Assembly: GCA_963662405.2 (NCBI GenBank)
Contig: CAXXKT010000003.1
Span: forward strand, 448,001 to 512,000
Length of the DNA: 64,000 bases
Origin: Syntrophales bacterium
GTDB lineage: Bacteria > Desulfobacterota > Syntrophia > Syntrophales > UBA2210
Reading direction: 5' to 3'
Shown one piece after another: positions 1-64,000 of this stretch (within the stretch, counting starts at the first letter, position 1; each line of letters begins with the position of its first letter). The position numbers and the translations under genes are program-made. The notes under the pieces are model-generated. The model was not told the origin of the DNA. It ran no database searches and was given only the letters and a program-made list of their open reading frames with translations.

Positions 1-982
1 CGTCATCAACCTGATGGAGTACTCCGGGGCCTCGGAGGTTATTGACTTTGCCGGGGGGAGCGTTAAACTCGTCTCTTTCTATGTGGATGCGGAGTGCGAC
101 GCCGTCGGGAAGAACCTGGAACAGATCATGGAAATCTACCCGGAAGGCGAGGATATCCTCATTGCCTCCATCACACGGGGAAATGAGCCCATCATTCCAT
201 CCGGAAAGACGGTGATCAAGGAGAAAGACCACCTCTTTGTCTTTGCAAAATCCGAAAATGTTCGCAATATGCTCAAGTTCTTCGGAAAAAAGGAGAAGCC
301 CTCGACGCGGGTTTTTATCGTGGGTGGTGGTGACACGGCGCTGATGCTTGCCGAGGCCCTCGAGAAGAAATGGGTCGATACCATCAAACTGATCGAGAAG
401 AGGCAGGACCGGTGCGAACTACTCGCCTCCCGTCTCGACAGGACCATCTGCCTGCATGGGGACGGGACGGATCAAGACCTGCTCAAGGAAGAGAACATAC
501 GGGACGCCGATTACTTCATCGCGGTGACCGACGATGAGGAAGAGAATATCCTGAGTGCCCTCCTGGCAAAACAACTGGGGGCCAAGAAGACGATATGCCT
601 GGTCAACAAGGCCGGGTACAACCACCTCATTCCCGTGATCGGAATCGACGGGGTCATGAATCCCCGGCGTGCCAGTATCGGAAAGATCCTGCACTTCATA
701 CGAAAGGGAAAGGTGATCTCCGCAACCCCTCTCGGGGATGAAAAGGCGGAGGCCGTCGAGTTTATCGCCCTCGAGACATCCGATATTACGGATAAGCCCC
801 TCAAGGATATCGACTTTCCACGAGGGACCATTGTCGGCCCGATTGCCCGTGATGGTGAGGTGATTATCCCGGGAGGCGATACCATCATCCTCCCCGGAGA
901 TCACGTTATCCTGGTAACGCTTCGCTCCTCGATTCCGAAGGTCGAAAAGATCCTCACGGTCAAGTTGGATTATTTCGGATGA
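1..982 (+). CDS. trkA: Trk system potassium uptake protein TrkA (5' truncated by window edge)
   Basis: RCK_N (IVGGGDTA; GDGTDQDLLKEENI) and RCK_C domains; stop overlaps the trkH start. Confidence 0.93.
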   Translation, partial: VINLMEYSGASEVIDFAGGSVKLVSFYVDAECDAVGKNLEQIMEIYPEGEDILIASITRGNEPIIPSGKTVIKEKDHLFVFAKSENVRNMLKFFGKKEKPSTRVFIVGGGDTALMLAEALEKKWVDTIKLIEKRQDRCELLASRLDRTICLHGDGTDQDLLKEENIRDADYFIAVTDDEEENILSALLAKQLGAKKTICLVNKAGYNHLIPVIGIDGVMNPRRASIGKILHFIRKGKVISATPLGDEKAEAVEFIALETSDITDKPLKDIDFPRGTIVGPIARDGEVIIPGGDTIILPGDHVILVTLRSSIPKVEKILTVKLDYFG

Positions 983-2430
983 ACACGAAGAACATACTCT
1001 ATATCCTGGGATCTCTCCTCTTTTTCCTGGGCCTGACCATGCTTGTTCCCCTTGTATGTTCGCTTTACTATCGGGAGGGGGATACCGCGGCCTTTCTCTA
1101 TTCGATTGCAATGGCGTTTTGTGTCGGCGGGTTCTTTTACCTTCTCTTCAAACCATCCAATGGTACGATGAGCCTGACTCACAGGGAGGGCTTCCTGGTT
1201 GTTGCCACCGGATGGCTACTCGTCGCGTTATTCGGATCTCTGCCCTTTATGATTCAGGGGGTTCTGCCCCACTTCAGTGACGCTTTTTTCGAGTCCATAT
1301 CTGGTTTTACCACGACAGGGGCTACGGTCATTGAGCGCATCGACGGTCTTCCCCACGGCATCCTCATCTGGCGTTCACTGACCCAATGGCTGGGGGGGAT
1401 GGGGATTATCATTCTTTCCATCGCTATTTTCCCCCTCCTCGGTGTCGGGGGTATGCAGCTCTACAAGGCCGAGCTCCCCAGCCCGGTGAAGGATAAGATC
1501 ACCCCCCGGGTTGCCGAGACGGCTCGTACCCTGTGGATCGTCTATATCGTTATTTCCATCGTCGAATTTATCATGCTCCTGATAGGCGGGATGGATGTTT
1601 TCAATGCCCTCTGTCACACCTTCACCACCATGGCCACCGGTGGTTTTTCCACGAGCGATGCCAGTATCGCACACTTTCACAGTGCCTATATAGATGGCGT
1701 TATTACCTTCTTTATGCTGGTTGCCGGGATAAACTTTACACTCCACTACGGTCTTATCATGGGAAACTTTCGGGCCTTTTTCGCGAACAGCGAGCTGCGC
1801 CTGTACCTTGCGATTATCCTGACCGCCGTGGTCATCGTAACCGTTACCCTCCGGCAGCATGCCCTGTATGATGGGGCCGACTCGCTCCGGTATGCCTCAT
1901 TCCAGGTGGTTTCGATTATCACGACCACCGGTTTTACCACTGCCAATTTTGATAACTGGCCGGCGCTATCAAAGATAATCCTTCTCCTCCTGATGTTTGT
2001 GGGGGGGTCGGCTGGTTCTACGGGTGGAAGCATTAAATGCCTCAGGATTCTCCTGATACTGAAACATAGCTATAAGGAGTTGTACCGGCTTGTTCATCCC
2101 CACGCAGTGACCGCGATGAAGCTGGGAAAGAGGACCGTGTATCCCGAGACCATGGCAAGTATCTGGGGCTTTTTCATGCTGTATCTTATGATGACGGTGA
2201 TTGCCTCGGTCATCCTGACCCTCCTCGGTTTGGACATGATGACGGCCTTTTCATCCGTTGCCGCGACGATCGGCAATGTCGGGCCCGGTTTCGGTGGGGT
2301 CAACCCTGCCTCGACCTACAGCGGGATCCCCTGCCTCGGTAAATGGGTGCTTTCCTTCTGCATGCTCGCCGGAAGACTCGAGATCTATACGGTTATCATC
2401 CTGTTGATCCCCGAATTCTGGAAGAAATAG
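979..2430 (+). CDS. trkH: TrkH family potassium uptake membrane protein
   Basis: Multi-TM protein with pore-loop motifs SGFTTTGAT, TMATGGFS, TTTGF, NVGPG. Confidence 0.95.
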   Translation: MNTKNILYILGSLLFFLGLTMLVPLVCSLYYREGDTAAFLYSIAMAFCVGGFFYLLFKPSNGTMSLTHREGFLVVATGWLLVALFGSLPFMIQGVLPHFSDAFFESISGFTTTGATVIERIDGLPHGILIWRSLTQWLGGMGIIILSIAIFPLLGVGGMQLYKAELPSPVKDKITPRVAETARTLWIVYIVISIVEFIMLLIGGMDVFNALCHTFTTMATGGFSTSDASIAHFHSAYIDGVITFFMLVAGINFTLHYGLIMGNFRAFFANSELRLYLAIILTAVVIVTVTLRQHALYDGADSLRYASFQVVSIITTTGFTTANFDNWPALSKIILLLLMFVGGSAGSTGGSIKCLRILLILKHSYKELYRLVHPHAVTAMKLGKRTVYPETMASIWGFFMLYLMMTVIASVILTLLGLDMMTAFSSVAATIGNVGPGFGGVNPASTYSGIPCLGKWVLSFCMLAGRLEIYTVIILLIPEFWKK

Positions 2431-2619
2431 GAACCATATCGTCGAAACCGCCCTGGGACCCGCAGCAACTCACGTCTGGAGCAGAGTTTTTCTCATACGG
2501 AATATGCGCGGCTTTTCCCACACATAATTTCATCGTCATTATCCCCTATCATATTATAATAATGGAGGGAAACGTGGGGCGCTGAGGCAGCGTTGCCAAA
2601 AAAGACCAGAACACAGGCC

Positions 2620-2656
2620 TTGCAATTCACCCCGAATGCAATTACGCTGTATTACA
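2620..2656 (+). promoter_or_regulatory. Putative sigma70 promoter and operator of the antitoxin gene
   Basis: TTGCAA-N17-TACGCT followed by the quasi-palindrome TGTATTACA. Confidence 0.35.
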
Positions 2657-2679
2657 ATGAGATACACTGAAGGTGCTGT

Positions 2680-2898
2680 ATGAGCACGGCAATATCAATC
2701 AGGGTCTCGGATGAGATTGCCTCGAAACTCGCTGAAATCTCGAAAGAGACGGAGCGATCCAAATCGTTCCATGTACAGAAAGCCCTGGATGCCTATCTGG
2801 CGGATCTGGCTGATCTGCAGGTCGCCCATGATCGGCTGCACGATACGCTTGATCGGATTGTCTCTGTTGAAGAGATGAGGAAAGATCTTGAACTATAA
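2680..2898 (+). CDS. Ribbon-helix-helix antitoxin (RelB/CopG-like)
   Basis: 72 aa; N-terminal RHH pattern (AISIRVSDEIASKL..RSKSFHVQKAL) and an acidic tail typical of RelE-partner antitoxins. Confidence 0.75.
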   Translation: MSTAISIRVSDEIASKLAEISKETERSKSFHVQKALDAYLADLADLQVAHDRLHDTLDRIVSVEEMRKDLEL

Positions 2899-2920
2899 CA
2901 TTACCGATAAAACAAGTTAA
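2888..2920 (+). pseudogene. Possible 10-codon remnant of a RelE-type toxin
   Basis: TTG start overlapping the antitoxin end reads MNYNITDKTS*, resembling RelE N-termini, then stops. Confidence 0.4.
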
Positions 2921-2973
2921 AACTGGTCAGAGTTTCTTCGCCGGTTTCGTTCTTAATCAGAAGGAGAAGCATC

Positions 2974-3666
2974 ATGTCATTAATAGAAGATAACATACGG
3001 AACATACGAGAAAATATTGCCGAGGCGGCCCTGAAATCGGGGCGGGATCCTTCCGGGGTCCATCTGATGGCTGTGACGAAGACCGTTGACGATGAGCGTA
3101 TCCTCGAGGCAATCGAGGCCGGTGTCGCTATCATGGGCGAGAATTACATCCAGGAGGCGAAGCGGAAGATCGAGACAATGGATGTGGATGTGAAGTGGCA
3201 CATGATCGGTCACCTCCAGTCCAACAAGGCAAAGTACGCGGTCAGGCTTTTTGATATGGTCCACTCCGTTGACCGCATAGGGTTGGCCGCAGAGCTCGAT
3301 AAGCGATCGGCAGCCGTGGGACGGGTGACCGATATCCTCGTCGAGGTAAACGTCAGCGGTGAGGAAAGCAAGAGCGGTGTCCGCGCGCAGGAGGCCCCCG
3401 CCCTGATCAGGGAGATCGCATCCCTCGGAAACCTCTCGGTCCGGGGGCTGATGACGATGCCCCCCTGGTTCGATGATCCCGAGGATGCCCGGCCGTACTT
3501 CGTGGCCTTGCGCGAACTGAAGGACAAAATCGCCGCAGAGGAGATCCCCCACGTCGAGATGAACGAACTCTCCATGGGGATGTCGGGAGACTACCGGGTC
3601 GCCGTTGAGGAAGGGGCGACCATCGTCAGGGTCGGGACGGCCATATTCGGCGCGCGGGCGTACTAG
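2974..3666 (+). CDS. yggS: YggS family PLP-binding protein
   Basis: AVTK, GENYIQE, WHMIGHLQSNK, LSMGMSGDY, VRVGTAIFG motifs. Confidence 0.95.
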   Translation: MSLIEDNIRNIRENIAEAALKSGRDPSGVHLMAVTKTVDDERILEAIEAGVAIMGENYIQEAKRKIETMDVDVKWHMIGHLQSNKAKYAVRLFDMVHSVDRIGLAAELDKRSAAVGRVTDILVEVNVSGEESKSGVRAQEAPALIREIASLGNLSVRGLMTMPPWFDDPEDARPYFVALRELKDKIAAEEIPHVEMNELSMGMSGDYRVAVEEGATIVRVGTAIFGARAY

Positions 3667-3673
3667 TTCGGCC

Positions 3674-4654
3674 TCACTCTCCGCCTTCCGTGGTTTCGCT
3701 TTCCGGGGGTTGACCCTTGTAGATAAACCGCTCGAGGAGCCGGTGATAGGGCGTCCAGTTTGTCTCATTCCCCGGGGCTTTCATGAATTCACTGAACGCG
3801 TTTGTCTTCGCGTCCAGGTCATCCATAAAGTTTACGATGAGGGCCTCCAGCGTCTTGGGCCGTTTGGGCGACCCGAATTCCAGGACCCCATGGTGGCTGA
3901 GGAGTATGTGCCGAAGCTCGAGGGCGAGCTGCCGCGGGAAGCTCTCGATTGCGGCGATCTTTTCATTTACGAACTCCACCGCCAGGACGATGTGGCCGAC
4001 GAGCCGCCCCTCGTCCGTGTAATTCATCGTGCCGTTGAAGGACAGCTCGTGAATCTTCCCTATGTCGTGCAGGATCCCCCCGGCAATGACGAGGTCCCGG
4101 TTCAGATTCCGATAGTGCCCTGTTACCAGATCGAGGAGCTGCGTCACGGAGAGGGTATGTTCGAGGAGCCCCCCGATATAGGCGTGATGAAAACCCTTTG
4201 CGGCGGGCGCCTTTCGGAAGGCATCCGCCGTCTCCTCGTCGTCGAAGATCAGATCGAGGAGGGTTCTCAGGTGCGGGTTTTGTACGGTCTCTACAATGGC
4301 CATGAGCGCCTCGAACATTTCGGCAGTATCCGAGGCGGATGACGGGAGGTAGTCGGCAGGGGTGACCGTGGGGTCGTCGACGACGGAGATCCTCGAGATG
4401 GACAGCTGGATGAGATTTCTGAAGCTGACCGCCTGGGACTGGATCTGGATAATGTCGCCCGTCTGGAATATCTCGTTCATCTCGGCCGCGCGGTCCCAGA
4501 CCCTCCCGTCGACCTCGCCCGTCTTGTCTCTGAGCTTCAGATTCAGGTAAGGGTTCCCTTTCTGTGAGATGGCCATATTCTTTTCGGTAACGAGGAACAG
4601 GTCTTGAACCCGGTCCCCCGCGTGTATGTCCTTCACGTAACTCTGTTTGATCAA
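3674..4654 (-). CDS. yhaM: OB-fold + HD domain 3'-5' exoribonuclease, YhaM family
   Basis: N-terminal OB fold; HHAYIGGLLEH, LHDIGK, SHHG, DDLDAK motifs; likely TTG start at 4654 overlapping the fdhD stop (ORF track over-extends to 4801). Confidence 0.85.
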   Translation of the reverse strand: MIKQSYVKDIHAGDRVQDLFLVTEKNMAISQKGNPYLNLKLRDKTGEVDGRVWDRAAEMNEIFQTGDIIQIQSQAVSFRNLIQLSISRISVVDDPTVTPADYLPSSASDTAEMFEALMAIVETVQNPHLRTLLDLIFDDEETADAFRKAPAAKGFHHAYIGGLLEHTLSVTQLLDLVTGHYRNLNRDLVIAGGILHDIGKIHELSFNGTMNYTDEGRLVGHIVLAVEFVNEKIAAIESFPRQLALELRHILLSHHGVLEFGSPKRPKTLEALIVNFMDDLDAKTNAFSEFMKAPGNETNWTPYHRLLERFIYKGQPPESETTEGGE

Positions 4655-5418
4655 AATCGTATCCGCCTTTCGTTGGTGTATATCTTGAATGATTTTCCTC
4701 TCACGTGACCGATGAGGGTAATTCCTGCTTCGTGCAGGATATCGAGCGCCTCTGAGGTCGGGACCGAGTGGGAAATCATGATGGGGATCCCCAGCGCCCA
4801 CACCTTCCGGGCAATCTCGGAGGAGACACGCCCCGTCTTGACGATGATCTTATCTGAACAGTCGATGCCGTTCAGGAGGGCATATCCGCCCAGCATATCG
4901 ATGGTGTTGTGCCGTCCGATGTCATCGCGCAGGGCGAGGATCTGTTCCGTATCTGCGAGGGCCGAACAGTGGGTACCATGTGTTAACCGGTGGAGTTCTG
5001 ATGAGGTCAAAAGCTCTTCCATCAATGTGATCGCTTTCTGCGCGGAAAGGAAGATATCGGATGAAATCCTGTTTCCCCCCGTTTCAGGCTGTCTTGCCCT
5101 CGATCCGCTCGACAGGACGATGGGATCCGAAGGGGGTGCCAGCGGAATAGTCGTATCCATTGTCAGCACATCGACCCGTGATCCATCAGAAGAAACTGCA
5201 ACCCTTTCGATGCCATCGGGAATCGTGAGCAGGTCCATCGAGCGGAGATACCCTGTTGCCAGTTCTTTGAGATGAATGCCCGTGCAGGCGATCGTTGTGA
5301 TCCTTTTCCCGTTGAGGAGGATCTCCACCGGTTTCTCCCTGATGACCGGTTCGGAGATGTCAGATGTCGTGTTTTCTCGGTAGAAACGGATATCTACCTG
5401 TTGTATGGGGTCGCTCAC
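4651..5418 (-). CDS. fdhD: Formate dehydrogenase accessory sulfurtransferase FdhD
   Basis: THGTHCSAL, DIGRHNTIDMLGG, TGRVSSEI motifs. Confidence 0.9.
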   Translation of the reverse strand: MSDPIQQVDIRFYRENTTSDISEPVIREKPVEILLNGKRITTIACTGIHLKELATGYLRSMDLLTIPDGIERVAVSSDGSRVDVLTMDTTIPLAPPSDPIVLSSGSRARQPETGGNRISSDIFLSAQKAITLMEELLTSSELHRLTHGTHCSALADTEQILALRDDIGRHNTIDMLGGYALLNGIDCSDKIIVKTGRVSSEIARKVWALGIPIMISHSVPTSEALDILHEAGITLIGHVRGKSFKIYTNERRIRF

Positions 5419-7325
5419 TGTGCTCTCTCTCTCAACATTCGGTAGTTCTCGACCCGGATAGTCAGTTTTGTCTTATCAAAATATTCCATAAGTGGAATAA
5501 TGAACTTGCGCGATAATCCGGTCAGCTCTTTGAAGGTGGCGGGAGAGGCCTTCCCCTCTTGGACGAGGACCGCCCGATACTCTTCTTTCAACCGGTCGAG
5601 GGCCTCGCGGTGAAAATACAGGTCTTCATTGATTTTGACGAGGATATTCGTGCTGAGCATGACATGCAAGATGTCGGCGACCGCCTTCCGTTTCCCGGGG
5701 AAACGTTCAACGATCTCCTTGATTGAAGGGGGAGTGAGGGCGGCGTCTCGGTAGATGCCGGTGATCTCTTCCCTGAGTTTTACATCTTCGTCTTTCAGAT
5801 TTACGGTGTGACTCTCGATACGGACCGTATCTTTGTCCGTGGTGATTCTTTTGTCATCCGCCAGATCTTTGATCGCTTTACTGAAGAGCTTGGGATCGAT
5901 ATATCCTCCGAGGGTGCTCCTTAGCTCCTCCTTGGAGATTCCCTCCTTCAGGGGATATTTCTGGTGGTATGCCGTAATGCCGGTCAGGACACGCTCTTGA
6001 AAAGCACCGTACACGCCGGAAGAGACGATCCGGCGTTCATCCCGGTCGACCATGAGGGCATTTTTACCCGACAGCATCTTCTCGATGATTTTCTCCTGCT
6101 CGCCGGGCGGCAGGCCGGTCCGTATCGCCAGCCTCAGGGCTGTAATGCCCTCGAGCCCCGCCCTCTCCAATATGATGTCAGTTTTCTCTTCACCCCTTCC
6201 CCGGTGGAGCCTCTCGGACTCCCCGGGTTGCACATGTTTCCTGCGTTTTTGGGCGAGGGGATCGGTGACCTCTCCCCCTCCGATCGTGGTGATGGGGGAA
6301 TAACTCCTGATGACGAAATGGTCGCCCGACATGGCCACCACCGGATTTTCGGGGAGCACTTGTGCGTATGCCGTCTTCCCCGGGTCCAGCTCATCGTGGT
6401 CCGGCAGTATGATCCGCGCGATCGCTTCGCTGGTTCCTGTGTGAAATCTGACGAGTGCTCGATTCTTCAGTTTTTTGCCGGCGCCGGCGAGATAGCGCAG
6501 ATGGACATCCAGACGACTCGATGCCTCAAAAGTGGCGGGGCGGGCAAGGACATGCCCCCGCTCTATCTTTGCACGGTCGATTCCTTGGAGATTGATGGCG
6601 GTTCTCTGTCCTGCCTGTGCCGTATCCGCCGCCTCGTTATGGACCTGAATCCCGCGTATCTTCGCCAGTCCGCCGGTCGGCATGATCTCGACGATCTCTC
6701 CGATCCGAATGTTTCCTGAAGCGAGGGTGCCGGTTACCACCGTACCAAACCCCTTCATGGTGAATACCCGGTCCACGGGGAGGCGGAAGAGCCCTGAGTC
6801 TGCTCGGTCCTCCAGGGTGGCAATCATGGTGCTCAGTTGATCGATGAACGCCGGGAGACCCGCGCCCGTCATGGCCGACAGGGGGATGATCGGAGATTCA
6901 TCCAGGAAGGTTCCCTCTAAAAAAGTCTGGATATCTTCCTGCACCAGGCCCAGCCATTCCTCATCCACCATATCAATCTTCGTCAGGGCCACGATTCCTC
7001 TCTTAATCCCCAGAAGTTGACATATCTCGAGGTGCTCGCGGGTTTGGGGCATAATCCCCTCATCCGCCGCTATGACGAGGACCACCAGATCGATCCCCCC
7101 GGCACCGGAGACCATGTTTTTTACGAATCTTTCATGGCCGGGGACATCTACAACCCCGATTTTCTGCCCGCCGGGGAGGACCAGGGGGGCGAATCCGAGC
7201 TCGATGGTAATCCCGCGCTCCTTTTCTTCCTTGAGACGGTCCGTGTCTACGTTGGTGAGGGCCTTGATGAGGGAAGTTTTACCATGGTCGACATGCCCCG
7301 CCGTGCCCAGGATGATGTGCTTCAT
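5415..7325 (-). CDS. selB: Selenocysteine-specific translation elongation factor SelB
   Basis: [33 protein letters not shown]-terminal winged helix with [14 protein letters not shown]. Confidence 0.96.
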
Positions 7326-7484
7326 ACGGTCGTTCTCTTTCTTCGGCTTGTGCCGAGAACATCTCCTGATGAAATACCAAAACCGTGCTCATTACACAAG
7401 GTGATTGTCTGTACCTCCGATTTCACCGTAACATGATCACGTTTTGTAATATGATGGTGACTATGATATGAAACAGGACCGATT

Positions 7485-7901
7485 ATGAAGATACTGGGCC
7501 TTGATTACGGAGACAAAAGAATAGGTGTGGCGATCTGCGATGAACTGGGAATAGCAGCGAGAGGCGTCGCGACGGTTACCAGGAAATACTGGAAGCGGGA
7601 CATTGCACAGATCGCAACACTCGTGCGGGAGTATGGCGCCGAGATGATCGTTATCGGGTATCCCGTCCGGCTGGATGGTACGGAAGGGATCCAGTGCGGG
7701 AAGGTAAACGATTTTATCGAGACCCTCGCGACGGGGATTGATATCCCTGTCGTAAAATGGAACGAGGCCCTCTCAACGAAAGAGGCGGAAGGCCTTCTCC
7801 GGGAGGCGGATGTGAAGCTGAGAAAGCGGAGGGGGGTTGTGGACAGGATAGCGGCCGCTATCATTCTCCAAGATTATCTGGATCATAACCCGGTGACGTG
7901 A
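7485..7901 (+). CDS. ruvX: YqgF/RuvX family pre-16S rRNA nuclease
   Basis: ILGLDYGDKRIGVA, NEALST, VDRIAAAIILQDYL. Confidence 0.93.
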   Translation: MKILGLDYGDKRIGVAICDELGIAARGVATVTRKYWKRDIAQIATLVREYGAEMIVIGYPVRLDGTEGIQCGKVNDFIETLATGIDIPVVKWNEALSTKEAEGLLREADVKLRKRRGVVDRIAAAIILQDYLDHNPVT

Positions 7902-7948
7902 AAAAAGCACTCATTCCAATGGGCGAAACGCCAGGGTGAAGAGGGTGA

Positions 7949-8962
7949 ATGAGTAAGGGATGGATGAAGACACTGGTCATTATACTCATCACCTGTGTGG
8001 TGAGCGGGGTGCTTCTGTGCCTGTTCTTCATCAACCTTGCGACAAGCCCGATCGATTATCAATATCGGGAGGTCACCGTCGAGATTCCCCGGGGGACTTC
8101 CTTCGCCCGGACGGTCGCTATCTTGGAAGATGCGGAGATAATCGGTAATGCAAGGGCATTTTATCTGTTGGCATTTCTGAAAGACGCACTCAATCGTATC
8201 AGGGCGGGTGAATACGACCTGCGCAGTTCCATGACGCCGATGGAAATTCTGGAACGATTGGTTGAGGGAAAGGTCAAGGAATATCCGGTATTCATCCCGG
8301 AGGGCTACACGTTGCAACAAATAGCTGACCGACTTGAAGAACAAGGACTTGCCGACCGGGAGATTTTCGTCAGTCTTGCATCGGACAAGAAACTGCTCTC
8401 ATCGATCGGTATAGAAGGGGACAGCGCCGAGGGTTATCTTTTCCCCGATACCCATATGCTGAACAAGTCGATGGGGGAAGAGGGTATTATACGCTTCATG
8501 GTGCGGCAGTTCCGGAGGATCATGACGCCCGAACTGCTCGAACGGATGGAACGGCTTCATATGGGTGAGAATGAAGTCGTAACGCTTGCTTCGATTATCG
8601 AGAAAGAAGGAGGGGGCGTTGCGGAGATGCCTCTTATATCGGCCGTTTTTCATAACAGGCTGAAGCGGAAGATGCGATTGCAGAGCGACCCCACCGTCAT
8701 CTACGGTATCGAGGATTTTGACGGAAATCTCAGGAGAAAGGATCTGAAGCAAAAAACACCCTACAATACATACCGGATACGGGGATTACCCCCCGGACCG
8801 ATCTGTAGCCCGGGGGCGGAGGCGATCAGGGCCGCTCTCTTCCCGGCGCCGGTGCAGTATCTCTATTTTGTCTCGAAAAACAACGGTTCCCACCACTTTT
8901 CTACCAATCTTGCCGACCACAATAAGGCCGTCCTAAAATATCAAATTAAAAGGCGGAAATAG
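7949..8962 (+). CDS. mltG: Endolytic transglycosylase MltG
   Basis: N-terminal TM; EGYLFPDT, LASIIEKE, LQSDPTV, GLPPGPI. Confidence 0.95.
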   Translation: MSKGWMKTLVIILITCVVSGVLLCLFFINLATSPIDYQYREVTVEIPRGTSFARTVAILEDAEIIGNARAFYLLAFLKDALNRIRAGEYDLRSSMTPMEILERLVEGKVKEYPVFIPEGYTLQQIADRLEEQGLADREIFVSLASDKKLLSSIGIEGDSAEGYLFPDTHMLNKSMGEEGIIRFMVRQFRRIMTPELLERMERLHMGENEVVTLASIIEKEGGGVAEMPLISAVFHNRLKRKMRLQSDPTVIYGIEDFDGNLRRKDLKQKTPYNTYRIRGLPPGPICSPGAEAIRAALFPAPVQYLYFVSKNNGSHHFSTNLADHNKAVLKYQIKRRK

Positions 8963-8985
8963 CTTTTCCCCTCGTGTTTTTTTTC

Positions 8986-9048
8986 TTGACAAAGCAGCGG
9001 TGCACTCCTATAGTTCAATCAGGTGGAGCGAAGTGGGATTTTGTGGAG
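8986..9048 (+). promoter_or_regulatory. dcw/mra promoter with three MraZ-binding boxes
   Basis: TTGACA(8986)-N17-TATAGT(9009), then GTGG at 9023, 9033 and 9043 (exact 10-bp period). Confidence 0.85.
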
Positions 9049-9058
9049 GTTTTTATCG

Positions 9059-9505
9059 TTGTCTGTATTCAGGGGAAGGCACTACCACACCATCGATGAA
9101 AAAGGGAGAATTATCTTCCCCGCCAAGCTCTGTCAGGTTTTCAAGGAGAGGTATGACGAGCGGATGGTGATCACCAACTGGGACCGGTGCCTCCTGGTCT
9201 TCCCCTATAACGAATGGATCGCGATTGAGGAGAAAGTCTTTTCGCAGTCGATCATCAAAAGAGAGGTACGGGCATTTCAGCGTCTCTTTATGTCGGGTGC
9301 TGTGGATTGTTCTTTCAATGAGCAAAGGCGAGTGCTGATACCACCCGCCCTCAGAGAATACGCGAAACTCGAGAAAGAGATCGTCATCGCCGGCATGGGA
9401 CGGAGCATAGAGATCTGGAGTAGGGATCGCTTTGAGGAGGAACTTGACGACTCCGTCCAGAATATAGAGGCCTTCAGCGATTACATGGCCGATCTGGGGA
9501 TATGA
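9059..9505 (+). CDS. mraZ: Transcriptional regulator MraZ
   Basis: FRGRHYHTIDEKGRI and second repeat RRVLIPPALREYA; TTG start at 9059 after GGAGG preferred over 9023. Confidence 0.93.
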   Translation: MSVFRGRHYHTIDEKGRIIFPAKLCQVFKERYDERMVITNWDRCLLVFPYNEWIAIEEKVFSQSIIKREVRAFQRLFMSGAVDCSFNEQRRVLIPPALREYAKLEKEIVIAGMGRSIEIWSRDRFEEELDDSVQNIEAFSDYMADLGI

Positions 9506-10443
9506 GAAAGTCAACCTATCATGAACCGGTAATGCTTGCAGAGACGGTCGATTCATTGGATTGCAAGCCGGCGGGCGTCTATGTCGACGGAACGATAGGG
9601 GGTGGGGGGCATGCGAAGGAGATCCTGATACGGACGGCCCCTGATGGGATCTTGATCGGCGTTGATCGTGACGATGATGCAATTGCTGAGTCCGCGTTGA
9701 GACTCGAGCTCTTTGGCGCGCGAGCCATTTTGGTGAAGGCGAATTTTACACAGATCAGGGATATCGTTTCGGCGCGGGGCTTTGAGAAAGTGAACGGGAT
9801 TTTGCTGGACCTGGGAGTTTCGTCACATCAGTTCGATGCACCCGAAAGGGGATTCGGGTTTTCCCGAGACGCACCACTTGACATGAGGATGGATCAAGAA
9901 AGTGGCGTGACGGCCTTTGACATCGTCAACGGGTTCCCGGAAGAGAAACTGAAGAAGATTCTAAAAGAGTACGGTGAAGAAATGATGCCCGGACGAATTG
10001 TACGTGCAATTTCGGAAAGGCGGAGGCTGTCTCCCATACGAACGACCGCTGAACTTGCCGAGATTGTCAGAGTCGCACTCCCCGGCCACCTGAAGCACAA
10101 GAGGATACATCCCGCCACAAAGACCTTTCAAGCCCTCCGCATCGCCGTCAACGATGAATTGGAAAATCTCCGCACCGCGATCGAATCGGGAATCGACATG
10201 CTCGAAGAGGGGGGGAGATTCTCGATCATCTCGTTCCATTCACTCGAAGACCGGATCGTCAAGGATCGGTTCCGCTCTTGGGAAAAGGGGTGTATTTGTC
10301 CTCCCGATTTTCCGGTTTGCCGGTGCGGCAGGAGCCCGAAACTGAAGGTGCTGACAAAGAAACCGGTCATGTCCGGAGAGGATGAAATCGTTTCCAATCC
10401 GCGGGCACGAAGCGCCCGGTTGAGAACGGCAATAAGGATTTAA
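9502..10443 (+). CDS. rsmH: 16S rRNA m4C1402 methyltransferase RsmH
   Basis: HEPVM, DGTIGGGGH, DLGVSS, PLDMRMD, FHSLEDR, NPRARSARLR. Confidence 0.97.
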   Translation: MRKSTYHEPVMLAETVDSLDCKPAGVYVDGTIGGGGHAKEILIRTAPDGILIGVDRDDDAIAESALRLELFGARAILVKANFTQIRDIVSARGFEKVNGILLDLGVSSHQFDAPERGFGFSRDAPLDMRMDQESGVTAFDIVNGFPEEKLKKILKEYGEEMMPGRIVRAISERRRLSPIRTTAELAEIVRVALPGHLKHKRIHPATKTFQALRIAVNDELENLRTAIESGIDMLEEGGRFSIISFHSLEDRIVKDRFRSWEKGCICPPDFPVCRCGRSPKLKVLTKKPVMSGEDEIVSNPRARSARLRTAIRI

Positions 10444-10445
10444 AC

Positions 10446-10733
10446 ATGACGGGGCTGGGCGCGAAAAAAAAGTGGCGAATCTCCCGGCTTATTGTCGTTG
10501 CGCTTCTGTTTATGGCGGCTGCCCTTTTGTATGTATGGGTTCGTATCAGTATCACGAACGTCGATTATCGGATAGCGAGAGAAATGCATCGCAGGGAAGT
10601 CCTCATGGAGGAAAATCGAAAGTTGAAAATTGAGATCGCGACGCTCAAGTCTCCAAGCAGGGTAGAGGCTATCGCGCGGGCCAAGCTCGGGATGCACTAT
10701 CCGGAAAGGGATCAGGTAATTTTCCTGAGATGA
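10446..10733 (+). CDS. ftsL: Cell division protein FtsL
   Basis: Single TM plus coiled coil, RVEAIARAKLGM; lies between rsmH and ftsI. Confidence 0.88.
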   Translation: MTGLGAKKKWRISRLIVVALLFMAAALLYVWVRISITNVDYRIAREMHRREVLMEENRKLKIEIATLKSPSRVEAIARAKLGMHYPERDQVIFLR

Positions 10734-12712
10734 GCACAAAATCGAAAAAATGGCTGAGATTCAGGGTGGTGTCACTGATGGTCTTTTTCCTCGTGCTGTA
10801 TGTGGCGTTGGTCTCGCGGGCCTTTCAGCTCCAGGTTGTCTCGGGGGAGACCCTGGGATCGCTTGCCGACAGACAGCACAAAAAGAGCCTGACATTGAAT
10901 CCGGAGCGCCGATTTATATTTGACCGGAACGGGCAGAAACTGGCCGCCACCATCATGGCCGATTCCGTCTATGTTGATCCATCGTCCGTGCAGGATCAGC
11001 GGAAGGTTGCATCGAAACTCTCCTCCGTTCTGGGCATTAAGAGAAGGGATGTTACGCGAGAGCTTGCAAATCAGGGGAGTTTTCGCTGGATTGCCCGGCA
11101 GATCTCTCCGGCGGGAGCGGAACGTATCAGCGCCATGGATCTGAAGGGGGTGCACCTGGTGCGGGAACCAAAGAGATTCTATCCGCACCGAGAGATGGCA
11201 TGTCACCTTCTCGGCTTTGCCGGTCTCGATTCCACCGGTCTTGAGGGATTGGAATTGCAATACGATGACTATCTCAAGGGTGTTCCCCAGGGGGTGGTGT
11301 GGGGACGAGACGCACGCGGACACCGGATCTATCTGGATGATGACGCGGGGAATGGCTCAAACGACAGAAGCTGCAGCCTCTTTTTGACTATTGATAGTAA
11401 GATCCAGTACATTGTTGAATCGCAGCTGCACAACGCCATAGAGCGAACCGGTGCCAAAGGGGGGAGTATTATCGTGATGGACCCCCGAACCGGTGAAGTC
11501 CTGGCGATGGCCAATGGGCCCAGCTTCAATCTCAACACCTTTTCCACCTATCCTGCGGATGCCAGACGAAACAGGGCCGTCACCGATTGCTTCGACCCCG
11601 GTTCGGTCTTCAAACCCTTTGTCGCCGCCGCCGCTTTTGATGAGGGGGTTGTGGAGGAAACGGACCTGTTTAATTGCGAGGATGGGCTCTATGTGGTGGA
11701 TGACCGGATAATCCATGAGGCACAGAATAAGAAGTATCAGGAACTGACACCCGCGGATATTCTCAAACACTCCAGCAATATAGGGATTGTCAAGATAGCG
11801 GAAAAGCTCGGGAAAGATCGCTTTCACCACTACATTACCCGATTCGGATTCGGTTCGAAGACAGGGGTCGATCTCCCCGGAGAATCGGCGGGGATCCTGA
11901 GGGCTCCTCATGAATGGCGCGATGTTGACTTCGCAACGATGGCCTTTGGTCAGGGACTCTCGGTGACCCCCCTCCAACTCGTGAGTGCCATGTGTTCCAT
12001 AGCGAACGGCGGTGTCCTGATGAAACCGTATGTTGTACGATGCCTGGTGGACAAAAAAGGGGACGTCATCAAACAGTTCGAACCGGTTGCCGTCAGGCGG
12101 GTGATATCTGAGGAGACTGCGCGAAGGGTTGCCTCTATCCTCACCGGTGTGGTGGACGGAGAGGGGGGGACCGGCAGGAATGCCCACATCGTGAATCTTC
12201 CCGTGGCCGGGAAGACGGGTACATCGCAGAAGTTTGACTTTTCTACGGGACGGTACTCCTCAAAAAAGGTGGCGGCTTCATTCATCGGCTTTTTCCCCGC
12301 TGACGATCCCCAGATGGTTATTCTCGTCGTTTTGGATGAACCGAAGATTGACAGATGGGGTGGTGTTGCGGCTGCACCGGTTTTTAAGAGGGTTTCGGAA
12401 CAGATACTGAGATGCTCCAACAGCAGCATGGAGGTTCCGGAAGTCGCCGAGGAGCGTAACGGCACGAAACGCAGGATTATGCAGGTATCTGCCGTGGCGG
12501 CGGATATGCCCCGTCTCGACGTTATTGTTGATCAATCGGTAATCCCCGATTTTGCCGGGCTCTCCATGCGAGAGGCCCTGCGGATCGCTCAGAGAAGGGG
12601 GATGGAGATACGAACTGCGGGGAGTGGTTGGGCCGTGAATCAGAACCCCGCTCCCGGCACCCCTATAGAGGGGAATCGCCCCTGCTATGTCCTGTTTGAT
12701 AGTGGAGGATGA
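10730..12712 (+). CDS. ftsI: Penicillin-binding protein FtsI with C-terminal PASTA domain
   Basis: SxxK (PGSVFK), SxN (SSN) and KTG motifs; dcw position. Confidence 0.94.
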   Translation: MSTKSKKWLRFRVVSLMVFFLVLYVALVSRAFQLQVVSGETLGSLADRQHKKSLTLNPERRFIFDRNGQKLAATIMADSVYVDPSSVQDQRKVASKLSSVLGIKRRDVTRELANQGSFRWIARQISPAGAERISAMDLKGVHLVREPKRFYPHREMACHLLGFAGLDSTGLEGLELQYDDYLKGVPQGVVWGRDARGHRIYLDDDAGNGSNDRSCSLFLTIDSKIQYIVESQLHNAIERTGAKGGSIIVMDPRTGEVLAMANGPSFNLNTFSTYPADARRNRAVTDCFDPGSVFKPFVAAAAFDEGVVEETDLFNCEDGLYVVDDRIIHEAQNKKYQELTPADILKHSSNIGIVKIAEKLGKDRFHHYITRFGFGSKTGVDLPGESAGILRAPHEWRDVDFATMAFGQGLSVTPLQLVSAMCSIANGGVLMKPYVVRCLVDKKGDVIKQFEPVAVRRVISEETARRVASILTGVVDGEGGTGRNAHIVNLPVAGKTGTSQKFDFSTGRYSSKKVAASFIGFFPADDPQMVILVVLDEPKIDRWGGVAAAPVFKRVSEQILRCSNSSMEVPEVAEERNGTKRRIMQVSAVAADMPRLDVIVDQSVIPDFAGLSMREALRIAQRRGMEIRTAGSGWAVNQNPAPGTPIEGNRPCYVLFDSGG

Positions 12713-14244
12713 AGGGGAGACCCGTCATGAATATCTCATGTCTGCTGGATGGAGTGGATATCCTCGATGTATCGGGCGATATATCAGGCGAGGTCTCCGG
12801 TCTGTGTCATGATTCGCGGCAATGCTCCAAAGGGTCCGTATTTGTAGCCGTTTCAGGTACTCAATTCGATGGGCACGATTTTATTGCCGGGGCGGTGGAG
12901 CGCGGGGCTCGGTGTGTCGTGTACGATAAAGAGGACCTGTCCCCCGTGCCGTCGGCGACCTGCATACGGGTGAGAGATAGTCGTCTCGCCCTCGCGACAC
13001 TCGGGAGGAATTTCTACGGCAATCCTTCCCGTCGTCTCTGCTTGATCGGGGTGACCGGGACGAACGGTAAGACGACGGTGACCTATCTCATGGAGTCGAT
13101 TCTGCGGGCCGCCGGGTTCTCCACAGGGGTGATCGGGACGGTCAATTACCGGTATGGAGGCACGGCCTTCCCGGCCCCCCACACGACACCCGAATCGATC
13201 GAACTCCAAAAAATGCTCAGAGAAATGGCCGATGCCGGAGTAACACACGTGGTGATGGAGGTCTCGTCGCACGCGATCGATCTGAAACGTATCTATGGTT
13301 GTGAGTATGACCTTGGCATATTTACGAATCTTTCCAGCGAACATCTTGATTATCACCGAACGATGGAGGAATACTTCCAGGTCAAAAAGAGATTTTTTGA
13401 TGATCTGGTCGCCGGACATGCCGTGGTGGTCAATGTGGATGACCACTGGGGGGCGAGACTCCGCAGGGAAATGCGGACGCGGGTGGTGACCGTGGGCGCG
13501 GATGAGCCCTGCGACATATCCCCTGCCGACGTTGTCTTTTCCCTGGAGGGTATCCATGCCCGCATACGCGCAGCCGGTTGTGAATTTTCTGTCGCCTCTT
13601 CTCTGACCGGGAGGTTCAATCTCTCTAATATTTTAACCGCTACCGCCGGGGCCCTGTCGCTCGGGGTATCGCCGGAGATGATCCGATCGGGGCTTGAGGC
13701 CCTGAAAGCTGTTCCGGGTCGCCTGGAACGGGTGAGCCGACCGGGAGAGCCGGTGGTCTTCGTGGATTATGCCCATACGGGGGATGCCCTTGATAAGGTG
13801 CTCGGAACCCTCTCCGAGTTCAGAGAAAAAAGGATTATAACGGTTTTTGGATGTGGCGGTGACCGGGATCGCACGAAACGGCCCGAGATGGGGAGACTCG
13901 CGGCGGCGATGAGCGATCTGACCATTATCACTTCGGATAACCCGAGGATGGAGGATCCCCTACGGATCATAGAGGAGATAGAGAGGGGGATCGACGCCGC
14001 GACGGTCAGATATACCCCGAAAGAGGTCGCTGGTGGTCTTGCCGGAAAAGGGTACACGATCATGCCGGACCGGCGAGCCGCTATTGGTCTGGCGTTATCC
14101 ATCGCCGATGAGTCGGATATCGTTCTGATTGCGGGGAAGGGGCACGAAGATTACCAGATCGTGGGGACCCGCAGATTCGCTTTCGATGACAGGGTGATTG
14201 CCCGGGAGGTCCTTTCCGGTCGCAGGGTAGGAGGCACGTGTTGA
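12709..14244 (+). CDS. murE: UDP-MurNAc-dipeptide:meso-DAP ligase MurE
   Basis: GTNGKTT, MEVSSH, DYAHT, and DNPR (DAP-type); start may be 12727. Confidence 0.96.
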   Translation: MKGRPVMNISCLLDGVDILDVSGDISGEVSGLCHDSRQCSKGSVFVAVSGTQFDGHDFIAGAVERGARCVVYDKEDLSPVPSATCIRVRDSRLALATLGRNFYGNPSRRLCLIGVTGTNGKTTVTYLMESILRAAGFSTGVIGTVNYRYGGTAFPAPHTTPESIELQKMLREMADAGVTHVVMEVSSHAIDLKRIYGCEYDLGIFTNLSSEHLDYHRTMEEYFQVKKRFFDDLVAGHAVVVNVDDHWGARLRREMRTRVVTVGADEPCDISPADVVFSLEGIHARIRAAGCEFSVASSLTGRFNLSNILTATAGALSLGVSPEMIRSGLEALKAVPGRLERVSRPGEPVVFVDYAHTGDALDKVLGTLSEFREKRIITVFGCGGDRDRTKRPEMGRLAAAMSDLTIITSDNPRMEDPLRIIEEIERGIDAATVRYTPKEVAGGLAGKGYTIMPDRRAAIGLALSIADESDIVLIAGKGHEDYQIVGTRRFAFDDRVIAREVLSGRRVGGTC

Positions 14245-15656
14245 AGGAGAAGACAGCGCCCATACTGAAGGTTGAAGAAGTCGTGAGGGCGACGGGGGGG
14301 ACCCTCGCTCGAGGGAATCCCGCGCTTTCGTTCGAGGGGGTTTCGATCGATTCACGGGGGGTGATCGCGGGCAATCTCTTCATCCCTCTCGCGGGAGAGC
14401 GGTTCGACGGCCATGGCTTTATCCCGGATGCGGTGCGCCATGGGGCCGCGGGGGTGCTTGTCGGACGGGAAGCGGCAGGATGGACGGCTCACATCGAGGG
14501 TGATGTCTCCGTGATTCTTGTTGATGATACCCTGCGCGCACTGGGGGATCTCGCCAATTCGTGGAGAAATCTCTTTACCGTTCCGGTCGTGGCGGTCACG
14601 GGCAGTTCCGGCAAGACGACGACGAAAGAGATGATAGCCACGGTGGCGGGGCTGGCCGGGGCGGTTTTGAAGAGCAGAGGGAATTACAACAACCTGGTCG
14701 GGCTCCCTCTGAGCCTCTTCGAGTTGCGTGAAGAACATGAGATGGCCGTCGTTGAACTGGGGACCAACACGAGGGGAGAAATCGCGAGGCTTGCCGCCAT
14801 AGCCGATCCGAATATCGGTGTGATCACCAATATCGGGCCGGCTCACCTGGAGGGGTTCGGATCTCTCCAGGCGGTCATGGAGGAAAAGGGAGACCTCTTT
14901 TCCCATATGAGAGATCAGGGAACGGCGGTTTTTAACCGGGATGATCCCCTGTCACGGACCTTGGCCGAGCGATGGGGGGGGAGGAACATTGGGTTCGGGA
15001 TAGAGGAAAACGCCTTTGTGAGGGCGGAGCGCATCTTTATGAGAGGTGAGCGGGGTGTGAGTTTCACCCTCAATATGGGGGAAATCGGGAAGGGGATTGA
15101 TATGACCGTCGTCGGCAGGCACAACATCTACAATGCCCTGGCCTGTGCGGCCGCCTGCTGGGCCCTGGAGATCCCCTACGACCTGATCTGTGAAGGACTG
15201 TCGGCATTCAGGCAGATTACGAGCCGCATGGAGCTGCACCGCTTGAGAGGCGGCGGTACCGTTATTAACGATACCTACAATGCGAACCCCGCTTCAGTCA
15301 GGGCGGCCCTCGAGACATTACATGATCTCAAAGGAAGGAATGAGAGCGTTGTCATATTGGGAGATATGCTCGAACTGGGAGAAGAGGCCGAGAGACTGCA
15401 CGAGGAAATCGGCAAGGTAATTGCCGACACCGGCGTCGGAGCCCTTTTCCTCAAGGGGGATTTTTCAGAGGCCGTGATACGAGGGGCACTGGAAGGGGGT
15501 TTTGACAGGGAGCGTGTCTACCCCGCCGAAAACCCGGACATGATCATGGATCAACTCCGGGTAATGATCCGAGAGGGAGATTGGATCCTGATAAAGGGGT
15601 CGCGGAAAATGCGGATGGAAGAATTTCTCGCCGCCATCTTGGATGCGTGCGGGTGA
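14238..15656 (+). CDS. murF: UDP-MurNAc-tripeptide:D-Ala-D-Ala ligase MurF
   Basis: GSSGKTTTKE, NDTYNANP, GDMLELG, KGSR. Confidence 0.95.
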   Translation: MLKEKTAPILKVEEVVRATGGTLARGNPALSFEGVSIDSRGVIAGNLFIPLAGERFDGHGFIPDAVRHGAAGVLVGREAAGWTAHIEGDVSVILVDDTLRALGDLANSWRNLFTVPVVAVTGSSGKTTTKEMIATVAGLAGAVLKSRGNYNNLVGLPLSLFELREEHEMAVVELGTNTRGEIARLAAIADPNIGVITNIGPAHLEGFGSLQAVMEEKGDLFSHMRDQGTAVFNRDDPLSRTLAERWGGRNIGFGIEENAFVRAERIFMRGERGVSFTLNMGEIGKGIDMTVVGRHNIYNALACAAACWALEIPYDLICEGLSAFRQITSRMELHRLRGGGTVINDTYNANPASVRAALETLHDLKGRNESVVILGDMLELGEEAERLHEEIGKVIADTGVGALFLKGDFSEAVIRGALEGGFDRERVYPAENPDMIMDQLRVMIREGDWILIKGSRKMRMEEFLAAILDACG

Positions 15657-15805
15657 CAGGTGCGAATTTGGATTCTCCGATGAGAGGAGAGTCGTGAAAC
15701 TACCGTATATAGTTGTTAATTTATTGTAACATACTACATAATGTGGTATGCACCGAAGGTAATGTTTCGCCCGCCGATATCAGGGGCGAAGCCGGGAAGG
15801 GATAC

Positions 15806-16882
15806 ATGATCTACCATCTGTTATATCCGCTCAGCGATACCTATTCATGGCTGAATGTATTTCGATACATCACCTTCAGGACCATATACGCGACGATCAC
15901 CGCTTTGGCCATCTGTTTCATTCTCGGACCCTGGGTGATCGGTAAGCTCCGGGCACTCAGCATCGGACAGCCGATTCGCAACGACGGTCCCGACTCGCAC
16001 TTGTTGAAGGAAGGGACTCCCACCATGGGTGGTATCCTGATTATCTTTTCCGTTGTCGTATCGACTCTCCTCTGGGTGCGGCTGACCGTCGATTATGTCT
16101 GGATCATGTTGATGGTTATGGTCGGATACGGTCTGATCGGTTTCTGCGATGATTACCGAAAGTTGTCAAACCGAAGCAAGGGAATCCCGGGGAAGGTGCG
16201 CCTGTTGGCGGAGGTTGTGATAGCCCTCTTTGTCAGTCTTCTTTTGTACGGCGATCCCGATTTCAACTCGAATCTGACCGTTCCCTTTTTCAAGACCTTG
16301 CTTCCCGATCTGGGCTGGGGGTATGTGGTTCTTTCCACCTTCATTATCGTCGGGGCGGCAAATGCGGTGAACCTGACGGATGGTCTCGACGGTCTTGCAA
16401 TCAGTCCGGCGACGATCTGTTTCGCAACCTACCTCCTCTTCGCCTATTTTGCCGGTAACATAAAAATGGCCGGGTACCTGCAGATCCCCTATGTGGCAGG
16501 GGCGGGAGAACTGACCGTCTTTTGCGGTGCGATGGTCGGGGCCGGCCTCGGTTTTCTCTGGTATAACACCTACCCCGCCCAGATATTCATGGGCGATGTG
16601 GGGTCGCTTTCTCTGGGCGGAGCCTTGGGGACGTTGGCGATCCTTACCAAGCAGGAGATCCTGCTCGCCATCGTGGGGGGTATCTTTGTGGTTGAGACTG
16701 TCTCGGTCATTTTCCAGGTGGGGTGGTTCAAGGTATCAAACGGGAACCGCATCTTCAGAATGGCGCCGATTCACCACCACTTTGAGCTGAAGGGATGGGC
16801 GGAGCCCAAGGTGATCGTTCGTTTCTGGATTATCTCCGTCATCCTGGCGCTGATCGCCGTCAGTACATTGAAGTTGCGGTAG
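15806..16882 (+). CDS. mraY: Phospho-MurNAc-pentapeptide transferase MraY
   Basis: [37 protein letters not shown] 15806 preferred. Confidence 0.96.
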
Positions 16883-16916
16883 GGCGAACGGGAAAGGCAG
16901 CCGCGGGAGCATACGG

Positions 16917-18308
16917 ATGGATTTCGAGGGAAAGACAGTCCTGGTAATCGGCCTGGGAAAGACGGGGGTGGCAACATCGCTCTTTCTTCTCGATCGGGGT
17001 GCCACGGTGTTGGCCACCGACGAGAAACCGGTTTCCGAACTGGGTAAGGGTATCGATTCCCTCAAGGGGATACCGGGTGTTGAACTGGAAATCGGGCAGG
17101 ACGATGTGGGTATCTTGTCGAGAGTGGATCTCATTGTCCCTTCACCGGGGGTTCCCCCTTTCAATCCCCTCCTGGCGGAAGGAGAGAGGAGAGGGATCAC
17201 GATCGTCAGTGAACTGGAACTCGCCTCGCGGTACGTCAGGAAACCGATCATTGCGATCACCGGGACCAATGGGAAAACGACGACGACGACCCTCTTGGGC
17301 GAAATCCTGGCACACTGCGGCAGGCGTGTCTTTGTCGGCGGCAATATCGGTGACCCGCTCATAGGGCATGTGGGCAGTGAGCAGGAGGAGGATTATATCG
17401 TTCTGGAGGTCAGCAGTTTCCAACTGCAGTGGGCCAGGGATTTTCACCCCTCTATCGCGATCCTGCTCAATGTCACCAGTGACCATATCGACTACCACGG
17501 CTCCCTTGAGGAATATCGGCTTGTCAAGGAACGGATATTCGCCCGTCAGGGACAGGGGGATCTGGCCGTCTTGAATGCGGACGATCCCCGGTCGCGCGAT
17601 CTGGCAAGGCGGCTTTCGGGCGAAGCGGTCGCCTGCTTCAGCTCGTCTTCGGTCCTGGAGCGGGGGATCTGTATCAACGGGGATGTATTGCGATACCGCA
17701 GCGGGGATTCGGATGAAGAATATCCCATTGTAAAGATACGACTCAAGGGAGGACACAATCTGGAAAATATCATGGCTGCGGTCCTTGCCGCCCGGATGTG
17801 CGGATGCCCCCCTGACGGGATATGCGATGTCCTTGCTTCTTTCCCCGGTATTGCGCACCGAACGGAGTTTGTCGGAGAGGTTGCGGGAGTTCGGTATTAC
17901 GACGATTCGAAAGGGACGAACGTGGATGCGGTATACCGCGCCCTACAGTCCTTTTCCGGTCCGGTGATTCTCCTCGTCGGGGGCAGGTACAAGGGGGGGG
18001 ATTTCGGTATCCTGACGAAGCTGCTCAGGGAACGGTGCAAGGCCCTGATCATATTCGGCGAGGCGGGCCAAAAGATAGAGAGAATGATCGGCGGTATCGT
18101 AGAGACCAGACGGGTACCAAGCATGGCGGAAGCTGTCGTTACGGCCCGCGGGATCGCTTCAGATGGAGATACGGTCCTTTTGTCACCGGGCTGTTCGAGT
18201 TTTGATGAATTCAAAAACTATGAGGAGCGGGGGGACGTATTCAAGGACATGGTTTTGCAGAGAGGTCATGAGCAGGGGAGCAGGGTATGGGAAAGCAATC
18301 TCCGGTAG
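16917..18308 (+). CDS. murD: UDP-MurNAc-L-Ala:D-Glu ligase MurD
   Basis: GTNGKTTT, EVSSFQL, DDSKGTN, LSPGCSSFD. Confidence 0.96.
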   Translation: MDFEGKTVLVIGLGKTGVATSLFLLDRGATVLATDEKPVSELGKGIDSLKGIPGVELEIGQDDVGILSRVDLIVPSPGVPPFNPLLAEGERRGITIVSELELASRYVRKPIIAITGTNGKTTTTTLLGEILAHCGRRVFVGGNIGDPLIGHVGSEQEEDYIVLEVSSFQLQWARDFHPSIAILLNVTSDHIDYHGSLEEYRLVKERIFARQGQGDLAVLNADDPRSRDLARRLSGEAVACFSSSSVLERGICINGDVLRYRSGDSDEEYPIVKIRLKGGHNLENIMAAVLAARMCGCPPDGICDVLASFPGIAHRTEFVGEVAGVRYYDDSKGTNVDAVYRALQSFSGPVILLVGGRYKGGDFGILTKLLRERCKALIIFGEAGQKIERMIGGIVETRRVPSMAEAVVTARGIASDGDTVLLSPGCSSFDEFKNYEERGDVFKDMVLQRGHEQGSRVWESNLR

Positions 18309-19423
18309 CGAGCGGCAGGCCGGACATTACGCTCTTCATCGTTACGATTGTCCTGGTCGTCATCGGGACGGTGATGATCTACAGCTCCAGTTCCATCATT
18401 GCCATGGAGAAATATGGCGACGGGTACCACTACATCAAGAAACAGATCGTCTTTGTCCTGCTCGGTCTCGGCATCATGATCGGGGTCTCCAAGGTGCCGT
18501 ACCGGTTCCTCAGAAAGGTGGCGTATCCCGGCGTGTTCATGGCGATAGCCCTTTTGTCTTTGCTTATGGTCCCCGGTGTCGGGACAACGGTGGGAGGGGC
18601 CACGCGGTGGATCCGGGTGGGGGGCATCTCTTTCCAGGTATCCGAACTGGTGAAGATCCTGTTGGTCGTATTCTTGGCCCACTACCTGACAAAGAAGATA
18701 GCCCACATAAAGGAGTTCTCACGTGTTTTCCTGGTCCCGCTGGCGTTTCTTGTGGTCATTCTCGGCCTCGTATTGTGCCAGCCTGATTTCGGGACGGCCG
18801 CTATCATGGTGATGGTATCCATGCTGATGTTTTATCTGGCGGGGAGCAGGCTTGTCTTTCTGGCCGGTCTCACGGCGGCGGCGATCCCCGTGGGCGTGAT
18901 CCTGATCATGCAGGAAAGCTACCGTATGCGGCGACTGATGTCTTTTCTCAATCCATGGGATGACCCCACCAGGACCGGATTCCAGATCATCCAGTCGTTC
19001 ATCTCTTTCGGTTCCGGCGGTACCTTCGGTGTGGGGCTGGGAAACAGTATGCAGAAGCTCTTTTATCTCCCCGAACCGCATACGGATTTTATCCTTGCGG
19101 TTATCGCCGAAGAGAGCGGGTTTTTCGGGGTTACGGTTATCATCCTGCTCTTCTCGTTCCTTGCCCTTCGGGGGTTCGTGATTTCGTTTCGGTGCCCGGA
19201 TCTGTTCGGAATGCTCCTGGCCGCCGGTCTCACCACCGTGATCGCGATGGAGGCATTTATCAATATGGCGGCGGTGATGGGGCTTATCCCTACCAAGGGG
19301 TTGGTGCTTCCCTTTCTCAGTTACGGGGGTACCTCATTGATGGTGTGTATGTTGGTGATCGGGATACTGTTGAATATTTCTTCCCATCAGGGAAGTGAAG
19401 CGGTGAGTCGGGAGACTCCATGA
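18287..19423 (+). CDS. ftsW: SEDS peptidoglycan polymerase FtsW
   Basis: GATRWI, QPDFGT, YLPEPHTDFI, LPFLSYGG. Confidence 0.95.
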   Translation: MGKQSPVASGRPDITLFIVTIVLVVIGTVMIYSSSSIIAMEKYGDGYHYIKKQIVFVLLGLGIMIGVSKVPYRFLRKVAYPGVFMAIALLSLLMVPGVGTTVGGATRWIRVGGISFQVSELVKILLVVFLAHYLTKKIAHIKEFSRVFLVPLAFLVVILGLVLCQPDFGTAAIMVMVSMLMFYLAGSRLVFLAGLTAAAIPVGVILIMQESYRMRRLMSFLNPWDDPTRTGFQIIQSFISFGSGGTFGVGLGNSMQKLFYLPEPHTDFILAVIAEESGFFGVTVIILLFSFLALRGFVISFRCPDLFGMLLAAGLTTVIAMEAFINMAAVMGLIPTKGLVLPFLSYGGTSLMVCMLVIGILLNISSHQGSEAVSRETP

Positions 19424-19483
19424 CCGGACCGGCAGGACGATGTGAAGGGCCTATATCGTGGTCGGATTTTCTGTGTGATGTGT

Positions 19484-20608
19484 ATGAAACAAAAGAGGAA
19501 CAAACTGGTGATAGCCGGCGGCGGGACGGGAGGTCACCTCTTTCCCGCGGTGGCAATTGCCGAGGAATTTCTGGGGCGCTCTGAGATGAACGAGGTCCTC
19601 TTCATAGGAACGCAGAGAGGACTGGAGGCACGTCTCCTCCCCGGCCTGGGCTTTGTGCTTCGCACCATTACCGTGCAGGGGATGAAAGGGCTGGGTGTGA
19701 GGGGAATGGTCGCCGGTCTCCTGAAAATTCCGCGGGGGTTCGCACAGTCGTTCTCCGTCCTGCGTGAGTTTCGTCCCGATATCACGGTGGGTGTTGGCGG
19801 TTATGCGTCAGGCCCCGCCGTGTTGGCGGCCCATTGGATGGGAATCAGGACGGCGGTGGCCGAACAGAACGCCATCCCGGGGTTTACCAACCGGATGCTC
19901 GGCCGTTTTGTTGACCGGGTATTTCTGACCTTCCCCGACAGGGAAGGACGGTTTGCACCCGCGAAAACGATCGTGACGGGAAACCCCGTGAGAAAGGAAT
20001 TCTTTGAAGGGATATCGCCATCATCAGAAAAAGAGAAGGACAGCTTCTCCATCCTCGTCTTCGGGGGGAGCCAGGGGGCTCGGGCCATCAACCGGACGAT
20101 CGTGGAGAGTATGGGGTATCTCGATGACCTGAAGGAGCGGCTTATCATTACTCACCAAACGGGGACATCGGATCTTGACGAGGTGACGGCTGCCTATCGT
20201 GACCTGAACATAGCGGCCGATGTGCGCCCCTTTATCGGCGATATGCCGACGGCATACGGGGCGGCGGATCTCTTGATATGCCGGGCGGGAGCGACCACCA
20301 TCGCCGAGATTACCGCCGTGGGGAAGGCGGCGATCCTGATCCCGTTCCCCTTCGCGGTCGGGGGACATCAAGAGTTGAATGCGCGTGTCCTCGCGGATGC
20401 GGGGGCGGCGGAGATGATCCGGGAGGATGCCCTTGACGGAAGAGCGCTTGCCGGGGTCATCAGGGTGCTTGCCGGGCATCCGGAGCGGATACGAAGAATG
20501 GAAACCGAATCGAAGAAGCTGGGAAACATACAAGCGGCTGGGCGGATCGTCGACGAATGCATGGCGCTCTTGGATGAAGGTACGGCACAGGAGGTCGGGA
20601 GGGCCTGA
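19484..20608 (+). CDS. murG: Lipid II GlcNAc transferase MurG
   Basis: [27 protein letters not shown]; start uncertain (19442-19484). Confidence 0.95.
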
Positions 20609-21981
20609 TGTACAGAAAGATAAAGAAGATACATTTCGTCGGGATCGGCGGCATCGGCATGAGCGGGATTGCCGAAGTCCTCATGAATCTCGGATACACG
20701 ATCAGCGGGTCGGATCTGGAACGGTCCGATATCACGGCGAGGCTGGAGTCGCTCGGGGCCGTCGTTTCTTACGGGCACCGGTCGTCGAACCTCACCGATG
20801 TCGATGTGGTGGTCAAGTCAACGGCCGTCGGCGAAGACAACCCCGAGGTCGTGGAGGCCCACAGCAGAAACATCCCGGTTATCCCGCGGGCGGAGATGCT
20901 GGCCGAGCTTTTAAAGCTGAAGTACTCCATTGCCGTGTCGGGATGTCACGGAAAGACGACCACCACCTCGATGATCTCGACGGTCCTCGCCCACGGCGGT
21001 CTCGATCCGACGATGGTGATCGGGGGGAGGCTGGACAGTATCGGGAGCAATGCCCGTCTGGGAGAGGGGGATTTTATCGTCGCCGAGGCGGATGAGAGCG
21101 ACGGCTCGTTCCTCCGGCTGAACCCGTATCTCGCCGTCATCACCAATATCGATCGCGAACACCTGGACTACTACCCCGGAATCGGCGAGATCAAGGACGC
21201 CTTTCTGCAGTTTGCCAACTCGGTCCCCTTTTACGGGTCTGTCATACTGTGCGGTGATTGTGACAATGCGCGGGACATCCTCCCGCGGATCAAGCGAAAG
21301 ACCATTACCTATGGAATCTATCAAGAAGCGGATTTCCGGGCCGCCGACATATCATTCGAAGGCCTGATCTCGCGCTTTTCGCTTTTCCAGCAGGGGAAGG
21401 CCCTGGGGGAAGTGGAACTCAGTGTTCCGGGTCTGTTTAATGTGTACAATGCCATGGCCACCGTGGCCGTCGGGATGGAACTCGGCATGGAATTCCCCGC
21501 CATACGGGAGGGGATACAGACCTATCGGGGTGTCCATCGCCGTCTGGAGATCAAGGGGGAGGCCGGTGACGTGACGGTGGTCGACGATTACGGGCATCAC
21601 CCGACCGAGATCAAGGCGGTACTGGCGGCGGCGAAAAACGTATGGAAAGGGAGGCGTATCGTTGTCTTTCAACCGCACCGGTACACGCGCACCCATGCCC
21701 TCTTTGACGATTTCCTGGATTCATTTGATGACGCCGATGCCCTTATCCTGACGGACATCTATGCCGCCAGCGAGAAGGAGATACAGGGCGTGCATTCCAT
21801 CAATCTGAGCAGGGCCATCCAGGATCACGGCCATGGGGATGTGACCTATCTGTCTGGATTCAATGAAATCATCGATCACCTGTGCGCCGTCACACGGCCG
21901 GGTGACGTGGTCATGACCCTGGGTGCGGGTAATGTGTGGAAGATCGGTGAGGATCTGCTGAAAAGGCTGAGAGGGGCGTGA
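20608..21981 (+). CDS. murC: UDP-MurNAc:L-Ala ligase MurC
   Basis: [37 protein letters not shown]. Confidence 0.96.
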
Positions 21982-22925
21982 GGGGAGCCGTCGGGATGAT
22001 CATGGACACGCAGATCAGACAAGATATAGCGGCTATCGTTGCCGGGGAGGTCCTCTTCGATGAGCCCATGTCGGCTCACACATCGATGGGTGTCGGAGGG
22101 AGGGCCGACGTGCTGGTTTCCCCACGGAACGGGGGCTCCTTGAAAACCCTCCTCTCGTTCCTCCTGGAGGCGGGAATTCCCTTCCTGCCCATCGGAAACG
22201 GGACGAACCTGATTGTCAGGGACGGGGGATACCGGGGGGTACTGATCTCCGTGAAGGCGCTTCGAAAACTCGTGGTGACGGGAACGGATGATGCCGGCGG
22301 TGTCCGCCTCCACGCTCAGGCGGGGGTTTCCTGCTCCGAACTGGTTGATTTTTCGATCAGGAAATCCCTGGCCGGGATGGAATTTTGCGCGGGAATACCG
22401 GGGAGTATCGGGGGTGGCGTGAGGATGAATGCCGGTGCATGGGGGAGGGAGATGAAGGACGTCGTGACATCGGTCTTTCTTATCAACGGTACGGCGAAGG
22501 AGCGAGAGATACGAAGAGACGATCTCCTCTTTTCATATCGGAATCTTGCACTCCCCGACGGGGCGATCATTACCGGCGCCGATTTTTACCTCAACCCGGG
22601 TGATGGGGAGGGCATTCGTGAACGGATCGAACAGATCATCGCAACGCGGAAGAAACGGCATCCTCTGACGTACCGAAGCGCCGGTTCCGTCTTTAAGAAC
22701 CCCTCGGTCAGTCCGGCGGGGAAACTGATCGAAGAGGTCGGTCTCAAAGGGTTCAGGATAGGGGGCGCGGAGGTATCCGAGAAACATGGTAACTTTATCG
22801 TGAACCGGGGGGGCGCGACGGCGGCCGATGTCATCGCCCTGATTGAAATGGTTAGAGACCGGGTTCGGGATGAACGGGAGATCACCCTTGAGATGGAATT
22901 GCAGATCATAGGGGACGAGGCATGA
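21978..22925 (+). CDS. murB: UDP-N-acetylenolpyruvoylglucosamine reductase MurB
   Basis: [35 protein letters not shown]. Confidence 0.95.
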
Positions 22926-23764
22926 AGAAAACCCGCACGCCGACCATCGCGCCCAAGAAAAACCGCTTGAAACGAAAGTCGGCAATGAACTCCGGCGAGA
23001 TCTACAAAATATTGGGCCTTGTTGGCTTTGCGGGTCTGTTGGCGGTTATGATGGTATACGCGTACAATTGTGCCCTCTGTGCCGATTATTTCAAGCTGAA
23101 GCATGCGGTCATTAGAGGGTGCAATAAGATCAGCGCAAAAGAGGTGAAAATGATCGCGGGGATAGATGCCCCCATGAATATCCTCAGCGCGAATGTGGAA
23201 AAGATGAAGCGGGAACTGGAGAAACATCCGTGGATCAAGAAGGCCTCCGTCGGAAGAGAGCTTCCCGATAGATTGATCATCGAGCTTACGGAGCGAAAGG
23301 CCACCGCTCTCCTTCAAAAGGGGAAAGATCTCTATATCGTGGATCGAGACGGTGTCGTGTTCAAGCGGCTCGAGGCGACCGATGGTGTTGACCTCCCGGT
23401 CTTTACCGGGTTCTATCGGAACGAAAATCTGCGCGAGGACCTGTTGAAAAAGGCGTTTGTGTTTCTGGGGTGTCTCTCCGAAAACAATTACTGCCTCCGA
23501 CCCTGGAACGTATCGGAAATTTATGTGGATGCGATACACGAATTTTCCGTTTACACGGACAAAAACCTCTTTCTGAACGTGGGCCTTGATGAATACGACA
23601 AGAAATTGAAACGACTGAAGAAAGTAATTGCTGACTTGGCGCGCAGAGGTGTGGATGAGGAGCCGCTCAGTATTGACCTTGTCGATGCCAGCAGGATTGT
23701 CGTCCAACATGGAAATTCATTCAGCCGGGATGGGCTGAAGACGGAGCACAAGACGAAGATATGA
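22922..23764 (+). CDS. ftsQ: Cell division protein FtsQ/DivIB
   Basis: Basic N-terminus, one TM, POTRA-like HPWIKKASVGRELPDRL; lies before ftsA. Confidence 0.88.
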   Translation: MKKTRTPTIAPKKNRLKRKSAMNSGEIYKILGLVGFAGLLAVMMVYAYNCALCADYFKLKHAVIRGCNKISAKEVKMIAGIDAPMNILSANVEKMKRELEKHPWIKKASVGRELPDRLIIELTERKATALLQKGKDLYIVDRDGVVFKRLEATDGVDLPVFTGFYRNENLREDLLKKAFVFLGCLSENNYCLRPWNVSEIYVDAIHEFSVYTDKNLFLNVGLDEYDKKLKRLKKVIADLARRGVDEEPLSIDLVDASRIVVQHGNSFSRDGLKTEHKTKI

Positions 23765-23841
23765 GCAATGCTGTGATAATCAGGTTTTGTTTCGATGTGT
23801 CTGCAACGGCTCCGGGGGGTACCGACAGGAAGGACGATTAG

Positions 23842-25068
23842 ATGGCAAAGAGAGAAAATATCGTCGTGGGTCTCGATGTGGGAACGACGAAAACGTGTGT
23901 TATCGTCGGTGAAGTGACGAATGTCGGGATCGATATTATCGGAATCGGTACGCACCCCTCGATCGGACTTCAAAAGGGGGTTGTCGTCAACATCGACAGC
24001 ACGGTGGATTCGATCAAGAGGGCTGTCGAAGAGGCCGAACTGATGGCGGATTGTGAGATTCGGTCCGTTTTTACCGGTATTGCAGGGAGTCATATCCAGG
24101 GATTAAACAGTTACGGTATCGTAGCGGTGAAGGGGGGCGAGGTCGGTGAATACGATGTCAAGAAAGCCCTGGAGGCGGCCAAGGCGATCGCTATTCCCCT
24201 TGATCGGAGGGTGATTCACATATTGCCGCAGTACTACATGGTTGATGATCAGGACGGGGTGCGAAATCCCATCGGTATGTCGGGTGTCAGACTTGAGGCC
24301 AAGGTTCATGTCGTCACCGGCTCCGTGACGTCCGTGCATAACATCATCAAGTCCGTGAACCGGGTCGGCCTGAGTGTGGATGACGTGATCCTGAATCCGA
24401 TCGCCTCGAGTGAGGCAATCCTCAGCCAGGATGAAAAGGATTTGGGGGTGGCCCTGGTCGATATCGGCGGCGGCACCACGGACGTTGCGGTTTATGCAGA
24501 AGGAAGCATCCAACATACCGCCGTTCTTCCGGTGGGGGGGAATTATGTGACCAACGACATCTCCGTCGGTCTGCGAACGCCGGTCCTGGAGGCCGAAAAA
24601 ATAAAGATGAAATACGGTTGTACCTATACGCCTCTGATACCGCAGAATGAGGTCATCGAGGTCCCCAGCGTGGGGGGAAGAGACCCGAGAAATGTGTCTC
24701 GCCAGGTGCTGGGCGAGATCATAGAGCCGCGTATAGAGGAAATACTCGGTCTGGCGCATCGGGAGATCGTCAAGTCCGGGTATGACGATCTCCTAGCGGC
24801 CGGTGTCGTGCTGACCGGCGGAACCGTGATTTTAGAGGGGATGACGGAGCTGGCGGAGCAGGTGTTCAACATGCCGGTCCGCAAGGGGTATCCGGTGGGT
24901 GTGGGAGGGATTACCGATATCGTCAACAGCCCGATGTATACGACGGGGGTCGGGCTGGTGATGTCTGGAAGTGTAGGTCGTGCCGATTATGCCGTCAAGA
25001 AAAAGGAAAAGAAGATAATCAGTAAACTCGTCAAACGGATGGAAGGGTGGTTTAACGATTTTTTTTAG
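23842..25068 (+). CDS. ftsA: Cell division protein FtsA
   Basis: GLDVGTTK, DIGGGTTD, VLTGG; C-terminal amphipathic helix. Confidence 0.96.
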   Translation: MAKRENIVVGLDVGTTKTCVIVGEVTNVGIDIIGIGTHPSIGLQKGVVVNIDSTVDSIKRAVEEAELMADCEIRSVFTGIAGSHIQGLNSYGIVAVKGGEVGEYDVKKALEAAKAIAIPLDRRVIHILPQYYMVDDQDGVRNPIGMSGVRLEAKVHVVTGSVTSVHNIIKSVNRVGLSVDDVILNPIASSEAILSQDEKDLGVALVDIGGGTTDVAVYAEGSIQHTAVLPVGGNYVTNDISVGLRTPVLEAEKIKMKYGCTYTPLIPQNEVIEVPSVGGRDPRNVSRQVLGEIIEPRIEEILGLAHREIVKSGYDDLLAAGVVLTGGTVILEGMTELAEQVFNMPVRKGYPVGVGGITDIVNSPMYTTGVGLVMSGSVGRADYAVKKKEKKIISKLVKRMEGWFNDFF

Positions 25069-25083
25069 AGGGGAGGTATTGAT

Positions 25084-26253
25084 ATGTTTGAACTTGTACA
25101 GGGTGGTGGCCGGAGCAACGCCGCGAATATCAAGGTTATCGGTGTCGGAGGTGGGGGAGGTAATGCCGTCAACATGATGATCACCTACAACCTCGCAGGA
25201 GTCGAGTTTATCGTGGCCAACACGGATTCACAGGCCATGGTGGCGTCGAAGGCCCCGATCAAGGTCCAGCTGGGGGCTGAGATTACCAAGGGGCTTGGGG
25301 CCGGTTCAGACCCCGAAGTGGGGAAGAAGGCCGCCATCGAATCACAGGAGAGGTTGCGGGAGATCCTGGATGGAGCGGATATGGTCTTTGTGACGGCAGG
25401 CCTCGGTGGTGGTACCGGGACGGGTGGTGCGCCGGTGGTGGCTGAGATAGCGAAAGAGCTCGGGGCACTGACCGTTGCTGTTGTCACGAAGCCCTTTCAG
25501 TTCGAGGGGAAAAAGCGGTGGCGCCAAGCCGAGGAGGGCCTGGACGAGTTGCGGCAGATGGTTGACACACTCATCGTGGTTCCGAACCAGCGGCTTCTGA
25601 CCGTCAGCGGTAGAAGCATGTCTCTCCCCGATGCCTTCAAGAAGGCTGATGATATCCTCTACAACGGCGTAAAGGGTATTTCCGACCTGATCATGGTCCC
25701 GGGATTGATCAACCTTGATTTTGCCGACGTGAAGAACATCATGTCCGAAATGGGTCTGGCGATGATGGGCACCGGGGTGGCTGAGGGTGATAACAGGGCC
25801 GTTGAGGCTGCCCAGAAGGCGATTTCATCACCGCTCCTGGAAGACAATTCAATCCAAGGGGCCCGGGGCGTTCTTCTCAACATCACCGGGAACTCGGAGA
25901 TGACGCTTTTTGAAGTGAACGAGGCCTCCTCGCTGGTCCAGGCCGAGGCCCACGAAGATGCAAACATCATATTCGGAACGGTCTTGGATGATACCATGGG
26001 AGATGAAATCCGCATAACGGTTATTGCAACGGGATTTGATGCAAAAGACGGCAGGGTCCCCGAGCGAGCCACGGATCTTTCGAGTGCACAAAGCGCCGCG
26101 AGGAAACGGGATAATTTTGAAAGACCGACCTTTATCAGGAATCGGGCTGAACGGACGGGAGAAAAGCCGGTCGTTATCCGTATGGGCATGATTAGTGAGG
26201 ACGATGACCTGGATTTTGAAACCCCCGCTTTTCTCCGGAAACAGATGGATTAG
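25084..26253 (+). CDS. ftsZ: Cell division protein FtsZ
   Basis: GGGTGTG tubulin signature, NLDFAD, C-terminal [11 protein letters not shown]. Confidence 0.98.
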
Positions 26254-26508
26254 AACAAAAGAGCGGGTGGCAGGGGGATGCCTTACCTCTCCCTTGTCTT
26301 GTGGTGCCTTATGCACGGGAGAAGAGGCGGATAATCCTCCATGGCATCGTACGGCGATCATGGCCCACCTCCCCCATGACGCCGCCGGACGGTTCCGTGA
26401 TGGACGATCCCTCTGCCGATTGTCGATGCCGCTTCCATGCAAGCGAACGCTTGCACGCCCGGATGCGGAACGCCGACACAACCCGCAGTCAAAAAAACAT
26501 CCGTCTTC

Positions 26509-26535
26509 TAAAGAAATCTGCGTAAAATCCGATAT
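26509..26535 (+). promoter_or_regulatory. Putative sigma28 (FliA) promoter
   Basis: TAAAGAAA-N11-TCCGATAT versus consensus TAAAGTTT-N11-GCCGATAA, about 90 bp upstream of ATG 26625. Confidence 0.55.
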
Positions 26536-26736
26536 TCTAACATGAGATGCTCGGCACCGTTTGTTCTCGGCGCCTGTGGTCGTGGGACGAACAACGGAGC
26601 CTGAACCTGAGGGGAGACGGAACCATGGCGGGGAAACCAATAATGACCGAAATATCCAGGGAGAGGGAAGAGGTGGTCCGGTTTCTTTGGACAGGTAACA
26701 GGGATTTATAAGTGGGAAGTTGCCCTGGGTTTGTGT

Positions 26737-27567
26737 TCATGCCGCAGCCTGTCCCTGTGGTAGTGATTCAAAATAAACCATAGCCGGTGTCTTTCTGTCA
26801 AAAGTATTGTGCCACCGTTTCTCGTTGTAGAACTGAAAATAGTCGGTAAGCCCCTTCTTCAACTCTTTCATTGAACCGTATGCCTTCAGATAGATATCTT
26901 CGTACTTGACGCTCTTCCAGAGCCGTTCGATGAAGACATTGTCCATCCATCGCCCCTGACCGTCCATGCTGATAGAGATATCATGAGAGCGAAGGACATC
27001 GATGAATGCCTGTGAGGTAAACTGACTGCCCTGATCGGTATTGAAGATAGCCGGGCGCCCATACGTGGTGAGTGCTTCTTCAAGCGCATCCACACAAAAC
27101 GCACTGTCCAACGTATTCGACAACCGCCAGGAGAGGACCATCCGACTCGCCCAGTCCATAACGGCTACCAGATAACAGAACCCTCGTTCCATGGGAATAT
27201 ACGTGATATCGGCAGACCATACGTGGTTGGGACGGATGATATCAAGTCCCCGTAACAGATACGGATATATCGGGTGCTGGGGATGCTTTATCGATAATCT
27301 CGGCTTGATGTACAACGCCTCGATCCCCATGCGACGCATCAACCGACGTACCTTATCACGTCCGATATCATACCCTCTCTGCCACAGCTCATTGCGAATC
27401 TTCCGACTCCCATAGAAGGGATACTGAAGATGAATCTCATCAATCTGACGCATCAGCTCCAGATCCTTCGCGCTGACCGGAACCGGAGAGTAATAAACAC
27501 TCGATCGGGACAGCTCCAAGAGTTCGCATTGACGGGTTATGGGCACACTCTTTTCTCTCTTGATCAT
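26737..27567 (-). CDS. IS3 transposase OrfB (DDE/rve)
   Basis: WSADITYI, NTDQGSQF, DNVFIERLWKSVKYE. Confidence 0.95.
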   Translation of the reverse strand: MIKREKSVPITRQCELLELSRSSVYYSPVPVSAKDLELMRQIDEIHLQYPFYGSRKIRNELWQRGYDIGRDKVRRLMRRMGIEALYIKPRLSIKHPQHPIYPYLLRGLDIIRPNHVWSADITYIPMERGFCYLVAVMDWASRMVLSWRLSNTLDSAFCVDALEEALTTYGRPAIFNTDQGSQFTSQAFIDVLRSHDISISMDGQGRWMDNVFIERLWKSVKYEDIYLKAYGSMKELKKGLTDYFQFYNEKRWHNTFDRKTPAMVYFESLPQGQAAA

Positions 27568-27866
27568 CGCTTTGCGCTCGTTCCGTTGATGCGACCGAGC
27601 GCATGTGATAAAAAATCATTCTCCATCGATAACTGTCCGATCTTGGCGTGAAGTTCTTTTACATCCGGACCCTGGTTGTCCTTATGACCCTTGCCAAATA
27701 CGTCCGATGCGTGATCCATCAACTGCTTCTTCCATGTGGTGATCTGGTTCGGGTGTACCTGATACCGCTCGGCAAGCTCAACGATCGTCTGGTCCCCTTT
27801 CAGTGCCTCCAATGCCACCTTCGCCTTGAAGGACGGTGCATGGTTCCTCCGCGGTCTCTTGCTCAT
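27564..27866 (-). CDS. IS3 transposase OrfA (HTH)
   Basis: RRNHAPSFKAKVALEA..ELAERYQVHPNQITTWKKQL; slippery T TTT TTA at 27609-27615. Confidence 0.9.
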   Translation of the reverse strand: MSKRPRRNHAPSFKAKVALEALKGDQTIVELAERYQVHPNQITTWKKQLMDHASDVFGKGHKDNQGPDVKELHAKIGQLSMENDFLSHALGRINGTSAKR

Positions 27867-28996
27867 ATCTCTTTCCTCCTTACGTCCACTATAGAGCAAC
27901 TTTCCCACTTATGCACCTGTCCAAATTTGCCCGACCAGCTCTGGATAACGATGTCCTCTGCGCCTTTCAGGAGTACCAGGATATCCAGGGGAAGGTAGGC
28001 GATAAAGGCAATCTGGAAGGCGAAGAACGGGCGGCGCTTGAGCAGGCCGTTGCTCAGGCAAGTGCAATGGCGGTGGAGGCCGAGATAGCCGGTATTGAAC
28101 TGCGGCAGGTTATCCATGCCTCGGCCGACGGGATCATGGTGATCAATGAAGACGGTACGATTCAGCTCATCAATACGGTCCTCCAGGTATTTTTGCATAT
28201 GACCGGCGATGAAGCCGTTGGGAAGAGATGCTCCGATATCCTGCGGGATGCGCGGTGTGACAGTGCGGATTGTCCATTAAGAGCCATCTTACATGATAAA
28301 GAACAACATGTTGAATATGACACTGAAAAAAAGAGGAGTGATGGCGCCCTCATCCCCTTCATCTGCAGCGCTACGCCCTTCACGGGTTTCGACGGCGAGC
28401 CGGCTGGGGTGGTTGTAACCCTTAAAAACATCAGGGAGCGAAAATACGCCGAGGATAATCTCAGAAAAGCGAACGAGCAACTTGAACTGCTTGCGACAAT
28501 CGATGGGCTGACCCACGTGGCCAACCGCCGTTCCTTCGATCAGACGATCAGTCGTGAATGGGGCCGGCTGCGGAGAAACGGCGGGCCGCTCTCGCTGATA
28601 CTGTGTGATGTTGATCACTTGAAATTGTACAACAATACGTACGGACGGCAAGCGGGGGACGCGTGCCTCTGCGAGATTGCCCGTACCCTTGAGAAGCAGG
28701 TGCGCCGGAGCGGCGATTTTGTTGCTCGGTACGGCGGGGGAACCTTTGCTGTTATTCTCCCGGGGACGGATGCCGACGGGGCGCTTCACGTCGCCGAGGG
28801 CCTACGCCTGAGCGTCGAGCGACTCGGTGTGGTGCATGGCGCCTCACCGGTGAAGCGCACGGTGACGATCAGTCTGGGGGGAAGTAGTGCCGTTCCGTCT
28901 GATAAGGGGGGGGTGGAAACACTGGTCGAACGGGCGAACGTGGCTCTCCGTGATGCAAAGACATCCGGACAGAACCGCGTCTCTTTTATACAGAGA

Positions 28997-29132
28997 GGAG
29001 CGTATCGCTCCCCGTTGAGTTCTTAGGTCTCATACCGGTTCTCATTTCTTCTCTTACATATGCGTGGGAGTGTATCGCTCCCCATGGATTCCTAAGATCT
29101 CACACAGATTCTCATCTTCTCCCTCTATGCAT
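28997..29132. repeat. Two diverged tandem copies of a ~70-bp unit
   Basis: GGAG(C/T)GTATCGCTCCCC...TCTCA...TTCTCAT...TATGC starting at 28997 and 29067. Confidence 0.75.
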
Positions 29133-29254
29133 TGAACGATCATGAATCAACCGCGCCCCGGTCAGGCGGGACTGGTCGGATCCGTTGATTCTGATTCTGA
29201 ATTTCGAAGGCGAATGCCTCAGGAAACGAACAGAAATGAAGCGGGCGGTGAACA

Positions 29255-30364
29255 ATGTCGAATAATGGTATCATAGTCGAACAAGAAACCCTTGCTGAAC
29301 ATGATGAGAGACCCCCGTACGATCAGTTATTCCGAGACTATCATCGGATGCAGGAAGAGACGCGTGATTTAAAACGGCAGCAGGCGCAAACCCGGGATGA
29401 ACTCGAGGCGGCGATCGCGCGGGCCAACAAGATGGCCGTTGAGGCGGAGATTGCCAATATCGAGCTGAATCAGATACTGAATACGTCGGTTGATGGGGTG
29501 GTTTTGATCAACGAGAATTTTGAGATACAGCGCATCAATACGGCCCTGTTGTTGTTTATACGGAAGGCGGAAGACGAGGTTATCGGGGAAAAGTGCCATG
29601 ATATCATCCATGATTCCCGGTGCGGGAGTGAGGATTGTCCGCTGTTCAGGATCCTGCACGGTGAGGGCCGTATCGAGTGTGATATTGAGCAATGGTGTGG
29701 TGGAGAAACTCCGGTCCCCTTTATTTTTACCGCCACTCCCTTCCGGGGCCTCGACGGTGCCTTGAGCGGCATGGTGGCCGGGTTAAAGGATATTACGGAA
29801 CGCAAACAGGCCGAGGAGGCCCTCAAGAGGGCCAATAAACAGTTGGAACGTCTTTCAACGATCGATGGGTTGACACAGGTGGCCAACCGTCGCTGCTTCG
29901 ATCAGACGATCGAGCGGGAATGGGGACGTCTGAGACGCGAAAAACAGACGCTCTCACTTATCTTGTGTGATGTGGATTATTTTAAATTATAAAACGATGC
30001 ATACGGACATCTGGCCGGGGACGAGTGCCTGAAATCCGTTGCCGGCGCCTTGCATGGCAGCGTGCGGCGCAGTGCTGATCTGGTCACGCGGTACGGAGGT
30101 GAGGAATTCGCCGTTATCCTGCCGGCAACCGACACACGAGGCGCCGCCCAAGTCGCTGAATCGTTGCGATTGAGGATTGAAAGACTTCAATTGGTTCACC
30201 GCGACTCATCCGTGAGCCCGCATGTTACCATCAGCCTGGGCGTTGCCACCACCCTTCCCTCGTTAAGGGTCGGACCAAAGGATTTGATTGCCGGTGCTGA
30301 CGGGGCCTTGTACGACGCGAAAGCGTCCGGGAGAAACCGTGTGGCGGTCAGATATGTGCAATGA
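29255..30364 (+). pseudogene. PAS-GGDEF diguanylate cyclase with premature TAA
   Basis: ORFs 29255-29992 and 30050-30364 share a frame; reads DVDYFKL*NDAYGHLAGDECL...RYGGEEF. Confidence 0.88.
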
Positions 30365-30389
30365 CACACGATCGGCCACCGGGAGATGA

Positions 30390-30698
30390 TCAATCACGGC
30401 TTTTCTTTCTTGGAGATTTACGAGACATGTACCGCCACCCCCGCTTGGCCAGGAGTCGTGAATAGCGAATCCCCTCCGGACCGGCCAGCAGTGCCCCCAA
30501 GCCCAGCATCCCCCAAGACAGGGCGTAGAGGACAAAGCCGAGGTAGGTAAAAAATATATCACGTGCGCCGATAGCGACGGCATTACATACCAGCAGGGCC
30601 ACCCACCCGAGCGGCTGATTGATCGTCAGGAGCAGTATCCCGATATAAAACCGGGGGCTGAACCGCTCAGATCTCGTATTGCCTGATGTGTCTTGCAC
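30390..30698 (-). CDS. Small membrane protein of unknown function
   Basis: 102 aa, hydrophobic segments and a basic tail; follows the REC-MBL gene. Confidence 0.6.
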   Translation of the reverse strand: MQDTSGNTRSERFSPRFYIGILLLTINQPLGWVALLVCNAVAIGARDIFFTYLGFVLYALSWGMLGLGALLAGPEGIRYSRLLAKRGWRYMSRKSPRKKSRD

Positions 30699-30731
30699 CG
30701 ACGTTCGGGCCTCCTTGGGGGCCTGCCTCTG

Positions 30732-31961
30732 CTACACGTTGAAGGCTTCCCCCTCCTTTGGGGCAATGCAGAGAGTGGAGGCCCCTCGTTCCGCTAACAC
30801 GGCCCGTGCTGTCTCCAGCTTCGTGTCTATATCGTCATCCGTTTGATCCAGGTCATGGTGGAACAGGTACAGCTTTTTCACGCCGGCCCGGTCGGCCAGC
30901 TCCACTACGCGGTTTACCGATGAGTGTCCCCAACCGATCTTGTCCTCGTATTCCTCATGCATATAGGTGGTATCGCTTATCAAGACATCGGTGCCTGCGA
31001 TAAAGGCTTCCAGCTTTCCGATATACTGTCCGTCGTATAGGTCGCTGGAATGAGGGTAAAGCTCATGGTCCGTCACGTAGCAGAATGACTTACCCTTGTA
31101 GTCAAGGCGGTACCCCAGGCACTCGCCCGGGTGCTCCAGGAATATGGTTTGTATCGTTGCTCCCCCGATAACGAGCTGTTCCTCACCCAGGTCGTGGAAG
31201 GAAAGTCTCGCGCCGAATTCCTTGATATGAATGGGAAAATATGTTCCGTTCATCTGTTCCGCTATCAATTCGCGCAGGGAGACGGTCCCCCGTAAGGGAC
31301 CGTAGATATTAAAGGAATTTTCCTTTGAATAGAGGGGCGCGAAAAAGGGAAGGCCATGGATATGATCCCAGTGTGGGTGTGATATGAAGATGGAACCCTT
31401 TGTTTGCGTACGGTGTTCGGCTATGAGATGATTCGAGAATTCTTTGATTCCACTCCCGGCGTCGAAGATGAAGAGTGCGTCTCCGGGGAGATGAAGACTG
31501 ACGCAGGGGGTATTCCCTCCGTATCGCACCGTTTTGTGTCCCGGTACCGTCAGTGTCCCATGCACACCCCAGAAGATAAATCTGATTTCGTTCTCAAGAA
31601 GCTGTTTGAGATCACATACGACCTCTTGTACCCCACCCGCTTTCGGTATGAGTTCGTCGGCCCCGGCGGCGAGTGCTTCCTGACGGATCTGATCCGATTG
31701 ATCTATAGACAGGAGGACTATCCTGGTATCGCTCAGGCCATGAATTCCCCGCAGGTGTCGAATGATTGCAGCACTGTCCCTTCCGGAAGCAGCTGTATCC
31801 ATAATAATACAGGAGGGACGGTGGGCGACAATCTTCGACACGGTATCGCTCCCGGCGCTGCCGGCACAGACTGAATGCCCCTCCGAACTCAGGGTTTCGA
31901 TGAGCGTCCGTGTGAAGGAGGGATCGTCATCAATAACAAAAAACCTGTATTTCCTATTCAT
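30732..31961 (-). CDS. Receiver domain fused to an MBL-fold metallohydrolase
   Basis: REC (VIDDD..IIMD..K); YGGNTPC, DAGSG, SHPHWDHIHG, WGHS, LFHHD. Confidence 0.85.
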   Translation of the reverse strand: MNRKYRFFVIDDDPSFTRTLIETLSSEGHSVCAGSAGSDTVSKIVAHRPSCIIMDTAASGRDSAAIIRHLRGIHGLSDTRIVLLSIDQSDQIRQEALAAGADELIPKAGGVQEVVCDLKQLLENEIRFIFWGVHGTLTVPGHKTVRYGGNTPCVSLHLPGDALFIFDAGSGIKEFSNHLIAEHRTQTKGSIFISHPHWDHIHGLPFFAPLYSKENSFNIYGPLRGTVSLRELIAEQMNGTYFPIHIKEFGARLSFHDLGEEQLVIGGATIQTIFLEHPGECLGYRLDYKGKSFCYVTDHELYPHSSDLYDGQYIGKLEAFIAGTDVLISDTTYMHEEYEDKIGWGHSSVNRVVELADRAGVKKLYLFHHDLDQTDDDIDTKLETARAVLAERGASTLCIAPKEGEAFNV

Positions 31962-32087
31962 GGCGCTTCCGGACGGCGGATTTATACGGTGGCGAAGATT
32001 GATCCAGGCTGGAATTCATTTGTTGCATGATTTACTATCTTTGTCAAAATGTTTCATGACCATTCAACAAAATAGTGTGTACCCATA

Positions 32088-32867
32088 CTAGCCTTGCCCC
32101 GCAAAGCGAAACGATTGGAGATTCAGGCCCAGTTCCAGGGTGTCTTTCAGCTTGACGAGGGACCGGGCTAAACGGGCCTCCTCGGTGTGCCGGTACAGCA
32201 TCTCTCCCGGTTTCCCCTTGATTGTATGGGCAACCGATAAGATGGTATCCAGTGTATCTAACTCACTCAGGAGGTTGGCAGCCCTCTTGAGCCCTATGCC
32301 GGGGACACCGGGAATATTGTTGGTGGTGTACCCCGCGAGGGAGAAAAGGTCCACAATTTGGTCCGGTCGCACATGCAGCTTCTCCTGGATATATGCTGGG
32401 CCCATATCCACCCGCTGAAAATGATCACGAACCACAACCCGGTCCGACACCAGTTGCAGCAGGAGTCGGTCGGTAGAGAGGATCGTGACTCTGGCGCCGT
32501 GCCCCGCCGCCTTTCCGGCGAGCGTGGCGATGATATCATCCGCCTCCAGCGTTGGGAACTGGACGGAGCAAACACCGATTTGGGAAAAGGTCGCCCTGAA
32601 GCGGTCCATGCTATCTCCCAGCGCCTCGGGCATCGGGGGACGCCCCGCCTTGTATTCCGGGTACAGCTCATGACGCCAGTTCGGTTCGTTCCCGTCGAAG
32701 GCACAGATGGCATGAGTCGGCCGACATTCCCGCAGGGCGCGCTGGAGAGAATTTGCGCTTGTCTTCAGCGAATCGTCCACCCGGGTCGGGCCGTCAACAC
32801 CCGGTTGGGCGGCGTAGACCCGGCGGATAAGGTTGAGGCTATCTATCAAGAGGAGCCGTATGTCCAT
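32088..32867 (-). CDS. xni: Flap endonuclease Xni/ExoIX-like (5'-3' exonuclease family)
   Basis: LLIDSLNLIRR, YKAGR, EADDIIATLA, STD, IPGVPGIG. Confidence 0.85.
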   Translation of the reverse strand: MDIRLLLIDSLNLIRRVYAAQPGVDGPTRVDDSLKTSANSLQRALRECRPTHAICAFDGNEPNWRHELYPEYKAGRPPMPEALGDSMDRFRATFSQIGVCSVQFPTLEADDIIATLAGKAAGHGARVTILSTDRLLLQLVSDRVVVRDHFQRVDMGPAYIQEKLHVRPDQIVDLFSLAGYTTNNIPGVPGIGLKRAANLLSELDTLDTILSVAHTIKGKPGEMLYRHTEEARLARSLVKLKDTLELGLNLQSFRFAGQG

Positions 32868-32895
32868 ATTTCCCCGTTGAATCCCCCGCAAGCCG

Positions 32896-34122
32896 TCAGT
32901 CGGCCTTGAACTCCTCGGAGAACAGCCGGTACCGCCGGGCCTCATATTCGTTTCCCATAGCGGTATAGATCTGTTCCACCTTTCGGAAATAGTGCTCTCG
33001 CTCCGCAGGGTTTTCTTCAATCAGCGAGAGATACAGCTCGACAGTCTGTGACGAATAGTCCTCTCGTTCAACGGAGATGTCCGCATATCGCTGCTTCACG
33101 AAGGGATCAATCCGCGCGCCGCAGCCGCGGCGCTGTTGCATGATTTCCCCATATAAATCAAGGGCTTCTTCTGATTTGCCGAGAGCCTCGCACGCCGCCG
33201 CCAGGGAAATGATCGTATTCTCATCCCGGCCGTGGGACCGGAGCATCTCGTGGTAGAGTGCATAGGCGTCTTCGTGCTTCCCGGTCCGGATCAGCGATTG
33301 ACCGGTCAGGTGCAGGATGGGAGTGGTATTCGCTATCGCTTCGGGGCACGAGAGGAGCCGTTCCCATGCCTCATCGGGCCGCTCGGCAGCCCAGAGTGTC
33401 TCGCACAGGGTATGGTACCCGTGAACGGAATGGGGATGAACATCGAGAAACCGTTCCACCAGGGCGAGGGCCTCATCGTGCCGCTCCAGATTCAGGTATG
33501 CGGTGGCCAGTTCGAGAGGGATGAAGCTCTCCGAGGAATTTTCTCTCATCGACTGAGAGAGCATGGCGACCGCACGGTCATAGTCGCCCCGATTCAGTGC
33601 CACATATCCTGCCGTGAAGGTTTCTCCGTAGCCGTGGTATGCCTTCCGAATCTCATCATCCAGGGCACCGCACAGGGCGACGAAGTATTCTTCGTCATCG
33701 ATCTCCTCCTCGCCGAGGGGAGGTGTATCTTCTTCCATGTCGGCGGCGAACGAAGATGTTTCACTGCGAGAGGAGGCGTTTTGTCCCCTGTTCAGGTCTT
33801 CTTCTATCGCCGCTGAAAGATCCGGGTCCCCTGTCAGTTCAAGCGCGAGGCTCAGGAGTTCCGACGCCCCTTCGTCATCGCCGGATTCCCTGAGCCGCTC
33901 AGCGTTTTCTCTGTGTTGCCGCGCCAGGCTTTCCCGGCTCTTATGGAGCTTATCGCGCAGACGTCTCGCGATATCGGGATCTCGCGGGTCCTTTCCCGCC
34001 TTATCTTGGGCCGTTTCATACTCCAGTTTGGCCGCCCCGAATTCGCCGATCTCAAAATAACGATCGCCCCTTTTCTCGTATTCTTCCGGCCCTTTCCCCG
34101 CGAACAATTTCAGAAATCCCAT
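32896..34122 (-). CDS. Tetratricopeptide repeat protein
   Basis: Repeated helical TPR-like patterns; ATG 34122 with GAGG upstream. Confidence 0.75.
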   Translation of the reverse strand: MGFLKLFAGKGPEEYEKRGDRYFEIGEFGAAKLEYETAQDKAGKDPRDPDIARRLRDKLHKSRESLARQHRENAERLRESGDDEGASELLSLALELTGDPDLSAAIEEDLNRGQNASSRSETSSFAADMEEDTPPLGEEEIDDEEYFVALCGALDDEIRKAYHGYGETFTAGYVALNRGDYDRAVAMLSQSMRENSSESFIPLELATAYLNLERHDEALALVERFLDVHPHSVHGYHTLCETLWAAERPDEAWERLLSCPEAIANTTPILHLTGQSLIRTGKHEDAYALYHEMLRSHGRDENTIISLAAACEALGKSEEALDLYGEIMQQRRGCGARIDPFVKQRYADISVEREDYSSQTVELYLSLIEENPAEREHYFRKVEQIYTAMGNEYEARRYRLFSEEFKAD

Positions 34123-34139
34123 CCGGTCCTCTCCTCGTT

Positions 34140-34781
34140 TTACAGATCGATCACGATCCCGGCGCCCCCTTCGATGTAGGTGTCGCGACAGTGAGATTTG
34201 ATCTCCGTTTTGAACTGGGTGCAGTGCGTGGCGCAGATGAGGGCCAGGTCCTTCATCAGGCCGAATTCGGTGGAGCCGTGGAGACCTCCGATCAGGGCAT
34301 ACACCGTACCGTGGACCGAGGCGGCCGTCAGGATCTCTCCCACCCCCGGATGAGAGCACCCCGCGATCACAACCGGCCCCCTCTCGGTGATGACGACGAG
34401 TGACTGTTCAATACCCCGGAGTTCTCCCGTGGAGAAGATCCCTTCCGCAATCTTCAAGGGTTCCGTCACCACGACGACCTCCCGAGCCGCATCGGGCGGG
34501 ACGTGGTACGAAGATGGAACGTACAGGGTAACGTCCCTGTTCTTCTTGAGAAAGTCGGCAAGTCCCCCCGTGTGGTCCCAGTGGGCGTGCGAGATGACGA
34601 CCCGGTCGATGGACCCGAGATCAATGCCGAGAGTCTCCATGTTTTTCAGGAGGATCTCCCCGTTGGCCCCGGTATCGAAGAGGATCCGCTCTCCGTGCGC
34701 CTCAACGAGACAGGCAAAGCCCCAGTCGGCAACCAGATCTTCTCGGGATGTCTCGTTATCATATATGATCGTAACTTTCAT
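34140..34781 (-). CDS. MBL-fold metallohydrolase (COG1237-like)
   Basis: ILFDTG, SHAHWDHTGG, GCSHPG, GGLH, HCT. Confidence 0.85.
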   Translation of the reverse strand: MKVTIIYDNETSREDLVADWGFACLVEAHGERILFDTGANGEILLKNMETLGIDLGSIDRVVISHAHWDHTGGLADFLKKNRDVTLYVPSSYHVPPDAAREVVVVTEPLKIAEGIFSTGELRGIEQSLVVITERGPVVIAGCSHPGVGEILTAASVHGTVYALIGGLHGSTEFGLMKDLALICATHCTQFKTEIKSHCRDTYIEGGAGIVIDL

Positions 34782-34842
34782 GCCTGTTCTCCTTTCCTGA
34801 TATAATCGTTGCTTCTCCGGATCCGGGCAGGCCGAAGGATAC

Positions 34843-35574
34843 CTACAGGTTAAGAAACTTGCCCGCTGTGATGCACCGGTCCCAGAATTCGTTCGACCCC
34901 TTGAGAAAGGCCTCCTTGGGAAGGTAATCCCGCGCCACGGCATTGAGGACCTCGGCCGACAGCTCTCCCGTTTCAACCAATTCCCGCCCCGCCCGTCGGG
35001 CCGCTTCCTTGATCTCTCTGATGGGATCGGCAATAATCTCTTCGAGGGTGAAGAGGTAACTCGACGGCCGGACGACCGCGCCGACAAACCGTGCCTGCAT
35101 GTTGCGGCACATGCGCCCCATGTGATCGATCAACCCGTCGAAATTGTCCCGTTCATAAAAGCCGCAGACACTGAGCAGGACGACATCGGGAGGATTTTCC
35201 CCGTACCGCCGCGGGTGGCGGTAGTGCCCGTCCACGAACTCGAAATGGGGGTCGGAGAGGGGAATCATTCGATCGAGAAAGGTCTTTGTCTGGGCGGTCA
35301 TCCCGTCCACGTACAGGGGGGTGCCGATCACCAGGCAGTCCGCACCGCGCACCTTCTCAAGGAGCCCCGGCATATCGTCCTTGTGGACGCATACACCGGG
35401 AGTCGTTACCCAGCATTTATAGCAGCCGATACAGTAGTTGATCTTCTTTTTCTGAAGAAAGACCGTTTCCACCTCGGCCCCTGCCTCCCGGGCCCCCTCC
35501 AGGAACGTCTCCATCAGGATGTGCGTCATCCCCTTTTTTGTGTTCGGACTCCCGTTTACCGCGAATATCTTCAT
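34843..35574 (-). CDS. Flavodoxin-like iron-sulfur flavoprotein family protein
   Basis: NGSPN, CIGCYKCW..PGVC..DDM, GTPLY. Confidence 0.85.
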   Translation of the reverse strand: MKIFAVNGSPNTKKGMTHILMETFLEGAREAGAEVETVFLQKKKINYCIGCYKCWVTTPGVCVHKDDMPGLLEKVRGADCLVIGTPLYVDGMTAQTKTFLDRMIPLSDPHFEFVDGHYRHPRRYGENPPDVVLLSVCGFYERDNFDGLIDHMGRMCRNMQARFVGAVVRPSSYLFTLEEIIADPIREIKEAARRAGRELVETGELSAEVLNAVARDYLPKEAFLKGSNEFWDRCITAGKFLNL

Positions 35575-35587
35575 CCGTAACCTCCTT

Positions 35588-35842
35588 TTATCCGTGTATG
35601 ATCTTCATGATAATGATGTACAGGGTAAAGCTGAGCCCGACGGCGTTTCCCAGGATAACCGGTGCCGAATGTATCAGCAGGCCATAGACGAACCAGAGAA
35701 AGAGACCGGCCCCCAAGACCGCGAAAGCGCCGAGCGACAGGTCATGGGTTTGCTTCGTCCGGTATATCTTGATCACCTGCGGCGACATGGCGATCGAGGC
35801 GAGTATCGCCGCCATGAACCCAATAATATCCGTCACGTTCAT
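35588..35842 (-). CDS. SemiSWEET/PQ-loop transporter
   Basis: 84 aa, three TM segments, PQ motif, T.DLS, LW..YG. Confidence 0.85.
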   Translation of the reverse strand: MNVTDIIGFMAAILASIAMSPQVIKIYRTKQTHDLSLGAFAVLGAGLFLWFVYGLLIHSAPVILGNAVGLSFTLYIIIMKIIHG

Positions 35843-36909
35843 AGGTATCCCTTCAATCCTTTCCCTTCGAGGTATTCCACCACCATTTTCACGTCCTGCG
35901 AGGAGCCTCTCCGGCAGACGAGGAGGGCGTCTTTTGTTTCCACGACGATCAGGTCTTCCACACCGACCAGGGCCACCAGCTTGTCGGGGCTGTGTACCAG
36001 GCAGTTCGATGCCCTGGAGCGCACAACCTTTCCACGCGTCACATTTCCCTTCGTGTCCTTCTCAAGGACGTCCCACAGGGCGTCCCAGCTTCCGATGTCA
36101 TTCCACCCGAAATCCCCCTCCAGCATCACCACATCGGGGGCCTTCTCCATGACGCCGTAATCGATCGAGACCGACTCGATTCCCCCGTAGACCTCTGAAA
36201 GAACCCGTGCCTCGCCGTCGGTGCCGATAGCCTCTCCTATCGTGGCGAGTCCCTCATACAGACCGGGGAGGAGTTTGTGGATTGCATTCAGCAGGGTGGA
36301 TGCCCTCCAGATAAACATGCCGCTGTTCCAGAAGAAAGCGTCGTTCTTCAGAAATGTTTGTGCTGTTGCCGCATCCGGTTTTTCCCGGAACGACCGAACA
36401 CTGTATATTTTTGTTTCCCCGGTTGTGGCGGTTATTTTACCCCGCTCCATATAGCCGTAGCCCGTCTCGGCCCACCGGGGTTTTATGCCGACCGTGACCA
36501 GACAGTCTCTCATCTTTGCCGTTTCGCGCGCAGCGATCAGCGAGGCGAGAAAACCCTCCGTATCCGCGATCAGGTGATCCGAGGGAAGGACGCACATGAC
36601 GGCATCAGGATTTTTCTTCTGTATGTGTATCGTCGCAAGGCCGATGCAGGGTGCGGTGTTCCTGCCGACCGGTTCGATCAGGATGTTTTCGGGCGGGATC
36701 TGGGGAAGCTGCTCTTTGATCTGGTCCGCGTGGCTGGCGCCGGTAACGATCAGGATCTTTTCCCGTGCCACGAGGGGGGTGATCCTGTCGACGGTGTACT
36801 GGATGATGCTCTTTTCCCCCGTGATGTTCAGCAGGTGTTTCGGCCGCTTCTCCCTGCTCAGGGGCCAGAACCGGGTCCCCTTTCCTCCCGCCATGATGAC
36901 TGCGTACAT
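35839..36909 (-). CDS. manC: Mannose-1-phosphate guanylyltransferase
   Basis: MAGGKGTRFWPLSR..PK, EPVGRNTAP, PSDH, FREKPD, WNDIGSW. Confidence 0.92.
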   Translation of the reverse strand: MYAVIMAGGKGTRFWPLSREKRPKHLLNITGEKSIIQYTVDRITPLVAREKILIVTGASHADQIKEQLPQIPPENILIEPVGRNTAPCIGLATIHIQKKNPDAVMCVLPSDHLIADTEGFLASLIAARETAKMRDCLVTVGIKPRWAETGYGYMERGKITATTGETKIYSVRSFREKPDAATAQTFLKNDAFFWNSGMFIWRASTLLNAIHKLLPGLYEGLATIGEAIGTDGEARVLSEVYGGIESVSIDYGVMEKAPDVVMLEGDFGWNDIGSWDALWDVLEKDTKGNVTRGKVVRSRASNCLVHSPDKLVALVGVEDLIVVETKDALLVCRRGSSQDVKMVVEYLEGKGLKGYL

Positions 36910-37385
36910 AAAGACTCTCCTTAGACAGCACCCGGCGCTGTCTTTTTGATATACCTTGGCTTTTTTCTCGGATTCGATGCTTCGATATACTACCGTTATC
37001 GCTCGGGGAGTCAAGGGTTATTTCGGGAGCGGGGAGGATTGCCAAAAGATGCGAGCAAAGGGGAATGGTATTTTTTCTCCCGGAGACTTCCTGTTTTCCC
37101 GGTGTATGAAATGCACTGTTCTCTCTCCTTTATTCGTTCATATAAACGATTCTTGAATTGCCGTTTCGTCTGTGATAGCTCAGGGCAGAAGGGATGCGGG
37201 GGATGAGATGACGACAGTCGAATCGGCAAGACCCGCCGGTTTTCATTCTTTAATGCTCCTGTTGGCAATTGCCCCCGGCATCGCATCCAGGATGTCCACG
37301 GATTCTAAAAACCGGCGCTGATATTTTGGATATCCTGGACAGACAATATGGTATTTCGTGAATGGGACTTCCCCAAAGGTATGAC

Positions 37386-38459
37386 ATGAAAGATCGACAG
37401 CATCCCACCACCTCTTCCGTATCGGATCCTTTTATTGCCGGTGATTTGGAATCCACATTTGACGAGCAGTTCTTTATTCTCAATTATGGAACGAGGCTCC
37501 TCACCGCCTGCACGGACAGAGAAATCCTGATTGATATCGCCTTGGAAACCCTGGCTGATTTTTCACGCGGAAAGCGGGTTGCCATCATGACCCTCGACAG
37601 TAATGAGGAACGGCTGGAGATCGATGGCATATTTGTGGAAAACAGGTCCGTTCGTTCGAACACGTCATTCCCCGTCGGCGGGACGGTTCTGGAAAAAACG
37701 ATGCTTCAAAAATCTGTTGCCGCCTCTCCGCTCACAATAGTCAGCGAAGTTCCCTTACCGGCAGAAAACAGAGGGAGCGATGAAGGTCAATGTTTATGTT
37801 TACCGCTGATCGGGGCTTCATTTCGTATCGTCGGGCTGGCCACAATCGAAATCCATGAAGCACATCAGCTCACCTTCCTTGAGATGCAACAACTCAGGAT
37901 CCTCAGTACGGTACTGGCCATTTCCCTCGATAATGCAAGGCTGTTCGACAGGGTCATTCACGACAGTCTGACGGACCTCTACACACGGAGATTCTATGAG
38001 ATACGGCTGGAGGAAGAGCTCCAGAAATTGAAACGAGATCCCGGCTGTCTGTCCGTAATTCTTTTTGATATTGACAAGTTCAAGGCGGTCAACGATTCAT
38101 TCGGTCATCTGATGGGGGACAAAGTCCTTCGACAGTTCGCAGCGATCATGCAGGATAACGCTCGCAGAGGTTCCACCCTGGTAAGCAGGTACGGTGGCGA
38201 AGAGTTCATTGCCCTCATCCCCGATGCCCGTCTGGACGAAGCGCTCAATATGGCGCATAGGATAAAAGACCTCTGTTCAAACCATTCATTTGGAGACGAC
38301 GCGCAAAAGATACCGGTAACCGTGAGCGGCGGCGTGGCTTTTACCGATCACACGGAATCACTTTCCCCGGGAGATCTTTTCCAGCGAGCCGATACGGCAC
38401 TGTATGAGGCCAAACGTGGTGGGCGCAATTGCATCGTTGCCTGGAATGATCCAGGATGA
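37386..38459 (+). CDS. GAF-GGDEF diguanylate cyclase
   Basis: GAF-like N-terminus; DIDKFKAVNDSFGHLMGD, RYGGEEF; no RxxD I-site. Confidence 0.9.
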   Translation: MKDRQHPTTSSVSDPFIAGDLESTFDEQFFILNYGTRLLTACTDREILIDIALETLADFSRGKRVAIMTLDSNEERLEIDGIFVENRSVRSNTSFPVGGTVLEKTMLQKSVAASPLTIVSEVPLPAENRGSDEGQCLCLPLIGASFRIVGLATIEIHEAHQLTFLEMQQLRILSTVLAISLDNARLFDRVIHDSLTDLYTRRFYEIRLEEELQKLKRDPGCLSVILFDIDKFKAVNDSFGHLMGDKVLRQFAAIMQDNARRGSTLVSRYGGEEFIALIPDARLDEALNMAHRIKDLCSNHSFGDDAQKIPVTVSGGVAFTDHTESLSPGDLFQRADTALYEAKRGGRNCIVAWNDPG

Positions 38460-38812
38460 TCGGATTTGTTGATTAATCCGAGGGTCATCCAGGAAGAGAA
38501 TGGGAAGCACAACCATTGTCCGCAAAAAAATAATCAGTCCCCGTTTCTTCTTTTCTTTTCGTCCCCTTTCCTTTTCGAGGTCGATCCTTTTGTCTATCCG
38601 AAAGACAAAGGTGACATCGGATCATCAGCGGCATATGAAGCCCCAGCCGCCATTCGAACCATCCCTGAGCATCTGGGATGGTGGATTGCGCGAGGACGAT
38701 CACCTCGAAAATTCATGCTCCTTTGTTCGCTTACACGGGGAAAACTACATTCTACACCATACATAAAGGATCAGAATTTATAACTGATTAATTCTTCTGT
38801 TCTAAAATGTTC

Positions 38813-38841
38813 TTGACTTTAAAATTTCAGCTTCCTATATT
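38813..38841 (+). promoter_or_regulatory. Putative sigma70 promoter
   Basis: TTGACT-N17-TATATT in the AT-rich spacer upstream of the large protein. Confidence 0.55.
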
Positions 38842-38961
38842 TAAATGGGTATATGTTCCGATACCAAAAACGCAAGTCCCTGTTAACCCCCTCGGGAATT
38901 TCCCGTTCGTAAGGGCGTGGAGATTCACTCTGTATCCGTCTTTAGCAGAAAGGTTGGAGCC

Positions 38962-41900
38962 ATGAACTTCGCCAGCAGAACCATTCGTTGTTTCATATTC
39001 TTTGTGGTTTTTTGTGCGTGTGGGGTGTGCTTCGCGGAAGAGGCGCTCCCCTATTCCTATTACCTCCCTTACTTCAGATCGGATTCGAGTTATGCCACGG
39101 CACTGGCACTCAGAAATACGGCGGAAGGAGAGGGAGCACACGTATCATCGGTGGTGTATGGCCGGGACGGAACCCCCCTGGTCACCGATGAGCGCGATAT
39201 CCCGTCCCGTGGCCAGACATCCTTTCTCATCGGTGGAGCTCTCGATTATGAGGGGGGGTGGATCGCGGTCTCTTCCGATCAGCCGCTCACGGGCTTGTGT
39301 TTTGTGGCAAGTCGGGGTGAGGACACGCATATGTACGATATCACCCTTATAGATGAACTTTCCACGGAGGTTATCGTTCCACATATCGCACAGAGCGACA
39401 ACTGGGACTCCACGGTTCTTGTCTGCAACCCCCATGATTCCCCAACCGATATCACCCTCACCTTGGTTAACCAGGAAGGGAACGTAATTGAATCCGTCAC
39501 CTACCACAACATCCCTGCAATGGGGAGCAGGCGCTATGAAATAGCGGTACTCGGCCAGGGATCGGGAAGCATTGAGATTTCAGCAGACAATGCTGTTGCG
39601 GCATTTGCACTCTACGACAATATCAAACTTCCGGAGAGATACTCCATCGCGGGGATCAGTGCGGTCGATTCGCGAAACCAGGAGGATTATACCTACTACA
39701 TTCCCTATTTTATTTCCGGGCCGGATTTGATCTCCGGAATCGGGTATGTGACAGGGGTGGCATTGAGAAACGGGAGCGCTGAGGACAGCGCGAACGTCTC
39801 CGTCGTGGTGCGGAATGAAGACGGCACCGTGTGCGCAAGCGAAGCCAGGAGTATTCCCCCTCGGGGTCAGACTTCTTTCCTCGTGGGAACCGAGTTAAAT
39901 CAGGATGGCGGGTGGATAGAGGTTTCGTCCGATCAGCCCCTGACGGGGCTCTGTTTCGTGGCAAGCGCCACGCCTGATACACACATGTTCGATATAACTT
40001 TGATACGGGATCTCTACAAGTTTCTGTCCGTGCCCCATGTGGCCCAAGGCGCCGCCTGGGATTCCAAGGTTCTCATCTGCAACCCTTCCGACCAGCAGAT
40101 CGATGTCACGCTCACACTCGTCGATACGGAAGGGAATGTGATTGAATCCACCACGTACCAGATCTCTGCGAGGGGGAGCAGGCAGTTTGAGACAGCGGCA
40201 CTCGGTCAGGGATCGGGGAGCATTGAGATCTCGGCAAGCAGTGGAGTCGCGGCATTTGCGCTCTACGACAATATCAAGCTGCGGGGGAAATACTCCATCG
40301 CGGGGATAAGCGCCCTCATGCCCCCCGTCACCGCAAATGCCCAGGCCTTTGCGAATGAAAAGGTTGCCGAGGGGACGCCCCTCCTCGATTCGGGTGATTA
40401 CAGCGCCGCGAAGGCGAAATTCGCCGAGGCACTGGATGCCGATCCTGACAACCCGGGGGCCAACGCTGGCTATTCCCTTTCCAGTATGGGTGAAAACGAG
40501 GAGACCTATGAAAACATGTGGACGGGCGCCATCGGCTCGATAGAGGGAAATGATCTCACATCGGGACAGATGTTTATGGAGCAGATATACGAATTATTAG
40601 GGGGATTGCCTTTTATACAATTCAGCTCGGAGAGCACGGAACATCGCCCCCTGTCTCTGGTGCTGCCGCAGCCCCAGGGAGCCAATGAGATAGACATTGA
40701 CCTGGATGTCCCCAATTCGCTCAAGGAAATAGTCCTGAGAATTACCCATGGCGTTCCTGTCTATGACAGCAGTTATTTCGGGGCCATGGCAGCCTTCAAG
40801 GATGAATTCAGGACGTACGTCTCCATGGCGCGGCTGATCCTTCCCCTGATCCGCAAGGTCGAGGCGGTCCCCGGTTTCACGCTCGAGTTGCCGGCCTCTA
40901 TCTACAAGGAAATCTTCGGCTTTGATATGGACGGGGACGGTATCGATGATCTCAACACCCCGGCGGACTCGGTCATTATCGACCAGGGAGATTTTTATAT
41001 TATGGATGCCATGCTCAGCATGGTGATCGGTCTGTCGCAATTCTTCGAGGCATACGATTTTACGGGATCTTCATTCGAGGTGGCAGGCGATACGAATGCG
41101 GACGGCTACATAGACCCGGATGAATATCTGCCACCGGAACCATACTACACCCTGCTGGAGGGTGGCGCAGAACGAATGGCGGAAGCCAGGGTATTTCTGA
41201 ATACGGCATTTGCCAAGCTCGAACGCGGCATCGATATTACACTGGCGGAACCAGCGGACGATCACGAGCTCCTCCCGGTGAATGCGGATGCCGATTTGAG
41301 GGCCTTTCTGAACTCTCTCAAAGACAGCGCCGATTATATGGACCTGTCTGATCTGAAGGCACTCATGTCAGGGCCCTATCTTTTTGATTTTTCAAAAGGT
41401 CCCTTTTCCCTTGCGGGTCAATCCATCTCCTTGAACTTTGCGGCCTTTTTTGATTCGCCGTTGGATTTACGCGATTATCTCCCCTCCATACGGGTGAGCG
41501 ACCAGAGCATGCACTATCGCGGTGATGATACCCTTGGGGGGATGATACCCGGCGGCGATCTCGACGATGTGCTCAATTACGCGCTCGGCATAGCGACCCT
41601 CACATCCATTCCCATCATCACCTCCCTTTCCTCAACAGAGGTCGCGTTGGGAGGCACGCTGGATATATACGGGGAAGGATTCGGCGAGCTTCAGGGCGAC
41701 AGTACGGTGACCATCGGCAACAGGGCCGTGCCTACGGCCGATATCCTCCTGTGGTCGGAAGACCACGTACAGATACGGATAGCTCCGGACACCGTTCCGG
41801 GGAGGCTGCGTATCGAGGTGGATGATATGCTCACGAACTCGGTCCGGATCAGCATCGAGGGCATCATCGCAGACCATTTTGATGAGGTTCTGAGCGCGGA

Positions 41901-42570
41901 GATGGCAGGCGATCCCCCTACCACCATCGACTCAGGACTCTATGTCTATGATATATACGATGCACCGGCTGTCTCTTGGAGCCCCACTGCCTCTCATTGG
42001 CTCATTTCGGCTGACTATCCGGGATATATGCTTCAAACATCCGACATCTGGTATCTAAACCCCGACTTTAGTTGGTGGGATTCTCCCGACCCTGAGGTGG
42101 ATTATTTCCAGGGGAGCAACCTTGTCATGCAGGGCCAGACATTCTCTGACTTCACGTTTACGGCGGGCTTTGCAATAAAATATCAGGATGAAACATGGAC
42201 GCTTAGGGGCTCTGACAACGACGGCATCGGGATCGTCTTCCGCTATCAGGACGAAGACAATTACTACCGTTTGATGAGCGTCTTCGAAGAAGGCCCGTTC
42301 ACGCGTCTCGAAAAATTCGTGGGAGGCGAGATGACCGTGCTGGCCCTGAGCACCGATCCTGCGGACGTGTACGTGGCCGACGAATACGGCGTCGTTCCTG
42401 ATGATATCAATGTCTTCACGGTCGAGGTTTCGGGAACCAATATCAAGGCATACATCAACGACAGACTGGTCTTTGATGTGAATGACGGGACGTTCTCTTC
42501 AGGGAGGGTGGGCATTGCCACCTACGCCATGTGCTGGACATGGCTGGATTATATCACCGTGGAGCACTAA
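38962..42570 (+). CDS. Large acidic secreted multidomain protein (duplicated beta-rich domain, TPR-like helix pair, DxDxDG loops, IPT/TIG, lectin-like C-terminus)
   Basis: Signal peptide; two ~205-aa repeats; DMDGDG and DTNADG; PIITSLS..GEGFG..VTIG; DNDGIGIVFRYQDEDNYY. Confidence 0.8.
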   Translation: MNFASRTIRCFIFFVVFCACGVCFAEEALPYSYYLPYFRSDSSYATALALRNTAEGEGAHVSSVVYGRDGTPLVTDERDIPSRGQTSFLIGGALDYEGGWIAVSSDQPLTGLCFVASRGEDTHMYDITLIDELSTEVIVPHIAQSDNWDSTVLVCNPHDSPTDITLTLVNQEGNVIESVTYHNIPAMGSRRYEIAVLGQGSGSIEISADNAVAAFALYDNIKLPERYSIAGISAVDSRNQEDYTYYIPYFISGPDLISGIGYVTGVALRNGSAEDSANVSVVVRNEDGTVCASEARSIPPRGQTSFLVGTELNQDGGWIEVSSDQPLTGLCFVASATPDTHMFDITLIRDLYKFLSVPHVAQGAAWDSKVLICNPSDQQIDVTLTLVDTEGNVIESTTYQISARGSRQFETAALGQGSGSIEISASSGVAAFALYDNIKLRGKYSIAGISALMPPVTANAQAFANEKVAEGTPLLDSGDYSAAKAKFAEALDADPDNPGANAGYSLSSMGENEETYENMWTGAIGSIEGNDLTSGQMFMEQIYELLGGLPFIQFSSESTEHRPLSLVLPQPQGANEIDIDLDVPNSLKEIVLRITHGVPVYDSSYFGAMAAFKDEFRTYVSMARLILPLIRKVEAVPGFTLELPASIYKEIFGFDMDGDGIDDLNTPADSVIIDQGDFYIMDAMLSMVIGLSQFFEAYDFTGSSFEVAGDTNADGYIDPDEYLPPEPYYTLLEGGAERMAEARVFLNTAFAKLERGIDITLAEPADDHELLPVNADADLRAFLNSLKDSADYMDLSDLKALMSGPYLFDFSKGPFSLAGQSISLNFAAFFDSPLDLRDYLPSIRVSDQSMHYRGDDTLGGMIPGGDLDDVLNYALGIATLTSIPIITSLSSTEVALGGTLDIYGEGFGELQGDSTVTIGNRAVPTADILLWSEDHVQIRIAPDTVPGRLRIEVDDMLTNSVRISIEGIIADHFDEVLSAEMAGDPPTTIDSGLYVYDIYDAPAVSWSPTASHWLISADYPGYMLQTSDIWYLNPDFSWWDSPDPEVDYFQGSNLVMQGQTFSDFTFTAGFAIKYQDETWTLRGSDNDGIGIVFRYQDEDNYYRLMSVFEEGPFTRLEKFVGGEMTVLALSTDPADVYVADEYGVVPDDINVFTVEVSGTNIKAYINDRLVFDVNDGTFSSGRVGIATYAMCWTWLDYITVEH

Positions 42571-42585
42571 TGTGAAATCAGGCCT

Positions 42586-42631
42586 GTAGCGGGGGCGGGC
42601 GCATCGCTTCGTAGATCGGTGCCCGCCCCTG
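42586..42631 (+). terminator. GC-rich hairpin between convergent genes (REP-like or terminator)
   Basis: GTAG followed by GGGGCGGGCGC...GTGCCCGCCCC; no strong T-tract. Confidence 0.5.
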
Positions 42632-42805
42632 AAACGCTTCCTGTGCCCTGTCGGTGTCGCAGGGGTCGAAAGGCTTGGTGACGTCTTGAGGCGGGTGTCT
42701 TTTGCTCCGTCTTGTTTTCAATCAACAGCCTCATTATCTCCGTCACGGAACGAAACCCGACATTCAATTATGCCACGTCCAGAGGGTTGGCAGCGGGGGA
42801 GCACG

Positions 42806-42826
42806 TCAGGAAATAGGTGTGTCCCC
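42806..42826. repeat. Island direct repeat, copy A
   Basis: TCAGGAAATAGGTGTGTCCCC. Confidence 0.6.
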
Positions 42827-42849
42827 CGATCTTCAGCTATCACGTCCGC

Positions 42850-43278
42850 TCACTTCTTGGACGAAGAGACAATAAGGTGTGTCGTTGTTACACGCACGAG
42901 CACATTATTATTGTCATCTCTCACGACGGTTTCAACGACTTTCATTGTTCGTCCGGAATGCACAACCTGAGCTTCCGCCGTTGCGGTACCGGTATCTGTG
43001 TTGCTCACCAGATTTGCGCTCAGTTGTACCGTGAACGGAAAGGGCTCATCTTCTTTCCTGCAGGCTGCCGTGGCGGTTATGTCGGCGAGCGAAACCAAGG
43101 CTCCTGCGGCAAATTTCCTCGTAAATTGACTTGTATTAGGGCAAAAGGGCATTTTCATGACCACCCGGTTTTCTTCTATCTCAACCGGTGTAATGCCGAA
43201 GGCAATAAAGATGTCCCCACCTTTCTCTTCGAAGGGTCTCCGAAATTCAGCAACAGCTTTCTCGTCAAGTTTTGGCAT
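42850..43278 (-). CDS. PaaI/hotdog-fold thioesterase
   Basis: AGALVSLAD, TVQLSANLV, VVHSGRTMKV. Confidence 0.8.
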   Translation of the reverse strand: MPKLDEKAVAEFRRPFEEKGGDIFIAFGITPVEIEENRVVMKMPFCPNTSQFTRKFAAGALVSLADITATAACRKEDEPFPFTVQLSANLVSNTDTGTATAEAQVVHSGRTMKVVETVVRDDNNNVLVRVTTTHLIVSSSKK

Positions 43279-44566
43279 GGTGAGTTTCCTTTTCCAGATT
43301 GCTCAAAAAGTGCTCGAGCAGCGATTCGCGTACGTGATCCATCACCACGATCTTCCACCAGCGCGGCCTGCCGTCGTGCGTGTCGGGGACGAGGAGGTAC
43401 TTCTCCGCGAGGGCCGGTGTGATATGGGTGCTGCGAATGGCGACCTGATTCATTGCCGGGTGGCGGTAATACTCGACAGCGAGGTCGCTGAGGCGCGTGC
43501 AGAGGCGGTCGGTCCGCTCGCGCAGGTGGCGGCACCGCGCGATGAGCCCCTCCGAGCCCGCGTCGCGGAGCAGCATCCAGACGGCAACGGCGTTGGCCCC
43601 CGATCGACTGCCGCAGATCGTATAGTCCTTGCCGAGCACGTAGCTCGCCTCGTCGGTGCAGACCTCGTCGATAAGACCCTTGCGGCAGAGAAAAATGCCC
43701 GTGCCGTACGGCGCCTTGAGCATCTTATGGGCGTCCATGGTGATGGACGCGACGTGGGGACTGCGGAAATCGAGGGAATGGTCGTCGACCGCAAAGGGAT
43801 AGATGAATCCTCCGTAGGCGCCGTCCACATGGAGACGGAAGGCGAGGGCTCTCTCCCGGAGGGCCGTGACGAGCGGCCCGGGGTCGTCGATGGAGCTGAA
43901 CATGGTTGTGCCCATGTTGACCACGCCGATGACACAGCGGACACCGGCGGTCACGGCGGCATCGAGCGTCGCGGCGATGGCGGCGGGGTGCATCTGCCTG
44001 GTGGTATCATCGACGGGGACGGGGCACGGACGCAGGTCGAGCAGGTTGGCGGCCTTCCACACCGAGTAATGCGTGTCGGCGGAGAAGACGATGCCGATCT
44101 CTCCGGCGCGGGCCTGGTGCGTGCGGCGGAAGAGACTGCGCAGGATCCAGCACGCCTCCAGATTGGATTCGGTGCCGCCCGGTGCGATGTAGCCGTCATA
44201 ACCGTCCCTGGGCGCGCGCATGATCTCTTCGGCGCAGAGGGCGATCGCCTCCCTTTCCAGTTCCTGCGTTCCCGGGAACCCGCATTCCGACACCTCGACA
44301 GTGTGGCAGCCGATGTGATTCGGGTTCTCGATAATGGCGCGTAGATACGGTTCGTCGTCGAGTACCGGCGAGGACCACGGGATGTGGGTGAGGACAGAGC
44401 AGCTGTCGGCGTAGTAATCCTCGGCATCGAGATGCGTGCCGGGGAAACCGAGCACGGCATCGGTATGGTAGTTGATGTTGCGGTCAATGGCCTGCGCGAA
44501 ACGCCGTTTGATCTCGTCACGTGAGTATTGTTCCCAGTGCATGATTTCCGCTCTTTCTTCGATCAA
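43265..44566 (-). CDS. Group II PLP-dependent decarboxylase (MfnA/HDC-like)
   Basis: GGTESN, HYSV.K, GTT...SIDD, LHVDGAYGG, DAHK (PLP lysine), GSRSG; start could be 44542. Confidence 0.88.
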   Translation of the reverse strand: MIEERAEIMHWEQYSRDEIKRRFAQAIDRNINYHTDAVLGFPGTHLDAEDYYADSCSVLTHIPWSSPVLDDEPYLRAIIENPNHIGCHTVEVSECGFPGTQELEREAIALCAEEIMRAPRDGYDGYIAPGGTESNLEACWILRSLFRRTHQARAGEIGIVFSADTHYSVWKAANLLDLRPCPVPVDDTTRQMHPAAIAATLDAAVTAGVRCVIGVVNMGTTMFSSIDDPGPLVTALRERALAFRLHVDGAYGGFIYPFAVDDHSLDFRSPHVASITMDAHKMLKAPYGTGIFLCRKGLIDEVCTDEASYVLGKDYTICGSRSGANAVAVWMLLRDAGSEGLIARCRHLRERTDRLCTRLSDLAVEYYRHPAMNQVAIRSTHITPALAEKYLLVPDTHDGRPRWWKIVVMDHVRESLLEHFLSNLEKETHHAKT

Positions 44567-44609
44567 TTCCTAAGAAACGCACTTCCCGCCTTTATCGGTG
44601 ACGAACCCT

Positions 44610-44636
44610 TAATCGGCACATCTTTGAGGTTCTTTA
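44610..44636 (-). promoter_or_regulatory. Putative sigma28 (FliA) promoter
   Basis: Minus strand TAAAGAAC-N11-GCCGATTA directly upstream of the decarboxylase. Confidence 0.6.
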
Positions 44637-44657
44637 TGGTTTTTACCGGCGGGCGTG

Positions 44658-45083
44658 TTATACGCCGTACTTCATGAGAATCTCAATATGACCCGTGTGC
44701 TTGTCAATCTGTTCTTGTATGATTCTGAATCCGCGCTTTCTGTAAAAATCAATACTCTTCGGATTTTCTTTATATACCGTGAGTTCCAGACTGTTTCTCA
44801 AGGATTTTGCCTTATCCATTAATCTACGGCCGATACCTCTGCCGTGAAACTCCGGGGAGACGAACATCGCCGCCAGCGTGTCATTGTGGAGAGAGAAAAA
44901 GCCCTTGATAATTTCGTTTTCTTCAAACACATATGTGTTGGAAGCGGGAATATAGGTATCCCGCATTACATCCATTCTGGATTCCCAGAATTCCGGAGAA
45001 ACAAAGCTATGCGCGTCTATCGATGCTTTCACCCAGATATCCAGGACATCATTGATTTCTTCCGTTTTCAATTTTCGTATCAT
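44658..45083 (-). CDS. GNAT N-acetyltransferase (YiaC/YjaB-like)
   Basis: AHSFV..FW, MFVSPEFHGRGIG, LTVYKEN..SIDFY; AT-rich. Confidence 0.85.
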   Translation of the reverse strand: MIRKLKTEEINDVLDIWVKASIDAHSFVSPEFWESRMDVMRDTYIPASNTYVFEENEIIKGFFSLHNDTLAAMFVSPEFHGRGIGRRLMDKAKSLRNSLELTVYKENPKSIDFYRKRGFRIIQEQIDKHTGHIEILMKYGV

Positions 45084-45132
45084 ATTGATCACTACCGGCT
45101 CATGCCACGATATGCTTCGTAGATTTCAGTTA

Positions 45133-45645
45133 TTACGTGCTTTTGTCGATAAACAGTCTCATCATCTCCGGCGTGGAACGAAACCCGATCTTCTCGTAGA
45201 TCGGTTTACCCGCCGCGCTCGCGGTGAGAATCATCCTGTTGACACCGTGGACACGGCAGTGCTGTATCGCGGCATCGATGATGCGCTGCGCGCATTTCCT
45301 GTTGCGATGCGTCTTCTCCGTGTACATGCCGTGCAGGTACGCGACTTTTGGTGACAGATCGGAAAGATTCGGAACGAAACTGACAAAGGTCACCCCTCCG
45401 CTCGCGACGATCTTCCCGTCATCCTCGATCACCCAGGCCGTGCAGATTCCGCTCCTTAATTCCGTTTCGAGCTTCTGGGTATAGGCCTTCTCGATATCAC
45501 CCGCTAGTTGGGGGTCAAGGTGCTCACCCTTCTGCTCACATATTTCTTCGAACATCAATCTGTAATGTTCGGCCATAGCAGGGATGTCTTCAATCGATGC
45601 CTCACGAAGAGGCATTTTAGATTTTTTCAATCTATCAGTTGCCAT
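45133..45645 (-). CDS. GNAT N-acetyltransferase
   Basis: MYTEKTHRNRKCA, LTASAAGKPIYEKIGF. Confidence 0.85.
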   Translation of the reverse strand: MATDRLKKSKMPLREASIEDIPAMAEHYRLMFEEICEQKGEHLDPQLAGDIEKAYTQKLETELRSGICTAWVIEDDGKIVASGGVTFVSFVPNLSDLSPKVAYLHGMYTEKTHRNRKCAQRIIDAAIQHCRVHGVNRMILTASAAGKPIYEKIGFRSTPEMMRLFIDKST

Positions 45646-45705
45646 GAGTAGTCCTTATTACAGTCAGCGCTGCATTCAGCTTCTTGTCAGCGAGAGAGAA
45701 TAGGG

Positions 45706-45728
45706 CAAGAAATAGGTATGCTGTCCCC
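45706..45728. repeat. Island direct repeat, copy B
   Basis: CAAGAAATAGGTATGCTGTCCCC. Confidence 0.75.
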
Positions 45729-45743
45729 GAATTTAAGTCGTTT

Positions 45744-46073
45744 TTACTGATTGAGCTTCAAACCGGCAAGCCGATTCAGACTGATTCCCGACTCGGCGGC
45801 CTGGATCGCAAGGCTTCGATGAACATCCGGGGGGACCCGGACCATAAACTTCCCGCTGTATTTCCTGCAGGCAATCGGTTCCGGGATATCTTCACCGTGC
45901 TCGCGCATATCCTGTACGGTATCCGTAACCACCTTCCGGATTCCCCGCAGGGCGGCCTCCGGAGTCCGGGCCAGCCAGCTCAAACTCGGGAATTCGGTAC
46001 ACAGCCCCACATACTCGTTGTCCTCTTCAGACCATGTTACCCGGTAGGTGTATTTATCGTTTTTCAAGGTCAT
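45744..46073 (-). CDS. hicB: HicB family antitoxin
   Basis: YTYRVTWSEED.EYVGLC.EFPSLSW; YSGKFMVRVPP..HR.LAIQAAE.GISLN. Confidence 0.9.
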   Translation of the reverse strand: MTLKNDKYTYRVTWSEEDNEYVGLCTEFPSLSWLARTPEAALRGIRKVVTDTVQDMREHGEDIPEPIACRKYSGKFMVRVPPDVHRSLAIQAAESGISLNRLAGLKLNQ

Positions 46074-46317
46074 GATATACCTCCAGTCTCTCAACGGCCA
46101 GCAGCACCTGTTTCACCTGGTATGCCTTGGCCTTCCCCTTATAATTCTGGATATTGATCCTCGGGTCCCCGTGCCACGGGGTTTTATATATCCGGTGGCT
46201 TCCACTGCTTTGGCGAGGTTTACCGAAGAAATGATCACAGACCCTGCATAAATCAGCAAATCGGACATTTCCTGGATTCCTCCCCATTTGTGCAAGGATG
46301 TCATCCGTCTTTATCAT
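46054..46317 (-). CDS. hicA: HicA-like toxin
   Basis: NVRF.DL..VC..FFG.PRQSSGSHRIYKTPW..GKAKAYQVKQ; overlaps hicB. Confidence 0.85.
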   Translation of the reverse strand: MIKTDDILAQMGRNPGNVRFADLCRVCDHFFGKPRQSSGSHRIYKTPWHGDPRINIQNYKGKAKAYQVKQVLLAVERLEVYHDLEKR

Positions 46318-46319
46318 GG

Positions 46320-46351
46320 GACATTGGTATCACTATTGATACCAATGTCAA
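46320..46351 (-). promoter_or_regulatory. hicAB promoter with perfect 13-bp inverted-repeat operator
   Basis: GACATTGGTATCA-ctat-TGATACCAATGTC overlapping a minus-strand TTGACA and ending 2 nt before the ATG. Confidence 0.8.
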
Positions 46352-46401
46352 GGGTTATTTGTTGAGGAGGGATTTGGGGGGAGATGGGGGAAAATAGTCA
46401 T

Positions 46402-46425
46402 TCAGGAAATAGGTATGGTGTCCCC
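46402..46425. repeat. Island direct repeat, copy C
   Basis: TCAGGAAATAGGTATGGTGTCCCC. Confidence 0.75.
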
Positions 46426-46463
46426 AAATGAGACCAGCTACCGAACGATATATTTCTGCCGGG

Positions 46464-46523
46464 CACTAACGGATTTTTCACAAGCGCCGGTAGTTTGGCG
46501 CCTCGTGCAAAAATGGGCTATAC
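46464..46523 (-). mobile_element. Integron attC-like recombination site (60 bp)
   Basis: GTATAGC-N5-TTTGCACG-stem/loop-TGTGAAA-N5-GTTAGTG; unpaired G at position 4 of L''; gene stop codon inside R''. Confidence 0.7.
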
Positions 46524-47003
46524 GTTCCTTTTCATCAACCCATACGGAAAGATACAAGGCGTTTTAGCTTTGTATTGAAAGTATTCGGAACCAAATACTG
46601 ATTCCAAATATATTTCTTCTTTTTTTACCAATTTACATAATACGAGGTACATGAATATCGGTGTTGTAAACACAATCCAACTGTTTATGAAAAGAACGAT
46701 GCCAGGGACAATAAAAACCACCCATGATGCATAGAGCGGATGGCGGCAACATCTGAAAATTCCATCAGTGACAAGATTATCGGCATTGTATGCACGTGTC
46801 ACTGTTTTTACCGAAATTATAAAGAAGGGGACTCCAACGACGAGCAAAGTAACCCCCAGAAAGGACTTAACCCAGGAGGGGATGGAGTCTATCTGAAGAA
46901 CCGGCTGAAAATAGCGGTTTGTTATCAGCATAATCGCTCCGTAGCCGATTGATAAGGAGGCAAAAATGGGCCCTATGCCCCACCTGCTCATTTTTTCTTT
47001 CAT
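46518..47003 (-). CDS. Isoprenylcysteine carboxylmethyltransferase/PEMT family membrane protein
   Basis: LVTDGIFRCCRHPLYA, EEIYLESVFGSEYFQYK; visibly AT-rich. Confidence 0.88.
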   Translation of the reverse strand: MKEKMSRWGIGPIFASLSIGYGAIMLITNRYFQPVLQIDSIPSWVKSFLGVTLLVVGVPFFIISVKTVTRAYNADNLVTDGIFRCCRHPLYASWVVFIVPGIVLFINSWIVFTTPIFMYLVLCKLVKKEEIYLESVFGSEYFQYKAKTPCIFPYGLMKRNV

Positions 47004-47207
47004 GGATATTCTCTGATTTTCGTATGACATGAAATAGACAGTTTCCTGCATAGAAACAAAACACAGTTACTCGGACAGCGTAAGTCGTCCTCTATCAATC
47101 TTATGGCTCTCGAATGGCGGTGCTGTTGTCTCAACAGAAATATCCCCCGGAAAGCAGTAAAAACCATACACCCTGAAAATTCTTTGTCAAGGGTTTTATA
47201 TGATTAA

Positions 47208-47235
47208 AGAAACACCCCGGTAACAGGGTGTTTCT
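47208..47235 (-). terminator. Rho-independent terminator after the ECF ATPase gene
   Basis: AGAAACACCC..GGGTGTTTCT stem followed by a T-rich run. Confidence 0.65.
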
Positions 47236-47241
47236 GTTTTC

Positions 47242-47982
47242 TTACGAGAATTCTTCTTCGTGGCGGTGGGAGTATTCGCCGCCCACGTGAACGTGTGTGT
47301 GGGTGTGGGGGACGATGTGGTCGGCCTTCCGCAGGCGCCCGTCCGCGAAGGCGTAGAAGGTGTCCGCGATCCGTGACATGAAGTCCAGTTCGTGCGAGGT
47401 GACGACGAGGGTCAGGTCGAGCCCTGACAGGATCTCCGTGAGACGGTCCTTCGTTTCCTGATCGAGCCCCGCCGTGGGTTCGTCGAGGATCAGGACCTCC
47501 GGGTCCATGGCCATGACGCTCGCCAGGGCCACCAGCTTTTTCTCGCCGTGGGACAGCTTGTGGCTGATTCGGTCCTCGAAGTCGAGAATCCCCAGGGTGT
47601 CGAGGGTCCGGTGGACGATCTCCCCGGCCTCGTCCGCCGTCCTGCCCAGGTTGAGGGGTCCGAAGGCCACGTCCTCCCTGACGGTGGGGCAGAAGAGCTG
47701 GTCCTCGGCGTTCTGGAAGAGGAACCCGATCCGCCGGCGGACGTCGAAAAAGTCTTCTTCCGTTCGGACCGTGTGGCCGAAGATGGTGATGCCGCCGGAC
47801 TGCGGCCGGGCGAGTCCCATAATCAGGTGGAAGAGGGTGGTCTTCCCCGAGCCGTTGGGGCCGATGATACCGATCCGCTCACCCCGTTTCACCGCGAGGT
47901 CCACCCCGTTCAGGACGGCGGGCCTTCCCGGATAGGCGTAGGTGGCACCGGTTATATCGATGATTGTTTCATCCGTCGGCAT
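47242..47982 (-). CDS. cbiO: ECF transporter ATPase (NikO/CbiO)
   Basis: GPNGSGKTT, DVAFGPLN, LSHGEKK, ILDEPT; His-rich tail. Confidence 0.9.
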   Translation of the reverse strand: MPTDETIIDITGATYAYPGRPAVLNGVDLAVKRGERIGIIGPNGSGKTTLFHLIMGLARPQSGGITIFGHTVRTEEDFFDVRRRIGFLFQNAEDQLFCPTVREDVAFGPLNLGRTADEAGEIVHRTLDTLGILDFEDRISHKLSHGEKKLVALASVMAMDPEVLILDEPTAGLDQETKDRLTEILSGLDLTLVVTSHELDFMSRIADTFYAFADGRLRKADHIVPHTHTHVHVGGEYSHRHEEEFS

Positions 47983-48715
47983 ATACGATCCCCGTGAGGA
48001 CCAGACATAGCACAATCAGTGAGAGAATATCCAGCCGGGAAAGACGGTCCTTCTCGATACGGGGGAACCGGCCGTTGAACCCCCGGCAGAGCATGGCCGA
48101 CCTGACCCGCTCGGCCCGCTCGAAGCTGTTCACCAGGAGCATCCCCACCAGGTAGGCGTAGCTCCGGTAGGTGTGGAGGGTCGAGGCGGGCCTGAAGCAG
48201 CGCACCCTCATGGCGTTTACCAGCCGGGTGTATTCGCCGGAGATGTCACCGATGTAGCGGTAGGTGAGGAAGAAGAGATAGGTGATCTCGTCGGGCACCT
48301 TGAGCGCGGTCATGGCATGGGTCATGGCGGTGATGCTGGTGGATGCCATGAAGGCGATAAGGGCGAGCATAATGGCGTTGGATCGAAGGGTCAGGGTCAC
48401 CATATAGGCGATGCCCTCCCTCGTCACGATGGCGGGTCCGATTGCCAGGACCTTCTCTCCGGGGATGCCCCAGGGGACAAGGAGCCACAGAAACACGAGA
48501 AAGAGATTGAAGAGGAGCATTCGCCGGAGAAGGTTCCGGGGGGGGATTCGCGAGATGATGACAAAGACAAGCGACAGGCCGAGCGCGTACAGAAGGGCGT
48601 TTGTATTCTCAAGGAGGGCGACCACCACGGAAAAGGCGAGGACGCCCAGGAGTCTGGTGCGCGGGTCCAATGCGTGGAGCGGCGATCTGTCCGCATAGGT
48701 CTGTTCGATGTCCAT
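47969..48715 (-). CDS. cbiQ: ECF transporter T component (NikQ/CbiQ)
   Basis: LHALDPR, TYRYI, AMRVRCF, AMLCRGF. Confidence 0.9.
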   Translation of the reverse strand: MDIEQTYADRSPLHALDPRTRLLGVLAFSVVVALLENTNALLYALGLSLVFVIISRIPPRNLLRRMLLFNLFLVFLWLLVPWGIPGEKVLAIGPAIVTREGIAYMVTLTLRSNAIMLALIAFMASTSITAMTHAMTALKVPDEITYLFFLTYRYIGDISGEYTRLVNAMRVRCFRPASTLHTYRSYAYLVGMLLVNSFERAERVRSAMLCRGFNGRFPRIEKDRLSRLDILSLIVLCLVLTGIVYADG

Positions 48716-48724
48716 CGGTTCTTC

Positions 48725-49315
48725 TTATTCTTTGCGGCGCGCCTTGAAGTACATGAGGAGGCCCATGATCCCCCCGATATACCCGATGCCGCCGATCACA
48801 TCGGTCAGCGAGATCCCTCTCTCATGCAACAACGCCACGTCGCGTGCCAGGGGGCCTATTTTTTTGTCCAGTTCTTCGGTGACGATGACCCTGATCCGGT
48901 CCTCATCGACGGCTACGTGGACCTTTTCGCCCTGTGGAACCACTCCGGCACTTTCTTTCTTCGCGGCATCGGTTTTGACGTTACCGTTTCCCTTGAGAGT
49001 GCATTCCGCGCGGTGCCCCATCGAGGCGGTCAGGACGATTCTGATCTCCGGGACGTTCGGTACGGGGAAGGAGAAAAGACCGTTGGCATCGGTCTTTCCC
49101 TCCAGCAGTTTCGTGCCGCCTTCCCCGAATACCTCCACCAGCGAATCCTGGGTCTTTTTCCCATCGGCGAAGTAGCCTTCGGCATACACCGTCCCACTCT
49201 CCTGATAGGCGAAGACCATGACCTTATGGGCCTGTGCGGGGGCGCTCAGGATGACCGTAACCAGGAAAAACAGGAAGAACCCCAGAAAGGGTTTTGAAAA
49301 GCGTTTCATCCTCAT
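48725..49315 (-). CDS. Ni/Co ECF auxiliary component (NikL-like)
   Basis: Signal peptide ending AQA-H, GKTDANG.FSF, MGH, C-terminal TM (GGIGYIGG). Confidence 0.7.
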   Translation of the reverse strand: MRMKRFSKPFLGFFLFFLVTVILSAPAQAHKVMVFAYQESGTVYAEGYFADGKKTQDSLVEVFGEGGTKLLEGKTDANGLFSFPVPNVPEIRIVLTASMGHRAECTLKGNGNVKTDAAKKESAGVVPQGEKVHVAVDEDRIRVIVTEELDKKIGPLARDVALLHERGISLTDVIGGIGYIGGIMGLLMYFKARRKE

Positions 49316-49917
49316 GTACCTACCTCAATGATTTCGGGTTTGACCTTTTTAAGAAATACCAGGGCGAAGGCGGTGACGATCCCTTCGATCACCATCACCG
49401 GGATATGGGCCAGCAGCACCACCTGGACAGTGACGAGGAACCCCTTCTGCGTAAGCAGGAGGGTGAGCGCCACGGCCGCGATGCTGAGTGTCAGCGAGAC
49501 AAAGCCGCAGGCGAACCCGGCGATGGCAATTTTTTTCACATCTCCACCCCGGATCATCCCCCTGAAGAGGTAGTAACAGATAACGGCGGGGAGGGCCATA
49601 TTGACGGTATTGACCCCCAGCGAGGTCAGTCCCCCGTACTGGAACAGGACTCCCTGCAGAAGGAGGGCGATCATGATGGCCGGAAAGGCCGCCCACCCGA
49701 GGAGGAGCCCCATGAGCCCGTTGAGGACGAGGTGGACGCTGCTGGGGCCGATGGGGACATGGATGAGAGACGCCACAAAGAAGGCTGACGAGAGCACCCC
49801 CACCTTGGGGATACTCTCCGTGTCTATCTTCTTCATGCCGTACGCCACGCCAGCCGCCGCGATTACTATACCGGCGGCGAGGACCGGGGGCGAGCAGATG
49901 CCTTCCGAGATGTGCAC
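49312..49917 (-). CDS. cbiM: Ni/Co ECF substrate component (NikM/CbiM)
   Basis: N-terminal MHISEG, SSVHL, GGLTSLGVN, HIPVMVIEG. Confidence 0.92.
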   Translation of the reverse strand: MHISEGICSPPVLAAGIVIAAAGVAYGMKKIDTESIPKVGVLSSAFFVASLIHVPIGPSSVHLVLNGLMGLLLGWAAFPAIMIALLLQGVLFQYGGLTSLGVNTVNMALPAVICYYLFRGMIRGGDVKKIAIAGFACGFVSLTLSIAAVALTLLLTQKGFLVTVQVVLLAHIPVMVIEGIVTAFALVFLKKVKPEIIEVGT

Positions 49918-49920
49918 CGG

Positions 49921-50676
49921 CTACTCCATCGTGTGGAACTTCACCCAGAGGACGGCGCCGAGCTCGATGTCCTTCCCCTTGATCTTCTCGCCGGAGGTGT
50001 TCAGGGCGGCAAAACCCCACCAGCCGGCCGTGGGGGCGGCATAGGTGAAGACGCCGTTGGCATCGGTCATGACGACCTGGGTGATGAACGCGTCATCGGG
50101 GGCCGTAAATCTTTTGTCCTGATTGTAGTATTCCACTTCCACTTCGCAGTTCGGGACGGGTTTTCCGTCGAGCAGCACCACACCCTGAAAGACATTTCCC
50201 GCATACAGCCCGAACGGCCTGGAGAGCGGAACGATCTCCGTCTTGAGACCCACAGGGGAATCCCATCCGTCTTCGAGACCGAAGGCGCTGAGGATCACCC
50301 GGGTATAGTGGACGATGTAGCAGTCTTCGGCCGGTTCCCAGTAGGGTTGCGGTTCCATGTGGAAACTGTATACCCCCGGTTTTTTGAAGGTATACGCCGC
50401 CTCCCATGCCTGGTGCCCGAGGGATTGGATCTCTTTGAGGCTCCCGGATAGATCGGTTTTTCCTTCACCGGTGATCACGCCGAACGTGGCCGGTTTGACG
50501 AGGGGCATCCCCTCCATCTCGAAGGGATGGGCGAACATCAGCCTGACGGTAATCTGCCGGGACTCACCCTGAGAAATGATATCGTCGGACGGGATGACCA
50601 TGCCGAAGTGGGCATATGCCGCCGGGACGGAGAACAGAAACAAAACCAATGCGGTAAGTAATATTTTCCTAATCAT
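49921..50676 (-). CDS. DUF4198 periplasmic component (NikK-like)
   Basis: Signal peptide ending [27 protein letters not shown]. Confidence 0.85.
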
Positions 50677-50741
50677 ACGGCACCTCCATGAAGTTTTGAG
50701 GTTCTCCCATACCATCTCACCCAGGGATCTGACAAGTGAAA

Positions 50742-50768
50742 ATATTACTAATACACATTTTGTAACAC
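50742..50768. promoter_or_regulatory. Putative NikR-type operator
   Basis: ATATTAC-N13-GTAACAC imperfect dyad ~65 bp upstream of the ECF operon. Confidence 0.5.
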
Positions 50769-50893
50769 GAAGGGGCCAAGCTTTTTCCTTTCGTGCCATG
50801 AAAAGGTCAAAACCAACCACCGGATTGGTGATGGAGGTTCGGGATCTTCAGTTTTTGTCGACAGGATCTGTGCGGTTGAGGGACCCCGGGCGA

Positions 50894-51958
50894 TTACCCT
50901 TCCCGCTTGAAGAGCTGGAGCATCAGCATCAGGTCGCCGGCAACGGTATACTGCCGGTCCATGAACATCTGCTGACCGTCGGCCTTGCGGGTCATGATAT
51001 CGATCCACAGGTCGAAGGGGGTGTCGATGGTGATGTCGGGATTCGGGCAGGTCCCCCGCTCCGCCTCGACGGTCCCTCCTTCGATAGAGAAGTGGCAGGA
51101 ATCTGCCACCGCACCGGAGAAATTGATCTGCAGTGTCACCGTGCGGTCACCGGCCGCTTCGGCATCGAGGCCGTAGGGGAAGAGGAGCATGAAGTCTTCG
51201 AGGGACTCGGGCCGCGGGATCATCCCTTTCTTTTGAAAAGCCTGTGGGGTCACCCCTTCGGCGATACAGGTCTTCCAGAAGATGTTTCCCATACGGTCGA
51301 AAAACGCGGATTCCATGAGGGGCTGTGTGATCCGTGCCATCGTCTCTGGAGAGACCCGCATCGATTCCACCAGTTCCCGCCCCGCCTGTTCTGTCGCGCC
51401 CAGTACGTCCGATACCTTCTCATCCAGGAGGGGGTTGATGACGGCCTCGGATTCGGTCCGATAGATTTCTGCTACAATGGTCCCTTCGGTGGTACGATGG
51501 AGAAAATCGGATAGTGCGGCGAATTCGGACTGATCGGGAAATCCGCACACGGAGAGCCACACGACCGCGGGGGTCCTGTATCGTTTGGGGTGGTAGGTCT
51601 TTCCGTCGGCGTCCTTCTCAAAGAAGGGCTGGAGGGCCGGAAGCGTCCGCTCCCTGAACGCGGCCATGGCGGCATTCAGGGTGTGGATATAGAGGGGGGT
51701 GGCGTAGACGGCGAGATCGGCCTCCAGCCACTTGGGGAAAAGTTCCGCGGTCATGTCGTCTTTCTGAATGCACGTACCGGGGGTCTTTGTCCAGCAGGTG
51801 AAACAGCCGATACAGTTTTTGATCTTTTTCTCGCGCAGATTGACGATCTCGACCGCGGCTCCGGCTTCGCGCATCCCCTTGACGAGGTGGTCGAGCATCA
51901 GCTCAGTCTTGCTCTGGTTCCCGGTACGGGGGCTGGAATTGATCGCAAGGACTTTCAT
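50894..51958 (-). CDS. Flavodoxin-like Fe-S flavoprotein fused to an SCP2 lipid-binding domain
   Basis: NSSPR, CIGCFTCW..PGTC..DDM; C-terminal PDITI...DGQQMFM..YTVAGDL. Confidence 0.82.
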   Translation of the reverse strand: MKVLAINSSPRTGNQSKTELMLDHLVKGMREAGAAVEIVNLREKKIKNCIGCFTCWTKTPGTCIQKDDMTAELFPKWLEADLAVYATPLYIHTLNAAMAAFRERTLPALQPFFEKDADGKTYHPKRYRTPAVVWLSVCGFPDQSEFAALSDFLHRTTEGTIVAEIYRTESEAVINPLLDEKVSDVLGATEQAGRELVESMRVSPETMARITQPLMESAFFDRMGNIFWKTCIAEGVTPQAFQKKGMIPRPESLEDFMLLFPYGLDAEAAGDRTVTLQINFSGAVADSCHFSIEGGTVEAERGTCPNPDITIDTPFDLWIDIMTRKADGQQMFMDRQYTVAGDLMLMLQLFKREG

Positions 51959-52023
51959 GGTGGCCTCCTTTTTCGGTATGTCGATAGAAAATACCCCGTG
52001 TTGCCGGGGTAATAACCGTATTT

Positions 52024-52959
52024 TTACCTTTTGTTTAAGATCAGGCCGATCGCCTTTTCAAGTGCCTTATTGAACTCGTCGGGTCGGTTCATCATCAGGA
52101 AATGATCCGCCCCCTTCAGGACGATGGCGTCATAGGACGACATGTGGCGCCGGTTCGCCTCGTAGTTGATCGGCCACAGGTCGCCGTTCACGGTGACCAC
52201 CGGCACGCGGATCGTGTCGAATACGGTGGCCGCCTCCCCGGTAACGAACTGCGAAACCATTTCTTCCATTGCGCTGAGGGCGACGGTCGGGGGCGCGGCC
52301 GCCATGTCGGAGAGAATCCATTCACGGAGCTGGGGATTAGTACTATCATTAAGCATATCCGCCACGAAGCGGCGCGCCGCCGTGGGGAAATCCTGCTTCA
52401 GGGGGGCGATCATTGAGGCACGCTCTTTCTCCGTCATCCGATATTCGACGTTTTCGAGTGTGTCGATACCGATGAGACCGATGACGCGATCCGGCATGAG
52501 CCGGGCCGCCTCGGCGATCACGGGACCGCCCATGGAATGACCGATCAGGATAATGCGGTGGCTCCCGGTCGCCTCCGCGACCGCTCGGACATCCTCTCCG
52601 AAGGAGCGCATGGTGTAGCGCGAACGGGTCATTCCCGAATGGCCGTGCCCCGCGAGATCGAGAAGGACGACACGGTGACTCCGGGAGAAGTGGGGTACCT
52701 GGGCGCGCCAGTAGCGGGCATCGCAGCTCCATCCGTGGATGAAGATGAGGGTCGGTTCACCGGTGCCGTGGATCTCGTACGAGATGGGGTTGCCGTCTCC
52801 GGAGGGGACGACATGGGGCCACTGGGCGTTGGCATCCGTTGTTCCAAAAAGGAGAAACAAGATCATCAGGCAAACGGCCGCTCCAATCAACTGCTCGGTG
52901 GCGAGGTTGCGCTTATGTCTGCTGTCTGTTCCGACTGTCGTGTTTGTATCTCGTATCAT
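52024..52959 (-). CDS. Alpha/beta hydrolase, probably exported
   Basis: HGW, DLAGHGHS, GHSMGG nucleophile, HFLM; hydrophobic leader ending ANA. Confidence 0.88.
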   Translation of the reverse strand: MIRDTNTTVGTDSRHKRNLATEQLIGAAVCLMILFLLFGTTDANAQWPHVVPSGDGNPISYEIHGTGEPTLIFIHGWSCDARYWRAQVPHFSRSHRVVLLDLAGHGHSGMTRSRYTMRSFGEDVRAVAEATGSHRIILIGHSMGGPVIAEAARLMPDRVIGLIGIDTLENVEYRMTEKERASMIAPLKQDFPTAARRFVADMLNDSTNPQLREWILSDMAAAPPTVALSAMEEMVSQFVTGEAATVFDTIRVPVVTVNGDLWPINYEANRRHMSSYDAIVLKGADHFLMMNRPDEFNKALEKAIGLILNKR

Positions 52960-53220
52960 CGTTGTTCTCTCTCTTCGTCGAATTATTTTGTATGCTGGGT
53001 GAAGTGACTGCACGCAGGAAGCGCCGCCCCTGTTCTCCGGGATTCTCTTTTCATTTCTCCCCCCTTTGTCCGTGGCACCCGGACACGATGAGTCATCCCC
53101 GGTAAGGGACGTTAAGAATCATACACACTGAACATATTTTGTCAACTGATTGTCAGTGGTTAATAACAGGAGGCAGGAGCGGATGTATTGTGATCGGTTC
53201 TCCCTGAGAGCGTATGCCGA

Positions 53221-53257
53221 AAAAAACAGGGTGCCTTTCCCGGGAAAGGCACCCTGT
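53221..53257 (-). terminator. Rho-independent terminator of the peroxiredoxin gene
   Basis: Perfect 32-bp palindrome 53226-53257 followed by a T-run on the minus strand. Confidence 0.85.
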
Positions 53258-53286
53258 CTGGATCAGTCTTACGCTGTGGTTGTCCC

Positions 53287-54006
53287 TTAGTCGAAGGCCA
53301 TCTCCGTCTTCCATTCCTTCCAGACGTTCCCGACCAGGTCTGGACCGGGTTTGAGTGTCTTCTTCCCCGGCCGCCAGCCGGAGGGGGTGGCCTCTGTCCC
53401 CTTCGACGCCCTGACGAGCTGGAAGGCCTGAACCTGACGGAGCGATTCATTGACGTTCCGCCCGACGGGGGGTGTCAGGACCTCGTAGCCCTGGATCACG
53501 CCGTCCGGGTCGATGATAAACCGCCCACGTGTCTCGACCCCCGCGTCCTCGTCGTAGATGCCGAAGATCGTGCCGACCTTGCCTCCGGCATCGGACAGCA
53601 TGGGGAAGGGGACGCCCCCATTTACCATCTTCGACAGTTCGTTATCGTTCCACATCTTGTGGACGAATACGCTGTCGATACTCATGGAGAGGATGTCCAC
53701 GCCCAGCTTCTGGAATTCGGGGTATTTTTCAGCAACTGCTGAAATTTCGGTTGCTCAGACGAATGTGAAATCACCCGGGTAGAAGCAGAGGAGGACCCAC
53801 TTGCCGAGGTGTTCCGAGAGCTGCACGTTGACGAATTTTCCCTTGTGATACGCTGGAGCCACAAAATCCGGTGCCTTCTTTCCGACCTGTATCATACTCC
53901 TCACCTCCTTCTGGACGGTTGGTTGTTCGAATTTCTCTTCGCTGACGGGTTCTCCCACCGGTCCACCCGTCGGTCGGGCGCATCCCGCCTTGATTTCCTC
54001 CGGCAT
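53287..54006 (-). CDS. prxU: Selenocysteine-containing AhpC-type peroxiredoxin (UGA at 53755-53757)
   Basis: Two track ORFs share a frame; readthrough gives [14 protein letters not shown] where AhpC has FTFVCPTE; hairpin 3' of the UGA; selB present in the window. Confidence 0.92.
53727..53744 (-). promoter_or_regulatory. Bacterial SECIS-like hairpin
   Basis: TTTCAGC-AGTT-GCTGAAA starting 10 nt after the UGA, with G in the apical loop. Confidence 0.7.
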
Positions 54007-54214
54007 AGGCACGAACCTCCTTTCACCGTATTGTGTTGGTCAGTAACCGTTTTTTTGGACCGGGGCGGATACCGTCCCGCGGCCAACTTATAACCATAAT
54101 CTATATTTGCCGGAAAATTATAGCGTATACTGTCAGGCAAAACAAGGAGAGATGCAACCGCTCTGAGCGAATGACGGTGTTTTAGAAAGGGATATGAATG
54201 GTCCGGCCGATGCG

Positions 54215-56104
54215 TCAGGCTTTCTTCTTTGCCGGTGTGGTCTCCTCTTCCGAGAAGGGAATGGTCAGTTCGTACGTTCCACCCTTGACCACCGCGTGCA
54301 GGGGGAATGGTGCCTTTTCGAAGACCTTCAACATCGGTTTGTTCTCGATGAGGATGTCCGCTGTGAAACCTTCCACGCCGCGCTTTCGGGCGATGCTGAT
54401 CAGCAGATTCAAGAGAAACGATCCGATCCCCAGGCCCTGAAATTTTTCATCGATAACGAAGGCCACGTCGGCATAGGGGCGGTCCTTCGAGAGGACGTAC
54501 CGCCCTTCGGCGATGATCCGCAGCCGTCCCGCATCTTGAGCGAGACCGACGATCGACATGATATGTCCGTAGTCGACATTCACGTACTCCTGCATCTTCA
54601 TGTGAGGCATGGTCTTGATGGGACTGAAATAGCGATAGTAGACCGTCTTGTCGGAAAACCGGTAAAACAGTTTCCGCATATCCTCTTCATCGGAGGGCTT
54701 GATCGCGCGGAACCGGACGGAGACAGTTCCCGGAAAGACATGGGTATGCAGGATGTCGGCCGGGTACAGGTGTCCGTATTCAGTGAGGTATATCTGGTCG
54801 GAGTACAGAAGGTTTGCCTTTTTGGCCATCTTGACCAGTTCTCCCCGGTCGTCCGGATGGGCGACATCGATCAGCGCGAGCGCCCGTTCACGGAGACTCC
54901 TTCCCCTCATCGAGGCGACGCCGAACTCCGTTACGATCAGGTCGAGGGATTCGCGGTTCGTAAACTGGTGAGGGAGGTTCTCCACCGAGAGCAGGATATT
55001 CGATTTTCCCTCGAGGTTTCGGCTCGGGAGGGCGAAGATCGCCCGTCCTCCCTGTGAGAAGTTGGCCCCGGCAAATGCCTCATGCGCCTCGCCGGAACCG
55101 GGGCTGACGTTTCCTTTCCCGACGTGAAGGGTGATGTTCCCGGTCAGGTCGACCTTCCGGGCGGGAAGGACGGTAATGAACCGGTCATTCTGGCTCATGC
55201 TGTCCGGGTCGGTGGTCACGTCGATCCCCTGAAATTCGACGAGGGGATTATCGTTCAGCCAGGTCATCAGTTCCGGCGTCCCCATGGTATAGGAGGCCAC
55301 GCTCTTGTATCGGAAGTGGGCCTTGTACCGGTTCGTGACGGCACCGGATTTGATGAGATCCATGAGGGCGTCCGTCATCATGAGGGAGTGGACACCCAGG
55401 TTCTTCTTGCGCGCGAGGTGCCTGGCGAGCGCCTCGAAAAGGGGACCGATAAAGAATGCGACGCAACTCCCGTCTTCGATAACGGAGGCCACATTTTCCG
55501 CTACCCCGTCGAAGACCTTGTCGATGGGCCACCGGGGGAAATAGATGGGGGGGTCGGTGGAGTAGACAAGATGGGTGAAATCATTGACATGGACAACGGT
55601 GTCCCCGTGGGTGCGAGGGGTATGCTCATTGATCTCTCCGACGATGAGCGATGCGCGTTCCATGGCGTACCGGGCCACATCCACCGATGCGCCGAAGCTG
55701 GCGAATCCCGCCTCATCGGGAGGGGATATTTGGACAAAGGCCGCGTCGATGTCGGTACTCCCCGATTTAAACAGCGCGGGTATCCGGGAGGTCCTGCTGG
55801 GTATCAGGTCAACCCTCCCGGCGGTGATGGCCTCGTCGGCAACCCATCGGGAGAAGAATGTCCTGAGGCGGTATTTCTTGGCGTATCGTTCATCGATGGG
55901 GAGGGCATCTCCCAGACTCAGAAGCTGTATCAGCTCGAGATCCCGCAGGTTGCTGGCATTCGAAGCCGTCAGGTGCTTGATAAGGGTGCGCGGCTCGGCC
56001 GCCCCGGTCCCCACGAAGATATTCATCCCCGGCCGGATGTTATCGAGAATCTCCTCCGGTGAGGCGATCTTGTCTTTCCACTGGGATGAGATTGTATATG
56101 ACAT
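54215..56104 (-). CDS. Acetyl-CoA hydrolase/transferase family protein with C-terminal GNAT domain
   Basis: GTGAAEP, VDLIP, VQISPPD, VTEFGVA, LIDVAHPD; GNAT VAFVIDEKFQGLGIG, ENKPM. Confidence 0.88.
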   Translation of the reverse strand: MSYTISSQWKDKIASPEEILDNIRPGMNIFVGTGAAEPRTLIKHLTASNASNLRDLELIQLLSLGDALPIDERYAKKYRLRTFFSRWVADEAITAGRVDLIPSRTSRIPALFKSGSTDIDAAFVQISPPDEAGFASFGASVDVARYAMERASLIVGEINEHTPRTHGDTVVHVNDFTHLVYSTDPPIYFPRWPIDKVFDGVAENVASVIEDGSCVAFFIGPLFEALARHLARKKNLGVHSLMMTDALMDLIKSGAVTNRYKAHFRYKSVASYTMGTPELMTWLNDNPLVEFQGIDVTTDPDSMSQNDRFITVLPARKVDLTGNITLHVGKGNVSPGSGEAHEAFAGANFSQGGRAIFALPSRNLEGKSNILLSVENLPHQFTNRESLDLIVTEFGVASMRGRSLRERALALIDVAHPDDRGELVKMAKKANLLYSDQIYLTEYGHLYPADILHTHVFPGTVSVRFRAIKPSDEEDMRKLFYRFSDKTVYYRYFSPIKTMPHMKMQEYVNVDYGHIMSIVGLAQDAGRLRIIAEGRYVLSKDRPYADVAFVIDEKFQGLGIGSFLLNLLISIARKRGVEGFTADILIENKPMLKVFEKAPFPLHAVVKGGTYELTIPFSEEETTPAKKKA

Positions 56105-56499
56105 AGCGCTTCCTGTTGATATGAATCAGTTGCCTTCCGATGTATCGAAGCAACAGTGCCTCCTCATACCACGTAGATGCTTGAAACACCACCGATATTT
56201 CCGGGGCATATCGAGGGACAGAGAGCTCTCACCGATTTTTTTCTGAAACCGCCCTCCTGGTCGAACTCGATGGACCAACAGTCGCTGTTGCTGTTTGAGA
56301 AGGTCGTCGGACGTTCGTGTGTAGCCCCCGCTGTTCTTCGAGCCCCTTGCCTGTGCATTCGGTAGAGGGTGTGATATACGAAAATGCGGGTACCGCTCCT
56401 GTACCGAAAAATTCAAGATCCTCCTTGCACGAAAGGATACGAAACAGAAGCACCGTATTTCAGGGCCTGCTCACCAAGAGCGTTGACCATTACCTTACG

Positions 56500-56850
56500 G
56501 AGCAGGCCGAAATGAATCATTCGTCCGGGACCGTGGTGAGTGCCGACTATTACGCGGTCCCCTGCTCGTTCGCGACCGGGAATCTGTCTGCGACAATCGA
56601 TGATTGCCAGAGATGGTCGCGGATACTGGTCGATCTCCTGATCGTTTCCTCCGTGTCCCTTCAAGAGATGGTGGCGCCGCGCGAAGGTATCGTCAATGCG
56701 TTCGGTTATGGATACGGATGGGTCGCAGCCGAGCGATACGACCAGCCCTGTATCATCTCTGCCGGCGCCGTCAATGGATTCAACCCGGCGATCCTGCTTC
56801 AGGGAGAGTGACATCACGATTCTCGTCCTTCGCAACCGGAAACCTTTAAG
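56500..56850 (+). pseudogene. Decayed C-terminal remnant of a serine hydrolase (beta-lactamase family); boundaries approximate
   Basis: ATGNLSATIDD..RW, YGYGW, AGAVNGF, then frameshifted ITILVLRN. Confidence 0.55.
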
Positions 56851-57028
56851 TAAGCAGGATGATGTCTCTCCGGACTATCGCCCTCGATATCGCGGGCATC
56901 ATCTGTGCGGGGAGGGGCGATCGATTGAAAGGGTGCCACGAGCCCGTGAGAAGGGAGCCTGCGCCGTTACGTCCCCATTGTGTGCAACCGCGCGAGGAAC
57001 GTCTCCGCTTTCTCGCTGACAAGCGGTA

Positions 57029-57205
57029 TCAATTCATTGCATTCATCTTGCCGTCGTTGAATCGCCACAGGAGGCTGTGCACCAGTTCCGACGAGATGTC
57101 CATGAATATCGAGACAAATCCGAGCACCCAGATACCCCCCGGCAACGCGCGGTAGGTGCGTGCCCCGGAAGTGTCCGATGCTGATGTGCCCGGTCCCGAT
57201 GTCAT
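57029..57205 (-). pseudogene. Truncated N-terminus of an MFS transporter
   Basis: LPGGIWVLGFVSIFMDISSELVHSLL, then resemblance ends; ATG overlaps the upstream stop. Confidence 0.6.
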
Positions 57206-58398
57206 ATCAGCCGCTTTCGTCTCATCATCCACAGAGAGGACACCAACAGCAGTATCGCCATGGTGATGATCCCCCACTCGCTGAGCGTCGGGATCGATGA
57301 TGGCATGGCAAATACGACATCACTGCCGTAAGAAGCTCCTCTGCCGTTCACGGCATAGGCCCGCACGTAATAGGAGGTGCCGGGCGCCAGGCCGGTGAGG
57401 GCGCTGGCGAATGACCCGGTTCCCGTGCCGTCGGTGGTATGGCTGTAGGAGGCAAGGGGATGAGGGGATGTACTCCAACACACCCCTCGTTCCGTGACCG
57501 GATCACCGCCGTCACTGGAGACAGTGCCGCCGCCGGAAGCGGTGGTCGCCGTGAGAGCGGTAGTGGCTGTGGTCGTAACGACGGGAACGGTAACCGCGGG
57601 TCCGTTCTGGATGGTAAAGTATCGCGCACCGATGCCGTCACTGTTTCCGCCATTATCCATTGCAACCCATTGAATGGTATGCACCCCGTCGGGGTAAAGG
57701 GTTGTATCGAAAGTATAATATCCTCCCGCACCGTTACTGTTGTTGAAGCCCGGCAGCAAACTTGAAAGATCTGCCCGGTATATATTGTAATTGGGATGCC
57801 CGACAAGAGCGCCATCAATATAGACGTGAATGGTGGAACCGTTGGTCGGAATCGTGTTTGGTTGTGGTGTCAACACCCAACCCCGGTTCATATAAGCGGA
57901 ACCTGAAACGGTGGCGCCATGAGCAGGGGTGTCAAACGTCCCGAACGGCTTCACGGCATTGTTGTTGTCGCAATGGATGGTCTTTGTGCCCAGGGTTGTT
58001 TGGTTTCCTTCATTGTCAGTAGCTATGACCTGGAGGGTATAGGAGCTGTTTCCTCCGTCCGGCAGAAGATTACTGACCAGCGAATACCCCCAGCCCGCTT
58101 TCCGGCTATGAGGATAATAGGGAAAAGTGGCTGCCACATCCGGCCGCGCCCCTTCCACAAAAGCGCCGTCGGCTATATAGACCCGGTTTGTCCCGTCCAT
58201 ACGGTAGATCCTGACGCTTGCAACCTCCACATCGTCCAGCGCCCATCCGGTTACCATGACGGTGCCACGCACCGTGGAACCATTGATGGGGGTATCGAAG
58301 GAACCGAAGGGACCCGCGCCCAGCGCCTGTTGTGAAAGAACCATCAGGAGCGTGATTCCCGCAATCGTGAACCAGCCGACCCTTTTTGCAGAAGACAT
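57202..58398 (-). CDS. Secreted Ig-like/FN3 protein with IPTL-CTERM sorting signal
   Basis: Signal peptide; two PFG.FDTP..G.TV.G repeats; FN3-like YYVRAYAVN; C-terminal IPTLSEWG-TM-RRKR. Confidence 0.88.
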   Translation of the reverse strand: MSSAKRVGWFTIAGITLLMVLSQQALGAGPFGSFDTPINGSTVRGTVMVTGWALDDVEVASVRIYRMDGTNRVYIADGAFVEGARPDVAATFPYYPHSRKAGWGYSLVSNLLPDGGNSSYTLQVIATDNEGNQTTLGTKTIHCDNNNAVKPFGTFDTPAHGATVSGSAYMNRGWVLTPQPNTIPTNGSTIHVYIDGALVGHPNYNIYRADLSSLLPGFNNSNGAGGYYTFDTTLYPDGVHTIQWVAMDNGGNSDGIGARYFTIQNGPAVTVPVVTTTATTALTATTASGGGTVSSDGGDPVTERGVCWSTSPHPLASYSHTTDGTGTGSFASALTGLAPGTSYYVRAYAVNGRGASYGSDVVFAMPSSIPTLSEWGIITMAILLLVSSLWMMRRKRLI

Positions 58399-58515
58399 AT
58401 GGACACCTCCTTTTTGGAACGTCCGTGTGGATCAACCTGGCAACAACTTCTTTTCACGGGATGATCCCGTATCAATGTTGAGCCGAAGCTCTCTATCACC
58501 TTACCGCGAGGGGGG

Positions 58516-59184
58516 CTATTCCTTCAACGGTTTCTCAAAATGCTGATAATCCTTCAGCGAGGTCCAGTCGCCCCCCCACTCCCAGCCGAGCCCCACAAAG
58601 GTGCGCACGATGGGATGGTCCGCCGTCAGCGTTCCCGCGATGTTCGGATCGTACGCTGATCCCGGGGGGAGGATGGTCGTCCCCTTGATGTAGGGGTTCA
58701 GAAAAGGATTGATGTCAATCGCCCTACCGTACGCGTGTTTCGATAGGCGGGTGCCGCCCGTGATCACCCGGTAGTTGAAGGCGGAGGTATTGTTGGCCGC
58801 CATGGAGAGATCGTCGTCCCAGCGGCCGTTTTTGCGAAACCGCTTGTCTGAGATCGGAATGACGGAGGAGATGGGAAAGCGCTCACGGAGCGCCACTTCA
58901 AAGACGGTCCTGACGTCATCCGCCACCTCACTGTCAATGACCAGCTGCCCCTCGTGCACCTTCCTGTCGAAGGAGTAGTAGGTGACCGTGACGACCTTCT
59001 GCCGTGCGCGGATATCCGCCGGGCATGTTTCATCCAGGCCGTCAAAGGCTTCCTCCCGGGTCATTCGGCTGTCAATGATCGGTTCTCCCGGAGCCCCGGC
59101 ATAGGCCGAAGGGTCGACGGAAAAACCGGTAAGAACGAGCAAAAGGAAAAAGAACAACAGGAACACAAGACGGATGTGCTTCAT
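58516..59184 (-). CDS. M15 family metallopeptidase
   Basis: NTSAFNYR, SKHAYGRAIDINP, WGGDW..KDYQHFE. Confidence 0.88.
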   Translation of the reverse strand: MKHIRLVFLLFFFLLLVLTGFSVDPSAYAGAPGEPIIDSRMTREEAFDGLDETCPADIRARQKVVTVTYYSFDRKVHEGQLVIDSEVADDVRTVFEVALRERFPISSVIPISDKRFRKNGRWDDDLSMAANNTSAFNYRVITGGTRLSKHAYGRAIDINPFLNPYIKGTTILPPGSAYDPNIAGTLTADHPIVRTFVGLGWEWGGDWTSLKDYQHFEKPLKE

Positions 59185-59186
59185 TA

Positions 59187-60305
59187 TTAAAATGACCTCC
59201 AATCAAGGTATGAATACCGATTTCTGGTTCGGCCGAAGGCGTCAGCCGCTCTGAACGCGGAAAAGACCATTTCCGCCGTCACCGGCATCGGTTCGTTGTG
59301 CATGGTCTCGCCTTCCTTGCAGGCCGCCTCCGCCACCTTCATGAGGGAATCATCGAGGATATCCGCCAGACCGATATCAGCAAGCGTTGTCGGCAAGCCG
59401 ACGGCCTGGCAGAACGAAAAAACCTGTTCGATCACATCCATCGGTTTGTCCGTCAGGAAAAGCGACACCAGCGTGCCGATGGCGACCTTTTCGCCGTGAA
59501 AATAGCTCCTCGTTTGTGGCAGTACGGTCAGACCGTTATGGATGGCATGCGCGGCGGCGAGCCCGCCACTCTCGAATCCCAGCCCGCTCAATAGGGTATT
59601 CGCCTCCACGATATGTTCCAGGGCCGGCGTTGTGACCTGCGCTTCGCACGCCAGCCTGGCGGAAAGGCCGTATTCCATGAGCGCCTTGTAGCACAGTTCG
59701 GCCAATGCCAGGGCGGCCATAGAGCCGATGTCTCCCGCCATATTCGCGGCATAGTTTGCTCTGCACGATTCCGCTTCGAACCATGTGGCGAGGGCGTCCC
59801 CCATACCGGACACCAGAAACCGGACGGGGGCGTGCGCGATGATGGCCGTGTCGACCAGTACAAGCTCCGGATTCCGGGGAAAGAACAGATAGCGCTTGAA
59901 TGTCCCCGCCTGTGTGTAGATCACCGATAGCGCGCTGCAGGGGGCATCGGTAGAGGCGATCGTCGGCACAATGGCGACGGGGAGTTGTAATGAGTCAGCG
60001 ACCGCCTTTGCCGTGTCCAGGGTCTTCCCCCCGCCGATCCCGACGATGATGTCGGACTTCCCCCTCTCTGCCAGGGAGGACAGTCTGTCTATCTCTTCAT
60101 CCGAACATTCCCGTTGAAACGCCTCTGCGGTAAAGTGGATATGCTCTTGAATGGTGCCCCGGAGGGCAGGCAGTAGGTTCTCAAAAACAAAAGGGGTGCA
60201 GATACCGAAGAGATTTTGGCCGAACCGGGATATCTCGGAACCGAGTCTCTGAATGGCATGAGGACCCTGGACGTACCGACCGGGGAACAGCGTCGTACTG
60301 ATCAT
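59187..60305 (-). CDS. gldA: Glycerol dehydrogenase
   Basis: PGRYVQG, GGGKTLD, ASTDAPCS, GLAAAHAIHNGL, HGEKVA. Confidence 0.93.
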   Translation of the reverse strand: MISTTLFPGRYVQGPHAIQRLGSEISRFGQNLFGICTPFVFENLLPALRGTIQEHIHFTAEAFQRECSDEEIDRLSSLAERGKSDIIVGIGGGKTLDTAKAVADSLQLPVAIVPTIASTDAPCSALSVIYTQAGTFKRYLFFPRNPELVLVDTAIIAHAPVRFLVSGMGDALATWFEAESCRANYAANMAGDIGSMAALALAELCYKALMEYGLSARLACEAQVTTPALEHIVEANTLLSGLGFESGGLAAAHAIHNGLTVLPQTRSYFHGEKVAIGTLVSLFLTDKPMDVIEQVFSFCQAVGLPTTLADIGLADILDDSLMKVAEAACKEGETMHNEPMPVTAEMVFSAFRAADAFGRTRNRYSYLDWRSF

Positions 60306-60439
60306 TCGACTCCTCTTTCTTCTTAATAGGGTAACACCGCTTATAATGTGTGGACTCGCAATAATCAATGACAAAAATCCGGTAAGCGAACCTTCGGTGA
60401 GCCTCGGTTGAAGCTTTGGGAGAAATGTTCAGGAGCGTG

Positions 60440-61411
60440 TCACGCTCCCTGGATTACGCGCACCCAATCAAGCGTATACCTCTGCGCCTTGTAGGCGTCG
60501 GGAGCCACGAAGAAACCGATATGCGACGCCTTGTCGATCCACAGTAACTGAGATCCTACAATGGCTTCATGGGCATAGGAGGCGTCGCGCGGCGGGACGT
60601 CGTTATCGGCGTCGCCGTGGATGATCAACGTCGGCGCACTGACCGTGTCGAGCGGCAGTTTGTCGATAGCCGCGCCAAGGGCGATATCGTTCTCCGCACC
60701 CGCTTTGCGCTCATCAAAGCGGTCACTCATGGTTTTGAACATGGCATCGATGAAGGCGAACTTGTTTTCATCGCTCACGATCTCCTTGACGCGCCGGCCC
60801 AGATCGTGTTTCTCTAGGGTGCTTTCGGTCCGCAGGAAACCTTTGACGACCGATGCCGGGAAATGCTTGAAGAAGTATCCCATCAACCATTGCCCCGGCC
60901 TGCTGAGATACATCCATTCCTCGACCTTGTTGATGTCGTCACCCTTGGTATAGTGCATGCTGATCCCGTCCATGATCACCAAGGCCTTCACCTTCTCCGG
61001 GTGGCGCTGTGCCAGTTGATATCCTGCCGGGCCTCCCCCGGAGGCACCGAATACGATTGCCCGGGGTATATGCAGGGCGTCCAGAAGGGCGGCCAACAGA
61101 TCCCCCTGTTCCTCGGCCCTCTTTCCGCATTGCGACGGTGTGTCGAGATATCCCGGCCGTGACGGCGCGATGATCGTGAAACCATTCTTGCGGAACAGTT
61201 CGCCCAGGACCAGTGCCTGGTCGTAGCCGCCGGGCCCGCCGTGGGCAACCAGGACCTCCGGTCCTTTACCCCTGACGGCGTATTCAACGGGACCGGAGGC
61301 CGTCTCGATGGTTTGCGACGGATAGGTCAAACAGGCCCGAAGATCATCCGCCGTAACGATCTGATTTTCAGGCAAAGACTCTGTGAGATCACGAGACAAT
61401 AAAACGGTCAT
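60440..61411 (-). CDS. Alpha/beta hydrolase
   Basis: HGGPGG, SRPGY, GASGGG, HGDAD..VP, SH. Confidence 0.85.
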   Translation of the reverse strand: MTVLLSRDLTESLPENQIVTADDLRACLTYPSQTIETASGPVEYAVRGKGPEVLVAHGGPGGYDQALVLGELFRKNGFTIIAPSRPGYLDTPSQCGKRAEEQGDLLAALLDALHIPRAIVFGASGGGPAGYQLAQRHPEKVKALVIMDGISMHYTKGDDINKVEEWMYLSRPGQWLMGYFFKHFPASVVKGFLRTESTLEKHDLGRRVKEIVSDENKFAFIDAMFKTMSDRFDERKAGAENDIALGAAIDKLPLDTVSAPTLIIHGDADNDVPPRDASYAHEAIVGSQLLWIDKASHIGFFVAPDAYKAQRYTLDWVRVIQGA

Positions 61412-61746
61412 AGATACGCCCCTTCAATGATTATATGATACCTTAGCACAGGACGGAAAGCAGATGCACGCCGATCAAACAATATCTCATCTGTGCCGGC
61501 ATAACTCAAATTCCGGCTCATTTTCCTGCGGCGTTGTATCTTTTGTATCCGGTGAAGGATACGCATCGGCTCCCCTTGATGATTCATGAAAGCCAACCAT
61601 CCTGGACATGGTATCGACCAAAGAGGCGACACCTTGAGGAACATCTTCGGTTTTCTGCTTTTCAATAGTCTGTGCCCTTGAAATATGCATAAGAATGATT
61701 AATTTGAAGGGTGTCTCAAGACTTTGGAAAGGAGATAGTGCACGCT

Positions 61747-62319
61747 ATGCTGAAGATGATGGCCGTCGGTCCGATCCAGGCCAACTGTTATATTCTGGGA
61801 TGCAAAGAGACTCTGGATGGTGCCGTCATCGACCCCGGGGGCGAGGCGCTTCGCATCGCGAAGGTGATAACCGATGCCGGTCTCAGAATCAAATATATCC
61901 TGATTACGCACGGACACCCGGATCATACCGGCGCCGCCCGGGAACTGAAAGGTATTGTCAAGGCCCCGGTGTGGATACACCGGCTGGATGCCTCTGGGCT
62001 GGGGTTTCCCCCCGACGGGGAACTCTTTGACGGCCAGGAGATCGAAGTCGGCACCTACCGGCTCACGGTGCTCCATACCCCCGGACATTCTCCCGGCGGT
62101 GTGAGCCTGTCCGCGCCGGGCGCGGTCTTTACGGGTGACACCCTTTTTTACGGTTCCATCGGACGCACCGACTTTCCGGGCGGCGACTACAACGGACTGA
62201 TCGATGGGGTGAGGGAAAAGATATTCCCCCTGGGGGACGATATCCGCGTCTATCCGGGGCACGGACCCGTCACCACCATCGGGCGGGAACGGCGGACGAA
62301 TCCGTTTTTCAGGCAGTGA
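61747..62319 (+). CDS. MBL-fold hydrolase (glyoxalase II/YcbL-like)
   Basis: NCY, THGHPDH, HTPGHSPG, GDTLF, PGHG, NPF. Confidence 0.9.
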   Translation: MLKMMAVGPIQANCYILGCKETLDGAVIDPGGEALRIAKVITDAGLRIKYILITHGHPDHTGAARELKGIVKAPVWIHRLDASGLGFPPDGELFDGQEIEVGTYRLTVLHTPGHSPGGVSLSAPGAVFTGDTLFYGSIGRTDFPGGDYNGLIDGVREKIFPLGDDIRVYPGHGPVTTIGRERRTNPFFRQ

Positions 62320-62714
62320 CGGGTGAGATCAGGTGCCCAGGAGCGGCGACTCTCGGTACGAGGGTTAAATGCGCTTCATCTGAACCGGACACCCGGATAC
62401 CAAGAATAGGCAAGATGGCCTCCTAATTCCGCTCAGGATCTCATCGCCTTCAAGACCGCACGGCTCAAAGAAATCCGCTGCTCCGGAGGCGAGGGAATGG
62501 GGATGTTTCTAACGGAAACGCGAGGCTATACGTGAACGATGAAGAGCGGTTACAGTAGATAAAAACACGCAAGCCAACACCGTGTGTGACTGTATGATAC
62601 CGGGCCTCGGCGCCTTCTCCGGTGATCGTCAGGCCTCTGACACCCTTTCGGGTCGCCGGGTTCCCCCGCGATCATCAGCACCCCGCCCGCCCTGGTTCGG
62701 GAGGGGGGGTGCGC

Positions 62715-63203
62715 CTAGAGATCATAGAGGGTTTCGTCCACGCGGGGGGCCGGACGTTTCCCCCCCCGTGCGCTGGTATCTTCCAGTGAGAAGGGGTTTT
62801 CGTTGTCGAAGAGGTCGCCCATCTCCTCCTCGATCTTTTCGGGGTCCTCCCCCCGTTCCATCCTGCTGAGGGCGTCTTCCAGCTCCGGTTTGAGTCTGAG
62901 CCCGGTTGCCTCGGAGAGCTTTCTCATCATCGCTGCGGCCTGACGGGGATCGTCCTCGTCCATCCGTTCCGCCTCTCTCCCCAGCATCTCCATGGCACGG
63001 GCCATCTTTGCCTCGTCGATCGGGGGGAGGTTGTCTTCCGCTTCACCCTTTTGCCCGGAGACGACGGAGAAGATCGACATCCGGCGCTCCAGCTTTTTCG
63101 TCTTGCATTGGGGGCAGGAGGGGATCTTCTCGGTATTGACCGATTTTGAAAAGAAATTAAAGATAGTATTGCATCGTGCGCAGTAAAATTCATAGATGGG
63201 CAT
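62715..63203 (-). CDS. FmdB family zinc-ribbon protein
   Basis: MPIYEFYCARC...CPQC. Confidence 0.85.
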   Translation of the reverse strand: MPIYEFYCARCNTIFNFFSKSVNTEKIPSCPQCKTKKLERRMSIFSVVSGQKGEAEDNLPPIDEAKMARAMEMLGREAERMDEDDPRQAAAMMRKLSEATGLRLKPELEDALSRMERGEDPEKIEEEMGDLFDNENPFSLEDTSARGGKRPAPRVDETLYDL

Positions 63204-63227
63204 AGCGTACCTCGTATTCAGGAAGAT

Positions 63228-64000
63228 TTATACTGATAAACGATCGTTCTGATCCGCGAGGATCCCTTTCAGAAAGCTCCCGGTGAGTGATTTTTCAGCG
63301 CGGGCTACCTCTTCCGGGGTCCCGGCGGCGACGATCTGTCCCCCCCCGTCTCCTCCTTCCGGACCCATGTCGATGATGTAGTCCGCCGACTTGATGACAT
63401 CAAGGTTGTGCTCTATCACCACGACGGTGTTCCCCATGTCAACCAGCCGTGAGAGGACGATGAGAAGCCGCTCGATATCGGCGAAGTGGAGGCCTATCGT
63501 CGGTTCGTCGAGGATGTAGAGTGTCCCGGTGGTCAGTCGTTTTCCCAGCTCCCGTGCCAGTTTGATCCGTTGTGCTTCTCCACCCGAGAAGGTTGTGGCC
63601 GACTGCCCCAGCTTGATGTATCCCATCCCCACGTCGAAGAGGAGCTGGAGCTTCGATCGTATCGGGGGGATATTGTCAAAGAAGGCAAGGGCCTGGTTGA
63701 CCGTCATGTCGAGGACATCGGCGATACTGCTCCCCTTGTAGCGTACCTCCAGGGTATCCCGGTTGAACCGTTTCCCGTGGCAGGCATCGCAGGTGATGTA
63801 CACATCGGGGAGAAAGTGCATCTCGATCTTTTTGACGCCTTCTCCCTGGCACGCCTCGCATCGTCCCCCTCTGACGTTGAAGCTGAAACGTCCCGGTTTA
63901 TAGCCCCGCACCCGCGCTTCGGGGAGCTGGCTGAAGAGATCGCGGATATGGGTCAGCACCCCCGTGTAGGTAGCGGGGTTCGATCGGGGGGTGCGCCCGA
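63228..64000 (-). CDS. uvrA: Excinuclease ABC subunit A, C-terminal part (runs off window)
   Basis: [52 protein letters not shown]. Confidence 0.96.

Follow-up and report, generated by a model that had tools for sequence, protein, structure and literature searches.

TIRtrons and their transposase TIRYT, described in 2013 by Di Nocera et al. (PMC3733652), correspond to TnpA-Y1 subclass 2.1 (Quentin et al. 2018, PMC6006769) and to RAYT group 1 (Bertels et al. 2017, PMC5581495), as far as the accessible parts of these papers go. According to the accessible part of PMC6006769, about 15% of sampled species encode Y1 proteins of subclass 2.1. The available text of the three accounts gives no cut site, insertion signature, cargo, or link to integrons or RHS genes, and no assigned activity or biochemistry for subclass 2.1 was found in the literature searched, which was itself partly accessible. 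The locus described here resembles the TIRtron system, as the available text presents it, in a GGGGWSAS repeat that flanks a Y1 gene whose product has the NH-x-H and Y-x-E-x-NP motifs, and in having further repeats around the genome as solo, dimeric or grouped copies, some of them duplicated. Unlike in those partial accounts, the ends are fixed beyond the GGGG, target duplication is lacking, stutters point outward, one lineage is biased to attC arrays, and toxin-immunity modules are headed by element ends. No earlier account of a TIRtron link to RHS arrays, or of an integron bias, was found in the literature searched.

Two related enzymes offer further comparison. In the accessible text of PMC8266576, TnpA-REP of the REPtrons cleaves single-stranded DNA at a dinucleotide near its repeat and carries out strand transfer in vitro; it is likewise an HUH enzyme, and its repeats likewise spread without the gene. 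The present repeat differs in that it is not palindromic, bears no GTAG tag or guide and is not the GTAG-tagged hairpin of REP and REPtron, and in that the gene transposes with its ends in one congener, G003. A subclass 2.1 TnpA-REP beside lanthipeptide procA genes was proposed to diversify the neighbouring variable gene family; that study found no inverted repeats, and its authors later softened the causal claim (bioRxiv 10.1101/2020.03.09.984088). The enzyme subclass is the same as in our case, whereas here the module borders map to the repeat itself.

Element ends that enclose passenger DNA or stand at its head, and from which tandem arrays arise, are also known from IS26 translocatable units, IS91/ISCR one-ended transposition and RHS C-terminal displacement. 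Of these, IS26 relies on a DDE enzyme, and RHS displacement arrays are usually attributed to homologous recombination that has no fixed site. MITE-flanked integrons (IMU; accessible part of PMC3184786) follow the same plan, but with inverted MITEs and a 5-bp duplication, unlike here. Integrase-less arrays, or CALIN (Cury et al. 2016, PMC4889954, as far as accessible), share with our island attC, cassette-type genes, an IntI encoded elsewhere and IS-type elements inside the array. The island departs from them in keeping an attI-like site, in having mostly TIRtron ends rather than attC as module borders, and in its single model-passing attC (a second hairpin at 44567-44657 is without a score), where CALIN call for at least two.

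The repeat and its transposase

The window, by which we mean the whole 64-kb stretch of DNA analysed, holds exactly three occurrences of AAATAGGT-N(0-5)-TGTCCCC by pattern search, with cores at 42811-42826, 45710-45728 and 46407-46425. All are between genes and in one orientation, as a sequence-only reading of this DNA had claimed, and lie on the + strand; the chance mean is 0.01, and three copies were reached in 0 of 100 shuffles. The starts given in that reading (42806, 45706 and 46402) lie 4-5 bases upstream of the cores. Copy A (42806..42831, +) is a solo repeat like a TIRtron left end, with a 3-base deletion and the outer tail CGATC. Copy B (45703..45733, +) is a solo TIRtron left end with the outer tail GAATT, and a decayed counterpart occupies the same place in a related locus, L206, where the outer neighbour differs. 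Copy C (46344..46430, +) includes an inner segment of ~60 bp that accompanies it in runs X4 and X7, and is probably a two-ended mini-element with one, putative, end decayed. The partial extra copies reported before B and C are present, yet they are probably not scars of insertion: that of B is the inner part of the TIRtron left end and is kept in L206, that of C looks like a decayed second end, and genuine stutter repeats of such ends lie on the opposite, outer side.

In reverse complement the copies read GGGGACAC (A and C) and GGGGACAG (B), which fit the GGGGWSAS consensus. Judged by its sequence, the repeat is the terminal inverted repeat of a TIRtron, in which a subclass 2.1 HUH/Y1 transposase, TIRYT, lies between GGGGWSAS repeats. 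The exact motif stands as an outward-facing terminal repeat beside TIRYT genes of two relatives, in G003 (L069) on the left of a 223-aa TIRYT and in G292 (L303/L338) on both sides. This bears out the initial proposal of a mobile-unit end served by an HUH/Y1 enzyme encoded elsewhere. Among 30 family loci, most intact TIRYT genes have ends of this type, with middle bases that vary by enzyme lineage. The TIRYT proteins match Y1_Tnp (PF01797) above cut-off, with NHIH and YVELNP or YIEMNP motifs, and their NF047646 scores (77 and 72 bits) fall slightly below the cut-off of 80. They carry the NH-x-H, W-Q and Y-x-x-x-NP motifs of subclass 2.1 when set against Table 1 of PMC6006769, a partly accessible source. 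The first reading had named, as an outcome that would count against it, the motif being the end of an already catalogued IS; this holds in part, because the motif ends a described element, the TIRtron/TIRYT (PMC3733652, accessible text).

Neither a Y1 nor a tyrosine recombinase gene was found within the 64-kb window, again as claimed. An IS-type transposase ORF at 26737-27567 we take to belong to the IS3 family. The genome as a whole contains 16 TIRtron ends, versus 1 in a reversed control. A sister enzyme, T1, is intact (C1:2080286-2080951), is 65% identical to the G003 enzyme and has a variant end with AAGG in the middle; of the cognate enzyme type just a 5' remnant without an end was found (C1:1955411-1955576), and no intact TIRYT bearing this exact end was detected in this genome.

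Full TIRtrons span ~740 bp, with the TIRYT gene between outward-facing repeats, and end at fixed points 5-6 bases beyond TGTCCCC, where they read CT, TT or TA. Across 87 copies the outer tail N-GATT is kept (G in 64, A in 70, T in 61, T in 70) and the inner flank is unconserved; TCCC stutters, outward repeats of the last bases that full elements often carry, occur in 34 of the 87, versus a shuffle mean of 14 and maximum of 23. Six recent, near-identical full TIRtrons in G003, with 1-11 differences in 741 bases and intact ORFs, show no target duplication longer than 1 base. One TIRtron lineage in that genome lies near attC arrays in 7 of 7 cases.

The island and its likely integron remnant

The start of the island, comprising a promoter, an attI-like site, an ICMT gene and attC, is likely the remnant of an integrase-less integron. 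The conserved promoter-like element (47135..47210, -; TTGACA-16-TATGGT) is directed into the array and has homologues ahead of variable genes in relatives. The attI-like site (47022..47075, -), identified by alignment, has a degenerate crossover box (GTCAT) and aligns with a site at the 3' end of a broken intI (C1:30440-30490) and with the array heads of three other loci. Its identity as attI derives from the 2 of 18 integrase loci at which the motif occurs, and the short attI-like pattern shows no genome-wide excess (14 versus 16 in the control). The first cassette after it encodes an ICMT-family methyltransferase (46518..47003, - strand, Pfam), whose open frame reaches 47051 and whose stop codon lies in the R'' box of the following attC. 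This attC (46464..46523, -; R'' box AAC to AGC) scores 28.1 bits (E 2e-4) and is the only strong match in the 64 kb, filters off, of model R1, a covariance model built from 17 attC sites and biased to this lineage because 14 of them come from this genome. Core boxes are altered in both the attI-like site and attC, and the cassette beyond attC breaks off after 38 bases, where copy C has its outer edge. By plain folding, the attC candidate does not stand out significantly (z about -1.5). The covariance model took the place of a simple finder made by hand, which overlooked the true site and gave many chance matches. After GNAT1 lies a putative degenerate attC-like hairpin region (44567..44657, -) without a model R1 match, in place of which L206 and run X6 have a shorter hairpin.

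No integrase lies near the island; an intact IntI is encoded elsewhere in the genome (C1:2211885), and IntI matches occur on C1 only. A recombinase beside a further TIRYT, T3, on C2 was rejected as IntI (88 bits against a cut-off of 265). A second array in the genome carries four more TIRtron ends. The overlap of the integron remnant with the island, together with 24 tyrosine-recombinase matches in the genome, would suit a repeat that is itself a tyrosine-recombinase site (attC, attI or dif-like) of IntI or a Xer-type enzyme; we regard this as highly improbable, as the motif is not palindromic, has no attC model score and in many genomes forms the inverted termini on either side of Y1 genes.

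All seven island genes lie on the - strand and range in GC from 41% to 63%, in keeping with the co-orientation and shifting base composition first described. Pfam backs the identities proposed for the thioesterase (4HBT; 42850..43278, -), which is missing from L206, where a NUDIX gene stands instead; the group II PLP-dependent decarboxylase (43265..44542, -), with 88% identical relatives within attC arrays (L207, L208); GNAT1 (44658..45092, -), with a 67% DNA homologue in G014 between two attC matches; GNAT2 (45133..45645, -), which accompanies copy B in L206; the HicB antitoxin (45744..46073, -); and ICMT. The description of the island as non-integron is wrong for part of it, given the attI-like site, ICMT cassette and attC and the GNAT1 and decarboxylase relatives in attC arrays. 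The proposed hicAB pair stands for HicB, whereas its 87-aa partner (46054..46317, -), a likely HicA-type toxin, had no match in Pfam, NCBIfam, PHROGs or PDB sequences and is therefore named from position and size. A 30-bp palindrome in the hicA promoter (46320..46349) is presumably its operator. No TIRtron-type repeat was found beside the hicAB homologues of G011 and G007. On the inner side of copy A is the 3' remnant of a GNAT gene (42708..42765, -), 78% identical to the end of GNAT2 (45136-45193); a run X6 contig covers 42529-42751. The remnant, the attI-like site and attC are absent from the sequence-only reading. An Rfam scan of 42000-47500 gave four matches, every one far under the gathering score.

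Neighbour changes and proposed passenger modules at TIRtron ends

In related DNA, neighbours switch at the outer edge of copy B and on both sides of copy C, so that the claim of neighbour changes at the repeat was right. L206 matches the block B-GNAT2-GNAT1-decarboxylase at 88-93% with different neighbours on both sides, and the homology extends as far as B's decayed copy, ending at its outer edge. Run X7 places the copy-C unit 7 bases outside another end, and run X4 joins a C-type end to the 3' end of hicB. A run X4 joint of 46423 to 45738 was considered as a hicAB circle and rejected, because the contig's other 141 bases do not continue into hicA. A further X4 joint, 46360 to 47142, may be a true adjacency or a shared promoter box. 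Contigs, which drop rare variants, yielded no excised circle, and in those of the likely source runs X1 and X2 the repeats show no joint. A search of 7 congeners with the right-flank cbiO gave nothing at E 1e-60, and the left-flank protein matched in 1 of 338 other genomes, in a different context; with no relative found to carry both flanks, there is no clean empty site.

We consider it reasonably probable that the three repeats are solo TIRtron left ends in a likely integrase-less integron remnant, likely cut and rejoined there by an enzyme from elsewhere. TIRYT would nick single-stranded DNA just outside the GGGG and join the freed end to new DNA, like TnpA-REP in vitro. ICMT would have been loaded by IntI, after which TIRtron ends would have inserted into the array; rejoining at the outer edges of these ends may then have deleted the remaining cassettes and brought in two blocks, hicAB and GNAT-GNAT-decarboxylase. 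Decay of the transposase genes and right ends would leave three left-end stubs in direct orientation.

Relatives were scanned for the motif, as the sequence-only reading had proposed. In 78 distant loci the motif is mostly solitary and intergenic (61 of 65 solo sites); a TIRYT gene or fragment adjoins it in part (16 of 81 exact-motif sites), attC matches are close to it in just 1 of the 78 loci, and solo sites show no bias in neighbour orientation (outer gene toward in 20, away in 17, by a home-made gene caller), which fits plain intergenic insertion. Two-ended copies without cargo occur in G047 (~95 bp, between housekeeping-type genes), G134 and G292, and an all-against-all comparison of inner and outer flanks at 221 sites found no cargo common to different genomes, sharing being limited to element sequence and one within-genome RHS duplication. 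Intergenic, unoriented and cargo-free copies favour passive accumulation, in which IntI and ordinary recombination made the island and ~26-bp solo ends and mini-elements later fell into its gaps, REP-like, moving no gene; variable islands tolerate insertions, and single, dimeric and grouped TIR families are on record (PMC3733652, accessible text). We judge this rather unlikely, since the L206 homology ends at the outer edge of decayed copy B, the cassette following attC breaks off at copy C's outer edge, a truncated GNAT lies next to copy A, and orphan RHS cores begin at most 8 bases from an end.

Those cores belong to RHS toxin-immunity arrays of G292 and G003, in which the window's end geometry recurs with elements intact or as stubs. 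G003 has 11 RHS toxin-immunity units, each a left end, ~88 bp and an RHS core, each with a different outer junction and 1-4 stubs; the arrays carry a sibling end (ATAC). G292 has two orphan RHS cores that share 99% identity with the main gene; one begins 5 bases, the other no more than 8 bases, from a right end. Arrays in direct orientation with one end per module are found in the window and at three G003 RHS loci, and in L207 the decarboxylase sits within an attC array, with outward-facing ends of a different repeat of similar style to either side. Host recombination could have multiplied the RHS arrays. Because such ends head rows of toxin-immunity modules in close relatives, the enzyme may also stitch in and shuffle neighbouring genes.

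The gene-capture idea draws its best support from the RHS arrays of relatives rather than from this island. For the window, a dedicated capture system is unproven, given that contigs yielded no excised circle and the 78 loci show no orientation bias. As a tentative possibility, TIRYT might be a second, HUH-based gene-capture enzyme, whose ~26-bp end is joined to the far side of incoming genes and whose end-headed modules are excised as single-stranded circles; arrays of toxin-immunity pairs, toxin-antitoxin genes and integron cassettes would be built and reshuffled in this way, with one lineage homing to integron arrays. A dedicated, reusable system, in which the repeat is an attC equivalent and TIRYT excises gene-plus-repeat circles and re-inserts them at existing repeats, seems improbable. 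The direct arrays, the X7 and X4 junctions and the G292 order of left end, tnp, right end, antiporter and solo left end are consistent with it, but neighbours lack fixed polarity, the gene for the enzyme is itself mobile as a multi-copy element, the X4 contig is not an excised circle, and runs X1 and X2 show no joint; it is unproven because the motif in distant loci is mostly solitary, unbiased in orientation and rarely near attC.

Implications

The comparisons predict a cut position, insertion without target duplication and an outward stutter as footprint, with integron arrays and RHS orphan arrays as two predicted natural substrates. If TIRYT does not join passenger DNA, the window would be an ordinary decayed integron with element debris. 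If it does so at a short, non-palindromic site, this would provide a route to renew toxin-immunity repertoires and to remodel integrons without IntI.

TIRtron ends among the island genes

Three matches to AAATAGGT-N(0-5)-TGTCCCC lie in the window, each on the + strand (42811, 45710 and 46407), where chance would give 0.01; this establishes as real the three intergenic, same-orientation copies A, B and C of the sequence-only reading. The seven island genes all lie on the − strand and their GC ranges from 41% to 63%, gene by gene, as that reading had described. Its gene identities hold for the thioesterase, PLP decarboxylase, two GNATs, HicB and ICMT (Pfam matches), while hicA is a putative name because its product had no match in four family/sequence libraries. 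The 3' remnant of a GNAT gene adjoins copy A on the inner side, that of the element body. Elsewhere in the window, 38917-42570 encodes a protein of 1217 aa, probably secreted, that has TIG, TPR and DUF5719-like matches and a homologue in one of 338 other genomes of the order, and 26737-27567 is an IS-type transposase ORF that also follows an intact intI on contig C1. The strict pattern has one further match in the 3.8-Mb genome (G000); of the 151 genomes scanned in the order, 18 contain it (reversed control: six single matches).

The repeat is almost certainly the end of a TIRtron, a ~740-bp element carrying a TIRYT gene (an HUH/Y1 transposase of TnpA-Y1 subclass 2.1) between outward-facing terminal repeats; a tyrosine-recombinase site is scarcely credible. 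The earlier suggestion of an HUH/Y1 enzyme encoded elsewhere was borne out: the window's exact motif marks a 223-aa TIRYT of the congener G003 at its left end and a TIRYT of the relative G292 at both ends; an element of the G292 type also lies on a second contig in sequencing run X2. Copies A, B and C all resemble left ends. TIRtrons, the GGGGWSAS consensus and the repeat families (single, dimeric and grouped) are defined in PMC3733652; the motif is the end of a described element, an outcome that the reading had named as counting against it and that does so in part. Proteins with the enzyme's motifs are assigned to subclass 2.1 and equated with TIRYT in PMC6006769, and group 1 RAYTs are the most IS-like RAYTs (PMC5581495).

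Of the family's 38 genomes, 23 contain TIRYT homologues, and the end's middle bases differ by enzyme lineage. The G000 genome contains no intact enzyme carrying the exact window end, the cognate type being represented by just a 5' remnant. Its sister enzyme T1 (C1:2080286-2080951), 65% identical to that of G003, has related ends as outward-facing inverted repeats on both sides in a looser scan, which also gave ~135-bp internally deleted copies. Two more intact TIRYT genes of G000, at C3:145713-146372 (L007) and C2:219735-220577 (L009), have their own end variants, GGGCGCTGTCCCT and AAGACCTGACCCC. A scan of distant loci, with one genome per species, gave at least 118 stretches, 80 of them with full flanks; among the matches listed, 23 of these 80 (three from one contig) have a subclass 2.1 match, and 16 of 81 motif sites in 78 loci abut a TIRYT gene (two duplicates removed). 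Solo sites in these loci are mostly intergenic (61 of 65, by a home-made gene caller, among the matches listed).

A probable integron remnant in the island

The island, previously read as a "non-integron" system, is in part likely an integron remnant. An attI-like site at 47022-47075 (− strand) matches the heads of cassette arrays in G000 and relatives and aligns with one at the 3' terminus of a broken intI (C1:30602-31643); of 18 integrase loci, 2 have such a motif in that position. Its short form is not above control (14 matches against 16), and the designation therefore rests on the longer alignment and position. A covariance model built from 17 attC sites, which favours this lineage, gives one strong match in the window at 46464-46523 (− strand; 28.1 bits, E 2e-4), overlapping the ICMT stop; the cassette that follows breaks off after 38 bases, where copy C has its outer edge. 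C1:2211885 carries an intact IntI, and its long array is co-oriented with it. A CALIN is defined by two attC (PMC4889954), whereas the window has one and falls below that threshold. A GNAT1 homologue lies between attC matches in G014, and decarboxylases 88% identical to the window's lie beside attC matches (stretches L207 and L208).

In G000, integrons L199 (C1:2211885-2230000) and L198 (C1:17000-31643) each have intI co-oriented with the array, and at several of the attC sites a repeated gene-less cassette of ~109 bp comes next; the L198 array also contains four TIRtron ends, as well as a duplicated segment made of attC plus end. A conserved promoter-like element at window 47135-47210 recurs upstream of unrelated accessory or defence-type genes in at least six relatives. 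At L014:2482-2621, a long attC-like hairpin 20 bases outside the T1 right end folds well and has no score with the attC model.

Gene neighbours and proposed joining at the ends

Neighbours change at the repeat, as had been proposed. Metagenome contig L206 and the window have GNAT2-GNAT1-decarboxylase in common at 88-93% DNA identity; in L206 the position of B is occupied by a decayed copy, another gene lies outside it, and a NUDIX gene stands in place of the thioesterase. Runs X4 and X7 each have one contig, of another organism (depth 7.6 and 3.2), on which copy C and its ~60-bp inner segment recur with other neighbours: the X4 copy faces the 3' end of a hicB, and the X7 copy lies 7 bases outside another end. 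Our preferred reading, inferred with moderate confidence, is that TIRYT activity at the ends joined the window's gene blocks; that the ends are passive litter, inserted without moving genes, is a possible but distinctly less probable account. Neither the X4 nor the X7 contig is an excised hicAB circle, and the contigs of runs X1 and X2 (the probable source) contain no joint at the repeats. On L207, outward-facing ends of a different repeat, similar in style, lie on both sides of the decarboxylase, with no transposase seen there, and a hicAB homologue in G007 (L019:1100-2150) lies between copies of a different ~60-bp direct repeat.

A reusable, dedicated cassette-capture system, of the kind that the sequence-only reading had proposed, is improbable. 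Among the matches listed, outer neighbours at solo sites point toward the end in 20 cases and away in 17 (home-made gene caller), and attC matches occur at 1 of 78 distant loci under a model that favours this lineage. Two-ended copies without cargo are common in G047, 221 compared flanks have no cargo common to different genomes, and the relatives searched contain no clean empty site. The G047 copies are two-ended mini-elements of ~95 bp, numerous between the genes of housekeeping-type regions (L067, L068, L071-L073).

Comparison of 87 copies shows conservation in the five bases beyond TGTCCCC on the outer side (N-GATT) but none in the inner flank; an extra TCCC lies at most 40 bases outward in 34 (shuffle mean 14, maximum 23). 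Long outward arrays of ends and stubs (L107:6001-6432, L083, L101) look like repeated joining or copying at the terminus. A weight matrix built from other genomes finds 16 ends in G000 against 1 in the reversed genome, missing copy A because of its deletion. The T1-type element measures 741 bp, has the fixed ends GGAACT and GGAATT, and moved recently, since its six full copies in G003 are near-identical (1-11 bases apart) with all ORFs intact; none has a target duplication above 1 base. In vitro, TnpA-REP cuts single-stranded DNA at CT or CA and performs strand transfer (PMC8266576), and by analogy TIRYT would do the same.

RHS arrays and significance

The window's geometry recurs in clearer form in relatives. 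In G292 (L337:6000-19900), orphan modules come after an RHS/YD gene, with intact and broken TIRtrons in direct repeat between them. Their cores share 99% identity with the main gene; one starts 5 bases, the other at most 8 bases, from a right end. Also in G292 (L338:6409-9330), a left end, TIRYT and right end precede a Na/H antiporter-TrkA gene, after which comes a solo left end oriented like the first. G003 carries 11 copies of a unit (left end, ~88 bp, RHS core start) across three RHS loci, at C1:300917-321076 (L342-L343), C2:701000-726000 (L344-L345) and C2:987900-999100 (L070, L204), with 15 toxin tips that are mostly unrelated (four close pairs). All 11 have the same TIRtron left end and their own stuttered outer junction with 1-4 stubs, most adjoining the end of a small putative immunity gene. 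Host recombination between 1.3-kb repeats can multiply these units, but distinct junctions at a fixed end suggest separate joining events. The arrays carry a sibling end type (ATAC), not the window's exact end.

By distance thresholds set after seeing the data, 6 of 7 T1-type loci in G003 lie within 4 kb of an attC match (3.2% of the genome) and all 7 do so when the limit is 7 kb (4.9%), two loci being neighbours; 0 of 14 ATAC- or ATGG-type ends lie closer than 12 kb. G000 has 8 end-bearing loci, of which 2, including the window, fall inside the 4-kb limit (2.7% of the genome).

Comparison systems include IS26 units, IS91/ISCR and C-terminal displacement. MITE-flanked integrons have been reviewed (PMC3184786). 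The nearest proposal is a lanthipeptide preprint (bioRxiv 10.1101/2020.03.09.984088), whose authors found no inverted repeats and softened their causal claim; our literature search, with most subscription journals outside its coverage, found TIRYT named in just two works and no link of it to integrons or RHS arrays. The window feature is real and is accounted for by known parts. The comparative evidence from relatives is new and makes the question on subclass 2.1 enzymes testable, and the RHS loci of G003 offer the best natural test case for TIRYT-mediated capture.
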